64,000 bases of DNA, from positions 121,280 to 185,279 of the forward strand of contig CAVSHT010000013.1 in NCBI GenBank assembly GCA_963727895.1, in the 5' to 3' direction. The stretch comes from an uncultured Methanosarcinaceae archaeon (GTDB lineage: Archaea > Halobacteriota > Methanosarcinia > Methanosarcinales > Methanosarcinaceae). Position 1 is the first letter of the stretch, and each line of letters begins with the position of its first letter. The position numbers and the translations under genes are program-made. The notes below the pieces were generated by a model. It did no database searches. It saw nothing but the letters and a program-made list of their open reading frames with translations, and was not told where the DNA came from. This document shows, one piece after another, positions 1 to 64,000 of the stretch.

Positions 1-1607
1 TTACGCAGAGAATTTGTGGTGTATGTCCTCTTGCTCATGGATTAACAGCCACAAATGCTCTTGACGATCTTTATGGCGTGGCTGATCAAGTTCCAAAAGA
101 CGCCCTGATGATGAGGAACATTTTCCAGGGTCTGAACATGGTTGCAAGCCATGCAACTCACATATATGTTCTCTTTGGTCCTGACCTTGCAAACCCAGCA
201 TACAAAAATGTCCTTACAACGCTGGGAGACACCGGAAACGCAGTCTGGAAAGAGCTGGTCGGAAGGTTTGCCCCAATCAGCTACAAGATGGATGGTGTGG
301 CTGTACCTGTGGGAAGCTCCTATCTTGCAGCAATTCCTGAGAAGAAACGCCTTCAGGAAGCTATTGCACTCATTGCCGGTAGAATGCCCGGTCCATCAAC
401 TCTTTACCCAGGTGGATATGCCTACCCGGCTACTGTTGCAGATGTGACCAAACTTGCCTCTTATTATCTGCAGGTCATGGACTTCGTATCCAAACACACT
501 CTGAAAGTTGATTTCGATACCTGGATCCAAAATACCTATAAGGCAACTTCTCCTCAAAAAGCAGTAAGCTTTGTTACTGAACACCTGACTGACCTCGTTA
601 ACAAATCAAAGAACAATGACTTCTCCAAAGATGCAGGTTGGGGAGATGTGGAATTCTATGCAGCGTTTGGTTCAGAACTCGTAGGAGAAAAACTTCTTGG
701 TCTTCCAGCAAGCCTTAAACATGATACAATCGGTGGGTACAAAGACCCCTCAAAGATCTGTTTCGTTGCATACGGTGGATATTACAAATACAAAGACGGA
801 TACGACCCAAGGAGTCCTGCAGGAGACCGCATTTTCACTTCAGGTGTGGTAACAGGAAATCTCGAATATCAGAAATTTGATCCAGATAAAGTTACGGAGA
901 GTACTGCTCACTCCTTCTACCAGAACAGTGCTAACGACCTCGCACCAGCAAAAGGTGAAACCGTTCCATATACGGATGCAAATAAAATCGCCTTCACAGG
1001 AGGTTCAAATAGCCAGTACAGCTGGGATAAAGCTCCAAGATACAATGGAATCCCAGGTGAAGTTGGACCTCTTGCACGCATGTTAAATATAAAAGAACCA
1101 CTTGTAACTGGTCTGGCTCAAACCTTTGCTGAGAAAGGTTACTCTGCAGCTAATGTTTACACCAGAATGTTAGCTCGTATGCAGGAAATGGCAATTCTCG
1201 CATATGAACTTCTCAACTGGGTGACAGTTGACTATACACCGGGAGGCAAAATTTCCGTGCCTATAGACCTTAATGCCGCTAAAAATAATCAGGGACTGGG
1301 TCTCTGGGAAGCACCTCGTGGAGCCCTTGGTCACTGGATCTCTGCTGGCAGCGATGGAAAGGTTTCCAACTATCAGGCTATAGTTCCAGGTAGCTGGTTA
1401 ATGTCTCCAAGAGACAGCAAAGGCATTCCTGGTCCACTAGAACAGTCTCTCATTGGTTCAAAAATTAACCCAGTTGGAAATGTCGATTATACCAATCCAG
1501 TTGGTATCTTCCATATGGGCAGGTCCTATGATCCTTGCATTTCATGTGCAGTCCACACCATTGACCTGACTGGAAAGAACGCTCCAAATACTCTAAGAAT
1601 ACTTTAA
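1..1607 (+). CDS. vhtA: Methanophenazine-reducing [NiFe] hydrogenase large subunit (5' end outside window)
   Basis: Frame is open from position 3 (TQRICGVCP, the L1 motif) to DPCISCAVH (L2 motif) plus a cleavable C-terminal tail; followed by cytochrome b and maturation protease genes. Confidence 0.9.
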
Positions 1608-1633
1608 GTATAATACAAGGGAGATGACCCATA

Positions 1634-2392
1634 ATGAAATCAAATAACAACCAGTCAATGGTTGTTGAGCGCTATACCGTTCCTGACAGGATAGCTCATA
1701 CTGTACATGTCATAACGATGCTGGTGCTCATCATCACCGGGTTAAAAATCTATATGGGATGGAGCTTTATGAGTTTCCATACTGCTCGTGGTCTTCACAT
1801 GATAATGGTCCCGTTCCTGCTTGCAGTGAACTGGATCCTTATCCCTTACAACATCTTCTCTGAAGGCCATGGGTTAATGGGAAAAATATCCCACTTCATA
1901 GATACTTATATTTTTTTGCCTAAAGATGCAGTGCGTCTGGCTAAGGGAATTTTCAGCAAGGGTAGCAAGTATCCAGCGTTTAGTATCTATGATGAAGAAA
2001 CAGGCCACTACAAAAACAAACTTCACCCTTTAATGAAGGTCTTAATCCCAATTGAAGGTCTGGCCCTCTTCTTAATTGCGCTTTCGGGTATTGTTCTGTA
2101 CAAGCTTGACTGGTCGCTCTTTGGCCTTCCAATAGCTTCATGGATCCTGTCTGTAGGAAATATTATTGCACCGATATTCAATATGAATTCCTTGGAGTTC
2201 CTCAGGACTGTTCACCTGTTAATGACTTACTGGTTTATCTTTGAATTGGTAGTGCATGTTGGTATTCTGGAATTTGATCCTCATGTTTGGAAGTATTACA
2301 AAGCTATCTTCCTGACAGGAAAAGAAGATTTCTCAGATACTCATTACTCCGAGAGTATGACAAAGTATTTCCCTACAGAGGAAAGGCCCTGA
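1634..2392 (+). CDS. vhtC: Hydrogenase b-type cytochrome subunit
   Basis: Hydrophobic helices with His heme ligands (IAHTVH, GLHM, TVHL, VVHV); operon position. Confidence 0.88.
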
Positions 2393-2486
2393 AAATCTCT
2401 AAAGAAAATATTAAATTTAAGGTAGTATAGGCATGTTGAAAAGCCTGTACACACCTTTTAACTTCTTTTTTTGTTTGAGTGAAAAT

Positions 2487-2972
2487 ATGTCTATACTAAA
2501 TACTCCTGTTCGCATTCTTGGCTTTGGAAGTCCATTAATGGGAAATGATGGTGTTGGGCTTAAAGTCATTGAAGCTCTTCAAAAAACCGAACTGAAAGAC
2601 CTCAAAGATCTTGATATTGTAGACGCAGGGGTATGTGGACTTGACCTTTTGAATCTTCTCGATGGCGCCAGGAAGGTCATTATAGTTGACGCAATTTTAG
2701 CTAACAGCTCTCTCGGTTCAGTCCATCGTATAGAAGGAAAAGATCTACTGGCTGGCACTGAATTTCACCCTCTGATTTCGGTACATGACCTTACAGTTAC
2801 AGATGTATTGAAAATAGGGGAACATGTACAGTCGCTTCCGGAAATTGTGGTCATTGGGATTGAGATAGGATCAATTGTCACGGAAGCTACGCAAGAAATC
2901 AGTCCAGATGTCCTTAAAGGTATGAATAAAGCCATAAAGCTCATAAGGGAAGAGATTTCTCAATCATTATAA
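2487..2972 (+). CDS. vhtD: Hydrogenase maturation protease (HyaD/HycI family)
   Basis: GxGSPLMGNDGVG, DAG, IIVDA and SVHDL motifs; ATG at 2487 preferred over 2433. Confidence 0.88.
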   Translation: MSILNTPVRILGFGSPLMGNDGVGLKVIEALQKTELKDLKDLDIVDAGVCGLDLLNLLDGARKVIIVDAILANSSLGSVHRIEGKDLLAGTEFHPLISVHDLTVTDVLKIGEHVQSLPEIVVIGIEIGSIVTEATQEISPDVLKGMNKAIKLIREEISQSL

Positions 2973-3118
2973 TTATTTTTATTAAATATACTTTAATTTT
3001 ATTAAATGTACTTTGGTTTCGGTCTATTTTTTCGTTTTTCCAATTAATCGATATCATGAATTCGAGCGAAAAAATAAAGAAAGATAATGCTGTTACTAAG
3101 GCTTTTTTTCTTTTAATG

Positions 3119-4215
3119 ATTATTCGGATTTTCCCGGCACCCAGTTGCTATAGAGTTTTCCACTCAATTAAAGAGTTTTCACTGTCGGTTTCGATGTAAA
3201 ATCTCCATATAAAGGGTTCTTCTATTGCTGAGAATTCAAAATCTACAAGTGTATCAGGTAAAAGTACAGATTCTTTTGCTTCTCCTGTATTTGTTTTTAT
3301 TGTAATGCTTGACTCCTTGACATTAAGGTTACGTACTTCAAGACGCACGGATGTTCCAGCCTCAGCTTCAAAAGAAGAATCACTCCCACTCCAGTTCCTG
3401 CAGCATGGAATTTGCGTCCCTGACTATCAACAGTATGAGGTAGTCGAGTTATAGGTGGAGTTATGGGTTTGGTCACGTGAACCGGAGTTTGTTCAAGCGG
3501 AACAGCCTGTGTCGCCAGAATTGGAGGTCTTGCCACCGGTACTTCAGGTATTTTGATTGTAGGTGCTTCTACCCTTACCCTTGGAGCCTTAGGTGCCTTT
3601 AACGACTGGATTTCAGGTGCCCTTACAAGGTCCTCTACTGGAGATGCCCTTACAAGGTCCTACTGGAGATGCCCTTACAAGGTCCTACTGGAGATGCCCT
3701 TACAAGGTCCTACTGGAGATGCCCTTACAAGGTCCTACTGGAGATGCCCTTACAAGGTCCTACTGGAGATGCCCTTACAAGGTTCTACTGGAGATGCCCT
3801 TACAAGGTCCTACTGGAGATGCCCTTGGTGTCTGAACCGGAGATTCCGAAGATAATGGAGTTGGAACCTCTGAAATATATGGTTCAGTTGTTGGTAAAGC
3901 CGAAGGTTCGGGTACTCCAGTGATAAATTCCTCATCCAAACTTTCTATAGTCTCTGACCTTATTACTCCATCAACCTTTAGTCCTCGCGACTCTTGGTAA
4001 CTTCTAAAAGCCAGCTCGGTTTCATCACCAAAGATGCCATTAGCACCAACCCCGGGTACAGGAAAATCAAGAAATATCAGTGCCTGCTGAATTTTCCTCA
4101 TTGCAGAGCCATGATCTCCTTTTTGGAGAACTCTTTCATTGTCATAACATGCCTCCAGAACTTCATCGCTTGCAAATCTCGACGACCTTAAGTCGTGACC
4201 ATCCCCAATAGTCAT
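3119..4215 (-). pseudogene. Peptidoglycan-binding (PG_binding_1-like) domain protein with Pro-rich linker, frameshifted
   Basis: N-terminal LQKGDHG...IQQAL...GIFGDETELA..YQESRGLKVDGVI..ET motif; frame broken in the 25-bp array and at least twice more; fragments 3775-4215, 3297-3536 and 3148-3348 are collinear. Confidence 0.75.
3619..3826. repeat. Tandem repeat: one 27-bp unit, seven 25-bp units (GCCCTTACAAGGTCCTACTGGAGAT) and a partial unit
   Basis: Read directly; the unit at 3771 has one C>T change; no spacers. Confidence 0.97.
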
Positions 4216-4486
4216 ATTTTATCCCCCATATGTGCTGCATAGTTCTTCCCTTAGATAAAACACTATAATGTTACTAACCTTAAAATTTCAATAAATAAAA
4301 TAGTAATATTAAAATATATAAGTTTTTAGAAAATAATGTTTATTAAATGTAATCATAAAGATGTGATAGCCTTTAATATATTGGAGTCTATTTTTTTATA
4401 AATAATTAGATAAATATTATATGTAACATGGGGGGAGTGGAACGGATAATGAAAACTTACTTGAAAAGTTTCAAAATCTCGATTTT

Positions 4487-5674
4487 ATGAAAATGGATAG
4501 ACGGACTTTTATAAAAGCTGTTGGGATGTTAGGAGCCTCGTTTTTTTTACAAACATATAAAAGTGATATAGCAAAAGCCCTTCAACTTTCAGAAACTAAA
4601 GTGTTATGGCTTCATGGGGTAATGGATAGTGGCTGTACTATATCAATGCTGGATGGAGGATCTCCTGATATCATAGAATTCCTTCAGGAGTATAACCTCA
4701 AACTTCTCTATCACGAAGTCTTGATGATGCAGCAGGGAATTTTCGTAGACGGGAAACTTGCAAATACCAGTGACCTTAATTCTGAAATTCTGCTGGATGA
4801 GATATTGGAAAAAGATCAGAGTTATGTACTGGTCTCTGAAGGAGCAGTTTCAAATGGACCTCAAGGTTCCGGTAAATATCTTATGCTTGGGGGAAAACCC
4901 TACAAGGATATTTATGCAAAAGCTGCAAAAAATGCCTCAGTAATTATTGCAATTGGAAATTGTGCGACTAATGGTGGAGTGAACGCTGCTAAGAGCGAGA
5001 TAGCTGAACTCCTGGATCCACGTGGAATTGCTTTTACTATGGAAGATTATTCAAAGGGAATTTTAGGTATCCTTGACATCAAAAAACCTGTAATTAATCT
5101 TAGTGGTTGCCCCACTCATCCAGACTGGGTTTTTTTGACAATAGGTGCAGTTGTTCTGGGAAAGATAAAGGTACCAGATGATTTGTCTTCTGTGCTGGAT
5201 CACTGGAAACGGCCAAAAGTTTTCTTCCCGCCTGACCACGTTATTCATGATAACTGTTCCCGTCGCGGATACTATGACCGTGGAGAATTTGAGCTGACAG
5301 TGGGCGGACCCAAATGCCTCTGGAAATTGGGATGTAAGGGGCCTTATACCCATGCAGACTGTGCTACTCGCCACTGGAACGGTCATCTTAATTTCTGTCC
5401 TCAGGCGGGTTCTCCATGTATTGGCTGCGTTCAACCAGGCTTCCCAGATAGCACCAGACCTTTTTTTGTGGAAATTGAAAAAACAGGAATTGTGGGCACG
5501 AATATCACTACTGTAGCTGGAGTGGCAATAGGAGGTGCATTACTTGCCGCAGGTGCTCACGCTGTAAGAAGAACTGTCATGAAAAGACCTGAGGACGAGG
5601 GGGAGATTGCAAAAGAAAGCATTCCAGAAGAAACGGGAGAGGAAACAGGAGAAGAAACAGGAGGTGAACAATAA
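4487..5674 (+). CDS. vhxG: [NiFe] hydrogenase small subunit with Tat signal
   Basis: DRRTFIK twin-arginine motif; [25 protein letters not shown] and [12 protein letters not shown]eS motifs; C-terminal TM anchor. Confidence 0.88.
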
Positions 5675-7464
5675 TGGTACAGGTCACTGTTGATCCTGTT
5701 TCGAGAATAGAAGGACACTACAGGATCAATACTGAAGTAGATGGGGAAGGCGTAATTACTGACGCTCAGAGTAATGGCTTGCAATTAAGAGGTTTTGAAC
5801 GTTTTCTACAGCATCAGGATCCCAGGGATGCAGCACTTCTGTCCCAAAGAATCTGTGGGGTTTGTCCGGTTAGTCACGGAATAGCTGCAGCAAATGCTCT
5901 TGATGAACTTTTTGGGGTTGCAGGTGAAGTCCCAAAAGACGGTCTTTTAATGCGAAATGTTCAGCAAGCTTTGAATTTTATAGCCAGCCATGCAGCACAT
6001 ATCTACGTTCTCTGGGGTCCTGATCTTGCAAACCCGGCTTACCGTGACATCCTGGCAAAATATGGAGATGTTGGAAATGCAGTATGGAAAGAGCTTCAAG
6101 GGCGTTTTGCACCTTTGATTTATCAGATTGATGGTACCAGTTATCCGGCTGGCTCGTCCTATATAGGTGCTATAGAAGAGTTTCGTCGCCTGCATGAAGC
6201 TATTTCTTTGATAGCTAGCAAAATGCCCCATCCGGTTCTTCAGCATGTTGGAGGAGTAGTTTATTCTCCAACAGTTGCTGATATTGGGCAAATTTATAGT
6301 TACGTCTCGAAAACGATGGAATTTATTGAAGCATTTACCCTTGGAGTATCTCCAGATACGTGGATTGAAAATACATACAGGGCTTCTTCCCCAGAAAAGG
6401 CTGTTAATTTTGTAATCGAACACCTGAAAGAACTTCTGAACAAATCCCTTACAAACAAGGACTTTTCGCACTCTGCAGGCTGGGGAGACGTTCCGCTATT
6501 TGCAGCTTTTGGCTCGGAGTTAATAGGAGAGAAACTTCTAGGTCTGCCTATCAGTATGAAAATGGATCTTGCAGGGACTTACAAAGATCCTGATAAAATC
6601 GGTTTTCTTTCTAATGGAGTTTTCTTTAAACCGGAAAAAGGAGATGGATACGATCCAACAAGTCCTGCAGACAGTAGGGTTATCCCTTCTGGCTATATGA
6701 ATGGACATTTCAAGCTTGAAAAATTTGACTATAAGAAGATATCAGAAAGCGTTAGCCATTCCTTTTATATTGACAACGTAGAAGACCGTCCTCCCTGGAA
6801 AGGGGTTACAGTTCCAGAAGGAGACCCTGAAAAAATCGATTATACAAAAGGATCAAAAAGTCGTTACTCATGGGCAAAAGCTCCCCATTATAATGGAATT
6901 CCGTGTGAGGTCGGGCCTATTTCTCGTATGATAATTATGAGAGAACCGCTTGTTACGGGATTGGTAAAAACTTTCCAGGACAACGGTTACTATCCTGTAA
7001 ACAACTACACCCGTATGATTGCAAGAATGCAGGAAATTCTTGTAGTGGTTCCAGAACTTATAAAATGGCTCACACAGGATCTTCAAGCAGGCGGAAAAGT
7101 TGCTGTGTATACAGATCTTTCTATGGCAAAAAATTCCACAGGAATGGGTTTATGGGAAGCTCCGCGAGGGGCACTTGGACATTGGATTGCCACGGGGTCG
7201 GATTCTATGGTTACCCTTTACCAGGCTGTGGTTCCGAGTACCTGGAACCTTGCCCCCAGGAATTCAAAGGATATTCCAAGTCCTGTTGAGCAAGCTCTGA
7301 TAGGTACCAAAATTTCAGCTGCCGAAAATGCACTTGGAGTGGATTATTCAAATCCTCTTGGAATTCTGCATACTGCTCGTTCTTATGATCCATGCCTGGC
7401 ATGTGCAGTGCATACAATTGATAAAACCGGAAAGCAGCCGGATCACATAATCAAAGTGATTTAA
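5674..7464 (+). CDS. vhxA: [NiFe] hydrogenase large subunit (paralog of vhtA)
   Basis: RIEGH, RICGVCP and DPCLACAVH motifs; TAATG overlap with the small-subunit gene. Confidence 0.88.
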
Positions 7465-7477
7465 AGGAGGCTAAAAT

Positions 7478-8269
7478 ATGGTAAAATCTGCTGAAAAATC
7501 TGTCTCTACAAGAATGGTTGTTGAACGCTATACCTGGCTTGAGAGGGTTACTCATCTGGTGCATCTTATTACCTTGTTTGTCCTGCTTATTACAGGATTC
7601 AAAATCTATTCTGGCTGGGACTTTATGGCTTTTCAAACCGCTAGAACCTGGCATATGATTGCTGTGCCTTTTTTCCTAGTTGCAAACTGGATTCTAGTCC
7701 CATACAACCTTTTTTCCTGTAAAGAGGAAAGATGCAGTGTCAGAGACAGGATAGTTCATATTAAAGACTCTTACATTTTTGGAAAAACTGATGCAGAACG
7801 TCTCAGCGACATAACAAAAAACTTTTTTGGAAAGGGAAGATATCCGGCTTTTACTATCTATGATGAACATAAAGGACATTATGTAACCAAGCTTCATCCT
7901 TTACTTAAAATTCTGATTGTCCTTGAGAGTATAGCTATTGTCATTGTAGCAATTACAGGAGTAGTGCTTTACAATCTTAACTGGGCTCCTTTAGGAATCC
8001 CTATTTCAGAATGGATACTTTCTATAACCTGGTATTTTACATCTTTTTTCAACATCAATGCTCTGGGGCTACTTCGCTTGTTACATCTGATTGCAGCCTA
8101 CTGGTTCGTTTTTGAACTTGTGGTCCATGTAGGAATTATTGAATTTGATCCATACGCATGGAAATATCATAAGGCAATCTTCTGGTCTGGAAAAGAAGAT
8201 CTCTCAGACAAGCACTTTGTCAAAGTAATTGAGGAGGAAGAACACAAAGGAGTAGCAGGCGAAAATTAA
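7478..8269 (+). CDS. vhxC: Hydrogenase b-type cytochrome subunit
   Basis: Clear paralog of 1634-2392; AGGAGG RBS. Confidence 0.85.
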   Translation: MVKSAEKSVSTRMVVERYTWLERVTHLVHLITLFVLLITGFKIYSGWDFMAFQTARTWHMIAVPFFLVANWILVPYNLFSCKEERCSVRDRIVHIKDSYIFGKTDAERLSDITKNFFGKGRYPAFTIYDEHKGHYVTKLHPLLKILIVLESIAIVIVAITGVVLYNLNWAPLGIPISEWILSITWYFTSFFNINALGLLRLLHLIAAYWFVFELVVHVGIIEFDPYAWKYHKAIFWSGKEDLSDKHFVKVIEEEEHKGVAGEN

Positions 8270-8380
8270 CCGCAAATAAAAATATTATAAAAGAATATGA
8301 AGATTCAAACGATGATATTCATCTACTCATTTTTGAAGCAGTAATCATTAAATTTGTCGAAGAGGCTCTAAAAATATATT

Positions 8381-9052
8381 TTATGGTTGGTGATAATAAA
8401 GAAGTGGAATAAAGATATCATCAACGACCTCATAGATTATTTTATCAGATACAGGTTCATGAGTTGTAAGCAGTTCATATCGTAGTAAATCTACAGGTAG
8501 TGAGATAGTTCGAGGACTGATTTTTTCAAGTTTGATCTCTCCTCGCATCTCAGCGTTTTTCAGAATTGTTATCATGGATGTTGTTAATTTACTTTCGTTT
8601 TTTGGACCTATAATTTGTGGAATTGAAGAAATTTTATCTTTAACAATGTCTTCGATCATGAGACCATGTATGGTTTCAGCACCAATAGTTTGCAGAGGCT
8701 TTGCTATTCCATGAAGAAATAAAAAAATATCATTACGCAGGTCTCCAGTATTTGGTACTTCTTTAGGATAAAGCGGAAGCACGAATTTGCGTAAAATTGA
8801 CAAAACTAGTGTTGGTTTGTTAGCCCAACGACGATAAACGACCGCTTTATTGGTTTTTGCTCGTGAGGCTACTCCTTCCATCGTAAGACGGTTGTAACCG
8901 ACATCACAAAGTTCTTCCCATGCGGCTTCAAGTATAGCATCTTCAAGTATTTTTCCACGGCGTCGTGTTTCTTTGTGGATATTTTTATCACTTTCAGATT
9001 GACGAGACTGTGATAGATTTTCATTGTAGTTATTATCCATGCTTATCGACAT
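8381..9052 (-). CDS. TetR/AcrR family transcriptional regulator
   Basis: ILEAAWEELCDVGYNRLTMEGVASRAKTNKAVVYRRW HTH and P.TGDLR.D motif. Confidence 0.88.
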   Translation of the reverse strand: MSISMDNNYNENLSQSRQSESDKNIHKETRRRGKILEDAILEAAWEELCDVGYNRLTMEGVASRAKTNKAVVYRRWANKPTLVLSILRKFVLPLYPKEVPNTGDLRNDIFLFLHGIAKPLQTIGAETIHGLMIEDIVKDKISSIPQIIGPKNESKLTTSMITILKNAEMRGEIKLEKISPRTISLPVDLLRYELLTTHEPVSDKIIYEVVDDIFIPLLYYHQP

Positions 9053-9298
9053 TTTTGTTATAAAATATTATAAAATTGTTGTATTCCCTAGATCTGTTAA
9101 GATCTATTATTTCATATGGAACTTATACTTAGACTTTAGTATGTTTTGTATTAAATCTTCACCACTAATCCCATAACCAAATCTACTGTTATAGCGCAAT
9201 CGAAGACTGTAAGATTGAATAAGATTGTTTATATTTTCAATCATTTTGACAAAAAATAATAAAGAAATTTTTCACGAGCCTTTTGACAATTATTTCCA

Positions 9299-10405
9299 TC
9301 ATCTAATTGAATCTTTCTGAACATTTATCTGCACCGCTGAATCTGGCCTTGTAACTGGCTCATTGTTACTTTTTGACAGTAATAGTGCGGGAATAATTGT
9401 AATTATTGTAAAAACAATCAACAACCAAAAGGCAACGTTGTATGCACTTGCAACAGTTTGAGTACCGGATACTGAGCTATAAGAAAGTTGGTTCTCGACA
9501 ATTGTTGCAAGTATAGCCGATCCGAAAGCTCCCCCAATTGTATTTAAAATTCTTGTTGCAGTACTGGTATGAGAAATTTGATCTCTGTTTAATCCAATAT
9601 ATGCTGAAGCCATTATTGGAATTAATAATCCTCCTAGACCTGCTCCTCTTAGAAGCAGTGCCGCTATCAATAAAATTTGATTTGTATTCGAAGTAGCAAA
9701 GGCAAATGGTAATGTACCGATAGCCGTAACAATAAGGCTTATGACAACTATTATACGAGAGCCTATACGGTCGACTAGCCTTCCAATCCAGCTTCTGGTC
9801 AATAACATACCAACTCCTTGGGGAATTAATAAAAGACCGGCAAATAGAACGCTTTCGCCACGTACTTGCTGGTAGTATAGAGGTAGAAGAAGCATAGATC
9901 CATTCATGATGATGCCTGACAGAAAGAGCGAAGCAGTTGAAGCGGAAAAATTACGCGATTTAAATAGATGAACGTCAAGTGCTGGAGACGTTTTCTTATG
10001 TAAGGCATAGACAATATATATGGCCATAAGAAGCAAGCCAATAACCAATGGAACAACTACCTCATTACAATTAAAGCTGCCATGAGAGCTTACCTGAGAA
10101 ATAGCATAAATGAGTATAGCAAAAGCTGGAGACAACAGAAAAATGCCGATAATATCAAGAGATTGCTTACTGTTGTAAGGCTTCTCAGTCGGTAATCCCC
10201 ACCAAGCCAGAAATAAAGCTATAATAGTGACTGGAATATTTACATAAAAAATCCAACGCCAGTTTAAACTATTTACAATAATCCCACCCAGGACTGGACC
10301 CAGAATTGGTCCCAGCAATGCAGGTATGCTGACAAATGACATCATACGTCCTAAATTCTGGCCACCAGCAGCCTGAACAAGCATTGTTTGCAAAGTTGGA
10401 ATCAG
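9299..10405 (-). pseudogene. DHA2/EmrB-type MFS efflux transporter, 5'-truncated
   Basis: GPILGPVLGG..V..LNWRWIFYVNIP motif lies near the start of the frame, so the first TM helices are missing. Confidence 0.75.
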
Positions 10406-10634
10406 TATTGATAGTGTATCGAATATAGTACAATGTAGTAACTGACGATGAGTATGATTCTGAAAAAATTCATAGTCAACTTAAAGAAGAAATTAAAAAC
10501 CAATAAAAGGAAAGGAAATTCTTTAATCGGGTCAAAGAAATAAAAATTAAATTTATATTACCTATAATAAAAACCAAAAAATTATAAAAAATTGTATAAA
10601 TTAAGGATTTATATAAAGCCATGAAACTCAAAAA

Positions 10635-11813
10635 TCATATCACCAGCTGAAAACTATTAGTCCAGAACACCATCAGAAAACCTTGTAAAAGAGCAAAGGA
10701 TAGCAGAACAAGATCTTCTGAAATGCGGTTTTTAGTAATGTCCGCAAAAAGAATGTAAATTGGAAAAATTACAAGAATAAATCTAGGCATTGACCAGATT
10801 CCTGTAGAAAGTGGAACTAAAATAGAATACATACAAAATAGCCAGTAAGAGAACCGGATTTTTTTGTAAAAAAATATAAAAATAAAGAGAGCAATGGAGG
10901 CAAAAGCGGCGTTAAAAGCTGTGTAGATATCTCCATGATAACCTCTAATTAGAATATCCATAGGATTTCCAGGATGTCTGTTCCACATTACTTGGGCGTG
11001 TGCAAAAGCCATGAAATCCCCAGTTAGATGATAATTATAAATCATAAATAAAATTGTGCCCAGGGGAATTAATGAAAGATAAAACAAGGGTAATATCTCA
11101 TTTTTAGAATTTTTAAGATTTTTTAAGCTTTTATTTTCTATTATCAAGGGCATAAGACCTTCGTAAAGCAAAGGTAACACAACAAAAACACCAGTAGACC
11201 TTGTTAAGGACAAAAAGAATCCTATGATACCAACCAGACGCCATTTACCAGTTCTGGCATAATAGAAACACATCAAAGTAAGAGCAAGATAAAGAGATTC
11301 GGTGAAAACTCCCGAAAGGATAAAAGAAACCGGAAAGAGAAACAGGTATTTTATCGCTTTAGTTGATGTATCTTCATCATAATCGAGCTTTACTAGTTGA
11401 TATAAATAAATACAGGAAACTATTAAACAAAAATTTGATATGAGTAAGCCAGAGATGTAATCATTTCCTATAATCAAACCTAAAAATCTCATAATTAATG
11501 GATAGAGTGGAAAAAACGCAATATTAGCCTGATGTGAAATTATCTGTTCTGGGGAAAATGGAGTGTAACCTGCTTTAGAAATTCCCATATACCATCCTGT
11601 ATCCCAAACACCCCATATATCAAGCCAGCTGTGATGTGTCCATTTAGGTTGGCAGATAAATTGAGGCAGTCCATAAAAAGATATACCTGCTAAAACTTTA
11701 CGGGATAGTACACCGATTATACTCAAAATTATTCGCGTAGTGAAGAACATCAACAGGATATATTTTATTTTAGGAATCTGAAACCTATATTTAGACAATG
11801 AGATTGTATTCAT
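10635..11813 (-). CDS. GT-C fold mannosyltransferase-like membrane protein (PIG-V family)
   Basis: WDTGWY, AFFPLYP, FTESLYL and TRSTG motifs; multipass membrane protein. Confidence 0.8.
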   Translation of the reverse strand: MNTISLSKYRFQIPKIKYILLMFFTTRIILSIIGVLSRKVLAGISFYGLPQFICQPKWTHHSWLDIWGVWDTGWYMGISKAGYTPFSPEQIISHQANIAFFPLYPLIMRFLGLIIGNDYISGLLISNFCLIVSCIYLYQLVKLDYDEDTSTKAIKYLFLFPVSFILSGVFTESLYLALTLMCFYYARTGKWRLVGIIGFFLSLTRSTGVFVVLPLLYEGLMPLIIENKSLKNLKNSKNEILPLFYLSLIPLGTILFMIYNYHLTGDFMAFAHAQVMWNRHPGNPMDILIRGYHGDIYTAFNAAFASIALFIFIFFYKKIRFSYWLFCMYSILVPLSTGIWSMPRFILVIFPIYILFADITKNRISEDLVLLSFALLQGFLMVFWTNSFQLVI

Positions 11814-12193
11814 GCGTTATTTTCCTGCTTAAATCATTTTCTTTTTTTAGATAAAAAATGCAAGTTTTTGAACTTAATATCACTCATTTTTAAAACCATA
11901 ATCGTGAATTTACAAGTTCTCAAAGATTAAATGAACTTTTTATTTCAAAGCAGTAGCAATAATCAGGTGAAAATATAAAAAAGTTTTTTGAATAAGATCA
12001 TAGAATCTGTTACTGTTTATAATTCATAATAGTTAATACAATTACAATAGTTAATACAATTGGGGTGATAGATGCAATTATCAAGATACTATATAAAAAA
12101 TATCAACCAGTTAGTGATTAAGAACACATGCCTTCCATTTTATATCTCATACAACCGAAATCCTTATTGTAAAGCTTGCGTTATGGCAGAAGT

Positions 12194-12724
12194 ATGGAAA
12201 TGCAAAGGGAAATCCAGGTAATTTGCGGGAACGTAAGTATTCCGAAGCTTTCTGACTTCCTTAAAACAATAAATTCGATTGCTTCAGAAAATGAAGTAAC
12301 TATTCAGGGTTTGAATGCAGACTTGATCGCAGGAGAAAGGCATTTACATTTTGCAGTGGGAAAAGCTCTTCGTGCAATTGCTGCGGGCAAGAATATAGCA
12401 AAAGATCCTGGGATCGAGATTATGCGATATGCTTCAGGAGAAAGGCAGATTGAAAGAAGTTTCTCGATAGGGCTGCGTGAAGGAGAAAACAATGCTGTCT
12501 TCGTACTGCTTGGAAAAATGGACAATCTGATTCTGGCTATTTCTGAAATCAAAAAATTAATCCACGAAAGACCCTGTTCTGAGATTCTTGCTTATTCTGA
12601 GTTCAAAAAGAAGGGAATTCTTTCTATTTTTGGAATTACGGACACTGAAATTGAAGCTTCTGGCGAAGAACACATTCCAGAGTTTGTGATTGAGAGAGTA
12701 GCACTGGCAGATTTTGCAAAATAA
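12194..12724 (+). CDS. cgi121: KEOPS complex subunit Cgi121
   Basis: NADLIAGERHL, EIMRYASGERQI and VIERVAL motifs. Confidence 0.88.
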   Translation: MEMQREIQVICGNVSIPKLSDFLKTINSIASENEVTIQGLNADLIAGERHLHFAVGKALRAIAAGKNIAKDPGIEIMRYASGERQIERSFSIGLREGENNAVFVLLGKMDNLILAISEIKKLIHERPCSEILAYSEFKKKGILSIFGITDTEIEASGEEHIPEFVIERVALADFAK

Positions 12725-12775
12725 AAATAATCTGAGACTAATCCCAGGTATTTTTCGAGACTAAAAAATCCTTTT

Positions 12776-13500
12776 TCAGTCATTTTCAGACTTACATTTT
12801 TCTTCAAACCAGTCCATAAGAGAAAAAGCCAGATTCATGGAATTCTCAAAATAGTTTTCCTGGTTATAGATCTCTTTTTCAGATTGAATATATTTTCCTG
12901 GAACAAGTTCGTGCCCAGACGTCTTGATAAGATTTCTTATCCATTGTCTATCAGCCTCAGGATGGAACTGCAGCCCCAGAACGTTTCCATTGTAGATGAA
13001 TCCCTGATTTGGACATGCTTCACTTGCAAAAAGCTTTATTGCGCCGGTTGGAATTTCAAAAGTGTCCCCATGCAACATAAAACCGGTAAATTCAGGATAC
13101 ATACAGGATGGAAGTCTCAAATTTCTTACATCTTTCTGGTCTTTTCCTTCCACAGATCTTACTTTATGCCATCCGATTTCCTTATATTGATTCCTCGTAA
13201 CTTTTCCACCCAGTACGTCAGCAATAATCTGTCCCCCTAAACAGCTGCCAAACACGGGATTTCCTGATTCGAGTACTGTTCTTACGAATTTTTTTCAGGC
13301 TTTAACCAGGGATATTCTTCTTCCTGATAAACACTCATGGTTCCCCCCATTATAAGGAGCGAATCGAATTCATCAGGGTCAGGAAAATGAGAATCTTCAA
13401 AAAGCATGGTTTTCGTAAGTTTATGTCCTTTTCTGGCTATCAAGGCACCTATATTTCCTAAGGTATCGTTTTTCAGATGTTGAATACAGTAAATTCTCAC
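12776..13500 (-). pseudogene. Type 1 glutamine amidotransferase, frameshifted
   Basis: GGTMSVY, GSCLGGQ (nucleophile) and QFHPE motifs split over two frames at an A7 run (13289-13295). Confidence 0.85.
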
Positions 13501-13536
13501 GGATGTTTCCTCTTTAAGTAAACTGAACAGAAAATG

Positions 13537-13576
13537 CTACTTTTAAACTACTTTTAAACTACTTTTAACTACTTTT
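13537..13576. repeat. Short tandem repeat (CTACTTTTAAA, about 3.5 copies)
   Basis: Read directly, upstream of the GATase start. Confidence 0.8.
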
Positions 13577-13894
13577 CAAATTCTGATTCCGGCCAAGTTT
13601 TAAGTTATGAAGGCAAATTTATAAATAAAGCTTTTTTACTAATATTAATTCAGGACTTTTTTAGCCACTTTTTTATACTTCCTATCTGTATGCTTTATTT
13701 TGAAGCCTAAAAGCCCTCTCTATTCAAGGGGCTCTCTTTGATGAACGTTTCATAACATAAATATATGATTCCATTTTAGCCAAAAGATTCATTAATATAC
13801 TATTTGTGTTATGAGATCAATTAAATATCAAGAGTAATTACCTGAAAAAGATTTCATAATCAGGAAGCATATTATCCAAAACAGATTATGGGAG

Positions 13895-14992
13895 TTGATT
13901 ATTATATCTCATCCAAAAACCGTAGAAGAAATGATTGATTGTGCAGGGCCCATTGAGTGTGAGTTATTGCCCAAACTTATTCAGGTGACCGAATCTGCTG
14001 CCATTGCCGCAGCCTACCAGATGGGACGTGGAAACAAAAGTTTTGCCGATCAGGTCGCAGTCGCCTCCATGCGAAGAATGCTGAACAAGCTTGATATGAA
14101 GGGCATAATCAAGATAGGAGAAGGAGAAAGAGATGAAGCTCCCATGCTTTATATTGGGGAGCAGGTAGGGACGGAAAAGGGAAACCTTGAAGTCGATATT
14201 GCAGTAGATCCTCTTGAGGGAACAAACCTTACCGCTGATGGAGGTCCTGGTTCAGTTGCCGTTATGGCAATGGCAGAAAGAGGCGGAGTTTTCCATGGAC
14301 CAGATATCTATATGGACAAGATCGTTGTCGGTCCAGATGTAGTAAGATATGAAGAGGAACATCCTGACGAAAAGATTGACCTGGATGCTCCTGTAAAGCA
14401 CAATCTTGAGATCGTCGCAAAGGCTCTAGACAGAAGTATTGAAGAGCTTGTCGTTGTAATTCTTGACCGGCCAAGACACTTCCAGAAAATAACCGAGATC
14501 CGAGAAGCAGGAGCTCGTGTGAAGCTGATAACTGATGGAGACCTTATGCCAGGAGTTTCAACTGCAATCCGCGGGTCAGGCGTTCATATGGTAATGGGTG
14601 CAGGCGGTTCAGGTGAAGCCGTACTCACAGCAGCTGCAATTAAAATCCTTGGAGGAAAAGTCCTTGCAAGACTTGTGCTTCCAACAATTGCAAATGGAAA
14701 GAGCCAGGATAAAATCGATGCAGAAATCGAAGAAAAAATGCCAAGGCTCGAAAAAATGGGAATCACTCTTCAAAACATCAATGATGTTCTTGATACCAAC
14801 AAGCTTGTGCCAGGAAGCGACGTGATCTTTTCAGCATCAGCTGTAACTCCAGGCCATTTCCTGCGAGAAGTTAATCTTTTTGGTGGCGGAGATGCCAGAG
14901 TGCACACAATTTCTATGGGTGCATCCGGAGCTATCAGGTTTACTGACAGTATTTATATAAAGGACAAGAGAGAGACCCCTCTCTACCTGTAA
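13895..14992 (+). CDS. glpX: Class II fructose-1,6-bisphosphatase
   Basis: IGEGERDEAPMLYIGE, DIAVDPLEGT, LDRPRH and ITDGD motifs. Confidence 0.93.
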   Translation: MIIISHPKTVEEMIDCAGPIECELLPKLIQVTESAAIAAAYQMGRGNKSFADQVAVASMRRMLNKLDMKGIIKIGEGERDEAPMLYIGEQVGTEKGNLEVDIAVDPLEGTNLTADGGPGSVAVMAMAERGGVFHGPDIYMDKIVVGPDVVRYEEEHPDEKIDLDAPVKHNLEIVAKALDRSIEELVVVILDRPRHFQKITEIREAGARVKLITDGDLMPGVSTAIRGSGVHMVMGAGGSGEAVLTAAAIKILGGKVLARLVLPTIANGKSQDKIDAEIEEKMPRLEKMGITLQNINDVLDTNKLVPGSDVIFSASAVTPGHFLREVNLFGGGDARVHTISMGASGAIRFTDSIYIKDKRETPLYL

Positions 14993-15173
14993 ATTCCATT
15001 TTACTTCTTTCTATTTTTTCTTTTTTTTAAAAATGGATTTTTAAGATACATATAAAATTAAATTTAATAAAAACTAGATTGAACTATTAATTAGAGCACT
15101 AAAATTCACGGAATTAAAAAGTATAATTTTTAAAAATTTATAATTAAATAATATAAAAATTTAGAGTTAGAAT

Positions 15174-16484
15174 ATGAAAGTATATCTTGAAAGTTTTGGC
15201 TGTTCGGCAAACCAGGCATCAGCTGAAATCATGAGGGCAAGCGTCGAAAGGCTCGGGCACAAACTATTAGGTCTCGAGACCGCCGATCAGGCAGATGTTT
15301 ATATCTGCAATTCCTGTACCGTAAAGTACACTACAGAACAAAAGATCCTTTATAAGATCCGCAGAATGGGGGAGCTGGGTGTGCAGGTCATAGTTTCTGG
15401 ATGCATGCCAGAGGTGCAGCTTGAGGATATTCTTCACGCAAATCCCGAAGCCAATATCCTGGGAGTAAATGCAATTTCTAGGGTTGGTGAACTTCTTTCA
15501 CTAATCGAACAAAGAAAAAAGAAAGGGTTGTCAAAAGGAGCACACTTTGAACTTAAGACTTCTGAGCCTCTGGGTTTTCTCAATGTTCCGCGTGAACGTT
15601 CCAACCCGAATATTCACATCTGTCAGATCTCTCAGGGCTGTAATTTTGCCTGTTCATACTGTATTGTAAAAAATGTAAGAGGTAAACTGCATTCATTTCC
15701 TCCAGACGAGATTATTGAAGATATCCGCACATCTGTTGCAGAAGGATGCAGGGAAATCTGGCTCACTTCTCAGGATGATAGCCAGTATGGAATGGATACC
15801 GGCATCAAACTCCCTGAACTCCTGCGAATGATTTCGGAAATTCCTGGGGACTTTAAAGTGAGGGTTGGAATGATGAACCCCTTTTCTGTTCTTCCAATCC
15901 TTGACGACCTGGCAGAGGCTTTTGATTCTGACAAGATTTTCAAACTTCTTCACATCCCCATCCAGTCTGCTTCCTATTCTGTCTTGAAGAGGATGAATCG
16001 TCCACACAAAATGGATTCAGTAGATACGATAATTAATACATTCTGTGCTCGTTTCGATGACCTCTCCCTTTTCACTGATATAATTGTTGGCTTCTGCGAT
16101 GAAACTGATGATGATTTCAAAGAAACTGTTGAATGGGTAAAAAAACACCGCCCTGAAAAAATTAACATTTCAAGATATTCTCCTCGTCCACACACGAAAG
16201 CTTTTTCCTTCCGAAACCTGGACTCTCGAATTCCCGCACAGCGTTCACATGAACTGCATAAAGTATGCGAGCACATCAAGCTTGAATCAAAGCAGGCAAT
16301 GATCGGCTGGAAAGGCAGAGCTTTTGTCTCAAAATACACTGAAATGGGAGACGTTCTCACCCGTACAGATTCTTATCGCCCGGTTGTTATAAGTGGTTCG
16401 AATCTGAAACCTGGTCAGTATGCTAATGTGGAAATTGTTGCAGCAAAACCTGGTTATTTCCTTGGAAAATTAGTTGAAAATTGA
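15174..16484 (+). CDS. tRNA t6A37 methylthiotransferase (MiaB-like radical SAM, archaeal type)
   Basis: UPF0004 domain (FGCSAN, NSCTV, SGC), CNFACSYC motif and C-terminal TRAM domain. Confidence 0.88.
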   Translation: MKVYLESFGCSANQASAEIMRASVERLGHKLLGLETADQADVYICNSCTVKYTTEQKILYKIRRMGELGVQVIVSGCMPEVQLEDILHANPEANILGVNAISRVGELLSLIEQRKKKGLSKGAHFELKTSEPLGFLNVPRERSNPNIHICQISQGCNFACSYCIVKNVRGKLHSFPPDEIIEDIRTSVAEGCREIWLTSQDDSQYGMDTGIKLPELLRMISEIPGDFKVRVGMMNPFSVLPILDDLAEAFDSDKIFKLLHIPIQSASYSVLKRMNRPHKMDSVDTIINTFCARFDDLSLFTDIIVGFCDETDDDFKETVEWVKKHRPEKINISRYSPRPHTKAFSFRNLDSRIPAQRSHELHKVCEHIKLESKQAMIGWKGRAFVSKYTEMGDVLTRTDSYRPVVISGSNLKPGQYANVEIVAAKPGYFLGKLVEN

Positions 16485-16636
16485 TTAATTCTGAAACATA
16501 AGTAATTTTATATGAAATAATAGAACAGGTCTATAGATCTAATCTGCATACTTGATGAATCTGCATACTGACTGTTTTCAGTTTCTCTAAAACTTTTTTT
16601 GATATTTTCAATGAAAGCTATATCTTTTCAAAATTA

Positions 16637-17374
16637 GGTATTGTTAACTAAACATAATTAACTCTTTATTTCTGTATTTTATCAATAGAATAACCTAGTA
16701 CTTTAGCATTTCAAGACTCTTCGTATAACACTTTGTCTTTCTTCTCAATCTTGCTAGAAAATGCCTCAATATGCTGTTATATCCTTCAACAGTATACGTT
16801 TCTGCTTTGGATTGAGTATGGATCTTTTCTGGAAGAAACTCTGCATATGCTCTCCAGTGATCTGTCATTACTTCTCCAATCTTTTTTTTCTTCACTTTTT
16901 CCCAGAGTAGTTTTCCAGTTTCCGTTCCTCTGATGCCAAAAGAGCAGTTGATGAACTTTTTCCCAACTCTATCAACAGCAATCCAGATCCAGCAATATTT
17001 TTGTTGTTACCGATGTAAGTGTGCATCTCATCCATTTCAACAATAGATATCTCACTTTCACTTTTTAGGTTCTCTCACTCTTGACCAAATTTCTTGATCC
17101 ATTTTTGGACAGAAACATGACTTACCCCTAAAACTCTTCCTATTAAGCGAAAGCCCAATCCTTCAAGATAGAGTTGTAAAGCCTGTCTTTTAACAGAGGC
17201 GGAAAAAGCAGTTGATTTTAGCTCTACTGTATAGTTATAGCCACAATCATGACATTTGTAGCGTTGACGACCACCAACCATACCATTCTTTTTGTAATTA
17301 GAACTATTGCATCTGGGGCAGTTTGAAGAAATATATGTTATAAGCATATATATCTATTTTTGTTTACCAATACC
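16637..17374 (-). mobile_element. IS1-family element, full length, defective (copy 1)
   Basis: GGTATTG terminal IRs; Zn-ribbon/HTH plus DDE frames with internal TGA and TAG. Confidence 0.9.
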
Positions 17375-17456
17375 CCATTATAAAAAGAATTAAAGTCTAC
17401 TGTTGGTATGACTTTTGTATTATAATTAGTTTTTTATGGGATATTTGGCTTCCGCA

Positions 17457-18095
17457 TCTTTCTTCTCAATCTTGCCAGAAAGTGCCTCAATGTGCTGTTA
17501 TATCCTTCAACAGTATACGTTTCTGCTTTTGATTGAGTATGGATCTTTTCTGGAAGAAACTCTGCATATGCTCTCCAGTGATCGGTCATCACTTCTCCAA
17601 TCTCTTTTTTCTTCAATTTTTCCCAGAGTAGTTTTCCAGTTTCTGTTCCTCTGCTACCAAAAGAGCAGTTGATGAACTTTTTCCCAACTCTATCAACAGC
17701 AATCCAGATCCAGCAATATTTTTTTTGTTACCGATGTAAGTGTGCATTTCATCCATTTCAACAATAGATATCTCATTTTCACTTTTTAGAGCCTCTAACT
17801 CCTGACCAAATTTCTTTATCCATCTTTGGACAGAAACATGACTTACCCCTAAAATTCTTCCTATTGAACGAAAGCCCAATCCTTCAAGGTAAAGTTGTAA
17901 AGCCTGTTTTTTAACAGAGGCGGAAAAAGCAGTCGATTTTAGCTCTACTGTATAGTTATCCACAATCATGGCATTTGTAGCGTTGACGCCCACCAACTAT
18001 ACCATTCTTTTTGTGACTGGAACTATTGCATTTTGGGCAGTTCATGAAGAAATATATGTTATAAGCATATATATCTATTTTTGTTTACCAATGCC
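17457..18095 (-). mobile_element. IS1-family element, 3'-truncated (copy 2)
   Basis: Left IR GGCATTGGTAAACAAAAATAG present; homology ends at about 17457. Confidence 0.88.
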
Positions 18096-18098
18096 ATA

Positions 18099-18692
18099 TT
18101 ATTTTCTGCTGTATTTTCCCATCAATTCTCCTTCGGCAATAATATGTCCTATCATTGCATTTTCGAGATCTTTTCGTCCTGTCCCTGCTTTAAGTTCTAG
18201 CTTCTTATCCAGAGCATAAACACGGAAGAAATACCTGTGTGTACCTGAAGGTGGACATGGCCCTCCATATCCTATTTTTTTGAAATCGTTTAGTCCTTCG
18301 ACCCCAGGTATACTATCTTTTTCTATTTTCGCCACAGGCTCTATGTTCCAGACAAGCCAGTGTGTAAATGTCTTCGTTGGAGCATCAGGATCGTCTACTA
18401 TAAGGACTAAGCTTTCAGCTTTTTCAGGAATGCCTTCGAATTCCAGAGGCGGATTTATGTCCTGACCATCACAGGTATATTTTCGTGGAATACTACCGTT
18501 AGCTACAAATGCGCTGCTAAAAACCTTTATAGTTTGAATGTTCATAGTCTCATATCCTTTACCGGTATCGAGAGACTCCTTATTTACAGGTGCCTCTGCT
18601 TTTTCATTTTGAACACATCCAGAAATGAAAACCATTAATGCAAACAAGAATATCAGAACAACTGCACTGGTTTTTATATTCATATATAGCAA
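18099..18692 (-). CDS. YbhB/YbcL (PEBP) family protein, probable lipoprotein
   Basis: YTCDG, DDPDAP, FTHW and YGGPCPPSGTHRY motifs; ISGC lipobox. Confidence 0.9.
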   Translation of the reverse strand: MLYMNIKTSAVVLIFLFALMVFISGCVQNEKAEAPVNKESLDTGKGYETMNIQTIKVFSSAFVANGSIPRKYTCDGQDINPPLEFEGIPEKAESLVLIVDDPDAPTKTFTHWLVWNIEPVAKIEKDSIPGVEGLNDFKKIGYGGPCPPSGTHRYFFRVYALDKKLELKAGTGRKDLENAMIGHIIAEGELMGKYSRK

Positions 18693-18983
18693 CTCCTGAC
18701 AGCAGGAGAACTGCTTGACAATGAAATATTAAAGCTAAAGAGATATAACTTTAAGGCTCAGTTACATGGCGTACGCTAAAATATTGTTCAAAGACTGAAC
18801 TTTACAGTGCATTTAAAGTCGAATTAAGGTTTACTTTATCGGATGTGTGAAGATCTTACCTGAAAATCCAGCAGGTACCAACACAAATTCCTCATCTAAT
18901 TTGATGTATATCGGATGATATCAAAAGAAAAGACCTTTTAATCGACCTCTGAAAACTCTAGACTGAAACCCTTATACAAAGAA

Positions 18984-19190
18984 TCAGTCCTCTACATCAA
19001 GAGATTGAATAATATCGTGAACTGTAAGTTCTCCTTTAGCTACGCGCTGGACAAGCGGATAGATAAATGAACAATCATCCATAGCAGCCCACCGTGCTTC
19101 CCCGACTCTTCTTACAACTTCATCCATTATTTCTCCACATGTCTTGCAATATCTTCCTTCACTCTCTGCTCCACAAGATTCGCATTTCAT
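18984..19190 (-). CDS. Small CxxC...CxxC zinc-binding hypothetical protein
   Basis: MKCESCG...YCKTCG; GGAGG RBS before the ATG at 19190. Confidence 0.75.
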   Translation of the reverse strand: MKCESCGAESEGRYCKTCGEIMDEVVRRVGEARWAAMDDCSFIYPLVQRVAKGELTVHDIIQSLDVED

Positions 19191-19362
19191 AAAAATCCCT
19201 CCATAATCTATGGGAACGTAGAAAATAAATAAATTATGGTAATACGTGAGCATATTTACACAGTAGTGATAAAACATAGGCAAAGGGAAAACTACGAAGC
19301 AAACAGAGATAAAAGTACTTTGGCAAATATTTGAGATGATAGGAGAAATTAATAAAAAGGAA

Positions 19363-20562
19363 TTATGGATTTAATTTGCACTCACACATTTCTATAAGTG
19401 CTCCTTCCCCAATCCTTGAACCGCGTGCAATGAGCATATCTCCTGCCTGGACAACCGTATTACCTTTTGGAGCATAGACCCAGCGGTCAGCTCTTTTGAT
19501 TGCCATTACATGCAGCCCGGTTTCAGTCTCAAGCTTCAATTCAAAGAAGGTCTTTCCAACTATAGGAGAGCATTTTTCTACCTGAAGCCGGGTGATAACC
19601 TCTTCGGAATTCCTTACTGCGAGAGTGATGATAGGATGAAGCTCTATATCCCTGAGCACAGTATCCGCAATTCCGTAAGCAGCATCGGAAATACTTTCAG
19701 AAGCACTTGCAAGGTGCAGAATTCCCCTGAGCTGGTTTACATCCTCAACATGTTTTGCAGTTTCAAGAACCCAGTGCTGAAGTTCGTATTTCATTGAATC
19801 CATTTCAGATTCGAGGGCATTTACCTCATATGCAATGTCCTCGTTATCAAAAAGAATAGCAGAATATGCAAGCCCTACGGACAATTCGGACATATTTTTC
19901 ATATCCACAATAATGTCCAAAGCATGTTCAAGGTCTTTTAAAAGCTTATTATGCTCTATTTCTTTTGGGACGAATTTCTTTGTCGTGACCATCTCAAAAA
20001 ATAGTGGAACTCCTTCATCATGCCCTCTAGCAATTAAAACATCCCCTTGCCTGAGACGAGTTTCCTTGTCAGGGTCATAAATCCAGTCTTCATTTCTCCG
20101 GATAGCAATTATCCACATACCGGTTTCTAAATCGAGCTCAAGGTCACCGAGAGTACGTCCTGCCATTGAAGATTCTGCTGCGACTGTTGCCCTGACTATT
20201 GTTTCTTCAGCTTCCCTTAAGGCTACCTTCAATTCCATCGGAATTCCCATATTCATGAGCACTATTTTGGCAATGTCGCCTGCGGCATTTGCAATATTTT
20301 CCAAACATGCAGCAACCTGTAAAACTCCAAGAAGTCCTTCTGCCTCATCAACCCTGCGCGTACTTAACATCGCAGCCATTTTCATATGATAATCGAGGGT
20401 GTCCATCTTATCTTCAAGATTAAGCACCTCTTCTGCAATGTCCTCGTCATTATAAATCATTGCAGAGTACGCAAGATCTACCATGAGTTCGGAAGTATCC
20501 TTCATCTCAGTCAAAAGGTCTTTAAGATTCTTTGGACTGTATCTGAATTCTTTAGGGAACAT
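19363..20562 (-). CDS. PhoU/TrkA-C (RCK_C) tandem-domain protein
   Basis: Two repeats of MK..SEL.V.LAYSA followed by ETG..IAI.R...W.Y.P. Confidence 0.85.
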   Translation of the reverse strand: MFPKEFRYSPKNLKDLLTEMKDTSELMVDLAYSAMIYNDEDIAEEVLNLEDKMDTLDYHMKMAAMLSTRRVDEAEGLLGVLQVAACLENIANAAGDIAKIVLMNMGIPMELKVALREAEETIVRATVAAESSMAGRTLGDLELDLETGMWIIAIRRNEDWIYDPDKETRLRQGDVLIARGHDEGVPLFFEMVTTKKFVPKEIEHNKLLKDLEHALDIIVDMKNMSELSVGLAYSAILFDNEDIAYEVNALESEMDSMKYELQHWVLETAKHVEDVNQLRGILHLASASESISDAAYGIADTVLRDIELHPIITLAVRNSEEVITRLQVEKCSPIVGKTFFELKLETETGLHVMAIKRADRWVYAPKGNTVVQAGDMLIARGSRIGEGALIEMCECKLNP

Positions 20563-20726
20563 AGTCTCTATATCAACTCTACCTTATGTTGGTGTATATG
20601 ATTTATACTTCATAGTAATTATTAATTTTTGAATTATATAGGCTTTTCAAAGCCTTGTTAAAATATAATAAAACTAAATAATAATAAAACTGACATTTAA
20701 TAAAATAAAACTGGTTATAAAATATT

Positions 20727-21305
20727 TTATAAAATATTTAATACATGCAAAGCTATAAAAATTCCTGTAACCCCTACGAGATCTCCAAGGCTTGCTATGA
20801 AAGGGATTACTGTATCGTCTGGATCGATCCCGAACCTATGAGAGATAAAGGCAATGGCAATTGTTGCGCAGTAGACAACAGAAAGTTCTATGACCATGGC
20901 TATAGAACTAATTTTTAAAAGCGTAAAAAACGGCATCTCAAAGCCCAAGAAACTGCTTGCCAGAAAAACCAGTATAGTGACAGAAATTGATGAGACAAAT
21001 CCTACAATTGAAGCTGCAATAACGCTGTTGTGTGCAACTGGGTTACTCTTGATGTTATCTCCGAGCCCCATATGGAAAGCCGATGAAAGCCTGGCTCCAA
21101 GCATACTGCCGGTATCGCCTCCAATTTTAATGAGGGAGGGGATAAGAATCAATATCGCTGGCATAGAGATAAGGTTTTTTTCTCTTGAGTTTAAAATTTG
21201 TCCGACAAGAATTCCCATTATACATGTAATAAAGAGTACTGGAAGCCCTCGTTGGATGATTCCGTTTACTGTATAGTAAGGGGTTAGATGCCCTGTTTTT
21301 CTCAA
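20727..21305 (-). CDS. MgtE membrane-domain protein
   Basis: GARLSSAFHMG and GIDPDD..IP..SLGD motifs. Confidence 0.85.
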   Translation of the reverse strand: MRKTGHLTPYYTVNGIIQRGLPVLFITCIMGILVGQILNSREKNLISMPAILILIPSLIKIGGDTGSMLGARLSSAFHMGLGDNIKSNPVAHNSVIAASIVGFVSSISVTILVFLASSFLGFEMPFFTLLKISSIAMVIELSVVYCATIAIAFISHRFGIDPDDTVIPFIASLGDLVGVTGIFIALHVLNIL

Positions 21306-21934
21306 AACATCACCACCAGTTTTGCCGAGAGGAAAAGCATAAACATGGAGATAATATCTCCAAGAGTTGCAATAGAAGGCGTGACAACATTATCAGGATC
21401 AAAACCAAATTTGAACATTCCTATAGCTAGTAGAGCTGCAATAAAAGAGAGAATTATTCCGGACGTAAAGGATGCAATCACACAGATAAGAACAAGTTTA
21501 ATTATACCGGCACTTTCGAAGCCCAGAGCAAGGGTTACAAAGTGCCCGAGAATTCCAAGCATTACAGCAGCAATAATACTAAGGATAAGAGAACCGGAAA
21601 TATTATTCATGAGTTCGGGATTATGCCTATCAAGATCTGTAATTAGCCCAAGATGAATTGCACTGCCAAGCCTTGAGCCAAGAGTAGATGAAATATTTCC
21701 CCTAAGTCCGAGCACACCTGGATAAATGACAATCAATCCCGGGATCATTTCAAGTTCATTTGTCATTCCCGAAAATATAATTCCTGCAGCTACTCCCCCA
21801 ACAGTAGCAATAAGTTCAAAAGGCAGAGCCTCGCGTACTATTGATGAAATACTTGCATACTCACCAAGATATTTATCAATATACTGAGATTCTAAAGTAT
21901 TTTCATCCTTGCGTGACTCTGAAGACATGTGCAT
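21302..21934 (-). CDS. MgtE membrane-domain protein
   Basis: GLRGNISSTLGSRLGSAIHLG and DPDNVVTP..TLGD motifs. Confidence 0.85.
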   Translation of the reverse strand: MHMSSESRKDENTLESQYIDKYLGEYASISSIVREALPFELIATVGGVAAGIIFSGMTNELEMIPGLIVIYPGVLGLRGNISSTLGSRLGSAIHLGLITDLDRHNPELMNNISGSLILSIIAAVMLGILGHFVTLALGFESAGIIKLVLICVIASFTSGIILSFIAALLAIGMFKFGFDPDNVVTPSIATLGDIISMFMLFLSAKLVVMF

Positions 21935-22126
21935 GTATTATACACTGATATTATAAAATAATCGCCGATTGAAGAACATCATATATGTTTATAAAATATT
22001 AAAATCTGGGCTTTGAATTGTTTAGTGAATAAAGTAAAGAGTACAAAACTATCCCAATTTAGAAAGTTTTTTGACCCCCGGAAAAAAGATAAATAACTTG
22101 CAGCCGTTACCTGATAAAAGGTATTT

Positions 22127-22357
22127 ATGGTAATAGGAGTAACAATGATAAATGTGATGCCAGGTTATGAAAAGGCAGCATACAGAGAATGAAGGAATAT
22201 TGAAGGGATTAAAGACGTTTACCACGTTTTTGGGGAATATGATTTTGTAATAATCATAGATGTTGAGGATCTGAATAACCTTAACGACGTGGTAGATATG
22301 ATAAGAGAAAGTGAAACCGTCACAGCTACCAAGACAATTGTAGGGGCAGATCTTTAA
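22127..22357 (+). pseudogene. Stand-alone Lrp/AsnC ligand-binding (RAM) domain protein with one in-frame TGA
   Basis: Manual translation MVIGVTMINVMPGYEKAAYRE*RNIEGIKDVYHVFGEYDFVIIIDVEDL...TKTIVGADL; not in the ORF track. Confidence 0.8.
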
Positions 22358-22888
22358 GTTCCTTTACACTCTTTTAAATTAGTGCAAGTTATGTAAAATG
22401 ATATATAGTGAATTATATATTTTATTAATTTTTGGCTTTTGAATTAACTTTTATTCCGCTCTTATTTTTACTCTATACCTAATCAATTTCCTATATTCTG
22501 GCAAGCTTAAATAAGATATAATTAAGCAAAAATATTAAAAGATAAAATATCAACCACTTAATAATTCACGACCAGTTTAGTAGAAAAGTGTGGGTGTTAG
22601 TGTAAGCTCATGTATGTCTCTGCCTAAAACTATCTTCCTCTAATCAGATTAACGTTATATATTAAGTATTCTATTGTAGTATATAAGGACAGATTAAATA
22701 AATGAAAAATATGTTTGTCGAAAACATATATAAATCAGCTTCAATAAATTGAAATGAAACGAGAATATGTACCAAGTTAATTTTTTTCGAATTAATAGCA
22801 TTCTTAATTTTAGAGGCTTTCTACATAGCCTAATAATAAAAAATTAAGGATTTCCTAATTAACTATAGTTATTTATTATGAGAACCTC

Positions 22889-23587
22889 TATTTCTTCATT
22901 AACTGCCCCAGATGCAATAGTTCTAATTACAAAAAGAATGGTATAGTTGGCGGGCGTCAACGCTACAAATGCCATGATTGTGGCTATAACTATACAGTAG
23001 AGCTAAAATCAACTGCTTTTTCCGCCTCTGTTAAAAAACAGGCTTTACAACTTTACCTTGAAGGATTAGGCTTTCGTTCAATAGGACGATTTTTAGGGGT
23101 GAGTCATGTTTCTGTCCAAAGATGGATAACGAAATTTGGTCAGGAGTTAGAGGACCTAAAAAGTGAAAATGAGATATCTATTGTTGAAATGGATGAAATG
23201 CACACTTACATCGGTAACAAAAAAAATATTGCTGGATCTGGATTGCTATTGATAGAGTTGGAAAAAAGTTCATCAACTGCTCTTTTGATAGCAGAGGAAC
23301 GGAAACTGGAAAACTACTCTGGGAAAAATTGAAGAAAAAATAGATTGGAGAAGTGATGACCGATCACTGGAGAGCATATGCAGAGTTTCTTCCAGAAAAG
23401 ATCCATACTCAATCAAAAGCAGAAACATTTACAGTTGAGGGATATAACAGCATATTGAGGCACTTTCTAGCAAGATTGAGAAGAAAGACAAAGTGTTATA
23501 CAAAAAGTCTTGAAATGCTAAAGTACTCGGTTATTCTATTGATGAAATAAAGAAATAAAGAACTAGATATATTTAGTTAACAATACC
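22889..23587 (+). mobile_element. IS1-family element lacking its left IR (copy 3)
   Basis: Homologous to the other copies; right IR ...TTAACAATACC; in-frame TAG at 23341. Confidence 0.88.
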
Positions 23588-23626
23588 AAATTAATTATCA
23601 AATGGAAAAAAGAAACAAGATTAATA

Positions 23627-25072
23627 TTGATGGAAAAGATCATGAAAAATATTACCCTTGTAAATGGATATGTGGAAAATCGAAAATATTCTCTATTTCT
23701 TATATTTCTGGTATTATCCGGATTTATATTAAGATTTTATCACCTTGGCTTCGATTCTTTATGGCTGGATGAGGCAGCCACCCATAGCTACGCAAAAGAG
23801 TCATTTTTAGGAATATTGCAATCAACCCTCATGGGAACAGAATTTCATCCCCCTGTATTTTACTGGCTTGAACACATAATGCTTTATTGTGGAGATAATG
23901 AAGTTGTTCTTCGTTTTATTCCTGCTATCGTAGGTGTGCTCACAATTCCTATATTTTATCTTATTGGAGTAGAATATATAGACAGAAACACTGGTTTATT
24001 ATCAGCAACCCTGCTAACTTTTTCGCCTTTTAACATATATTATTCTCAAGAAGCAAGATCTTATACTCTATTTATGCTTCTTTTTTCAATTTCACTTTTA
24101 TTCTATCTCAAGACCTTGAAATCAACCAATGTAAGGAATTGGATATTGTTTGGAATATTTTCTTCGCTCACTCTTTGGATACACTACTAAGCTTTAATTC
24201 CTATAGGGTTACTTTATTTTCATTCCTTAATTATTAATTCAAGAAAAAGAAAGGAGAATATTAAAAGCGTTAGTTATATAGGGATATCTTTTTTCACATT
24301 CATTTTGTTGAGTTTTCCGTTAATTATTAAAGTAATCAGTCTCTTTCTTGTAAAGACTTCTTCAGCTCCAACCTGGGGAATGGAAGGAACAAGAATAATA
24401 TCACAAACTTTTATACAATTTTCTGATTACAATAAAATAGTTTGCATCATATTTTTGCTTTTATTCATTGCTGGGATTGCTTTTAATATTACTACAAATA
24501 TCAACAAATCCCTGCTCTTGATATACTTGATGTTTTTCTCCTTATTGATTAGCTATATTATCTCACCAAAGATGTCTATGGAACCTCGTTACCTGATTTA
24601 TCTTTTTCCAATTTTTTCCCTGGGAATTGCTTCTTCTTATAATGCATTTAATTTAAAAGTTAATACTAAAAGTGTAATTTATTTAGTAATTATTCTCACA
24701 ATTGTGACTAGCTTCCCTTATTTAAGTCATTATTATTCGGGTTTTCATAAAAACGACTGGCGAGGGTTTTCAAAAAATATTCAGCAGATGACATATGAGA
24801 ATGATGTCGTCGTTGTACTTCCAAAATACATGGCAAAGCCTCTTAATTATTATTACGATAATAAGAGTGATCAAACTTATGAATATAAAACATCAAATTC
24901 CGTACAGCTCCAGAAAATATATAGTCATAATAAAGGTCACCAAATATATTATGTAGTGGGCATAGCCCATCTTAATGCGGCAAATCCTGAGGGAGATGCA
25001 TCTCAATGGTTAAAAAACAATACAAAGTTATTGAAAAAATATAGGGGTATCTATTTATATAGCTCTAAATAA
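23627..25072 (+). pseudogene. GT39/PMT-family glycosyltransferase with one in-frame TAA
   Basis: LWLDE, HPP and YSQEARSY motifs; TAA at 24188-24190, after which the same frame stays open to 25072. Confidence 0.85.
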
Positions 25073-25181
25073 TTTTTATGATAAATAAAAGCTAAGTTTA
25101 TTTTAAAACGATTTATTTTCACAGCAAAAATTGCAAACCTCTTTCCAAATCAAAAACTTAATAATATTTTAGACACATTTG

Positions 25182-25376
25182 AGAGCTATTCGATAAGTCC
25201 TGATGCTATAAATTGCAGTTATCCTCTATTGGCACTTAGAAAAATGTCTGCTGGAAGTTCTCAAGTTTGATGACATTCCAGAATTCGGTAGAAATATTGT
25301 AATAGTACCAGTTTTTTCGTGTTTTCATAACCGAAATTACCCCAAAATTTATTAATTCTACTTTTCGGATAGGCTT
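25182..25376. mobile_element. Possible degenerate MITE
   Basis: Imperfect terminal IRs AGAGCTATTCGATAAGT / ACTTTTCGGATAGGCTT; non-coding interior. Confidence 0.4.
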
Positions 25377-25714
25377 TTTGCGGACTCTAAATATTTTTAG
25401 TTATTAGAATTTTATATTAGACTCCACTTCCATAAAAACGAGATTCAAAAATCAAATTGTAAGTTTAAGATTAAGCTCATGATTTTAAGTACCTGAATAA
25501 AAGTTTTAATTACTAATCGCCTTAAACCAATTGTTAAGAACTTCAAATTTCACAATCCCAGAAAGTTTTTATACTCATTTAGAAGGTTATCATTAACTTC
25601 AATACATATCTCCAAAAAGTCCGAATATAAACAATTATAGTAAAGCAGAAATCTTACTCTGGATATTTGCAAATTAGAAATTTAGATCGATTTTTCAACA
25701 TGAGGTAAAATTTC

Positions 25715-27580
25715 ATGGAAATCCCTATTGCAGAAGAACTTGCCAAAAATCAAAAATCAATAAGTGTCGCAGAATTTTTTGAAAAAAACAGGCAAATCCT
25801 TGGTTTTGACTCGGCTCCTCGAAGCCTAATAACAACTGTAAAAGAAGCTGTTGATAATTCACTGGATGCCTGCGAAGAAGCAGGTATTCTGCCTGATATT
25901 CTTGTCCAGATAGAAAGAACTGGACAGGATTATGTCACTGTAATTATAGAAGATAACGGTCCTGGAATTGTAAAAGAGCAAATTCCTAAAGTCTTTGCCA
26001 AGCTTCTCTATGGTTCCAGGTTTCATGCCCTCAAACAAAGCAGAGGACAGCAAGGAATAGGGATTTCCGCAGCCGTACTCTATGCCCAGATGACTGCAGG
26101 CAGGCATACGAAGATTCTTTCTAAAACCAGTTCCAACGCCCCTGCACACTATTATGAGCTTATGATCAATACCAGCACGAATGAACCAGATATCCTGAAA
26201 GACGATATAAAGGACTGGTTCCGCCCGCATGGAACTCAGATCGAGCTGGAAATGAAGGCTGCTTATGTAAAAGGAAGGAGACAATCCATTTACGAGTACC
26301 TCAAAGCCACAGCAATTGTAAATCCCCATGCGAGAATTACCTTAATAGATCCAGATGGCATTGAAGAGGTCTTTGAAAGAGCCACGGATAAAATGCCCAA
26401 GCCGGCAGAGGAAATACTTCCCCATCCTGAAGGCATAGAGCTTGGAACTCTTATGAAGATGCTTCATTACACTGAACGCCAGAAGCTTGCTCCATTCCTT
26501 CGTTATTCTTTCTGCAAAATAGGTCTGTTTACTGCCGATGAAATCTGCAAAGCTGCAGGGCTTGACCCTGAAATCGACCCTCATTCTCTGGGCCGCCACG
26601 AGGCCAGAAAGTTAATTGAAGCTTTTGAAAAAGTAAAGATCATGGCTCCTCCTACTGATTGCCTTTCCCCAATTGGAGAAGAACTTATTTATAGAGGACT
26701 TGAAAAAGAAATAAATGTGGATTTTATTGCCACAAGCACTCGAAAACCTGCGGTATATTCCGGAAATCCTTTTGTAGTGGAAGTTGGGCTTGCCTATGGT
26801 GGAAACCTTCCGAAAGAAGACAAAATAAGCATAATGCGTTTTGCCAACCGTGTACCTTTGCTGTACCAACAGGGAGGTTGCGTGACTACACATGCAATAG
26901 AAGACATTAAATGGAAGCAATACGGCTTAAACCAACCAGGAGGAGGAATTCCTGTTGGTCCTGCTATCCTTCTTATTCATGTTGCTTCTATTAACGTTCC
27001 ATTTACCTCGGAATCAAAAGATGCAATTGCTGATATCCCTGTAATAAAGGACGAAGTAGACCTTGCAGTAAAAGAAGTTGCAAGGAAACTCAAACATTAT
27101 TTGAGCAAACAGAGCAACCTTAAAAAGCGAAGGGAAAAAGAAATTATCATTACAAAGGTACTTCCTAAAATGGCAGTAAAAGTTGCAAATATCTTAGAAA
27201 AAGATGTTCCTGACATCAACCCTGTTGTTGCAAGGATTATGGGAAATTTGCTTGTACACAGGAAAGTAAAGAAAAACGAGGATGGAACTGCAGATGTCAG
27301 AATAAAAGTTAAGAATTTTGGAACTTCTACGTGCGCTTTTAAAGTTCATGAGATGCTGCCCTGGACAGTAATCAAAGCAAGTCCAGAGCCAAAAGTTGTG
27401 ACTCTGGGCAATGATTACGATTATGTATGGGATATTTCAGCAGCAGTCGAGTCTTCAAAGATTCTTAGCTATAGAATAGAATCTGTAACGGATTACGAAC
27501 TTGGAAAGCTTCCTGACCTGATTGTGGAAGGGCTAGAGGAAGAGCTTGTAACCGGCGCAAAAGCCTTTAAGAGGGTATAA
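25715..27580 (+). CDS. top6B: DNA topoisomerase VI subunit B
   Basis: GHKL motifs ([22 protein letters not shown]), RFANRVPL and PFTSESK. Confidence 0.97.
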
Positions 27581-27581
27581 A

Positions 27582-28691
27582 ATGGCCAGCGAAACAAATA
27601 GCAAAACAGCCCAGGGAGACGCTCTTGCAAAAGAAAAGCTGCTTGAACTTGCAGAGAAAATATACAACCAGTTTGAAGATGAGGTTGTCCCGAGTGTTGT
27701 TCTTCCGAGCCGGACAAAGGCAAACATAGAATATTCCGATGAGAGTGATGTCTGGGTTTACGGAAACAGAGAAAGCGAAAGAAGCGCAAAAACCGTAAAA
27801 GGAGCATTTCAGCTTCTGAAAACCACTTATGTGACAGATTTTCTTATAAATGAGCATTTATCCCATAACCGCGGCTCAACACTTCGAGAACTTTACTATA
27901 TTTCAGAAGGCTGGGAAGCTGCGAAATTCAAAGAGCAGGCTGAAAGTGATCGCCTGATCGAAGACCTTGAACTCCTTACAACCCTTCAAAGAGAGTTTTT
28001 CCATATGCGCCCTGAAGAAGACGGGGCTACCATGTTTGGACCTATTGAAATCATAGAAAAGACAAAAAGGGGAGAACGGAATATCCATTGTCAGAAGGAC
28101 GTGGGAGAAGGAGGATATCAGATCCCTTTTAACGTTGAAAACATCGAATTTAAAGTCCATGATGCAAGCATGATAATTGCTATAGAGACTGGTGGTATGT
28201 ACGCACGTTTGATGGAAAACGGGTTTGATGAAGCTTACAATGCGATTCTTGTTCATCTCAAAGGCCAGCCTGCAAGGTCAACCCGCAGGATTATCAAACG
28301 TATGAACGAGGAATTAGGTATCCCTGTAGCTGTTTTTACAGACGGCGACCCCTGGTCTTATAGAATCTATGCCTCTGTTGCCTACGGGGCTATAAAAAGT
28401 GCCCATCTATCGGAATATATGGCAACTCCTGCAGCGAAATTCCTTGGTCTTCAACCTTCAGATATAGTCGAATACGAACTATCGACTGACAAACTTACCG
28501 ATCAGGATATTAACGCACTGAGGAGTGAACTTTCCGACCCGCGTTTTGAATCTGACTACTGGAAAGAACAAATCCAGCTCCAGCTTGATATAGGAAAAAA
28601 GGCTGAACAGCAGGCTTTTGCAGGCAAAGGTCTTGATTTCGTAACTGAAGTATACCTGCCAAATAGGCTCAGAGAAATGGGTATGCTATAA
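27582..28691 (+). CDS. top6A: DNA topoisomerase VI subunit A
   Basis: [21 protein letters not shown] and KAEQQA motifs. Confidence 0.97.
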
Positions 28692-28693
28692 CG

Positions 28694-28785
28694 CCCGAGT
28701 CCCGTCTCGGGAGGACGGTGCCCTTTTCGCTACCCGAATTTCGCTTCGGGAGCACGAAGCCCTTTTCGCTTCGCTCAAGAGGGCT
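28694..28785. repeat. GC-rich multi-hairpin palindromic element downstream of top6A
   Basis: Stems CCCGAG/CTCGGG, CCCGAA/TTCGGG and AGCCCTTTT/AAGAGGGCT; GCCCTTTTCGCT occurs twice. Confidence 0.65.
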
Positions 28786-29387
28786 AAGTTATGGACAAAA
28801 GAATCGTGTTTTAATAAAAGTCCCAGTTAAATTTTTAGTGAGTTATGATGTAAAAAAACTTTGTTTATATATTAAGACATTATAAGTGTATTTTAGTTGA
28901 CCCATTAGTTTAGAAATTACTTTTGAATTATAGAAAAATATACCCTGAGAACTTAATACGTAAAGGTCTGTTAAAAAATATTTAACTGCCGTGACTTGTA
29001 CTTTGGACCTACTGTGGAAGACGAATTTTTCCTGGCGAAACAGCGAATATTAATTTAAACTAAAGACGTACTAAAAAATTAATATGAAAGGGGTATAATT
29101 TGGTTCAAAATTATGCTAAAAACATCTGTTTTGAGAGGATGAATTCTGAAAAATCTTATATAATTTTCAGGGAATCTAAAGGCTTAAAATGTATGAGCGC
29201 ATATTGAATTTTATTCGTGGCAGAAAAGATGATGTAAAAGTATAAAAAGCTGAAAATAAAAATTGTAGGCTTATAGAATTGATATGATTTCTAAGATCTA
29301 TTTTAACAAAAGTTTCCCCGTTAATTTTTAAAAAAAAGAATAATGTCACATGATTTAGCTAATCTACTAGATTTTTATGGAGAATAA

Positions 29388-31295
<1,908 letters not shown>

Positions 31296-31306
31296 GGTGG
31301 CGAAAA

Positions 31307-34123
31307 ATGGCAAAATATGAAGATGAGAAGAAATCCGAAGATGAATTGAATAAATCTTATCAGGCTACCCTAATCCCCGAAGATAAAGATGATGAGGCGG
31401 AAAATGAGAACGGTTCAGCCGCCCTTACACAGAAAGATTCGGGCAAAAAACTGGAATTAAATGTATCTGACCCTTCTTCGGATGAGCCTGAGGATGAAGA
31501 TCCAGAGCCAGAAAGAAGTGGAGTTACTACCACCCTTCTCGAAAACGAGATGAAACGTTCTTACATCAACTACGCAATGAGCGTAATCGTTGGAAGAGCG
31601 CTTCCAGATGCCCGTGACGGTTTAAAACCAGTTCACCGCAGAATCCTTTTTGCAATGAAAGAGGCAGGGATTACCCATGACAAGGCTTACAAAAAATCAG
31701 CCCGTGTGGTGGGAGATGTGCTCGGTAAATACCACCCACATGGAGATACTGCGGTTTATGACAGTATTGTGCGTATGGTTCAGACGTTCTCACTTCGTTA
31801 TCCTTTAATTGATGGACAGGGAAACTTTGGGTCTATTGATGGAGATTCGGCTGCTGCCATGCGTTACACTGAAGTCCGCATGGACAGAATCGCAGAAGAA
31901 ATGCTGGTAGATATTGATAAGGAAACCGTTCCCTTCATGCCAAATTATGATGGGTCACTAGAAGAGCCCGAGGTTCTTCCTGCAAAACTTCCGAACCTTC
32001 TTGTCAATGGATCCACAGGTATTGCAGTGGGAATGGCAACAAACATGCCTACCCATAATATAGGCGAGGTAATTGACGGAACCCTCATGCTTATCGAGAA
32101 CCCTGAAACTACGATTCCAGATCTTATGACTGTAATCAAAGGGCCTGATTTCCCTACAGGTGCACATATTATCGGAACTTCAGGCATGAAATCAGCATAC
32201 ATGACCGGACGAGGATCTTTAAAGATTCGAGCAGTTGCTGAGATCCAGGAGATAAAGAAAGACAAACAGCAGATTATCGTAACCGAGCTTCCCTACCAGG
32301 TAAACAAAGCCAGGATGATTGAAAATATTGCCCAGCTAGTTCGGGAAAAGACAATCGTTGGAATCTCAGACCTTCGAGATGAGTCTGACAGGGACGGAAT
32401 CAGGGTTGTTATCGAGCTTTCTCGGGGTACAAATCCAAAAGTTGTTTTAAACCAGCTTTATAAGCACACTCAAATGGCGACTACTTTTGGGATAATCAAT
32501 CTGGCTATCATTGATGGAAAACCAAGAGAGCTGAACCTGAAGGAACTTATTGAGATTTACCTGGAATATAGGATCGAAATTATCCAGAAGCGGACGCTTT
32601 ATGACCTCAGGAAAAGTGAGGAAAGGGCCCATATCCTTGACGGGCTCAAGATTGCCCTGGATAATATAGATGAGATAGTGACTCTTATAAAGGGATCAGC
32701 AAATGCTGAAGAAGCAAAGCAGGGGCTAATTGAGAATTATTCCCTTGATGAGATTCAGTCGAAAGCCATTCTTGATATGCGTCTGCAACGCTTAACAGGG
32801 CTTGAAACCCAAAAGGTGATTGAGGAGCTTGAAGGCCTTGTAAAACTAATTGGCGAGCTTAATAAAATCCTTGAAAGCGATGAGATCAAGTACCAAATAA
32901 TTAAAAACGAACTTCTGGAGCTCAAGGAAAAATATGGGGATGCCCGCAGGACAAAAATCGTGCAAGATACGTCTGAGGTCAGGGAAGAGGATCTTATTCA
33001 TGAAGAGGATGTTGTTGTCACGATTACAAATGGAGGCTACATAAAACGCATCCCACTCAAAACTTACAGCATGCAGCGCCGTGGAGGAAAGGGCATAATA
33101 GGTATGGAGATGAAGGAAGAAGACTTTGTGGAAAATCTCTTCATTTCTTCAACCCACAATTATATTCTTTTCTTTACAAATCTTGGCAGGCTTTACTGGC
33201 AGAAAGTCTATGAAATCCCTGAAGGTTCCAGGCAGTCAAAAGGTAAAGCCATAGTAAACCTTCTGGAGCTTCAGGAAGGCGAAACGATCAGCGCCATGAT
33301 CACTATCAAAGAGTTTGATGAAAACCACTATCTGCTTATGGCAACAAGGTCAGGTACTATTAAAAAGACCGCTCTGTCGGAATTCAAGAACCCGAGGAAA
33401 GCTGGCATAATTGCAGTTACCCTAGAAGAGGGTGACGAGCTTGTGAGAGTGCTCCTTACCGATGGAAAAAGAGAAGTTTTGATGGTTTCAAAGAAAGGCA
33501 AAGCTATCCGCTTCCCTGAAGAGGAGGTCCGTCCCATGGGCAGAACCGCAAAAGGTGTCCGTGGTATGACTCTTGAAAGCTCTGATGATGAAGTTGTCAG
33601 CCTTGACCTTGTTGACGAAACTACAACCCTCCTGACCGTGACTGAAAACGGCTTCGGCAAGCGAACCAGATACTCCCAGTATCCCCCGCACCACCGCGGC
33701 GGAAAAGGCGTGATAACAATTATTACGAATTCGAGGAACGGGCCGGTCTCAAGAGTTAGATCCGTAGCCGATGACGATGAACTTATTTTCACCAGCGCTG
33801 ACGGTATCATTATCCGTATTCCTGCAAAAGAGATCTCGATCCAGGGCAGAAACACCCAGGGTGTAAGAATTATGAATCTGAAATCCGGTGACAAAGTAGC
33901 AGGTATAGCGAGGATCGAAAGTGAAAAAGACGATAAAAACCTGAAACTCACAGCTTTTAACGGTAAAGAGATCGCAGAAGCAATTGAAACCGAGGATGAA
34001 GTAGAGGTTTTTGAAGGAGAAGCTGAAGAACTCGATGAGTTTGACGAGTTAGAAGACATTGAAGCTGCCGACGAAGCCGAGGAAACCGAAGAATTAGAAA
34101 AGGATGACGACAAAGAAAAATAA
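31307..34123 (+). CDS. gyrA: DNA gyrase subunit A with acidic N- and C-terminal extensions
   Basis: [28 protein letters not shown] and GyrA-box QRRGGKG; start at 31307 or 31292. Confidence 0.98.
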
Positions 34124-34823
34124 AGACGAAAACGAAATTTAATAAAAGAGAATAAAATTGAATAAGACTGAATAACACACACGAGTGAAGAAAAATAATT
34201 CTTCACTCAAAGTGCTGCCGGAGTAAAGCTTTTTTTTGGAATTATTTTTCGGCAGCGGACTTTTTGTCCAAAAGGAAACCAGTAAGTGAGCTTAGTTTTT
34301 GGGACGAGTTTTTGAACTTTTTTATATTTAGTGCTAGAAGGTATAGTTCTTAGAATTATCAGATTTATCATCAGATCTTATTCTGCGAATCTGAAAATTT
34401 GTTTAGGCAATTTTTGTTGGCATTTTTAAGTTTTATGAATAAAAGCTAAACTAGAATATTATTTATAGAAAAATTTAGATATTTTCTGATTACCTGTTGA
34501 TTATATGGATTATTGTTTTTAAAGATGATTTAGTTTTGTTACTTTTTAAAAACCAATTCAATAGCAGCTAAGTTTACAGAATGAATAAAGAAAATTCTGA
34601 AAGATTGGATATAAAGTAACATTTATAAAAAATTATATAAATAAAGATTGCCAAAATAAAATATTTTTTATATAAAATATTAGCCGATGTGAAAAAGTTG
34701 TATATACTTGAACCGCCTTTTAACTTATAACTCACCATTAAACGAAATTAAAGAAAGTATGTTTATAAAAAATATAGTCCGACTAATGGTGGGGGGGGGG
34801 TTAGCACAAAAGGAGGAAAAAGA

Positions 34824-35138
34824 ATGCAAAAAGTAGAGTTATTGCCACCTATTAATGCAAAAGTTGGAGAGACATTTGAAATTTCGATACCATCAAACCC
34901 CGCTTCAACCGGCTACAATTGTTTACTGTCAGAGATGCCAGGTTGTGTTTATTTTGTAGAATCAAGCTTTGTACCCGACCAGCCCACTATGCCAGGAAAA
35001 GGTGGAACTAGCAAGTTTAAATTTGTTGCAGTAAAAAAAGGCGAAGGCAAAATTAATTTCCACAGCGTGAAATTCTCTCATCCTCTTGATATATTGGACC
35101 CTACACCTATGCAACAAAGATTTGTTAAAGTCGAGTAG
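34824..35138 (+). CDS. Chagasin-family (I42) cysteine protease inhibitor
   Basis: GETFEISIPSNPASTGY, PGKGG...FKF motifs; AGGAGG RBS; ends TAG-TAA. Confidence 0.8.
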   Translation: MQKVELLPPINAKVGETFEISIPSNPASTGYNCLLSEMPGCVYFVESSFVPDQPTMPGKGGTSKFKFVAVKKGEGKINFHSVKFSHPLDILDPTPMQQRFVKVE

Positions 35139-35471
35139 TAAAATGGCTTTATTTTTTCCATTTATTTTTTCATTTTTTGACATAACTATTCATTCTATTT
35201 TACTCTGATTATTATTCAATAACCTATCCTCAACATTTTTTTGCAGATTTTTCATACTCAGGGTCGTTTTGATTTTCGATGAATCTTAAAACAGGGTACC
35301 ATAGGACTGCAAAGTAGGCGGCGAAGTGAGAAAATTATGAAATGATTTATGAGACTTTCCTAATGAATCGTAGTCATCAGGAGTTTCTATTTTATATAAT
35401 CTCGTTTAACAATGTTGTAAGATATTTTAAAAGAAAGTAAGTAAATAAAAATAGGTTTTAAAAATCAGTTT

Positions 35472-37257
35472 TTATTTATCGGCTTTTTCACTTGAACATT
35501 TAGAAGCCACTTTCCAGAGATAACATAGACTCAATGCAAGCCACCACAGGTATCTAATCTCAAAAGAAAATTTATACTCATTATAATCAATCAGTCCGTG
35601 TGCCATTCTATTTCTCAAGTTTGAGCCATAACGTTCAATTAGTAAACCTCTTAAATCAAAGACAATGTCTTCGGACACGATTTCGTTAAGTTCTCTCATT
35701 TTTAAAGTGACGTTAAGATCATACTCGTTTTGAATTCCATTTTGATCCAAACCTAATGCAATTATCCCATTATTGGTAAGAATGTATCTAATGGAATTCT
35801 CCAGTTGAGGAATAAGTAAATGTATGCTTGTTAAGTAATCTCCATCTAATCCAGCAAAAAGACCAGAAGCATATATAAATTCTCTTCCTATAGGAACAAA
35901 GGGACTATTTAAAACTAGTGGAAGAAAATCCTGGGCTGTAATTATATCCTGATCTTGAGTTATTTGTTGTCTCGTAGGTTCAATTGTACCCAAGAAGGAA
36001 TAGTGATGATAAATCTTTGCATGTTTGAACATGTTATTCTTAATAGCTTTATCTCTTTCTTCTGGATCGCTTGAAAGTGCTGACCCCCCACTAACTATTT
36101 GTTTACCGTCTTCATTCAAGATTTTAGTCGAAAAAAGGTGAGCCATTGGATAATCAGTTGCCATTTTTTTAACTTCATCTTTCAATTTAGAAATTTTAGG
36201 CGGGTGTGTTATTGATGCAAGTGTAAAAATAGCTTCTTGGAGTGTTTTCCCCTGAACAAGTTCCTTTACTTTCATAATTTAGTTCTCATGAATTGATATT
36301 TCGAACGGAATTTGACACATTTGTAACACGGATTTAGGTTGATACTCAAGGAGAAGGTGATGCAAATTTTCAATACGGGTTTTTTCATTTCCTATTTTTC
36401 TGTATTCTTGGATCGCATTTTCGATATGCCCGCAAGCGTTCAAGTAATCAGAAGGATTTTTGAGAATATCATTCTCTGCGTTTTTTACATAAGTTTCTGC
36501 TATATTTTTTAAAGCTTCTCTCTCTTCATTTTTATTTCCTCCCATACGATGCCATTTTGTCTTTGTTCTCCATGCACTTTCGGCTTTCCACCAGTTGTGA
36601 TCTTTTTCCGCTTCTAGTGCTATTTTCTCTGAAAGCAATGCATACTTTTCAATATCTCCCTTTTTATATTCTTGAAGAAGCTTCATCAGCTCTATAGATA
36701 GGAATTTTGGATCATCTCCTTTATATTTTTCAAGAACCACTTCAACATGCTTAATAGTATTTTCGAACGGTTGTGCCTTCTTCCCGATAGTTGCAGCTAA
36801 ATCAACTGCTCTTTTGATTCGATAAAAAGATGATATCCAGTGTTCAGGATCTTCCAATATCTTCGATGAATCTATATAAGAATCAATCGCAACTAACGCA
36901 CATTTGTAATCCTTCTTTTTTATCCAAAATACATCTGAAACTCTTGCTCTCATCTCTGCATCTGAAATATCTGGTATTATTTTTTTTAAAATTTCAAGGT
37001 ACTGCTCACTGATGTTATCCAGTTGCTCACATAAAATAAATGGCATTTCCCCGCCTTTCGTCAAAAACCGGAATGGTGATGAACTCTAAGATTTGAAATA
37101 TTTTTTTGTTTATTAGGTCTCCTCTTAATTCTGCTTCTTTTGCTTGATTAGAGAATTTTGTTCTATATTGAGAGCATTCTTTTTTATCACAGCTTAAAAT
37201 AACATCCTGACAGTTGGCTTTTTCAAAATCCTCTTTACTTAATAGTACATCCTCCAA
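35472..37257 (-). pseudogene. DUF4209-like protein with C-terminal HEPN-like RxxxxH motif, disrupted
   Basis: Three collinear fragments (frameshift near 37060, in-frame TAA at 36279-36281); HLLIPQLENSIR and NLRNRMAHG motifs. Confidence 0.7.
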
Positions 37258-37940
37258 AATTTCATCTCCTTTATTCTCTAATCCTCTGAAATAAATTGTG
37301 ACATTATTTGCCTATATCTTAATCTGATATCAAAGTAAAAAGACTAATCGAAATTCATAGAAATTCATAGAAAGTACATATAAATAAAACTAATCAAATG
37401 TTAAAAACAATTTTGAAATAATCCTAGTTTATTCAAACCGATTATCCTCCAATCCCTCCTCCCTTTTCCTTTTCCTGATGGCATATGCAACAATTCCCTG
37501 CTCTCCTTATCAAAAAAGAACCTGCAAACCGTTTTGAAATAAACCCAGTATTTAACATACTGATCTCTCATCGCTCAGCACGATAGTTATTGAACCATTT
37601 TCTTCAGACAGAAAATCTGTAGCATGATAATCGACTTTTTAAAAATATCTGTGCAGTAAAGTTTTTCTGCTCTCTTATAAAGAGCCAATCTGGAAGACTT
37701 CTCAGTTTTAAGAATTATATCAATAAATTTAATATACTTATTTGATTACATAGGAATTGTTCTTTATTTTTAGTGGGGACAAAAAATAAGAGCACTTTTA
37801 TAAATAGTGTAAAGTTGATTGAATAACCAAAAAATCGAAGATTTCTACAAAGTTCCTGAATAAAAAAAGGATTTATATACCACATATATCATGTGGTGTA
37901 TTTTGTGGGCATTAGTCAAAAAACATAAAAGGTTGATACT

Positions 37941-38369
37941 ATGAACCATGATACAAATCGGGACAGAAAGAGTGAAGAAATAGAAAATTATGAAGGGGCG
38001 GAACTTGAGCTTCGTGACATATCCATTCCAAACACGGACAATATACTATATTCAATTTTAAATTCCTTAAACAATAATATTGCAAACTTTTATGCTTACA
38101 CGAAGTTCAAAGACTATATATCTGATAAAACACTGGATATGGAATTGCTCAAAAAAAGCATGAGCATCCACAGGGATTTTTCAGCTCTATTATTGCACAC
38201 CAAAGAAGAGCTAGTACTTGTTTATCCAGATTTTATGGAAAAAGCTGAAAAGCTTTTATTTAAGGGAAAAACAGACACAGATTTTGTAAATTATACTCGT
38301 AAGATGTGCAAATTAATAAAAGAGTATAAGATAATACTATACAAGGAAGGATGTTTGCCTGATATTTGA
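37941..38369 (+). CDS. Hypothetical protein
   Basis: 142-aa ORF with an upstream AGGTTGA; no recognisable motif. Confidence 0.55.
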   Translation: MNHDTNRDRKSEEIENYEGAELELRDISIPNTDNILYSILNSLNNNIANFYAYTKFKDYISDKTLDMELLKKSMSIHRDFSALLLHTKEELVLVYPDFMEKAEKLLFKGKTDTDFVNYTRKMCKLIKEYKIILYKEGCLPDI

Positions 38370-38464
38370 TGAAACCTCGCTGAGGTATTTCTGATTTTTG
38401 GCATTTTCCCAAAACAACAAAATAAAACATTTTTTACAGGAAGATCTTGAAAGAGGTCTGTCAA

Positions 38465-38660
38465 ATGGTAAAACGAATGATAGTAAAAGTTGATGAAAAA
38501 AGTGTACAGGCTGCGGAAAATGTATTGCGCCCTGTGCCGAAGGTGCCCTTAAAATTATCAACGGAAAGGCAAAAAAGTCGTATCTGAAGAATTTTGTGAT
38601 GGAATGGGATTTTGCGTCGGCATCTGCCCAGAAGGTGCACTTTCTGTCGAATGCTGGTGA
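38465..38660 (+). pseudogene. 2x[4Fe-4S] ferredoxin-like fragment, frameshifted
   Basis: Manual reading gives CTGCGKCIAPCAEGAL and FCDGMGFCVGICPEGAL across A-run frameshifts. Confidence 0.75.
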
Positions 38661-38879
38661 TGTAGAATTTAGAGTCTTTTTAATTTTTTCTGGTTTTTCT
38701 GCGATTCTATAATAACAATGGAATTCTATCCAAATTCATTAAACTCATTTCCTCATTTTGGAAAAGTTGATCCACTTATTTTTAACTTTTTTATACATAT
38801 TTCTGATTTTTTCAAAATCATTCGATAGCTACCGCTGTAAAGTTGCATGTTTATAGTGGAAGTTTCCATTCACCCTTTA

Positions 38880-39933
38880 TTATCCATACTGGAATCTCGC
38901 CCTCATCAAGGGCGAAAATCCTGCCCATTTTCCAGTGCGGAAACACCTTTTGTTGAAATAAGCAAACAAATTGTAGCAAAAATTAGTTAGACCACTATCA
39001 GTTTTGAATGATCTTGTCTTGTCTACGATGTCTCCTATCAAAGAAAATATCTGTTCCATTGTATTATCCGTCTCAGGTGTAAATCCTTTTTTCAAAAAGT
39101 TTATGTTCTTCATGAAAATTTCTTTTGCATAAGAAATCGCTTTTTGAGATGCTTTTGAAAGTTCAAGATTAGATGCCAGGTTTAGGATATTTTGAAAACA
39201 CACGACAGAATTAATGACCGTATCAGACTGTATTAATTGACAGATTTCATTGTACACAAGTTTATCATTGTCTGGAATACTTTTTACAGATCCAAAATCA
39301 TCACTATACGTAAACGGATTGATATCGCATCTTTTTCCATTCTTTTAATGTAATCTCTCGTCCTATCAGAGTCTCAAACTTCTTTTTCCATCCTTTCTTG
39401 ACCCGATCTCCATCAATATACAAAGTTCCATCAAAATCAGGATTTTGATCTAAAAGTTCTTGCTTAGAAAACACAGATTGTTTTTGCTCATGCAACCATA
39501 ATGAAGAGGCACAAGGAGCTCTGCTGCATATATCAGTCAAACCTTCTGTATATGTTTCGCCTACCCTACAGGAATTGTGAAGACTGCATCTGCTATCGTA
39601 TCTGACAAGCATTTGTTTGTCATAGAACTCATCACTGTAATTTGCGGATCCAGAAACACCAACGATCTGATCATGAAAATGCTTTTTACAAGTAGGACAA
39701 ATCCAGTATGTAGTATTGCAAGTTATGGTGCCATAACTTGTGAGAATTGAACGAGTATAGTGAGAGTTCACATTTAATTTAGCGCCACAAAAATCACAAT
39801 GAGTAGGAGATATTAAAGAGAACAGAGAATGAAAGCGATTTTCAACTAGCAATTTCGGCAAAGGAATTAATACATTGCCTTCAAATATCGTTTTTACCAT
39901 TGAATTCTCGATTGATTTATTTCCTCTTCCCAT
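38880..39933 (-). mobile_element. Transposase remnant (ISH6/ISNCY-like) with probable internal deletion
   Basis: CDFCG...CPTCKKHF Zn ribbon, LYIDG catalytic-like motif, and C-terminal EQIFS..RSFKT...N.R.F..G...G.SP. Confidence 0.55.
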
Positions 39934-40059
39934 TAAAACGAATTTATCTCAATGAAATTAAAATTTTATTGTTTTGCACGATTGAGAAAAAAGAGGTAGA
40001 CTAGAAAATAATAAAAAGTCTCTTATTTTACGAGTCTATAGTAAAGAAAGTCCTTTATA

Positions 40060-40439
40060 ATGACGTAGAGAAAAGGCCTTACGAAATAAAAGATTTTATA
40101 AAACCCAATGGAAAAGAATGGAGCGCTTCTAAAAAATTTTCCTTCATTTTTGATAAATGGGAAATCCCGACTGATATAACTAATAAAACACCTGAATTAG
40201 AAAAGCTAGCAAAATCATTAAACTTCAATAATACACCACATGCTATGACTGAAATACGTAATGAACTTGTACATCCCAAACCTAAATACCAAGGTAAAAT
40301 AAACAGTCGCGCTTTTAATGAAACTCAGAACTTATATCTATGGTTCATTGAACTTTCATTGCTTAAACTGTGTGATTACTCTTGGACATATTACAATCGT
40401 TTCACAAACCAAGTTGAAGATGTTCCATGGAAAAAGTAG
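40060..40439 (+). pseudogene. C-terminal fragment of a HEPN-like (ApeA-type) protein
   Basis: Frame open upstream of 40245 without a start; TEIRNELVHPK motif. Confidence 0.6.
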
Positions 40440-40686
40440 TCTTTTATTAACAAACCAAAATCCATGAATCGATAAACAGGATATAATTAAAGAATATTCT
40501 TGATATTCTTTGTATCATCGACAAATCCAAAAATTCATATGTTTTTCAATAAAATGTTGTGGTGGATATCCACCACTCACCTGATGTCAATATATGCTGC
40601 CCTGGTTCTGATTGTCGCTCATTCTTCTTTCTTGAATTCAGGCGTCGTACTCGTAAACTGAACATCAAGAGAAGCTACATCAGATT

Positions 40687-41712
40687 TTATGTTGGTATCG
40701 GAGTTTCTGTCGGTTTTTCGGTTTGGTCTTCAAGGTTACATAAATATATACCATCATTATCCGCACTATTAACATAGTTCTTGTCTATTCCCCATACAAC
40801 CGTGTTATTGTAGACTTCTGGCGTCGTATAAGCTTCTTCAGGATACTCATATACCAGTGTGCTATTTCCTGTTGATATGTTATATACATATACTCCAGGC
40901 TTGCCTTCATAATCATCAACGCATTTATTGTATACAATTTTATTATTTTGTATGGCGACATGAGTCCCTGTGCTGGCACCGTATTCATTTCCATTTGGAT
41001 CGGTGTCAAGTTGATGTGTGATATTTATGGTTTCATTTGTTGATGCATCATACATCGCAATAAATCCCTGATGGTTATATGTATCAGACCAAATGACTTT
41101 ATTACACCATATACGCGGTCCATTTGGATCTCCAGATGATGTGACAGTTATTTTTTTAGTCGTATTGATGTCATACATTCTAATAGACATATCCACTTCT
41201 GGATCTTCTGAATAAGAGTAATACACAACTTTTGTGCCATATATATCGGGATTACTACCGTCTCCTATTTTAGTTTGTTTGGATTTAGATATGTCCCTGA
41301 AATACACACTATCATTTGCACTCCAGACGATCCTGCTGCCGTAAATAGCAGGTTTGCTATATTGGTCAACATTCCGCGTGATGTAACTTTTTGCAGCTGT
41401 TGGTATATCATACACAACAAGCCTTGGTATTCCGCTGCTGTCATCATGCCACACTAACTTGTTATCATAAATAGCAGGAGATGACGCTCCAGAAGAACTA
41501 ACCGTAGTGTCTGTTTTGTCGGTCAGGTTGTATAAATGAATAACAACTCCATTTGTCCATACTACTTTGTCACCATGAATAGCAGGATCGTATCCGGTAC
41601 CAATTTTCGTGATTTGAACCGCTGAAGCTGCGGCTGATATTAAAATCAAAAAAACAAAACATAGGAATACTGAAGCTAGAGATATTGAAAATAGCTTCCC
41701 CTTATTTTTCAT
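40687..41712 (-). CDS. Secreted beta-propeller cell-surface protein (Methanosarcina repeat type), probably C-terminally truncated
   Basis: Signal peptide; repeated PAIYGxxIVW..IYLYDL units. Confidence 0.8.
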   Translation of the reverse strand: MKNKGKLFSISLASVFLCFVFLILISAAASAVQITKIGTGYDPAIHGDKVVWTNGVVIHLYNLTDKTDTTVSSSGASSPAIYDNKLVWHDDSSGIPRLVVYDIPTAAKSYITRNVDQYSKPAIYGSRIVWSANDSVYFRDISKSKQTKIGDGSNPDIYGTKVVYYSYSEDPEVDMSIRMYDINTTKKITVTSSGDPNGPRIWCNKVIWSDTYNHQGFIAMYDASTNETINITHQLDTDPNGNEYGASTGTHVAIQNNKIVYNKCVDDYEGKPGVYVYNISTGNSTLVYEYPEEAYTTPEVYNNTVVWGIDKNYVNSADNDGIYLCNLEDQTEKPTETPIPT

Positions 41713-42314
41713 TAATTTCCCCCCAATATCATTATTTTCAAAGTTAATGTACGGTATATAGTCCTATTTTCAGGTTCCGTAATAATATCTTCATCTATTA
41801 CCAAAGTCACATTAATCCAGACTTTAATCCAGAATTAGACTATTTGTCCAAAAATATGTGATTAATCAGTAAAGAGACTACGTAGATATTATCTAATTTT
41901 ATGAATAATAAATTATCTAATCTTCATTATATAAAGATTCATGAACTTAAATTAAAAGTAATTCTTCTACCATTTAGATTAAATTTGCATCTATCTATTT
42001 CTATGGCTTCCTTGAATAAAAAGTAATCACTAAAAACACAATTTCTCAATTCAAGATAAAGATGTAGAAGGTACTATATAAAAACGGCATGAAGAATGTT
42101 AATTAATTAAGATTTATAATCCAGTAACTAAGATTAAATTTAAAAAAGAAGCGAGATACATATACGATCATACAATCCAAACAGAACTGAAAGAAAGCGC
42201 TATCTGAAATACGTTCCTCACTTTCAATCAAATTTTTAGAGAATTTCATATTTTTCAAATTTTCACTAATTTAGTTGTTTTACTGAGAGTTAATACCAGT
42301 AAAATATACAATAA

Positions 42315-42455
42315 GAGAATCCCCAAAACCTCTTTTCTTGTTAAATCAATAAAAGATTCAGATACATATTCAATGAAAAGAAAACTGATTGGTAAACCTG
42401 ATTGATCTCTCAAAATTTAAGTTTAGAAAACCAATTTTGAGTTTAGGGGCAACTC
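42315..42455. mobile_element. Possible degenerate MITE
   Basis: Imperfect IRs GAGAATCCCCAAAACCTC / GAGTTTAGGGGCAACTC resembling the 44288 element. Confidence 0.35.
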
Positions 42456-43006
42456 AATGAATACTATATTAAATATTTATGACCTCCTGTTTATTTTTTG
42501 GTCATGCATAATTATAGAAATTTCCTACTTTCAACAGATCTTAAAATGTTTCATTAAATAAAAAGAGATATTTACAAGGATAAAAATATATGAACTAAAA
42601 TCTATCCTTTATATATATTAAGAAGAATACTAAATAATAAATAACAATTTTTTTATATATAAAGAAAATATTAATTTATACGAAATCCAGAGGAACACAA
42701 AATGAAAAAAATATCAAGCATTTCTGAGATGAAAATAGTGTGTAAAAAGTACGGGGATATTCTTTCAGGTTGATGATATTCTGAATATAGTTATGTTAAT
42801 TTTAGATTTTGTAGTTATCTGTCTTGCAACCTGGGTTGTGTTTATAGTTTTGTTTAAACTAGTCGGTTATTTTGTACGTGTCTTCAATTTGAAAAATAAC
42901 GAGTAATTGACATATTTCTGTAAGCTAACTATTGAGTTAAAAAAAGCAGTTCAAAATATAGTACACGTTTTCAATAGAATTCCAGGAAATCACAAAATAA
43001 TCTGAA

Positions 43007-43310
43007 AATGCCGTGCCTTCAAGAAAAAAATTAATCTTAGCTTCAAAAAGAGACAAAAGATAATATAAAGAACAACGGCACGAAGAGCGCTAATTAGTCA
43101 ACCTGAAGCAAATGAAGGATCTTATGGATTCATCTCCAGAAGCGTAGTCTATGACGCTACAACAGAACACGCTCAGCGTTCAGGCTTCCATAATCCCAGA
43201 GGCAAGTTAAACGAGAAATTTACGCCACATTTTCTGGCACTTTTTTACAACCTGGATGCGTCGCTCTGGCTGTCCAAGATCCATAATCCAGGAATTCCAA
43301 GGAGAATGTT
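43007..43310 (+). pseudogene. Tyrosine recombinase/integrase C-terminal remnant
   Basis: Manual translation ...GFHNPRGKLNEKFTPH [frameshift] FWHFFTTWMRRSGCPRSIIQEFQG resembles the H-x-x-R-H box II and downstream helix. Confidence 0.6.
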
Positions 43311-43368
43311 TCCGTATTTTTAATTTTTTAATGTACTGCAATCTGATACTGTTCTGACGAGTTATTCG

Positions 43369-43707
43369 TTGGACAAGTCAAGTATAATGAGGATAGAGGC
43401 TGTGTTGGACAAAATAATATGTAAGTTGATTAAGAAACGGCAAGTCACTTTTGGTGATATAATTGATCATATGAAGTTTTATGCTTTTATTTATGCAGAA
43501 TTAATTATGATTATTTGTCTTATTCCAGTAATTACAGCTATTTTCAACCCTCAGTCTTTTGAATTGGTAGCATTAAGTACACCAGTTATGATTATATTTG
43601 TAATGGTTCCTTATTTCATTATTTATTCATTTAAATATATATTAGAAGCTTTAGGAGTATATAGTAATATAATTGAAATGAAAATTGCAGAATGTCCGAA
43701 AAATTGA
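43369..43707 (+). CDS. Hypothetical two-TM membrane protein
   Basis: Two hydrophobic stretches; AT-rich; start uncertain. Confidence 0.4.
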   Translation: MDKSSIMRIEAVLDKIICKLIKKRQVTFGDIIDHMKFYAFIYAELIMIICLIPVITAIFNPQSFELVALSTPVMIIFVMVPYFIIYSFKYILEALGVYSNIIEMKIAECPKN

Positions 43708-43945
43708 GAATTAGTAGCTAATGACAAGGATACTATTGGTAACTTTAAAGAAAATATTATGTTGATTCTTGGTTGTATAATTTTCTTACTGATGATAATT
43801 CTTGTTGCAGAAATTATATACTTTCATGTACCTATAGAGGGGCCTGTTGGGACATAAACGACGAGTGAGTTAAAGCATCTGGTATTTTTGTCACCTTAAT
43901 AGTTTTTTAATAGTTTTATATATTATTATCTCATAAAACAATTGC

Positions 43946-45370
43946 ATGCCAAATGAAAATGATATTATATTAAAAATATTATTTGAAATTAGTACCATAG
44001 ATGAAAATAATAGGTTAAGATCCACAGAAATAGGGGAATTTGCATCGCACGTTAAATATTTAACACTCTTAAAGTCAGTGTCACTAAAAGAAAATAGAAT
44101 CAAAACGAAACTTGAATTTATGCGGTATTATTTTGATTGTGAAAACCAACTGTTTTTTGCTGAAGCTAATGATATTCTTGTTTTATTAAAAAACAAAATA
44201 AGCCAGATTATGAATTATTTATAGAACTATTATATAAAAAACTTGATAATATTCAAAAAGAATCTGATATAGAAAAATATACTCTATGAGCCCATCCCAA
44301 AACTCAAATTTACTTATCTGGATCTCGTATTTTAAGCGACCAATTAAACTTATGACTATGAGGCCAATCTTTAATATTTCTGAGATTTGAGAACAAAAAT
44401 GAGTTTTGGGATAGGCTCTATATTATCCAATAAATATAACCGCATTAGAAAACAAAATTACTGAATTCCGTATTAGAGATATAGCTATTAACATTTTAAA
44501 TTACTCTAATGTTAAAAATGATATAGATGATAAAACTTTAGAAAACGAGGTGTTCAAACCTAAAGATATTGATAAAACTAAATACCAGTATGCTAAAGTT
44601 TCTGTTTGGAGTCGAAACAAAGAATATGCAAAAAGAAAAGCAACTCGGTATGTTAATTTATTATTAGATTTTATTTCTTATGATAAAACATTTAAAAGAC
44701 CCACGAATAGATTATGGGGTCCATCTAAACCACTATTTGAACTCGAGCTAATTTATATTTTTATTTTTAAAAATAACGTTTATTCTACAAATTGTTACTT
44801 TGAAGACACTAGTATAGCTACTGAATTTTACGATTTAGATGATTACAACATTAAGAATTTAAAGTTAATGTTGACCCAGTTCAATAGTGCTTATCTAAAA
44901 ACTCAAGATATAATCAACAACTCAATGAAGCAATATCATTTAGGCTTAAAGGAAAAAGTTATAAGTAGTTCATTTTTGAGTTTTTGGACATCACTAGAGA
45001 TATTAACTTTAAAAAAAAGAGTTTATCACATAATGAAGTAAAGAACAGATTGAAATCAGTTATTAAAATGAATGATATTCATGAATACCAGATTGAAAGA
45101 CTATACAAATTAAGAAATAACTTGGTACACACTGGAAGCTATTCTGAGATCACACAGTTTGATAGAAACGTTATGAAAGGTTATGTAGAAAAGTTATTTG
45201 AGTTTTTTATGTTTCATTTTTCAAAGCATAGTTATTCTGAAATTAATATGTGTTACAAATATTTACAAGAAGATGTTACTTCTTTAAATGAATTAAGAGA
45301 AGATGCTTCTTTAAGAGTAAATAAAAGTTTGATTGATGAAATGATTCGACTGAAAACTCCTAGTCAATAA
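43946..45370 (+). pseudogene. HEPN-like (ApeA-type) protein broken by a MITE and frameshifts
   Basis: Fragments join after removing the MITE; FWTSLE.L and LYKLRNNLVHTG motifs; frameshift at A8 (45011-45018). Confidence 0.7.
44288..44418. mobile_element. 131-bp MITE with 19-bp TIRs and TAT target duplication
   Basis: GAGCCCATCCCAAAACTCA / TGAGTTTTGGGATAGGCTC; TAT on both sides; excision restores the reading frame. Confidence 0.85.
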
Positions 45371-45546
45371 TTATTATAAATGTTACGTTTTAAAAGAATA
45401 GCCCCTCAAAAACAAATATTTTACTGAAAATTTTAAGAAAAAACCAACATATCTAAAATATTGATATGTAGATCCAAAATTGAATGGAGTACTAAAAAGC
45501 AGACAAAAAAGTAAATAAATACTGAGTAGAGAAAAATGAATTAATT

Positions 45547-45663
45547 AGGACTTACGCACTTGAGGTGAATAATCAAGCACAATAAACACTGTGGCTAAAT
45601 GTATATTTTAGAGAATTAAAGGTCTAAAGCACACTAATTTTTCAGTTCAACCGTGTAAGTCCT
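45547..45663. mobile_element. 117-bp MITE with ATT target duplication
   Basis: TIRs AGGACTTACGCACTTGA / TCAACCGTGTAAGTCCT; ATT on both flanks. Confidence 0.8.
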
Positions 45664-45855
45664 ATTAATAATAATAGAGTTATAAAAATTTTAATATGTT
45701 AGACAGTTTATACAAAACAAATTAACTAATTCTTGTAGTATGTAAAACTCGTTATGCTCTTATTTTGAAAAAATGCCGCAACAAATAGAGAAAATTAATT
45801 TTCATTTAAGAAATAAAAACGATTCTATTTTTCACAAAAAAGCTAGAAAAATGAA

Positions 45856-45940
45856 CGCTGAGGGGGAGATTCGAACTCCCGTAGCGCGAGGCGCTACCGG
45901 TTTTCAAGACCGGCGCCGTGGTCCGCTGGGCTACCTCAGC
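45856..45940 (-). tRNA. tRNA-Ser (anticodon UGA)
   Basis: Cloverleaf: acceptor GCTGAGG/CCTCAGC, anticodon arm CCGGT-CTTGAAA-ACCGG, long variable arm, GTTCGAATC T-loop, discriminator G. Confidence 0.97.
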
Positions 45941-46090
45941 AGGTTGAATGAATAACTTTTTCCTTCCAGAAAAGAAATGCTGCAAATTACATCGTATTCC
46001 GGGAAGCGTATACAAGAAACCCAATTATGGTATATAAAATTTGCGAAGAGAAAAAAGCTCTTCGCAGTTTTAAAGATTATTAGATTTAAC

Positions 46091-46831
46091 TCAAGCTTCT
46101 GGCTCTGAGGTTTCTTCTGATGCAGGTTTTGCTTCAGACTCTGCTTCAGGTTCAGCTTCAACTTCTGGTTCGGCTGTAAGTTTTTCGACGAACTGAACTT
46201 CTTTAAAGCCAGAATACTTAAAGAGCTCGGACGCGACTCTGTTCTTTGCCATGAGCCAGCGTTGATTGAAGGTCAATCCAGTAGGAGTATAGATCTTTGC
46301 AACACCGTCCTCGAGCTCAATTTCCATATCTCTGAGACCGGTGTATAGAGCTAGCAAGCCCTGGATTTTCTCAACATCGGTATCAAGGAATTTTTCAATT
46401 GTGTACTCATATTTAACGGTCTTGCCTGCAAGAGGGCTGTTAAAATCAATTGTAACTCTTCTGCCTATAACTCTACTGACAATTCCCCTTCTGCCGTCTA
46501 CCTCAACAGCAAGGCCAGGGTGAACATTTCTATCTTTAAGTTTCGTAATGGAAACAGTCTCTACAAGTTTGGGGTTGCTCAGGCCAAAAGCTTTTTCTGG
46601 AGGGATTGCAACAGTTCCACTGTAACCGACATCTTTTCCTTCAAGATCTTCTTCAAGGCCCTCAATTGTATGACCAGCTCCAACGATAACAACGTCTCCG
46701 CCGTAAAGCCCGCTGGGACTAAAGATCTCTTCTTTTTGTGCAAGTTCTTCATCTGTTGTATCGAAAACCCTATCGTCTTCGAATTTACCTGTGTAATTCA
46801 ATTTTATGAAATCGCCTTTCTGGATTGCCAT
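46091..46831 (-). CDS. FKBP-type peptidyl-prolyl isomerase (long archaeal SlyD-like)
   Basis: YTGK...VFDTT, PPEKAFG and DFNSPLAGK motifs; acidic tail. Confidence 0.92.
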   Translation of the reverse strand: MAIQKGDFIKLNYTGKFEDDRVFDTTDEELAQKEEIFSPSGLYGGDVVIVGAGHTIEGLEEDLEGKDVGYSGTVAIPPEKAFGLSNPKLVETVSITKLKDRNVHPGLAVEVDGRRGIVSRVIGRRVTIDFNSPLAGKTVKYEYTIEKFLDTDVEKIQGLLALYTGLRDMEIELEDGVAKIYTPTGLTFNQRWLMAKNRVASELFKYSGFKEVQFVEKLTAEPEVEAEPEAESEAKPASEETSEPEA

Positions 46832-47211
46832 AATTTTCAACTCTTTTATTAAATTAACTAATATGATAAGCAAGAAAATTATTCATTGTTATCTAATTCA
46901 GCGTAATGTGTTTCACGCTATAGAACTCTGCCTTTAATAAGCTTTTTGGGGATCTGTAAGGTTACTGCCGATCTTAAGAATAGTACAATAAAATTTACAC
47001 TATTAACGATTATCGATTGAATCGGTATTGGTTGACCGCAACACATTTAATATTTGCACACTTGCTTGAAAATAAGCAGATGAAGTTATTTTTACTTTAT
47101 ATCGATCGTAAATAATTATCATCTTTTACAAGAATGCCCATTTCCTGCAAATTGCCCGGACAAAAGCGAAAGTCCCGGCAAGAAAATTCTTGTTTCTATA
47201 TTTTAAGCTTT

Positions 47212-47231
47212 GGCATTGGTAAACAAAAATA
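47212..47231 (+). mobile_element. Solo IS1 left inverted repeat
   Basis: GGCATTGGTAAACAAAAATA, identical to the end of IS1 copy 2, with no IS body. Confidence 0.7.
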
Positions 47232-47340
47232 CTACATATTGTATTCAAAGTCGCGTAGAAAAATCATTAGCCGATGGCAAATGATAGTTACTTATACTAA
47301 TTTCAAGAATATGGTATACTATTTTAAACCATAAAAATAT

Positions 47341-48236
47341 CGATGGTCCATTTTTATTTGATTGATGTTTTAAAACACCTGAATGTTAGCAGTTCCTTTA
47401 AAGTCCATATTGAGTCCACAATTCCTGCCTCTCTTGCAGGTGTATTTTTACATTCAACCCCTCTTTCATCTTTGTACTTTAATCCTCCATGACCTCTACA
47501 GAAGTTAAAATGGGTACAATATAACCTCATTTGATACTCTAACCATTCTTTCGCTTTTGAAAATCCTATTGTTTTTCTTGAAACTCTGTTGTTATCCTGC
47601 CTAAAAGTCAGGTTTTGTCTTTCAAGTAAAGTTGTTGAGATTTCGCTTTGTTCAATGTCTTTTCCAAAGATAGTCTTCTTCTCTACTTTCTTAAGTAACC
47701 CATTTATTCTTATTTTGACTACCTGTGCATATTTCAAATCATCAGAGGGAAAAATTTTTGGTTTCTTTGGTCTTCCTCTTTTCCCAGTCCTTGGAAACTC
47801 AATCAAAACTCCAAAATGTTTCAAAAAAGCTTCTCTATAAAAATTCAACCCATCTGTGACAAAAAGAGGGATTTTATCAGAAAGATGTTTTTTAACTGAC
47901 TCAACTAACTTGTCCGCAACATACTGTTTTCTTGGTCCGATTACAAAGTCAAGTATTAGCCTACAACCTGGTGCAAAAGCTATCCACATCCATGGTCCAT
48001 CATCTTCATAATCTTTCATTTTAGGAACTTTTTTTTTGAATTATTACCCATAGTTCATCCATGTTTTTCATCATGCTGTCATTTACTTTATTGTCTTGGT
48101 TAGTAAGACCATAGAGTTTGCAGTTTTTATTTGGACAAGCAACGTCAATAAATCGTGGTTTTGGGCCTCGTTTATCCATAGTATAAATATATGATTTTCA
48201 AATATATAATATCAATCAGATACAAATTAACCATCC
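47341..48236 (-). mobile_element. Second IS1-family element (internally deleted) with TIRs and TSD
   Basis: 25-bp imperfect IRs GATGGT..ATTT.TAT.TGATTGAT; AAAATAT duplicated on both flanks; ORF from 48179 joins the DDE frame (DELW, FVTDG, ERQNLTFR) by -1 shift at an A9 run. Confidence 0.85.
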
Positions 48237-48691
48237 AAAATATTTCAAGGTTTAATTTGTTTTATTTAAATAAGAATATGGCGCATAATTTCTCGGATCA
48301 ATGCAAAAAAATAATAGAGGGAAAATATAATGTTCCTTCTGAATATACTAACATTATTAAGAACGAAATGAATTGGTATAATGAGGTTCATTTAATCCGA
48401 AGTAATATGAACCATTTTTTAATTGGTGACTACGATATCAAAAAAACAAAATATGGAGAATGGGTTTTCAAATACCAAAATATAAATTTATCTTTCCGCA
48501 CCTCACAAACAGGCTTAGAAGATATTGAAAGGGACATTAAAAAAGATGTCAATGATTTATATCTTATTTTATTTCAGACCTTAAAAAAAATATTTTTAAC
48601 ATACTTAAAAAAAGCAGGACCCAATTCTAAAGGCCATTTTTTGAAATACACTAAAGATGGAATGTGTATTCATGAGTTATCATTTAAATAA
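48237..48691 (+). pseudogene. HEPN-like protein fragment interrupted by the IS
   Basis: WYNEVHLIRSNMNHF (RxxxxH); the frame continues across the IS junction. Confidence 0.45.
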
Positions 48692-49138
48692 TATATTTCT
48701 GGAGAAAAAGGCATAATTATAGAAAAGCTGGGTTAATACTTTTGTAAGAGAGTGTTAAATTTAACAGTGAAAACATTTAAATAATTGGTTTAAAAATTGA
48801 CTAGTTTGAATTTTGAGAGACAACTCTTATTTAAATATAAAACTATCTCTTTGAGAAAATAATTATAAAAAGTATTTATATATTAGTGTATATTTATAAT
48901 ATTAGATTTTTTAGGTTATATGCAGACTAAAAGTTATTTAGTCAAACAATTTTGTAAAAATATATTTTTTCAAGGCTATTTCTAAGAGTTTTACTGTTTA
49001 AATATAATAGTTGCGTACAAATTCTTAGCGTTGTATACCACCGTAATTTAGTGCTAAGAGGTAATATCAGAGCATATCTTAAGATTAATGTCCATTATCT
49101 AATTGTATTAATAAGTCTTGACAAATAAACAAACTTTT

Positions 49139-49789
49139 TCACATAGATTTATGTGGCTTAAATCTTACAGTCTAATTCCAGAGATTTCCTTCAACTTTAT
49201 CCAGGATAAAACCAGCTTCTTCTCCTAACTTAATAGTAGTAGATTTTAAAGGGTAATCTGGATCAGGTAAAAATTCTGTTACTGCAAGAATTCCGCCAGG
49301 CTTCAGAACTCTTTTCATCTCTTTTAAAGCCCTATTTCTGTCTGGAAGTTCCTGAAGGACTGTTACTGTATACACCAGATCGAAGAAATTATCATTAAAA
49401 GGTAGTTTATGCACATCTCCTTCTACAAGACTGATATTTTTGATATCCCTATATTCTGGTCTGGATAGTTTCTTCTTTAGCTGGATTAACATTTTTGGTT
49501 GGATGTCAAGAGCGTATACTTCTCCTTTAATTCCACTAGCCCTTGCAGCAAAGGTTGTAAACGCTCCACTTCCGCACCCAACCTCAAGAATACGCATTCC
49601 TTCTTTTATCCCGCTTCGCTTTATCACTTTATCAGGAGGCTGCAATTTTCTTCTAAAATCACTATCTAAAAAAGGTCCCATGAATGCTGGTGGTGAAAGT
49701 GCATAAAATCTTTTAATAATTCTTAATGCAACCTGCAATAAAACAAAAAAACCAAAAATTTTCAGAAAAGTCTTTGTACGTCCCCTCAT
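49139..49789 (-). CDS. Class I SAM-dependent methyltransferase (UbiE-like) with in-frame TAG near the C-terminus
   Basis: ILEVGCGSG, ALDIQ, GDVHKLPF and RVLKPGG motifs; TAG at 49172-49174, read-through adds TVRFKPHKSM. Confidence 0.85.
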
Positions 49790-50175
49790 ATCTAAAACCC
49801 CCTTTTAGAATATCAATAGTTCTGAACTTCTATATTTCAGAATTTCCGTAGTTATGAATTTCGTTAGTTCTGAATTGCATAGGTAATTTCAATATTTTGA
49901 AACTAATTTTGACAGATTTTCGACAGACACAAAAGAGACAAGAACTATTAATAGTTTAGATTAATAATTAACATGAAAGGTTTTTATATTTTTGTTATAA
50001 TACCCTTATATTGTGGGGAAAGATAATATGGGTTACTACGCGGTTTTTCAATTTTCTTGACGTTCTGTCAAGTACATGGAAGCTATGGAATGGTTTCAGT
50101 TACAGTTGGACCTATAAAATGACCAGCCCTTGTTAACTTGAAAGTACAGCAAATTATATGAAGAGGTGAAATCTT

Positions 50176-50349
50176 TTGAGTCACCAAGTTCCTCAAAAAA
50201 GAAGAGGTCAGAAACCAAAATTCGATCATGAAAAAATAGAAGAACTTCTCAAAGCAGGTGAGAAACCCTTTAAGATTATGCTGCTGGTAGGTTGTTCTTA
50301 TGGAGTTTTACGGTATGTAAGAAAGAAAATGGGAAGAAAGAAAGTATAA
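50176..50349 (+). CDS. 57-aa resolvase-type HTH protein
   Basis: MSHQVPQKRRGQKPKFDHEKIEELLKAG...VGCSYGVLRYVRKK; GAGGTGA RBS; below the ORF-track cutoff. Confidence 0.6.
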   Translation: MSHQVPQKRRGQKPKFDHEKIEELLKAGEKPFKIMLLVGCSYGVLRYVRKKMGRKKV

Positions 50350-50982
50350 TTTTGAAAAGATCTCTATCTGTATTAGGTTAATATAAGATCTGTAAGAAAC
50401 GTTTTGCTTTTAATCCATTTTCTTTTTAACTTATTATTAAGTTTATTAAGTCATTGAGGGTGGAAAATATGACTAAAAGACTATTTGCAGTCACTTGTAC
50501 CTTTTTATTCATAATAAGTCATATGTTCAAGCGATGGAAAAAAATGCAAAAATCTGTTGTCTGGAAAGGATTTCTAAGAGAATCTATGTGGGTAGAGGAC
50601 TATGGAAATCTATCGCTTTTCAAAAAATTGGTTTTTTGGGTGAATTATCCTTTTTCTTATGCTAAATTTTTACGGGTTGTTTTATGGGGTCGTATTGACA
50701 GATTATGCTTTAGAGATTCAAGAGCAAGATATACTAAAACAAGTATGAAATACAAAAAATCCTGTAAAATACAATAATATAAAAAGTTATTAGTTATTCA
50801 AATTACTATTTTTGGTTTTATTTTTATTTCTGGTTTTATTTATTCATTAGAAAGGTATGATGCACCACTATGAATTATCCATGTGCACATGTGTTCATCT
50901 GCAGTTTCAGTTTTAAAATGTAAGTTTTCTACAGAGCCATCTATAAGTTTTTATGTCATGAATGCAAGGTTAGGTAGCGAAT

Positions 50983-51423
50983 ATGAACAACAACTTCAGA
51001 CAGAAATCATCGATTCCTAATAAATATTTGATTTTGATCGCAGGCATCGTTTGGATGTTCGCTGGACTAATGGTAATAAAAACTGGATTCCCTCTGTTTA
51101 TAACTCAAGGAGGATATTTATATAGTGTAATATTAGCTGCTTCAGTATTTTTTATATTTTATATTTTCATTTTCTCTAAATTAGTTGAGAAGCACACGAC
51201 TCGAATAAGTAAAGATAATAGAGAGAAAATGTTTGTTATGGAATTTTTTGATAAAAAGTCATACATGATTATGGTGGTAATGGTATTAGGCGGAATTACT
51301 ATTCGGAAACTTAGTCTTTTGCCAGCTTTTGACATAGGATTCTTTTATGTTGGGATTGGTTTGGCATTGTTCTCATGTGGTATGAAGTTTGTGTATAAAT
51401 TTAAGACTTCGTCTTTTGATTGA
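50983..51423 (+). CDS. Four-TM hypothetical membrane protein
   Basis: Four hydrophobic helices; FF..KSY.IM..M...GI..R pattern. Confidence 0.7.
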   Translation: MNNNFRQKSSIPNKYLILIAGIVWMFAGLMVIKTGFPLFITQGGYLYSVILAASVFFIFYIFIFSKLVEKHTTRISKDNREKMFVMEFFDKKSYMIMVVMVLGGITIRKLSLLPAFDIGFFYVGIGLALFSCGMKFVYKFKTSSFD

Positions 51424-52003
51424 ATAACCTCAACGAACTGTCACAAAGAACTTTCATTGTTTAGTTCAGTCTGTTGAAATTCAATCTGTTGATGCCAATT
51501 ACAATCATTCCTATAAAACATGAGGTATCTTGAAATTAGAGAGTGTCTTAAAATTTGGCGCTATCTATTTAATTCAGTTAATATTTATGAGAATTCTGTA
51601 GTTTAACAACTCTGTTAATTTCCATTTTTAATTAGTAATTCTACACTCTTATGAAGGTGTTTTCTTTTCCAAAAATTCCATTTATTTAGTTTTTTAACAT
51701 TGTATGCTTTCTGCAACAGATGTACTTTGTACAATAAATTCTCTTTTGGTAACCTGAACATATTTCAAATCTGTATCAGTAATTATTGCTGGTTTTTTCC
51801 ATATTACTTGTAATTATTTCATTTAAACTGTTAGCTTCTGATTTTTTTATGTGATATAAGTTGCGTTTTTGATAACTCTAAATTATAGTCATATTTTGGG
51901 TACCCACCGAATTACAGGTTAAAATTTAAAGGGGAAAACTTAAAAAATATCGGAATGTAATCTTTATTTATATATTTTATTTGTTGGGTGGCAAAGGAAA
52001 ATA

Positions 52004-52834
52004 ATGAACAATAAGGGAAAGTTGTATTCAATATCTTTAGCATTATTAGTCTTATTTTTTTTAATTCTTGGCTCATCTGTATCATCGGCTGGAACAGAAA
52101 CTGGACTCACAAATGACGCACTATTAACACAGAGAACATCAATCTACGGTAATATAATTACATGGTCCGAAACTGCTGGAAATGGTGTACACGTATATGA
52201 TCTAGCTACTGGGAAAAAAATAGATGTAGGAGCTTCATGGGCAGGTAAGATTCCTATATATGGCAATAAAATCGTATGGGGGGACATGGACCAAAATATT
52301 AGAGTTTATGAGGTTCCTATCAATAGCGTAACAAAGATATCATCGGATGGGAATTCCCCTGATATTTACGGAAGCTACATAGTATATACTAAATATTATA
52401 GTCAAGATCACAAAAACGATGGGATTTATCTGTACGATCTCAATAATCTCAGTGAAATAAAATAGCCACTGTTCACGGCTACCCTGCCATATATGATAAG
52501 ACAGTTGTATGGTCTCAGGCTAACAACTACAAATAGTTCAAACTTCTACCCCGAAGAACTCGATGTCTATGGAAATGTCGTAGTATGGACAGAATCACAC
52601 AACGTGTATATGTATGATATTGCCACCCATAAAATAACTCAGGTTACCAATAGTGGAAATGCTTATGAGCCTGCAATCTACGGTAATCGGATAGTATATA
52701 CATATGATCCACGTGGAATTGTCAGTGGAGATATCTATATCTACTGCCAAGACAATCCGCATAACAACCAGTACCAGTGCTTTTGGCCATCTATCTATAA
52801 AGATAAGATTGTATATGCAGATAGTAAAAATTCG
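52004..52834 (+). pseudogene. Beta-propeller surface protein, frameshifted and truncated by IS1
   Basis: MNNKGKLYSISLA signal peptide like 40687-41712; PAIYG repeats in shifting frames. Confidence 0.8.
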
Positions 52835-53573
52835 GGTATTGTTACCTAAATATATCTATTTCTTTATTTCTGTATTTCATCAATAGAATAACCGAGTACT
52901 TTAGCATTTCAAGACTCTTCGTATAACACTTTGTCTTTCTTCTCAATCTTGCTAGAAAATGCCTCAATATGCTGTTATATCCCTCAACTGTAAATGTTTC
53001 TGCTTTTGATTGGAGTATGACTCTTTTCTGGAAGAAACTCTGCATATGCTCTCCAGTGATCTGTCATCACTTCTCCAATCTCTTTTTTCTTCAATTTTTC
53101 CAGAGTAGTTTTCCAGTTTCCATTCCTCTGCTACCAAAAGAGCAGTTGATGAACTTTTTCCCAACTCTATCAACAGCAATCCAGATCCAGCAATATTTTT
53201 TTTGTTACCGATGTAAGTGTGCATCTCATCCATTTCAACAATAGATATCTCATTTTCACTTTTTAGGTCCTCTAAATCCTGACCAAATTTCTTGATCAAT
53301 TTTTGGACAGAAACATGACTCACCCCTAAAAATCGTCCTATTGAACGAAAGCCTAATCCTTCAAGGTAAAGTTGTAAAGCCTGTCTTTTTACAGAGGCGG
53401 AAAAAGCAGTTGATTTTAGCTCTACTGTATAGTTATATCCACAATCAGAGCATTTGTACCGTTGACGACCACCAACTATACCGTTCTTTTTGTAATTAGA
53501 ACTATTGCATCTGGGCAGTTGATGAAGAAATATATGTTATAAGCATATATATCTATTTTTTATTACCAATGCC
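52835..53573 (-). mobile_element. IS1-family element, full length, frameshifted (copy 4)
   Basis: Both IRs present; homologous to the other copies. Confidence 0.9.
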
Positions 53574-53775
53574 TTATAAATATAGTTGTTTCAGTGATAA
53601 GTATCTTTTTTAAGCCACCGCGCAGATGCAAAACAATGGATTCATATTAAAAGAACTAAATGAGATCAGAGAACCAGGAAAAAAGACTTAAAGCAAGTAG
53701 CACTGAAGGCAAAGGTGTGATAAGAAAGTAAAAATAGAATATTTATTAAAAAAGTAGAAAGGAGTTATCCTTTAA

Positions 53776-54396
53776 TTACTTTACAGTTACAGTCTTGCAG
53801 ATTGACTTACAAGTGCCTGCTGAGTTACATGCTGTCAAACAAACTTTATAGGTTCCGGCTTTCTTATATGTATGGGTTATGGTTTTTGCAGTTGATTTGG
53901 AACCGTCACCGAAATTCCAGGTCCTTGTTGTCTCTCCTATAGATGAGTCTGTGAAGGTTACTTTCTTACTGGACATTGCACATGAAAAACGTGGAGTGAG
54001 TGTAGGAGCCTTTATCGTAACGGCTGATTTATGAAGTTGTGTTACAGAACAGCTTCCAGTACCATATGCAATTACTTTTACGTCATAAGTTCCAGCCTGT
54101 TTTATAATAAGAGAACAAGTACAGATATGTTTTTGTGTACAGTGTGCACAGTAGGAACTGCAGGAAGCAACTACTATTCCAGTTTTGTTCAATACCTGAT
54201 ATCGAACACGTGTAACATTACCTGTCATATAAGTTGTAAATCCAATTTTAGCCGGTGCTGTTCCGGTTGAAGGATGAATTACAAATTTAGTAATACTTAA
54301 ATTGCACGCAGAACTAGATGAAGCTCCTGCGGTGGCTGTACATAAAGTTAAAACTAATAAAATAAATGCAAAGAAAGTTGCTGTTCGTTTCATCAT
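53776..54396 (-). CDS. Secreted Cys-rich PKD-domain protein
   Basis: Signal peptide; FTDSS...WNFGDG...HTY...GTY.V.LT PKD motif. Confidence 0.82.
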   Translation of the reverse strand: MMKRTATFFAFILLVLTLCTATAGASSSSACNLSITKFVIHPSTGTAPAKIGFTTYMTGNVTRVRYQVLNKTGIVVASCSSYCAHCTQKHICTCSLIIKQAGTYDVKVIAYGTGSCSVTQLHKSAVTIKAPTLTPRFSCAMSSKKVTFTDSSIGETTRTWNFGDGSKSTAKTITHTYKKAGTYKVCLTACNSAGTCKSICKTVTVK

Positions 54397-55133
54397 TTCA
54401 GATATATAGACAACTTTGTTTATATAATTTTAGAAACTGCCTAAATAAAATAATATATATTATAAATAAATAACAGCGTTACGTAAATAAATTTATTATT
54501 AAAATTGGTAATAAAATATTAATTAGTGATACGATTAATGGACCTAATTTTTATTATATTTAAACATTTCTCTTATTTAACCTTTAATATGATGATTATT
54601 ATTTTGTCCTTTATTATTTTGTCCTTTATGTACAATTTATCAAAACATAAAACCTTTATTCATCCTTTTTGAACTATATCCGGAAAGAAAAAAAATGTTT
54701 AAGGTTATTGAAAAGCTGAAAAAGAAATTCTTCAGATTTTATGTCATTATAACTTTTAGAATGTCTCTGTATAAAAGAAATTTTATCTCAATATGGACGA
54801 ATTCCTTCTAAATAATCTCCGAATTACTTATTATATATTATGATGATGTGTTTGGGGGAAAATAAGAATTAATTATTTTTTCCTGAGTTTTTTCTGAGTT
54901 TTTACTAGGTTCAAGTTAATTCAGTTCATAACCTGTGCCAACTATCAGAGAAATAAAAAACCTATTTTACATTTCAAACAGTTTTGTAGAAACGGTTTTT
55001 GGAAGAGAAAAGCAAGGTCAAAAATTGTAAAGGGATACAGATATGGAAAGGTATTAATTAGAAAAATATGAGTAGTTATATGAGGGAATATAACTATTAG
55101 TAAGCCATTTGATAAATCAAGGAGGTATTAATA

Positions 55134-55286
55134 GTGTGTAGTGTTGGAGATGCATTTGATCTTGATATGGAAGGAAACTTACCAGTTAAAGATTATGTTT
55201 GTAAGGATTGCGGAAATAAATTTAAAGGTATTGGTAAAAATGTGACATGCCCTTCATGTCAATCTAAAAATGTAGCAGAATCCTGA
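55134..55286 (+). CDS. 50-aa zinc-ribbon protein
   Basis: CKDCGNKF...CPSCQSKNV; GGAGGT RBS; GTG start; below the ORF-track cutoff. Confidence 0.75.
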   Translation: MCSVGDAFDLDMEGNLPVKDYVCKDCGNKFKGIGKNVTCPSCQSKNVAES

Positions 55287-55323
55287 AAATTAACTAAAAT
55301 TTTTAGCTATATCTTTTTTTAAT

Positions 55324-55809
55324 ATGAAGAAATTGACCTATTCCAAAAACATTTCACTGAAGGAAAGTGAGATTCTTTTCCTGCGTGGCACGGCAGGAAT
55401 AGTGGCTATTGTGAAAGTCGGCCCGAATGGACAGTTTTTTCTGGAAACTGAAAACGAAGAGATTGTACTAGGACTTGAGTCCCATGACCTGATTGCTGCG
55501 TCTTCTCTGTCTGTAAATGAGAAAACTGAAAAAGGACTTAAATGTATTCTCTACATGATCCGGGAAATAAGGTCACCATTAATAGTGCTTCCAAATAACC
55601 ATCCTGCATCTCCTCGGCTTCCAATCGTAGTGTCAGCAGGTGGAAAAACTGTTCTAAGCTGTAACATTACACCTGGCACGCATCCTAATCAGGACGTACT
55701 TTGCGGTTCAAACGAATTTGATAGTATGGAAATAACAGGAACATTGGAGGGCGTACAGATTAAAAATCTACCACAATGTGAAATATTAAAGATCAATTTT
55801 GATATCTGA
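55324..55809 (+). CDS. Hypothetical protein
   Basis: 161-aa ORF, likely co-transcribed with the zinc-ribbon gene. Confidence 0.7.
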   Translation: MKKLTYSKNISLKESEILFLRGTAGIVAIVKVGPNGQFFLETENEEIVLGLESHDLIAASSLSVNEKTEKGLKCILYMIREIRSPLIVLPNNHPASPRLPIVVSAGGKTVLSCNITPGTHPNQDVLCGSNEFDSMEITGTLEGVQIKNLPQCEILKINFDI

Positions 55810-56458
55810 TCGGCATATCATGAAAATCTTAGGTTATTTAATGCTAAAAGTCTCTTTGAATAATCCTTTGATATTTATGAAATAATGTAGAGAAAAAGAT
55901 ACAATCGGTTAGAATGTTGAATGTTAGAATCTTAAGTTAGCATAAAAATGAAGGAAAATAAAAAGAAAGCCAAAAGTTTCATATCTGGCTATATATCATC
56001 AAACTTTTAAGAACAACCCCAACAACGATAAAACCAAACACTAAAATAAAAATCAAAACCAAAAGGTTGAGGATGATCTGGTTAATTCTTGGATGAAAGG
56101 TCCCCATTCCAAACATCCGAATTACCATATATATTAATGCTAGAATTGTATATCTTGTTTTCGAATCACAAAAATTAGCATAGAAAGTTGAATTGGAAGA
56201 GGAAGATATTAAATATAGCTTAAAGAAGAAAACGAAAAAATTATTTTTACCTACTCGATTCCCAGATTTTTGATGAATTTATTTATATGTTATTTCATTA
56301 TAATTTGGATATTTAGTCCTGCCAGTACTTGTAATCCTCAGTCTTTTTACTAGTTGACCTTTTCCATCCTGATATCGATGTATAATTGATATCTTAGTAT
56401 TTTATTGATATATTCTAGTCCTTTCCTCAAGATACTGTTTTTTTGAATATTTATTCTT

Positions 56459-57198
56459 GGTATTGTTACTTAACTATATCTAGTTCTTTATTTCTGTATT
56501 TCATCAATAGAATCACCGAGTACTTTAGCATTTCAAGACTCTTCGTATAACACTTTGTCTTTCTTCTCAACCTTGCCAAAAAGTGCCTCAATATGCTGTT
56601 ATATCCCTCAACTGTAAATGTTTCTGCTTTTGATTGAGTATGAATCGTTTCAGGAAGAAACTCTGCATATGCCCTCCAGTGATCTGTCATCACTTCTCCA
56701 ATGTCTTTTTTCTTCAATTTTTCCCAGAGTAGTTTTCCAGTTTCCGTTCCTCTGATGCCAAAAGAGCAGTTGATGAACTTTTTCCCAACTCCATCAACAG
56801 CAATCTAGATCCAGCAATATTTTTTTTGTTACCGATGTAAGTGTGCATTTCATCCATTTCAACAATAGATATCTCATTTTCACTTTTTAGGTTCTCTAAC
56901 TCCTGACCAAATTTCTTGATCCATTTTTGGACAGAAACATGACTTACCCCTAAAACTCTTCCTATTGAGCGAAAGCCCAATCCTTCAAGATAGAGTTGTA
57001 AAGCCTGTCTTTTTACAGAAGCGGAAAAAGCAGTTGATTTTAGCTCTACTGTATAGTTATAGCCACAATCATGGCATTTGTAGCGTTGACGCCCGCCAAC
57101 TATACCATTCTTTTTGTGACTGGAACTATTGCATCTGGGGCAGTTAATGAAGAAATATACTTTCTAATAGTATATAACTATGTTTAAGTATCAATGCC
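56459..57198 (-). mobile_element. IS1-family element, full length (copy 5)
   Basis: IRs GGCATTGATACTTAAAC / GGTATTGTTACTTAAC; A8 slippery site; TAG in the DDE frame at 56805-56807. Confidence 0.92.
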
Positions 57199-57270
57199 GA
57201 ATATATATTTATATCATTATGTTCATGCAAACATAACGATTAATCCATAAAAAGTCTTGCAGGTATATCT

Positions 57271-58368
57271 ATGCGTAGAAAAATAGGTACGATATTACTT
57301 CTTTCTATTTTGATTCTGGCTGTTGCATCCTGCGGATGCACAGAAAATACGAATCAACAAACTGCCCAGAACGCCAGCACTACACAGATCACTGACATGC
57401 TGGGTAGGCAGTTGACTGTGCCGGCAAATATCTCTTCAGTTGTAGCCACTTCTCCGCCTTCAACTATTCTAGTTTACATGCTTGCTCCGGAAAAACTTGC
57501 AGGCTGGAATTCAAAAAACAATTTCACTCAACCTTTTATGGATAAAAATTACTCAAATCTGCCTGTAATAGGAGGCTGGTTTGGAACACAGACCGGGAGC
57601 TATGAAACCATAATCAACATGCATCCTGACGTTGTAATTGAAGGGTACACCACAGATGGAGAAATCCATGAAGCTATAGAGCGCAGACAGGAGAATTTTG
57701 GAAGCATTCCTGTTGTGGGTATCAATGACTCTATTATATTCGTAAATCAGTCTGATACCACAATACAGTATGTGGGTAAACTGCTTAATTGTGAAGACCA
57801 GGCGAAAAAACTGATAGAATTCCGCAGTTCAATCCTTAAAGAGATAAATAGCACTGTAAAAGACATTCCAGAAGACCAGAAAATACATGTTTATTATGCT
57901 GAAGGTCCAAAGGGACTAATGACCGACCCTTCAGGTTCTCAGCATTCCCAGGTTATTGATATCTGTGGTGGTATCAATGTTGCAGACTGTCAGCTTACAC
58001 CAGGAAATGGAATGACACAGGTTTCAATAGAACAGATCCTAAAGTGGAATCCTCAGGTAATTCTCACATCAAATCCACAATTCTATTCAACAGTGTACTC
58101 TGACTCTACCTGGGCAAGTATAGATGCTGTAAAAAACAAACGAATATATCTTGCTCCTCAAAATCCTTTTTGCTGGATTGACAGACCACAGGGTCCTCAT
58201 CTCATAATCGGAACTGCCTGGACTGCAAAAATGCTGTATCCAGACCGCTTCAAAGATATGGATCTTCCCAATCTGACCCGTGAGTTCTACTCGGAATTCT
58301 TCCACTATAACCTCACAGATAAAGAACTGAATTCACTACTTAACTCTTCAACAGAGGCTAAGACGTGA
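57271..58368 (+). CDS. Iron-chelate/cobalamin-type ABC substrate-binding lipoprotein
   Basis: ASCGC lipobox; ITDMLGR, VSIEQI..WNP and DAVKNKRIY..P...WIDRP motifs. Confidence 0.88.
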   Translation: MRRKIGTILLLSILILAVASCGCTENTNQQTAQNASTTQITDMLGRQLTVPANISSVVATSPPSTILVYMLAPEKLAGWNSKNNFTQPFMDKNYSNLPVIGGWFGTQTGSYETIINMHPDVVIEGYTTDGEIHEAIERRQENFGSIPVVGINDSIIFVNQSDTTIQYVGKLLNCEDQAKKLIEFRSSILKEINSTVKDIPEDQKIHVYYAEGPKGLMTDPSGSQHSQVIDICGGINVADCQLTPGNGMTQVSIEQILKWNPQVILTSNPQFYSTVYSDSTWASIDAVKNKRIYLAPQNPFCWIDRPQGPHLIIGTAWTAKMLYPDRFKDMDLPNLTREFYSEFFHYNLTDKELNSLLNSSTEAKT

Positions 58369-58988
58369 GTGAGAAAGACAAATCACCGGATTTTCCCTAT
58401 ATTGCAGAGAATATCTTTGCTCCCATTTACCCTGTAATAGCCGCTAATATTGTCAAACAAAGCGGAATCGAGAAAGGAATATGTCTTGACCTGGGATGCG
58501 GTATAGCATCCCTTGGAATTTCTGTTGCGGAAATCACAGATATGCAGGTATATGGTATCGATATCTCAACTAAAATGTGCCGGTTTTCAAAAAACAAAGC
58601 CTTGCGCCACGGTCTTTCAGACAAAGTTGTTCCTGTGCAGTCTGATGTGCACCTGCTCCCTTTCAGGAATAACTGTGCAGACCTGATAGTAAGTCGGGGA
58701 TCCGTATTTTTCTGGAATGACCTGCCTGTTGCCTTTAAAGAAATTTCTCGTGTGCTTGCTCCTGGCGGGCAGGCATGGGTAGGAGGCGGCTTCGGCACAA
58801 AAGAATTGAGAGCACAGATTTCAGAACAGATGGTTGAAATAGATCCGGACTGGCATGCCAGTTCAAAAGAACGTCTCAGTCCAAAAAACCTTCCGGCTAT
58901 ACAGGAAGCTGGAAGGCAGACATAGATTCCCTGTCATGTAGTACAGGATGAATCAGGGTTCTGGATGGTATTAAGCAAGGAAGGTTAA
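58365..58988 (+). CDS. Class I SAM-dependent methyltransferase with in-frame TAG
   Basis: CLDLGCG, GIDIS, DLIVSRGS and VLAPGG motifs; TAG at 58923-58925, then open to TAA at 58988. Confidence 0.82.
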
Positions 58989-58990
58989 AA

Positions 58991-60763
58991 ATGAAGTGTA
59001 ATGTATGCGAATTCGGGTGTGAAATCGATAAATACAGCAGGGGAAGATGTGGGAACTACATATGTGAAGGCAATACTATTATCCAGGATCCTGACCTCGG
59101 AGATCTTGGATCATATCCTGTTTCTATAGAAACTGTTCCCTTACTCCATTACTATCCCTCAGGTAAATTCCTTCAGGTTTTCAGTACAGGATGCAATTTT
59201 CAGTGTTCAGGTTGTGTAGCTCGCCTGCTCGCATCAGGGAAATCACTCGATCTTCCTGTCCTTACCCCATCTCAGGTAGTGGAAAGAGCAGTGCAACAAA
59301 AGTGTCTGGGAGTAGTTTCTACACTCAATGAACCTGCTGCAAACTATTATCTGTTTAAAGATCTTGCGATAAAGGCAAAAGAAAGATGTTTACTAGTAGG
59401 CTGTTCCACAAACTGCTATTTCACAGATGAAACCATGGAAGAGCTTGGAAAGTTTGTAGATTTCATGAATGTAGGAATTAAAGGTTACTCTGATAAGAGT
59501 TACATAAATTGCGGAGTTCCGTCCTCAGAGCCTGTTTTTCGTAATATTTCCAGGCTTTTCGATATGGGTGTCCATGTTGAAACATCGGTCGTTTACTTAA
59601 AAGGAAATGAAGACGACGTGATAAAGGTTGTCAAAGCATTGTCTGATATTTCCCCTACAATTCCGGTTCAAGTAATGAGATTTATTCCTTTTGGGGATGC
59701 TCCGATTGAACTTGAACCCTCTGTAGGAGAGGCGGAGAGCCTGTGTACTGCTCTGCGTAAATATGTAGATTATGTTTATCTCTTCAACTCTCCAGGTACG
59801 GAATCATTAAATACGTACTGTCCCGAGTGTGGTAGTCTTCTTACAGAAAGGGAGTTTTACGGGCCTATGGGTGCCAAGCCTTTAAAACCTTGGATAAATT
59901 ACTCCTGCACTTGCGGAAAAAGTATTCCGGTCAAAGGAACAACTGCGACTGAAATCTTTAACGAAGAAGGTTTTATGGGTGGTTACAGGATAAGCCGAGC
60001 TTTCAGTATGGTTCATGCAATACTCATATGCCTGGGTATACTGGACGATCAAAGGTTAATTGAAATCTGAGAGAAAGTCTCCAATCCCGAAACCCTGAGG
60101 CAAATACACCAGGTAGTACAACAGCCATATTCCTATCTTGAGTTCATCAGGCTTATTGCTGAAAAAGCAAATGTACCGGAAAAAGGTGAAGAACTTATTT
60201 CATATATCCGCAAACGTCTGGAAATTGTCGAATCTCTTGCAGAGGAAAATAGTGGTCATAAAGTTTATTATTGTATGGGCTCTCCTCTTTTTGCTCTGAA
60301 TGCTGGAAGAATGGAAAATAATCTTGTGGCGTTTTCTGGGGGAGTAAGTATTAATAAACAGATTCAAAAAGAAGGCAAACCAGGTGTAAATGTTTCTCCC
60401 TTGTTTATAAATGAGCAGAATCCGAAAACTATTTTTATTTCGGGGTTCCTTTCCCGTCCTCTCGATGAGTTCTATGATCTGTGCCAGAAATACGGTATAT
60501 GTGCAGATGCGGTAAAAGAACATAGGGTCTATGAAATTCCACCTTCCTGGGATTTTGGAAATCCACGCTGGATACTTGGACTGATGTACATAGCCAACAA
60601 ATTGAATCCAGAAAACTCAGCAATTGACCTGAAAAAGGAAGCAGATGAATTTTATCTACGGTTTTATGGCATACTGTTTGAGGAAGTAAAACCTAACAGA
60701 TCTTTTCACAGACTTTCTTCAGGTATCTGGCCCAAAAACGTAGTGAAGTATTCTGATGCGTGA
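58991..60763 (+). pseudogene. Radical SAM protein (PFL-activase/AmmeMemoRadiSam-like) fused to an SBP-like C-terminal domain; one in-frame TGA
   Basis: CNFQCSGC motif; N-terminal CNVC..GC; TYCPECG; TGA at 60068-60070, same frame continues into 60275-60763. Confidence 0.8.
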
Positions 60764-61775
60764 TTACAGATGTAGTCGCATTACTCTGGTGTACCTGTTA
60801 CTCTTTGTATTACTCATAATATCTCTTTTTATAGGAAGATATCAGACTCCTCTGTCAGATGTTGTAAGCGAGAGTGGAAAAGCTTTCTCATCTCTTTTTT
60901 TGGCACTCCTGTTTCAGTTTCCGATCAACATACAGTACTTTTCAATGTAAGGTTGCCAAGGATACTTGCAGCTTTACTGGTAGGATCAGCTCTTTCAATA
61001 GCTGGAGCTTCTTTTCAGGGAATATTTCGTAATCCTCTTGTGTCTCCTTATATACTTGGAGTAGGAGCAGGAGCAGGTTTTGGAGCGTGCCTTGCAATCC
61101 TGCTCTGGAACAGTTATCTGTTTATACAACTGATGGCTTTTGCTTTCGGGCTCTTAGCGATTTTTATTGCTATAAGTATGGGTAAAGCCAGCAAAGGTAC
61201 TGGAACTCTGGTATTTGTGCTTTCAGGAATTATTGTTGGTTCGATTTTCATGGCTCTTACATCACTGGCAAAGTACGTGGCAGATCCTTATGATCAACTT
61301 CCTGCAATAGTTTTCTGGCTTATGGGAAGCCTTTCCACTGTCAGATATACTGATTTACTCTACATATTATTGCCAATATTTATTGGCACTATCGTACTGC
61401 TTCTTCTCAGGTGGCGTATCAACATTTTATCTCTAGGAGATGAGGAAGCTAAAGCTCTTGGGATGGATGTGGAAAAAATGCGCCTAATCATAATTCATTT
61501 GCGCAACCCTTGTCACTTCAGCAGCAGTCAGTATCAGTGGTGTCATTGGATGGGTCGGACTGGTTGTTCCTCATATCTCTAGAATGATAGTAGGACCCAA
61601 TTATAGCCGCCTTTTGCCTATGAGCATGGTTATTGGGGCATCGTTTATGCTGATTGTGGATGACCTTTCAAGAACTATTATAGCTACAGAAATTCCCCTG
61701 GGAATCCTTACTTCCCTGGTAGGAGCTCCGCTGTTTGCATATCTTGTTAAGAAGAGGAGGATGGGATGGAATTGA
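60756..61775 (+). pseudogene. FecCD/BtuC-family ABC permease with two frameshifts
   Basis: RLPR, FQGIFRNPLVSP..LG, FWLMGS, LGDEEAKALG and IG(W)VGL.VPH motifs; shifts at T7 (60895-60901) and near 61495. Confidence 0.88.
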
Positions 61776-62541
61776 TGTTGGAAGTAAAATCCCTTTCTTT
61801 CTCTTACGGAAACAAGCCAGTCTTTGAAAATGTATCTTTTTCGCTAAAAAAGGTGAGATCATGTGCATTCTGGGCCCAAACGGAGCAGGAAAATCTACAC
61901 TTATCAAATGTATTGCAGGGATTCTCAAACCCAATGTCGGCTCTATCTATATTCAAGGAGAAGATACAGCTTTTCTTGGGGTAAGAGGTATTGCCAGGCA
62001 GATAGGATATGTACCGCAGCAGAATGAAGTGGTTTTTCCATTTACCGTACTGGATTTTGTAGTTATGGGACGTGTTCCGCATCTTTCCATGTTTGAATCC
62101 CCTGGCGCCGACGATATTAAACTTGCAAAAGAATCGCTTGCAATGGTAGGAATTTCCGATCTTGCAGAAAGACCGGTTTCCAACCTCAGTGGAGGACAGA
62201 GCCAAATGGTGCTTATTGCTAGAGCTCTTGTCCAGAAGCCTTCTTTGCTTTTGCTGGATGAACCAACTTCTCACCTTGATTTTGGAAACCAGATCCTTGT
62301 ACTGGAAACTGTCAAAAAACTTGCTTTACTTGGGATGTCTATTATAATGAATACTCATATGCCAGACCATGCTTTCCTTTTAGGTGACAAGACTGCAGCA
62401 CTAGCTGGAGGTAGACTGGTTGCCATAGGAGAGGTTGAAACTGTAGTGACCAGCAAAACGATGTCTTTACTATATGGAGTAAATGTAGCTGTCAGAGAAA
62501 TTGAAGATATGAAAAAAAGTGTGTCTACCCTTTTAAAGTGA
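61766..62541 (+). pseudogene. FecE/BtuD-family ABC ATPase with one frameshift
   Basis: GPNGAGKST, LSGGQ and LLLDEPT motifs; N-terminus shifted at A6 (61846-61851). Confidence 0.88.
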
Positions 62542-62720
62542 AAAACTAAGAATTAATTTTGTTTTTTTGTCCCTGTCGGCTTTATAATATTTTTAAAAGA
62601 ATCATAATAAACAGGCGTTCTAAAAATTAGAATCAACTAAGAATTTGAAAATTAGTTTTGAGGATAGAAACTCATTTTTTGTGCAAGGACCTAGTTGATT
62701 AACCAGTAATATAAAAAGAA

Positions 62721-63524
<804 letters not shown>

Positions 63525-63550
63525 CTTTTAAACTATATTACCTGCAAGTT

Positions 63551-63745
63551 TTAGTAGATTTCCTTAACTCTTCCAACCTGACCACTCGTTAGTTGGACTT
63601 TTATTCCGTGTGGATGAGTTGAAGAATTGGTTAAAATTCTTTTTACAATTCCCTTAGTAATTTTTCCGGTTCTCTGGTCTTCTTTTAAGACAATCCCTAC
63701 ATTCATTCCTTCTTTGATATTTGCTCTAATAGTACCATTATTCAT
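63551..63745 (-). CDS. YwbE-family (DUF2196) protein
   Basis: IVLKEDQRTG.IT.G.V..ILT.S..HPHGIKV.L..GQVGRV. Confidence 0.88.
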   Translation of the reverse strand: MNNGTIRANIKEGMNVGIVLKEDQRTGKITKGIVKRILTNSSTHPHGIKVQLTSGQVGRVKEIY

Positions 63746-64000
63746 GGTAGAAGGTAAATTTGGAGTTATATAAACGTGTACGTTTTTAGAAAATTTGATT
63801 TGAACTTATTAATAATTCAGCTTTAATACTTAGTTTTAGGCAGAGATGCTGGAAAAATTCAAATCAAACTTCGTAGGGAAGACTCTTCAGAACAAATAAA
63901 CAAAGAGCAGAAAAACACAAAAGAAGATAATGTCACTGATTTTACTTTATGAGATTGGTATTCCTGAGGAGTTTAATTTAGAACAGCAATACGTGGCTAT

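Follow-up and report, generated by a model that had tools for sequence, protein, structure and literature searches.

MolBC-A of Haemophilus influenzae (HI1470/HI1471/HI1472) is a type II importer of molybdate and tungstate. The operon described here encodes a substrate-binding protein (SBP), a permease and an ATPase of this type, with MolA as the best characterised match to its SBP and MolB by far the best match to its permease. The molB gene is repressed by molybdate (PMC4031551, available part), and a like response, through ModE, is predicted for the present operon. Neither a methyltransferase nor a radical SAM enzyme accompanies MolBC-A.

MA1204 of Methanosarcina acetivorans appears, from its gene position, to be a paralogue in the family of the radical SAM protein of this operon. 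In the available part of a 2025 paper (PMC12327845), ma1204 has an upstream ModE box, ModE binding is seen there by EMSA, and the product, encoded divergently from anfH, is called only a "radical SAM protein" of unknown function, with no mention of an SBP-like domain. Unlike the gene studied here, ma1204 stands alone beside anfH, without methyltransferase or importer genes.

The ChuW/HutW/HmuW enzymes display the same logic, i.e. a cytoplasmic radical SAM enzyme, encoded in an uptake operon, processes an imported metal carrier. As far as the available portions of the literature go, these are HemN-like class C enzymes that act on heme and lack any SBP-like domain. A single protein carries out both the methyl transfer and the radical chemistry, unlike the methyltransferase/fusion pair of the present operon. 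The core of the fusion protein has its best fold match in the pyruvate formate-lyase activating enzyme (PFL-AE) and its best NCBIfam match in AmmeMemoRadiSam, with scores far under the cutoffs; both enzymes have protein partners as substrates and lack a C-terminal SBP-like domain. MMP1179 of Methanococcus maripaludis (3dlc) is an orthologue-level match to the operon methyltransferase. It is a structural-genomics entry, a putative methyltransferase with bound SAM (PMC5289526, available part). A characterised system with the same layout was not found in the literature searched, in agreement with a preliminary description of this DNA.

The IS1-bracketed operon and its lesions

The window, i.e. 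the whole 64-kb stretch of DNA that was analysed, contains five same-strand genes at positions 57271–62541 in the order SBP, methyltransferase, radical SAM, permease and ATPase (Table 1). Their ends overlap or abut, which bears out the tight coupling noted earlier. The operon lies between two IS1-family copies whose inverted repeat arms are 56458–56955/62963–63460 (99%) and 56948–57198/62721–62971 (94%). More copies of this element are on contigs C3 and C11 of the same genome. A better-preserved operon, with 94% identity to the window copy, is found elsewhere in the genome (the C3 twin). The window operon duplicates, in non-functional form and between IS1 copies, a five-gene operon that is conserved in strict anaerobes.

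Table 1. Positions of the operon, its predicted operator and the flanking insertion sequences in the window
Feature	Position	Strand	Remarks
IS1-family insertion sequence, left copy	56458..57198	-	inverted relative to right copy
ModE operator (predicted)	57216..57237	.	exact palindrome RTTATGT-N8-RCATAAY, 34 bp upstream of SBP start codon
MolA-like class III substrate-binding lipoprotein, intact, 365 aa	57271..58368	+	Peripla_BP_2 E 8e-25
Small SAM-dependent methyltransferase pseudogene	58365..58988	+	Methyltransf_11 E 4.7e-20
Radical SAM::truncated-SBP fusion pseudogene	58991..60763	+	TGG to TGA at 60068-60070 (Trp360)
MolB-like FecCD permease pseudogene, three frames	60756..61775	+	FecCD matches on two pieces
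ABC ATPase pseudogene	61766..62541	+	ABC_tran E 2.5e-30 on second frame
IS1-family insertion sequence, right copy	62721..63460	+	DDE_Tnp_IS1 match on ORF

The operon has sustained two nonsense codons and three frameshifts. Translation of 58991–60766 shows the TGA to be the sole in-frame stop, the rest of the 590-codon frame being open. The preliminary description considered this codon plausibly a former TGG, and TGG (Trp) is indeed present in the intact paralogue of the same genome and in 7/7 aligned orthologues; the Trp360 column is nearly invariant in an alignment of 77 sequences. In the methyltransferase a GAG to TAG change at 58923–58925 eliminates the final 21 codons, giving 186 aa compared with 207 aa in the C3 twin, whereas the codon is a sense codon in each of the 11 relatives aligned. 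The permease, compared with the C3 twin and orthologues, lacks a T in a T-run near 60895 and has a surplus base at 61496. The ATPase lacks an A in an A-run near 61845, a lesion common to the C3 twin, and there is a 2-bp difference at 62515.

Relatives in all four public sequencing runs compared are intact at 58923, 60894 and 61496. In the A-run of the ATPase gene (61845/61851) the extra base is present in three of the four runs, and the fourth (X4) has no depth there. The exact window copy was not found in the public runs searched (best share of words 0.30). The homopolymer frameshifts could in part be assembly errors (the genome bin is 84% complete, in 19 contigs). The earlier description had noted decay but understated it, and the system as it stands in the window cannot work because the methyltransferase, radical SAM, permease and ATPase genes all bear disabling lesions.

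A radical SAM enzyme with a truncated SBP domain

The conserved fusion protein, a cytoplasmic enzyme, is real and was not created by translating past the stop codon. A search for the family gave 537 matches, and the intact homologs sought by the preliminary description are numerous: single-gene fusions of 578–633 aa occur in Methanosarcina, Methanolobus, Methanococcoides, Methanotorris, Methanococcus and Desulfatiglandales. The window sequence matches Radical_SAM (PF04055) with 51.2 bits (Pfam cutoff 29.5) and contains the cluster motif GCNFQCSGC, of which C68, C72 and C75 are invariant across 77 sequences. The N-terminus has no signal peptide, as noted earlier, and carries the Cys-rich motif MKCNVCEFGC of a cytoplasmic enzyme domain. 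Two additional Cys4 motifs are conserved in the family, and the Cys spacing suggests a zinc-ribbon-like Cys4 insert after the PFL-activase-like core.

Residues 31–264 superpose on PFL-AE (3c8f) with Z 19.0 and an rmsd of 2.9 over 222 aligned residues. The best NCBIfam match is TIGR04337 (AmmeMemoRadiSam), at 83.7 bits (E 1.1e-23), which falls below the cutoff of 220 and hence outside that family. TIGR02494 (glycyl-radical enzyme activases) gives 23.4 bits, also below its cutoff of 174, and the likeness is one of fold only. The core superposes on NifB with Z 17.2, and the profile E-value is about 0.009; NCBIfam gave no NifB family match. Pfam at E-values up to 0.01 returned Radical_SAM and Fer4_12 only, and neither a HemN-like nor a B12-binding domain was detected with Pfam or NCBIfam. 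Elsewhere in the genome there is a separate gene with 30% identity.

The last ~250 residues of the ~590-aa fusion are a truncated class III SBP. The resemblance to the operon's own SBP was first seen by eye and is confirmed by BLASTP, in which SBP positions 165–344 and fusion positions 386–559 show 27% identity over 187 residues (E 2e-8). Peripla_BP_2 (PF01497) is found on the C-terminal part of the window fusion with an E-value of 4.9e-5 and 23.3 bits, which is under the Pfam cutoff of 27.5. The family profile matches PDB entries 4hn9 (3e-15), 4pag (1e-14) and MolA (6.6e-7), with the alignments beginning at SBP chain residues 114–150, and Foldseek gives 4ovk (1.9e-10). In the AF2 model of the fusion (pLDDT 88.8, pTM 0.89) the C-terminal part superposes on 4hn9 with Z 20.5 and an rmsd of 2.8 over 217 residues (VIA-align), and on MolA (3psa) with Z 17.9. 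The class III SBP fold expected from the preliminary description is thus present, though truncated. The domain is not a complete two-lobe exported SBP; it covers just ~217–226 residues of SBPs that are 316–349 residues long, from inside the N-lobe onward. From the aligned ranges, the 217 residues would comprise N-lobe helices, the backbone helix and the C-lobe.

The SBP of the C3 twin matches MolA HI1472 (3psa/3psh) over its full length with an E-value of 1.5e-27; the uncharacterised SBP 4pag is much closer (6e-56). The best PDB match of an orthologue permease is MolB (2nq2, 4e-75, compared with 2e-38 for BtuC). By sequence comparison, no characterised proteins are closer to the SBP and permease than MolA and MolB. 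An orthologue of the methyltransferase matches 3dlc over its full length with an E-value of 5.5e-52.

Gene neighbourhood and probable molybdenum regulation

The gene set is widespread among methanogens and anaerobic bacteria, and the family is found at 303 and 199 species-level loci in two collections. Neighbourhoods were counted at 148 unique loci with a radical SAM gene of at least 450 aa. The fusion gene usually stands near the other genes of the set: the methyltransferase gene adjoins it in 96 of these loci, at least one of the SBP, permease and ATPase genes is present in 117, and the complete importer is found in 72. DUF364 genes occur in 21 of 88 bacterial and 4 of 60 archaeal loci, TonB receptor genes in 24 of the 88 bacterial loci, and NifH/DK genes in 7/148. 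Other neighbours are DUF4213 (with DUF364), ModA/ModB-like, FmdE, CobW-like, ModD-like, XdhC and NifX-like genes. A conserved exporter was not found in these loci. Desulfosporosinus fructosivorans (L100) has nitrogenase-like genes between the methyltransferase and fusion genes. In several Methanosarcina a fusion paralogue is divergent from the alternative nitrogenase cluster and lacks the methyltransferase and importer; in one such locus (L026), the orthologue of ma1204 by position, the gene is divergent from a nifH-like gene, and its protein is 97% identical to AAM04623.1 of M. acetivorans, a 597-aa fusion.

The operon appears from its predicted regulatory sites to be part of the molybdenum regulon, in the Methanosarcinales through a ModE operator and in relatives from Bacillota and Geobacter through Moco/Wco riboswitches. 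The ModE motif RTTATGT-N8-RCATAAY is described in the available text of PMC12327845, with EMSA proof for the ma1204 promoter and others in M. acetivorans; two operons called "Fe ABC transporter" there also have ModE boxes, 33 bp upstream. The operator in Table 1 is the sole exact site in the window, and none of 100 shuffles yielded an exact match. The 3.67-Mb genome has only six exact boxes. Three of them precede genes of the fusion family and the others precede a ModB-type permease, a molybdopterin oxidoreductase and another FecCD/Peripla_BP_2 importer. Exact boxes are present in 26 of 86 fusion-family loci, mostly about 33 bp upstream of the SBP gene. With one mismatch allowed, a box lies within 400 bp of the operon start in 27 loci, all of them in the archaeal set L005–L039 plus L066. 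A regulator site was not identified in the Methanomicrobiales loci.

A scan of 27 bacterial loci without preselection found the Moco/Wco riboswitch (RF01055) in four and the cobalamin riboswitch in none. A Moco riboswitch model built for this analysis gave 21 matches in 17 of 91 bacterial sources, every one on the strand of the fusion gene; Rfam agreed in all 16 checked. Thirteen of the riboswitches are directly upstream of the operon containing the fusion gene.

Possible function of the intact operons

For the intact relatives our best guess is a cytoplasmic processing of imported Mo or W cargo, and the chances of this being correct appear about even. Several observations count against it. 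MolA binds free molybdate and tungstate at low affinity (PMC4031551, available part), for which no processing enzyme would be needed. The riboswitch is confined to a minority of the bacterial sources, the Methanomicrobiales loci show no regulator site, and the nitrogenase-adjacent paralogue lacks both methyltransferase and importer. The structural relatives of the methyltransferase, Coq5 and CouO, have organic aromatic substrates (PMC5289526, available part), which is more in keeping with an organic ligand than with a bare oxyanion. In addition, the co-regulated FecBCD-type importers are taken as iron transporters for the alternative nitrogenases in the available part of PMC12327845.

It is unlikely, but conceivable, that the operons serve metallophore biosynthesis, where the methyltransferase, the fusion and, in bacteria, DUF364 would build a small Mo/W chelator from SAM, the importer and TonB receptor would recover this chelator once loaded, and the half-SBP domain would bind it as substrate or product. 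All three enzymes are SAM users, or likely so. According to the available part of PMC12930334, the sole characterised DUF364 enzyme cyclises a methylated SAM, giving an azetidine amino acid, and is found together with radical SAM methylases. The frequency of DUF364 and TonB receptor genes in the bacterial loci is consistent with this scheme, as is the resemblance of the methyltransferase to large-cavity small-molecule C-methyltransferases (PMC5289526, available part). However, besides the lack of a conserved exporter, the methyltransferase and the fusion are the only enzymes of the archaeal operons, where DUF364 is rare, and a pair of enzymes is a small set for making a chelator.

Slightly less probable is a role in cofactor or cluster maturation, with the fusion acting as a NifQ- or NifB-like donor or maturase of Mo, V or W for nitrogenase or pterin cofactors and the half-SBP holding the oxyanion. 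The paralogue beside the alternative nitrogenase cluster, which is ModE-controlled (PMC12327845, available part), the gene order in D. fructosivorans, the NifX-like, XdhC and FmdE neighbours, the superposition of the core on NifB and the two additional Cys4 motifs all point in this direction. Against it, most loci have no nitrogenase genes, the likeness to NifB is no better than that to PFL-AE, and the predominant arrangement is one with an importer nearby.

The preliminary description proposed that a corrinoid, heme, F430 or siderophore is imported and then tailored or dismantled by the fusion and methyltransferase. Such cargo is usual for the FecCD/Peripla_BP_2 class of type II importers, and ChuW/HutW give a precedent of a radical SAM enzyme inside a heme uptake operon (available sources), but this is a poor prospect: the closest solved relatives are MolA/MolB and not BtuF/BtuC, HmuT/U or FhuD/B, the ModE box and Moco/Wco riboswitches indicate Mo/W, and neither Pfam nor NCBIfam detected a HemN-like or B12-binding domain in the fusion. 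Equally improbable is the import of an iron complex for alternative nitrogenases under Mo shortage, with iron released by the methyltransferase and fusion; it accords with the opinion in PMC12327845 cited above, but leaves unexplained the Moco riboswitch control in non-diazotrophic contexts and the ModA/ModB, XdhC and FmdE neighbours, and the transporter sequences are closest to MolA and MolB.

The import-and-remodel mechanism of the preliminary description remains plausible, with a Mo or W cargo in place of the one first proposed. How imported Mo or W would be processed is drawn from context. Scarcity of the Mo/W cofactor would derepress the operon, and the MolBC-A-type importer would take up a Mo or W species. 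The TonB-dependent receptor encoded nearby in Gram-negative hosts suggests that the cargo is bulky or scarce and not free molybdate. Inside the cell, the cytoplasmic fusion may receive through its half-SBP domain the same ligand as the periplasmic SBP, and this domain would offer the ligand to the [4Fe-4S]/SAM site. Methylation by the partner enzyme and radical chemistry would then free or convert the metal for synthesis of Moco/Wco or the nitrogenase cofactor.

The operon, its fusion protein and the state of the window copy

The window carries five genes on one strand whose ends overlap or abut, as determined by ORF calling and translation. Pfam assigns Peripla_BP_2 to the first gene (the substrate-binding protein, SBP), Methyltransf_11 to the second, Radical_SAM to the third and ABC_tran to the last (the ATPase); the permease matches FecCD on two pieces. 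ORF calls and Pfam thus bear out the five-gene operon of the preliminary description. The radical SAM frame is interrupted by a single TGA and is otherwise open. Selenocysteine or other recoding at this codon is ruled out because the relatives carry TGG, and the residue concerned, Trp360, is nearly invariant in the alignment.

The stretch beyond the TGA gives a Peripla_BP_2 match of E 4.9e-5, with a score of 23.3 bits that is below the 27.5 cutoff. The likeness to the operon SBP that had been noticed by eye holds in BLASTP (27% identity over 187 residues, E 2e-8), and Foldseek and sequence-profile searches also match this region to class III SBPs. In an AlphaFold model of the intact paralogue (pLDDT 88.8, pTM 0.89), residues 31–264 match the pyruvate formate-lyase activase fold (Z 19.0) and residues ~337–564 superpose on class III SBPs, which agrees with the fold that had been proposed. 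The best match of this region is 4hn9 (Z 20.5, rmsd 2.8, 217 aligned residues); other values are CeuE Z 18.3, MolA 17.9 and BtuF 14.9. The aligned portion is about two thirds of an SBP. The earlier label "C-lobe" is roughly right, as the aligned ranges suggest that this portion comprises the C-lobe and the backbone helix but also some helices of the N-lobe. The fusion displays two further conserved Cys4 groups, C3/C6/C10/C20 and C277/C280/C306/C308.

Besides the window copy, the genome encodes an intact fusion in contig C3 and a 642 amino acid paralogue in contig C11. The similarity of the window to the C3 operon extends over the whole operon. Differences between these copies are mostly at third codon positions (e.g. 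16/2/55 in the radical SAM part), therefore selection acted while the copies diverged, and the lesions arose recently. The lesions were called against up to 12 orthologues and consist of nonsense codons and frameshifts, in keeping with the decay suspected earlier. The window copy is very probably a decayed copy of a conserved, molybdenum-regulated family.

Positions of the operon, its lesions and surrounding features in the window
Feature	Position	Description
Zinc-ribbon protein (50 aa), 161-aa ORF and DUF2196 protein	55134–55809, 63551–63745	just outside the IS-bracketed segment
IS1-family copy, left	56458–57198	inverted relative to right copy
Segment similar to C3 operon	57200–62716	94% DNA identity
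ModE box (predicted operator)	57216–57237	exact; 34 bp before SBP start
Five-gene operon	57271–62541	
Methyltransferase lesion	58923–58925	GAG to TAG
Radical SAM fusion frame	58991–60763	
Radical SAM fusion lesion	60068–70	TGG to TGA
Permease lesion 1	near 60895	T lost from T-run
Permease lesion 2	61496	one base extra
ATPase lesion	near 61845	A lost from A-run; common to C3 copy
IS1-family copy, right	62721–63460	inverted relative to left copy
ATT-triplet run	63461–63500 and beyond	begins right at outer end of right IS copy

The C3 operon (locus L005, 9952–11734) is itself not fully intact. Its permease has a TGA in place of GGA at codon 27, which is private to C3, and its ATPase has lost the same single base as the window copy. 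This leaves two alternatives: the organism has no working copy of the importer, or the homopolymer was miscalled in assembly. Public sequencing runs contain only relatives (93%–99%), the best share of words with the window copy being 0.30. The relatives in all four runs have the intact state at 58923, 60894 and 61496, and in three of the four the ATPase A-run has an extra base (the fourth, X4, has no depth there). The homopolymer frameshifts of the window copy may be assembly errors. Methanosarcina can decode TAG as pyrrolysine, and some full-length methyltransferase product is conceivable despite the TAG codon.

The operon segment is bracketed exactly by the two inverted IS1-family copies, an arrangement resembling a composite transposon. 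The genome has at least four copies of this ~740-bp element, others being at L005 1193–1945 and, in a further locus, L006 15055–15799. In both window copies the transposase reading frame is broken up into three short ORFs. A search for a target-site duplication around the bracketed segment showed no clean one. The window flanks are not syntenic with those of C3, and the 161-aa ORF outside the segment has no Pfam match. The value of the window copy, a pseudogene, lies solely in drawing attention to the family and in illustrating how a presumably IS-mediated duplicate decays.

Distribution and gene neighbourhood of the family

A sequence search with the read-through fusion protein finds 537 relatives. 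The best 120 of these are mostly 578–633 amino acids long, so that intact fusions exist, and they are annotated solely as "radical SAM protein" or "PFL-activating enzyme". Archaeal genera among these 120 are Methanosarcina, Methanolobus, Methanococcoides, Methanothrix, Methanotorris, Methanococcus and Methanolliviera; Desulfatiglandales are represented as well. With one genome per species, an archaeal-centred query gives 303 loci and a bacterial-centred query 199, the bacterial set including Syntrophomonas, Desulfosporosinus, Pelotomaculum, Sporomusa, Geobacter, Desulfovibrio, Desulfobacter and Desulfosarcina. Hundreds of species carry the pair of methyltransferase and fusion enzyme: methanogens, sulfate reducers, syntrophs and relatives of Geobacter. 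Apparent 2.5-kb "insertions" in the Syntrophomonas fusion genes are an artefact in which the C-lobe of the upstream SBP was joined to the match; the gene is ordinary. The ESM Atlas cluster of the protein has 855 members and no name. In openly accessible full texts, literature searches turned up neither a characterised fusion of this kind nor a characterised operon with this layout, as the preliminary description had supposed.

ORFs were called in the fetched loci and then clustered. Six loci duplicating others and seven without a fusion ORF of at least 450 aa were left out, and 148 unique loci remained. The methyltransferase adjoins the fusion gene in 96 of these (46/60 archaeal, 50/88 bacterial), at least one of SBP, permease and ATPase is present in 117, and all three are present in 72; the five-gene neighbourhood is conserved to this extent. 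Where at least 3 kb is available on both sides (97 loci), the first two counts are 67 and 84.

Recurrent neighbours are DUF364/DUF4213 genes, TonB-dependent receptors with ExbB, ModA/ModB-like genes, CobW-like GTPases, FmdE with a DksA-type zinc finger, and ModD-like, NifX-like and DUF134 genes. In M. maripaludis, according to a preprint, DUF364 belongs to a modABC operon and shows cofitness with nifH (bioRxiv 10.1101/2024.03.05.583561). The sole characterised DUF364 member, as described in part of PMC12930334, cyclises a methylated SAM. Beside this neighbour, one rival reading is that the enzymes make a SAM-derived chelator.

A second rival is a cofactor-maturation role near nitrogenases. The C11 paralogue adjoins NifH, P-II, nitrogenase D/K-like and AnfG/VnfG genes; across the 148 loci the more general companions are the methyltransferase and the transporter genes.

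Two local arrangements are also seen. At L100 (Desulfosporosinus fructosivorans) two nitrogenase D/K-like genes and a NifH-like gene lie between the methyltransferase and fusion genes, and a second NifH/P-II/NifDK set lies downstream; a nitrogenase-like system may here be coupled to the module. In Desulfosporosinus and one Syntrophomonadaceae locus (L098, L099, L101, L102, L105 and L160), a separate radical SAM protein of ~290–330 aa directly precedes the fusion gene. This extra gene sometimes replaces the methyltransferase, directly behind a Moco riboswitch.

Regulation and the nature of the cargo

The Methanosarcina ModE operator is given in PMC12327845 as RTTATGT-N8-RCATAAY. The window has one exact match, and no exact match occurs in 100 shuffles. 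Exact boxes are present in 26 of 86 loci, typically 33 bp before the SBP gene or between the fusion gene and a nifH-like gene. If one mismatch is permitted, a box is found no more than 400 bp from the operon start in 27 loci, which all belong to the archaeal set L005–L039 plus L066; none by this measure is in Methanomicrobiales or bacterial loci. The whole 3.67-Mb genome contains six exact boxes, of which three precede genes of the fusion family. The others (C5:313226, C7:58886 and C11:18391; L166–L168) are upstream of a ModB-type ABC permease, ~800 bp upstream of a molybdopterin oxidoreductase gene and, at a FecCD/Peripla_BP_2 importer, in the gap that separates the divergent Peripla_BP_2 SBP gene from the FecCD/ATPase pair. 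These three mirror the M. acetivorans ModE regulon as far as the same source describes it (PMC12327845).

By EMSA, that source also finds ModE bound to the region upstream of ma1204, which encodes "a radical SAM protein", is divergent from anfH and is given as of unknown function; it further places a box 33 bp upstream of each of two "Fe ABC transporter" operons (PMC12327845). This is the nearest statement on the family seen in print. The Methanosarcina sp. T3 counterpart of the C11 paralogue shares 97% identity with M. acetivorans AAM04623.1, which from its position appears to be MA1204. The published ma1204 operator string has no match in the genome contigs searched, therefore MA1204 is identified by position and by the 97% identity of the sister-species protein. 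A third rival is iron supply during molybdenum shortage; the transporter parts themselves have their likeness elsewhere. The best matches of the operon SBP are 4pag (6e-56) and then, over the full length, MolA of the H. influenzae molybdate/tungstate importer MolBC-A (1.5e-27), and an orthologous permease matches MolB (4e-75) far ahead of FhuB, HmuU and BtuC. According to PMC4031551, molybdate and tungstate are ligands of MolA, and molybdate represses molB.

A blind Rfam scan of 27 bacterial loci shows the Moco/Wco riboswitch RF01055 in four and a cobalamin riboswitch in none. The first match, in a Syntrophomonadaceae genome, directly precedes an operon of the order permease, ATPase, methyltransferase, fusion, SBP. 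A covariance model built from the four riboswitches and run on 91 bacterial sources gives 21 matches in 17 sources, every one on the strand of the fusion gene. Rfam confirmed all 16 sources run (55.7–80.8 bits, cutoff 36). Thirteen riboswitches are directly upstream of an operon containing the fusion gene. Four are behind it, the next genes being XdhC with a methyltransferase, O-methyltransferase-like, formate-dehydrogenase-like, or unknown. In a Geobacteraceae locus (L147, 2243–2777) two tandem Moco aptamers flank a Moco-II RNA motif, and a TonB receptor gene and the fusion gene follow.

The cargo evidence, i.e. ModE box, Moco riboswitches and MolA/MolB likeness, points to molybdenum or tungsten. 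The corrinoid, heme, F430 or siderophore cargo first proposed, one of the two weakest rivals, is for this reason probably wrong in kind. The remainder of that interpretation stands: an import-associated, uncharacterised radical SAM enzyme with an SBP-derived domain, decayed in this copy.

Possible function in molybdenum and tungsten acquisition

The data establish how the system is built, that it is conserved and that its regulation is linked to molybdenum or tungsten; the mechanism beyond these has to be inferred. Cytoplasmic processing of an imported molybdenum or tungsten cargo is tentatively favoured, with somewhat less than even confidence. The half-SBP domain would recognise the ligand of the periplasmic SBP and hand it to the radical SAM site, and the partner methyltransferase would act on the same molecule. 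A complex prediction for the fusion and the methyltransferase (alignments A2 and A5) scores 0.00, which speaks neither for nor against an interaction. TonB receptors, present in Gram-negative hosts, are a hint that the cargo is organic or complexed and not free molybdate. A similar hint comes from the methyltransferase, whose relative 3dlc is MMP1179 and which shows likeness to small-molecule C-methyltransferases with a large cavity. Overall confidence is about even, a blend of the high confidence in a decayed copy of a molybdenum-regulated family and the lower one in the mechanism.

A more specific reading, considered rather unlikely, is that the methyltransferase and the fusion enzyme form a hitherto unknown enzymatic step of molybdenum or tungsten acquisition in sulfidic anoxic habitats. 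What is imported would not be free molybdate but, for instance, the metal as a thio-anion, in an organic complex or even as part of a scavenged pterin cofactor. On the cytoplasmic side this cargo would pass to the half-SBP domain, and radical chemistry would liberate or convert the metal. If true, the SBP fold would here have a new use inside an enzyme, as its built-in domain for cargo handover, and the question of how anaerobes obtain molybdenum or tungsten where molybdate is scarce would be answered.

The acquisition of these metals by strict anaerobes under sulfidic conditions is an open question. Molybdate is described in the abstract of PMC11484787 as the only known bioavailable molybdenum source, yet M. 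maripaludis can use tetrathiomolybdate. Since the conserved enzyme pair lies in a MolBC-A-like import operon, under predicted ModE control in archaea and Moco riboswitch control in bacteria, and occurs in hundreds of species, it is a concrete, testable candidate for a missing step. It also offers a starting point for assigning functions to MA1204, to MMP1179 (3dlc) and to the "Fe ABC transporters" of the Methanosarcina ModE regulon.
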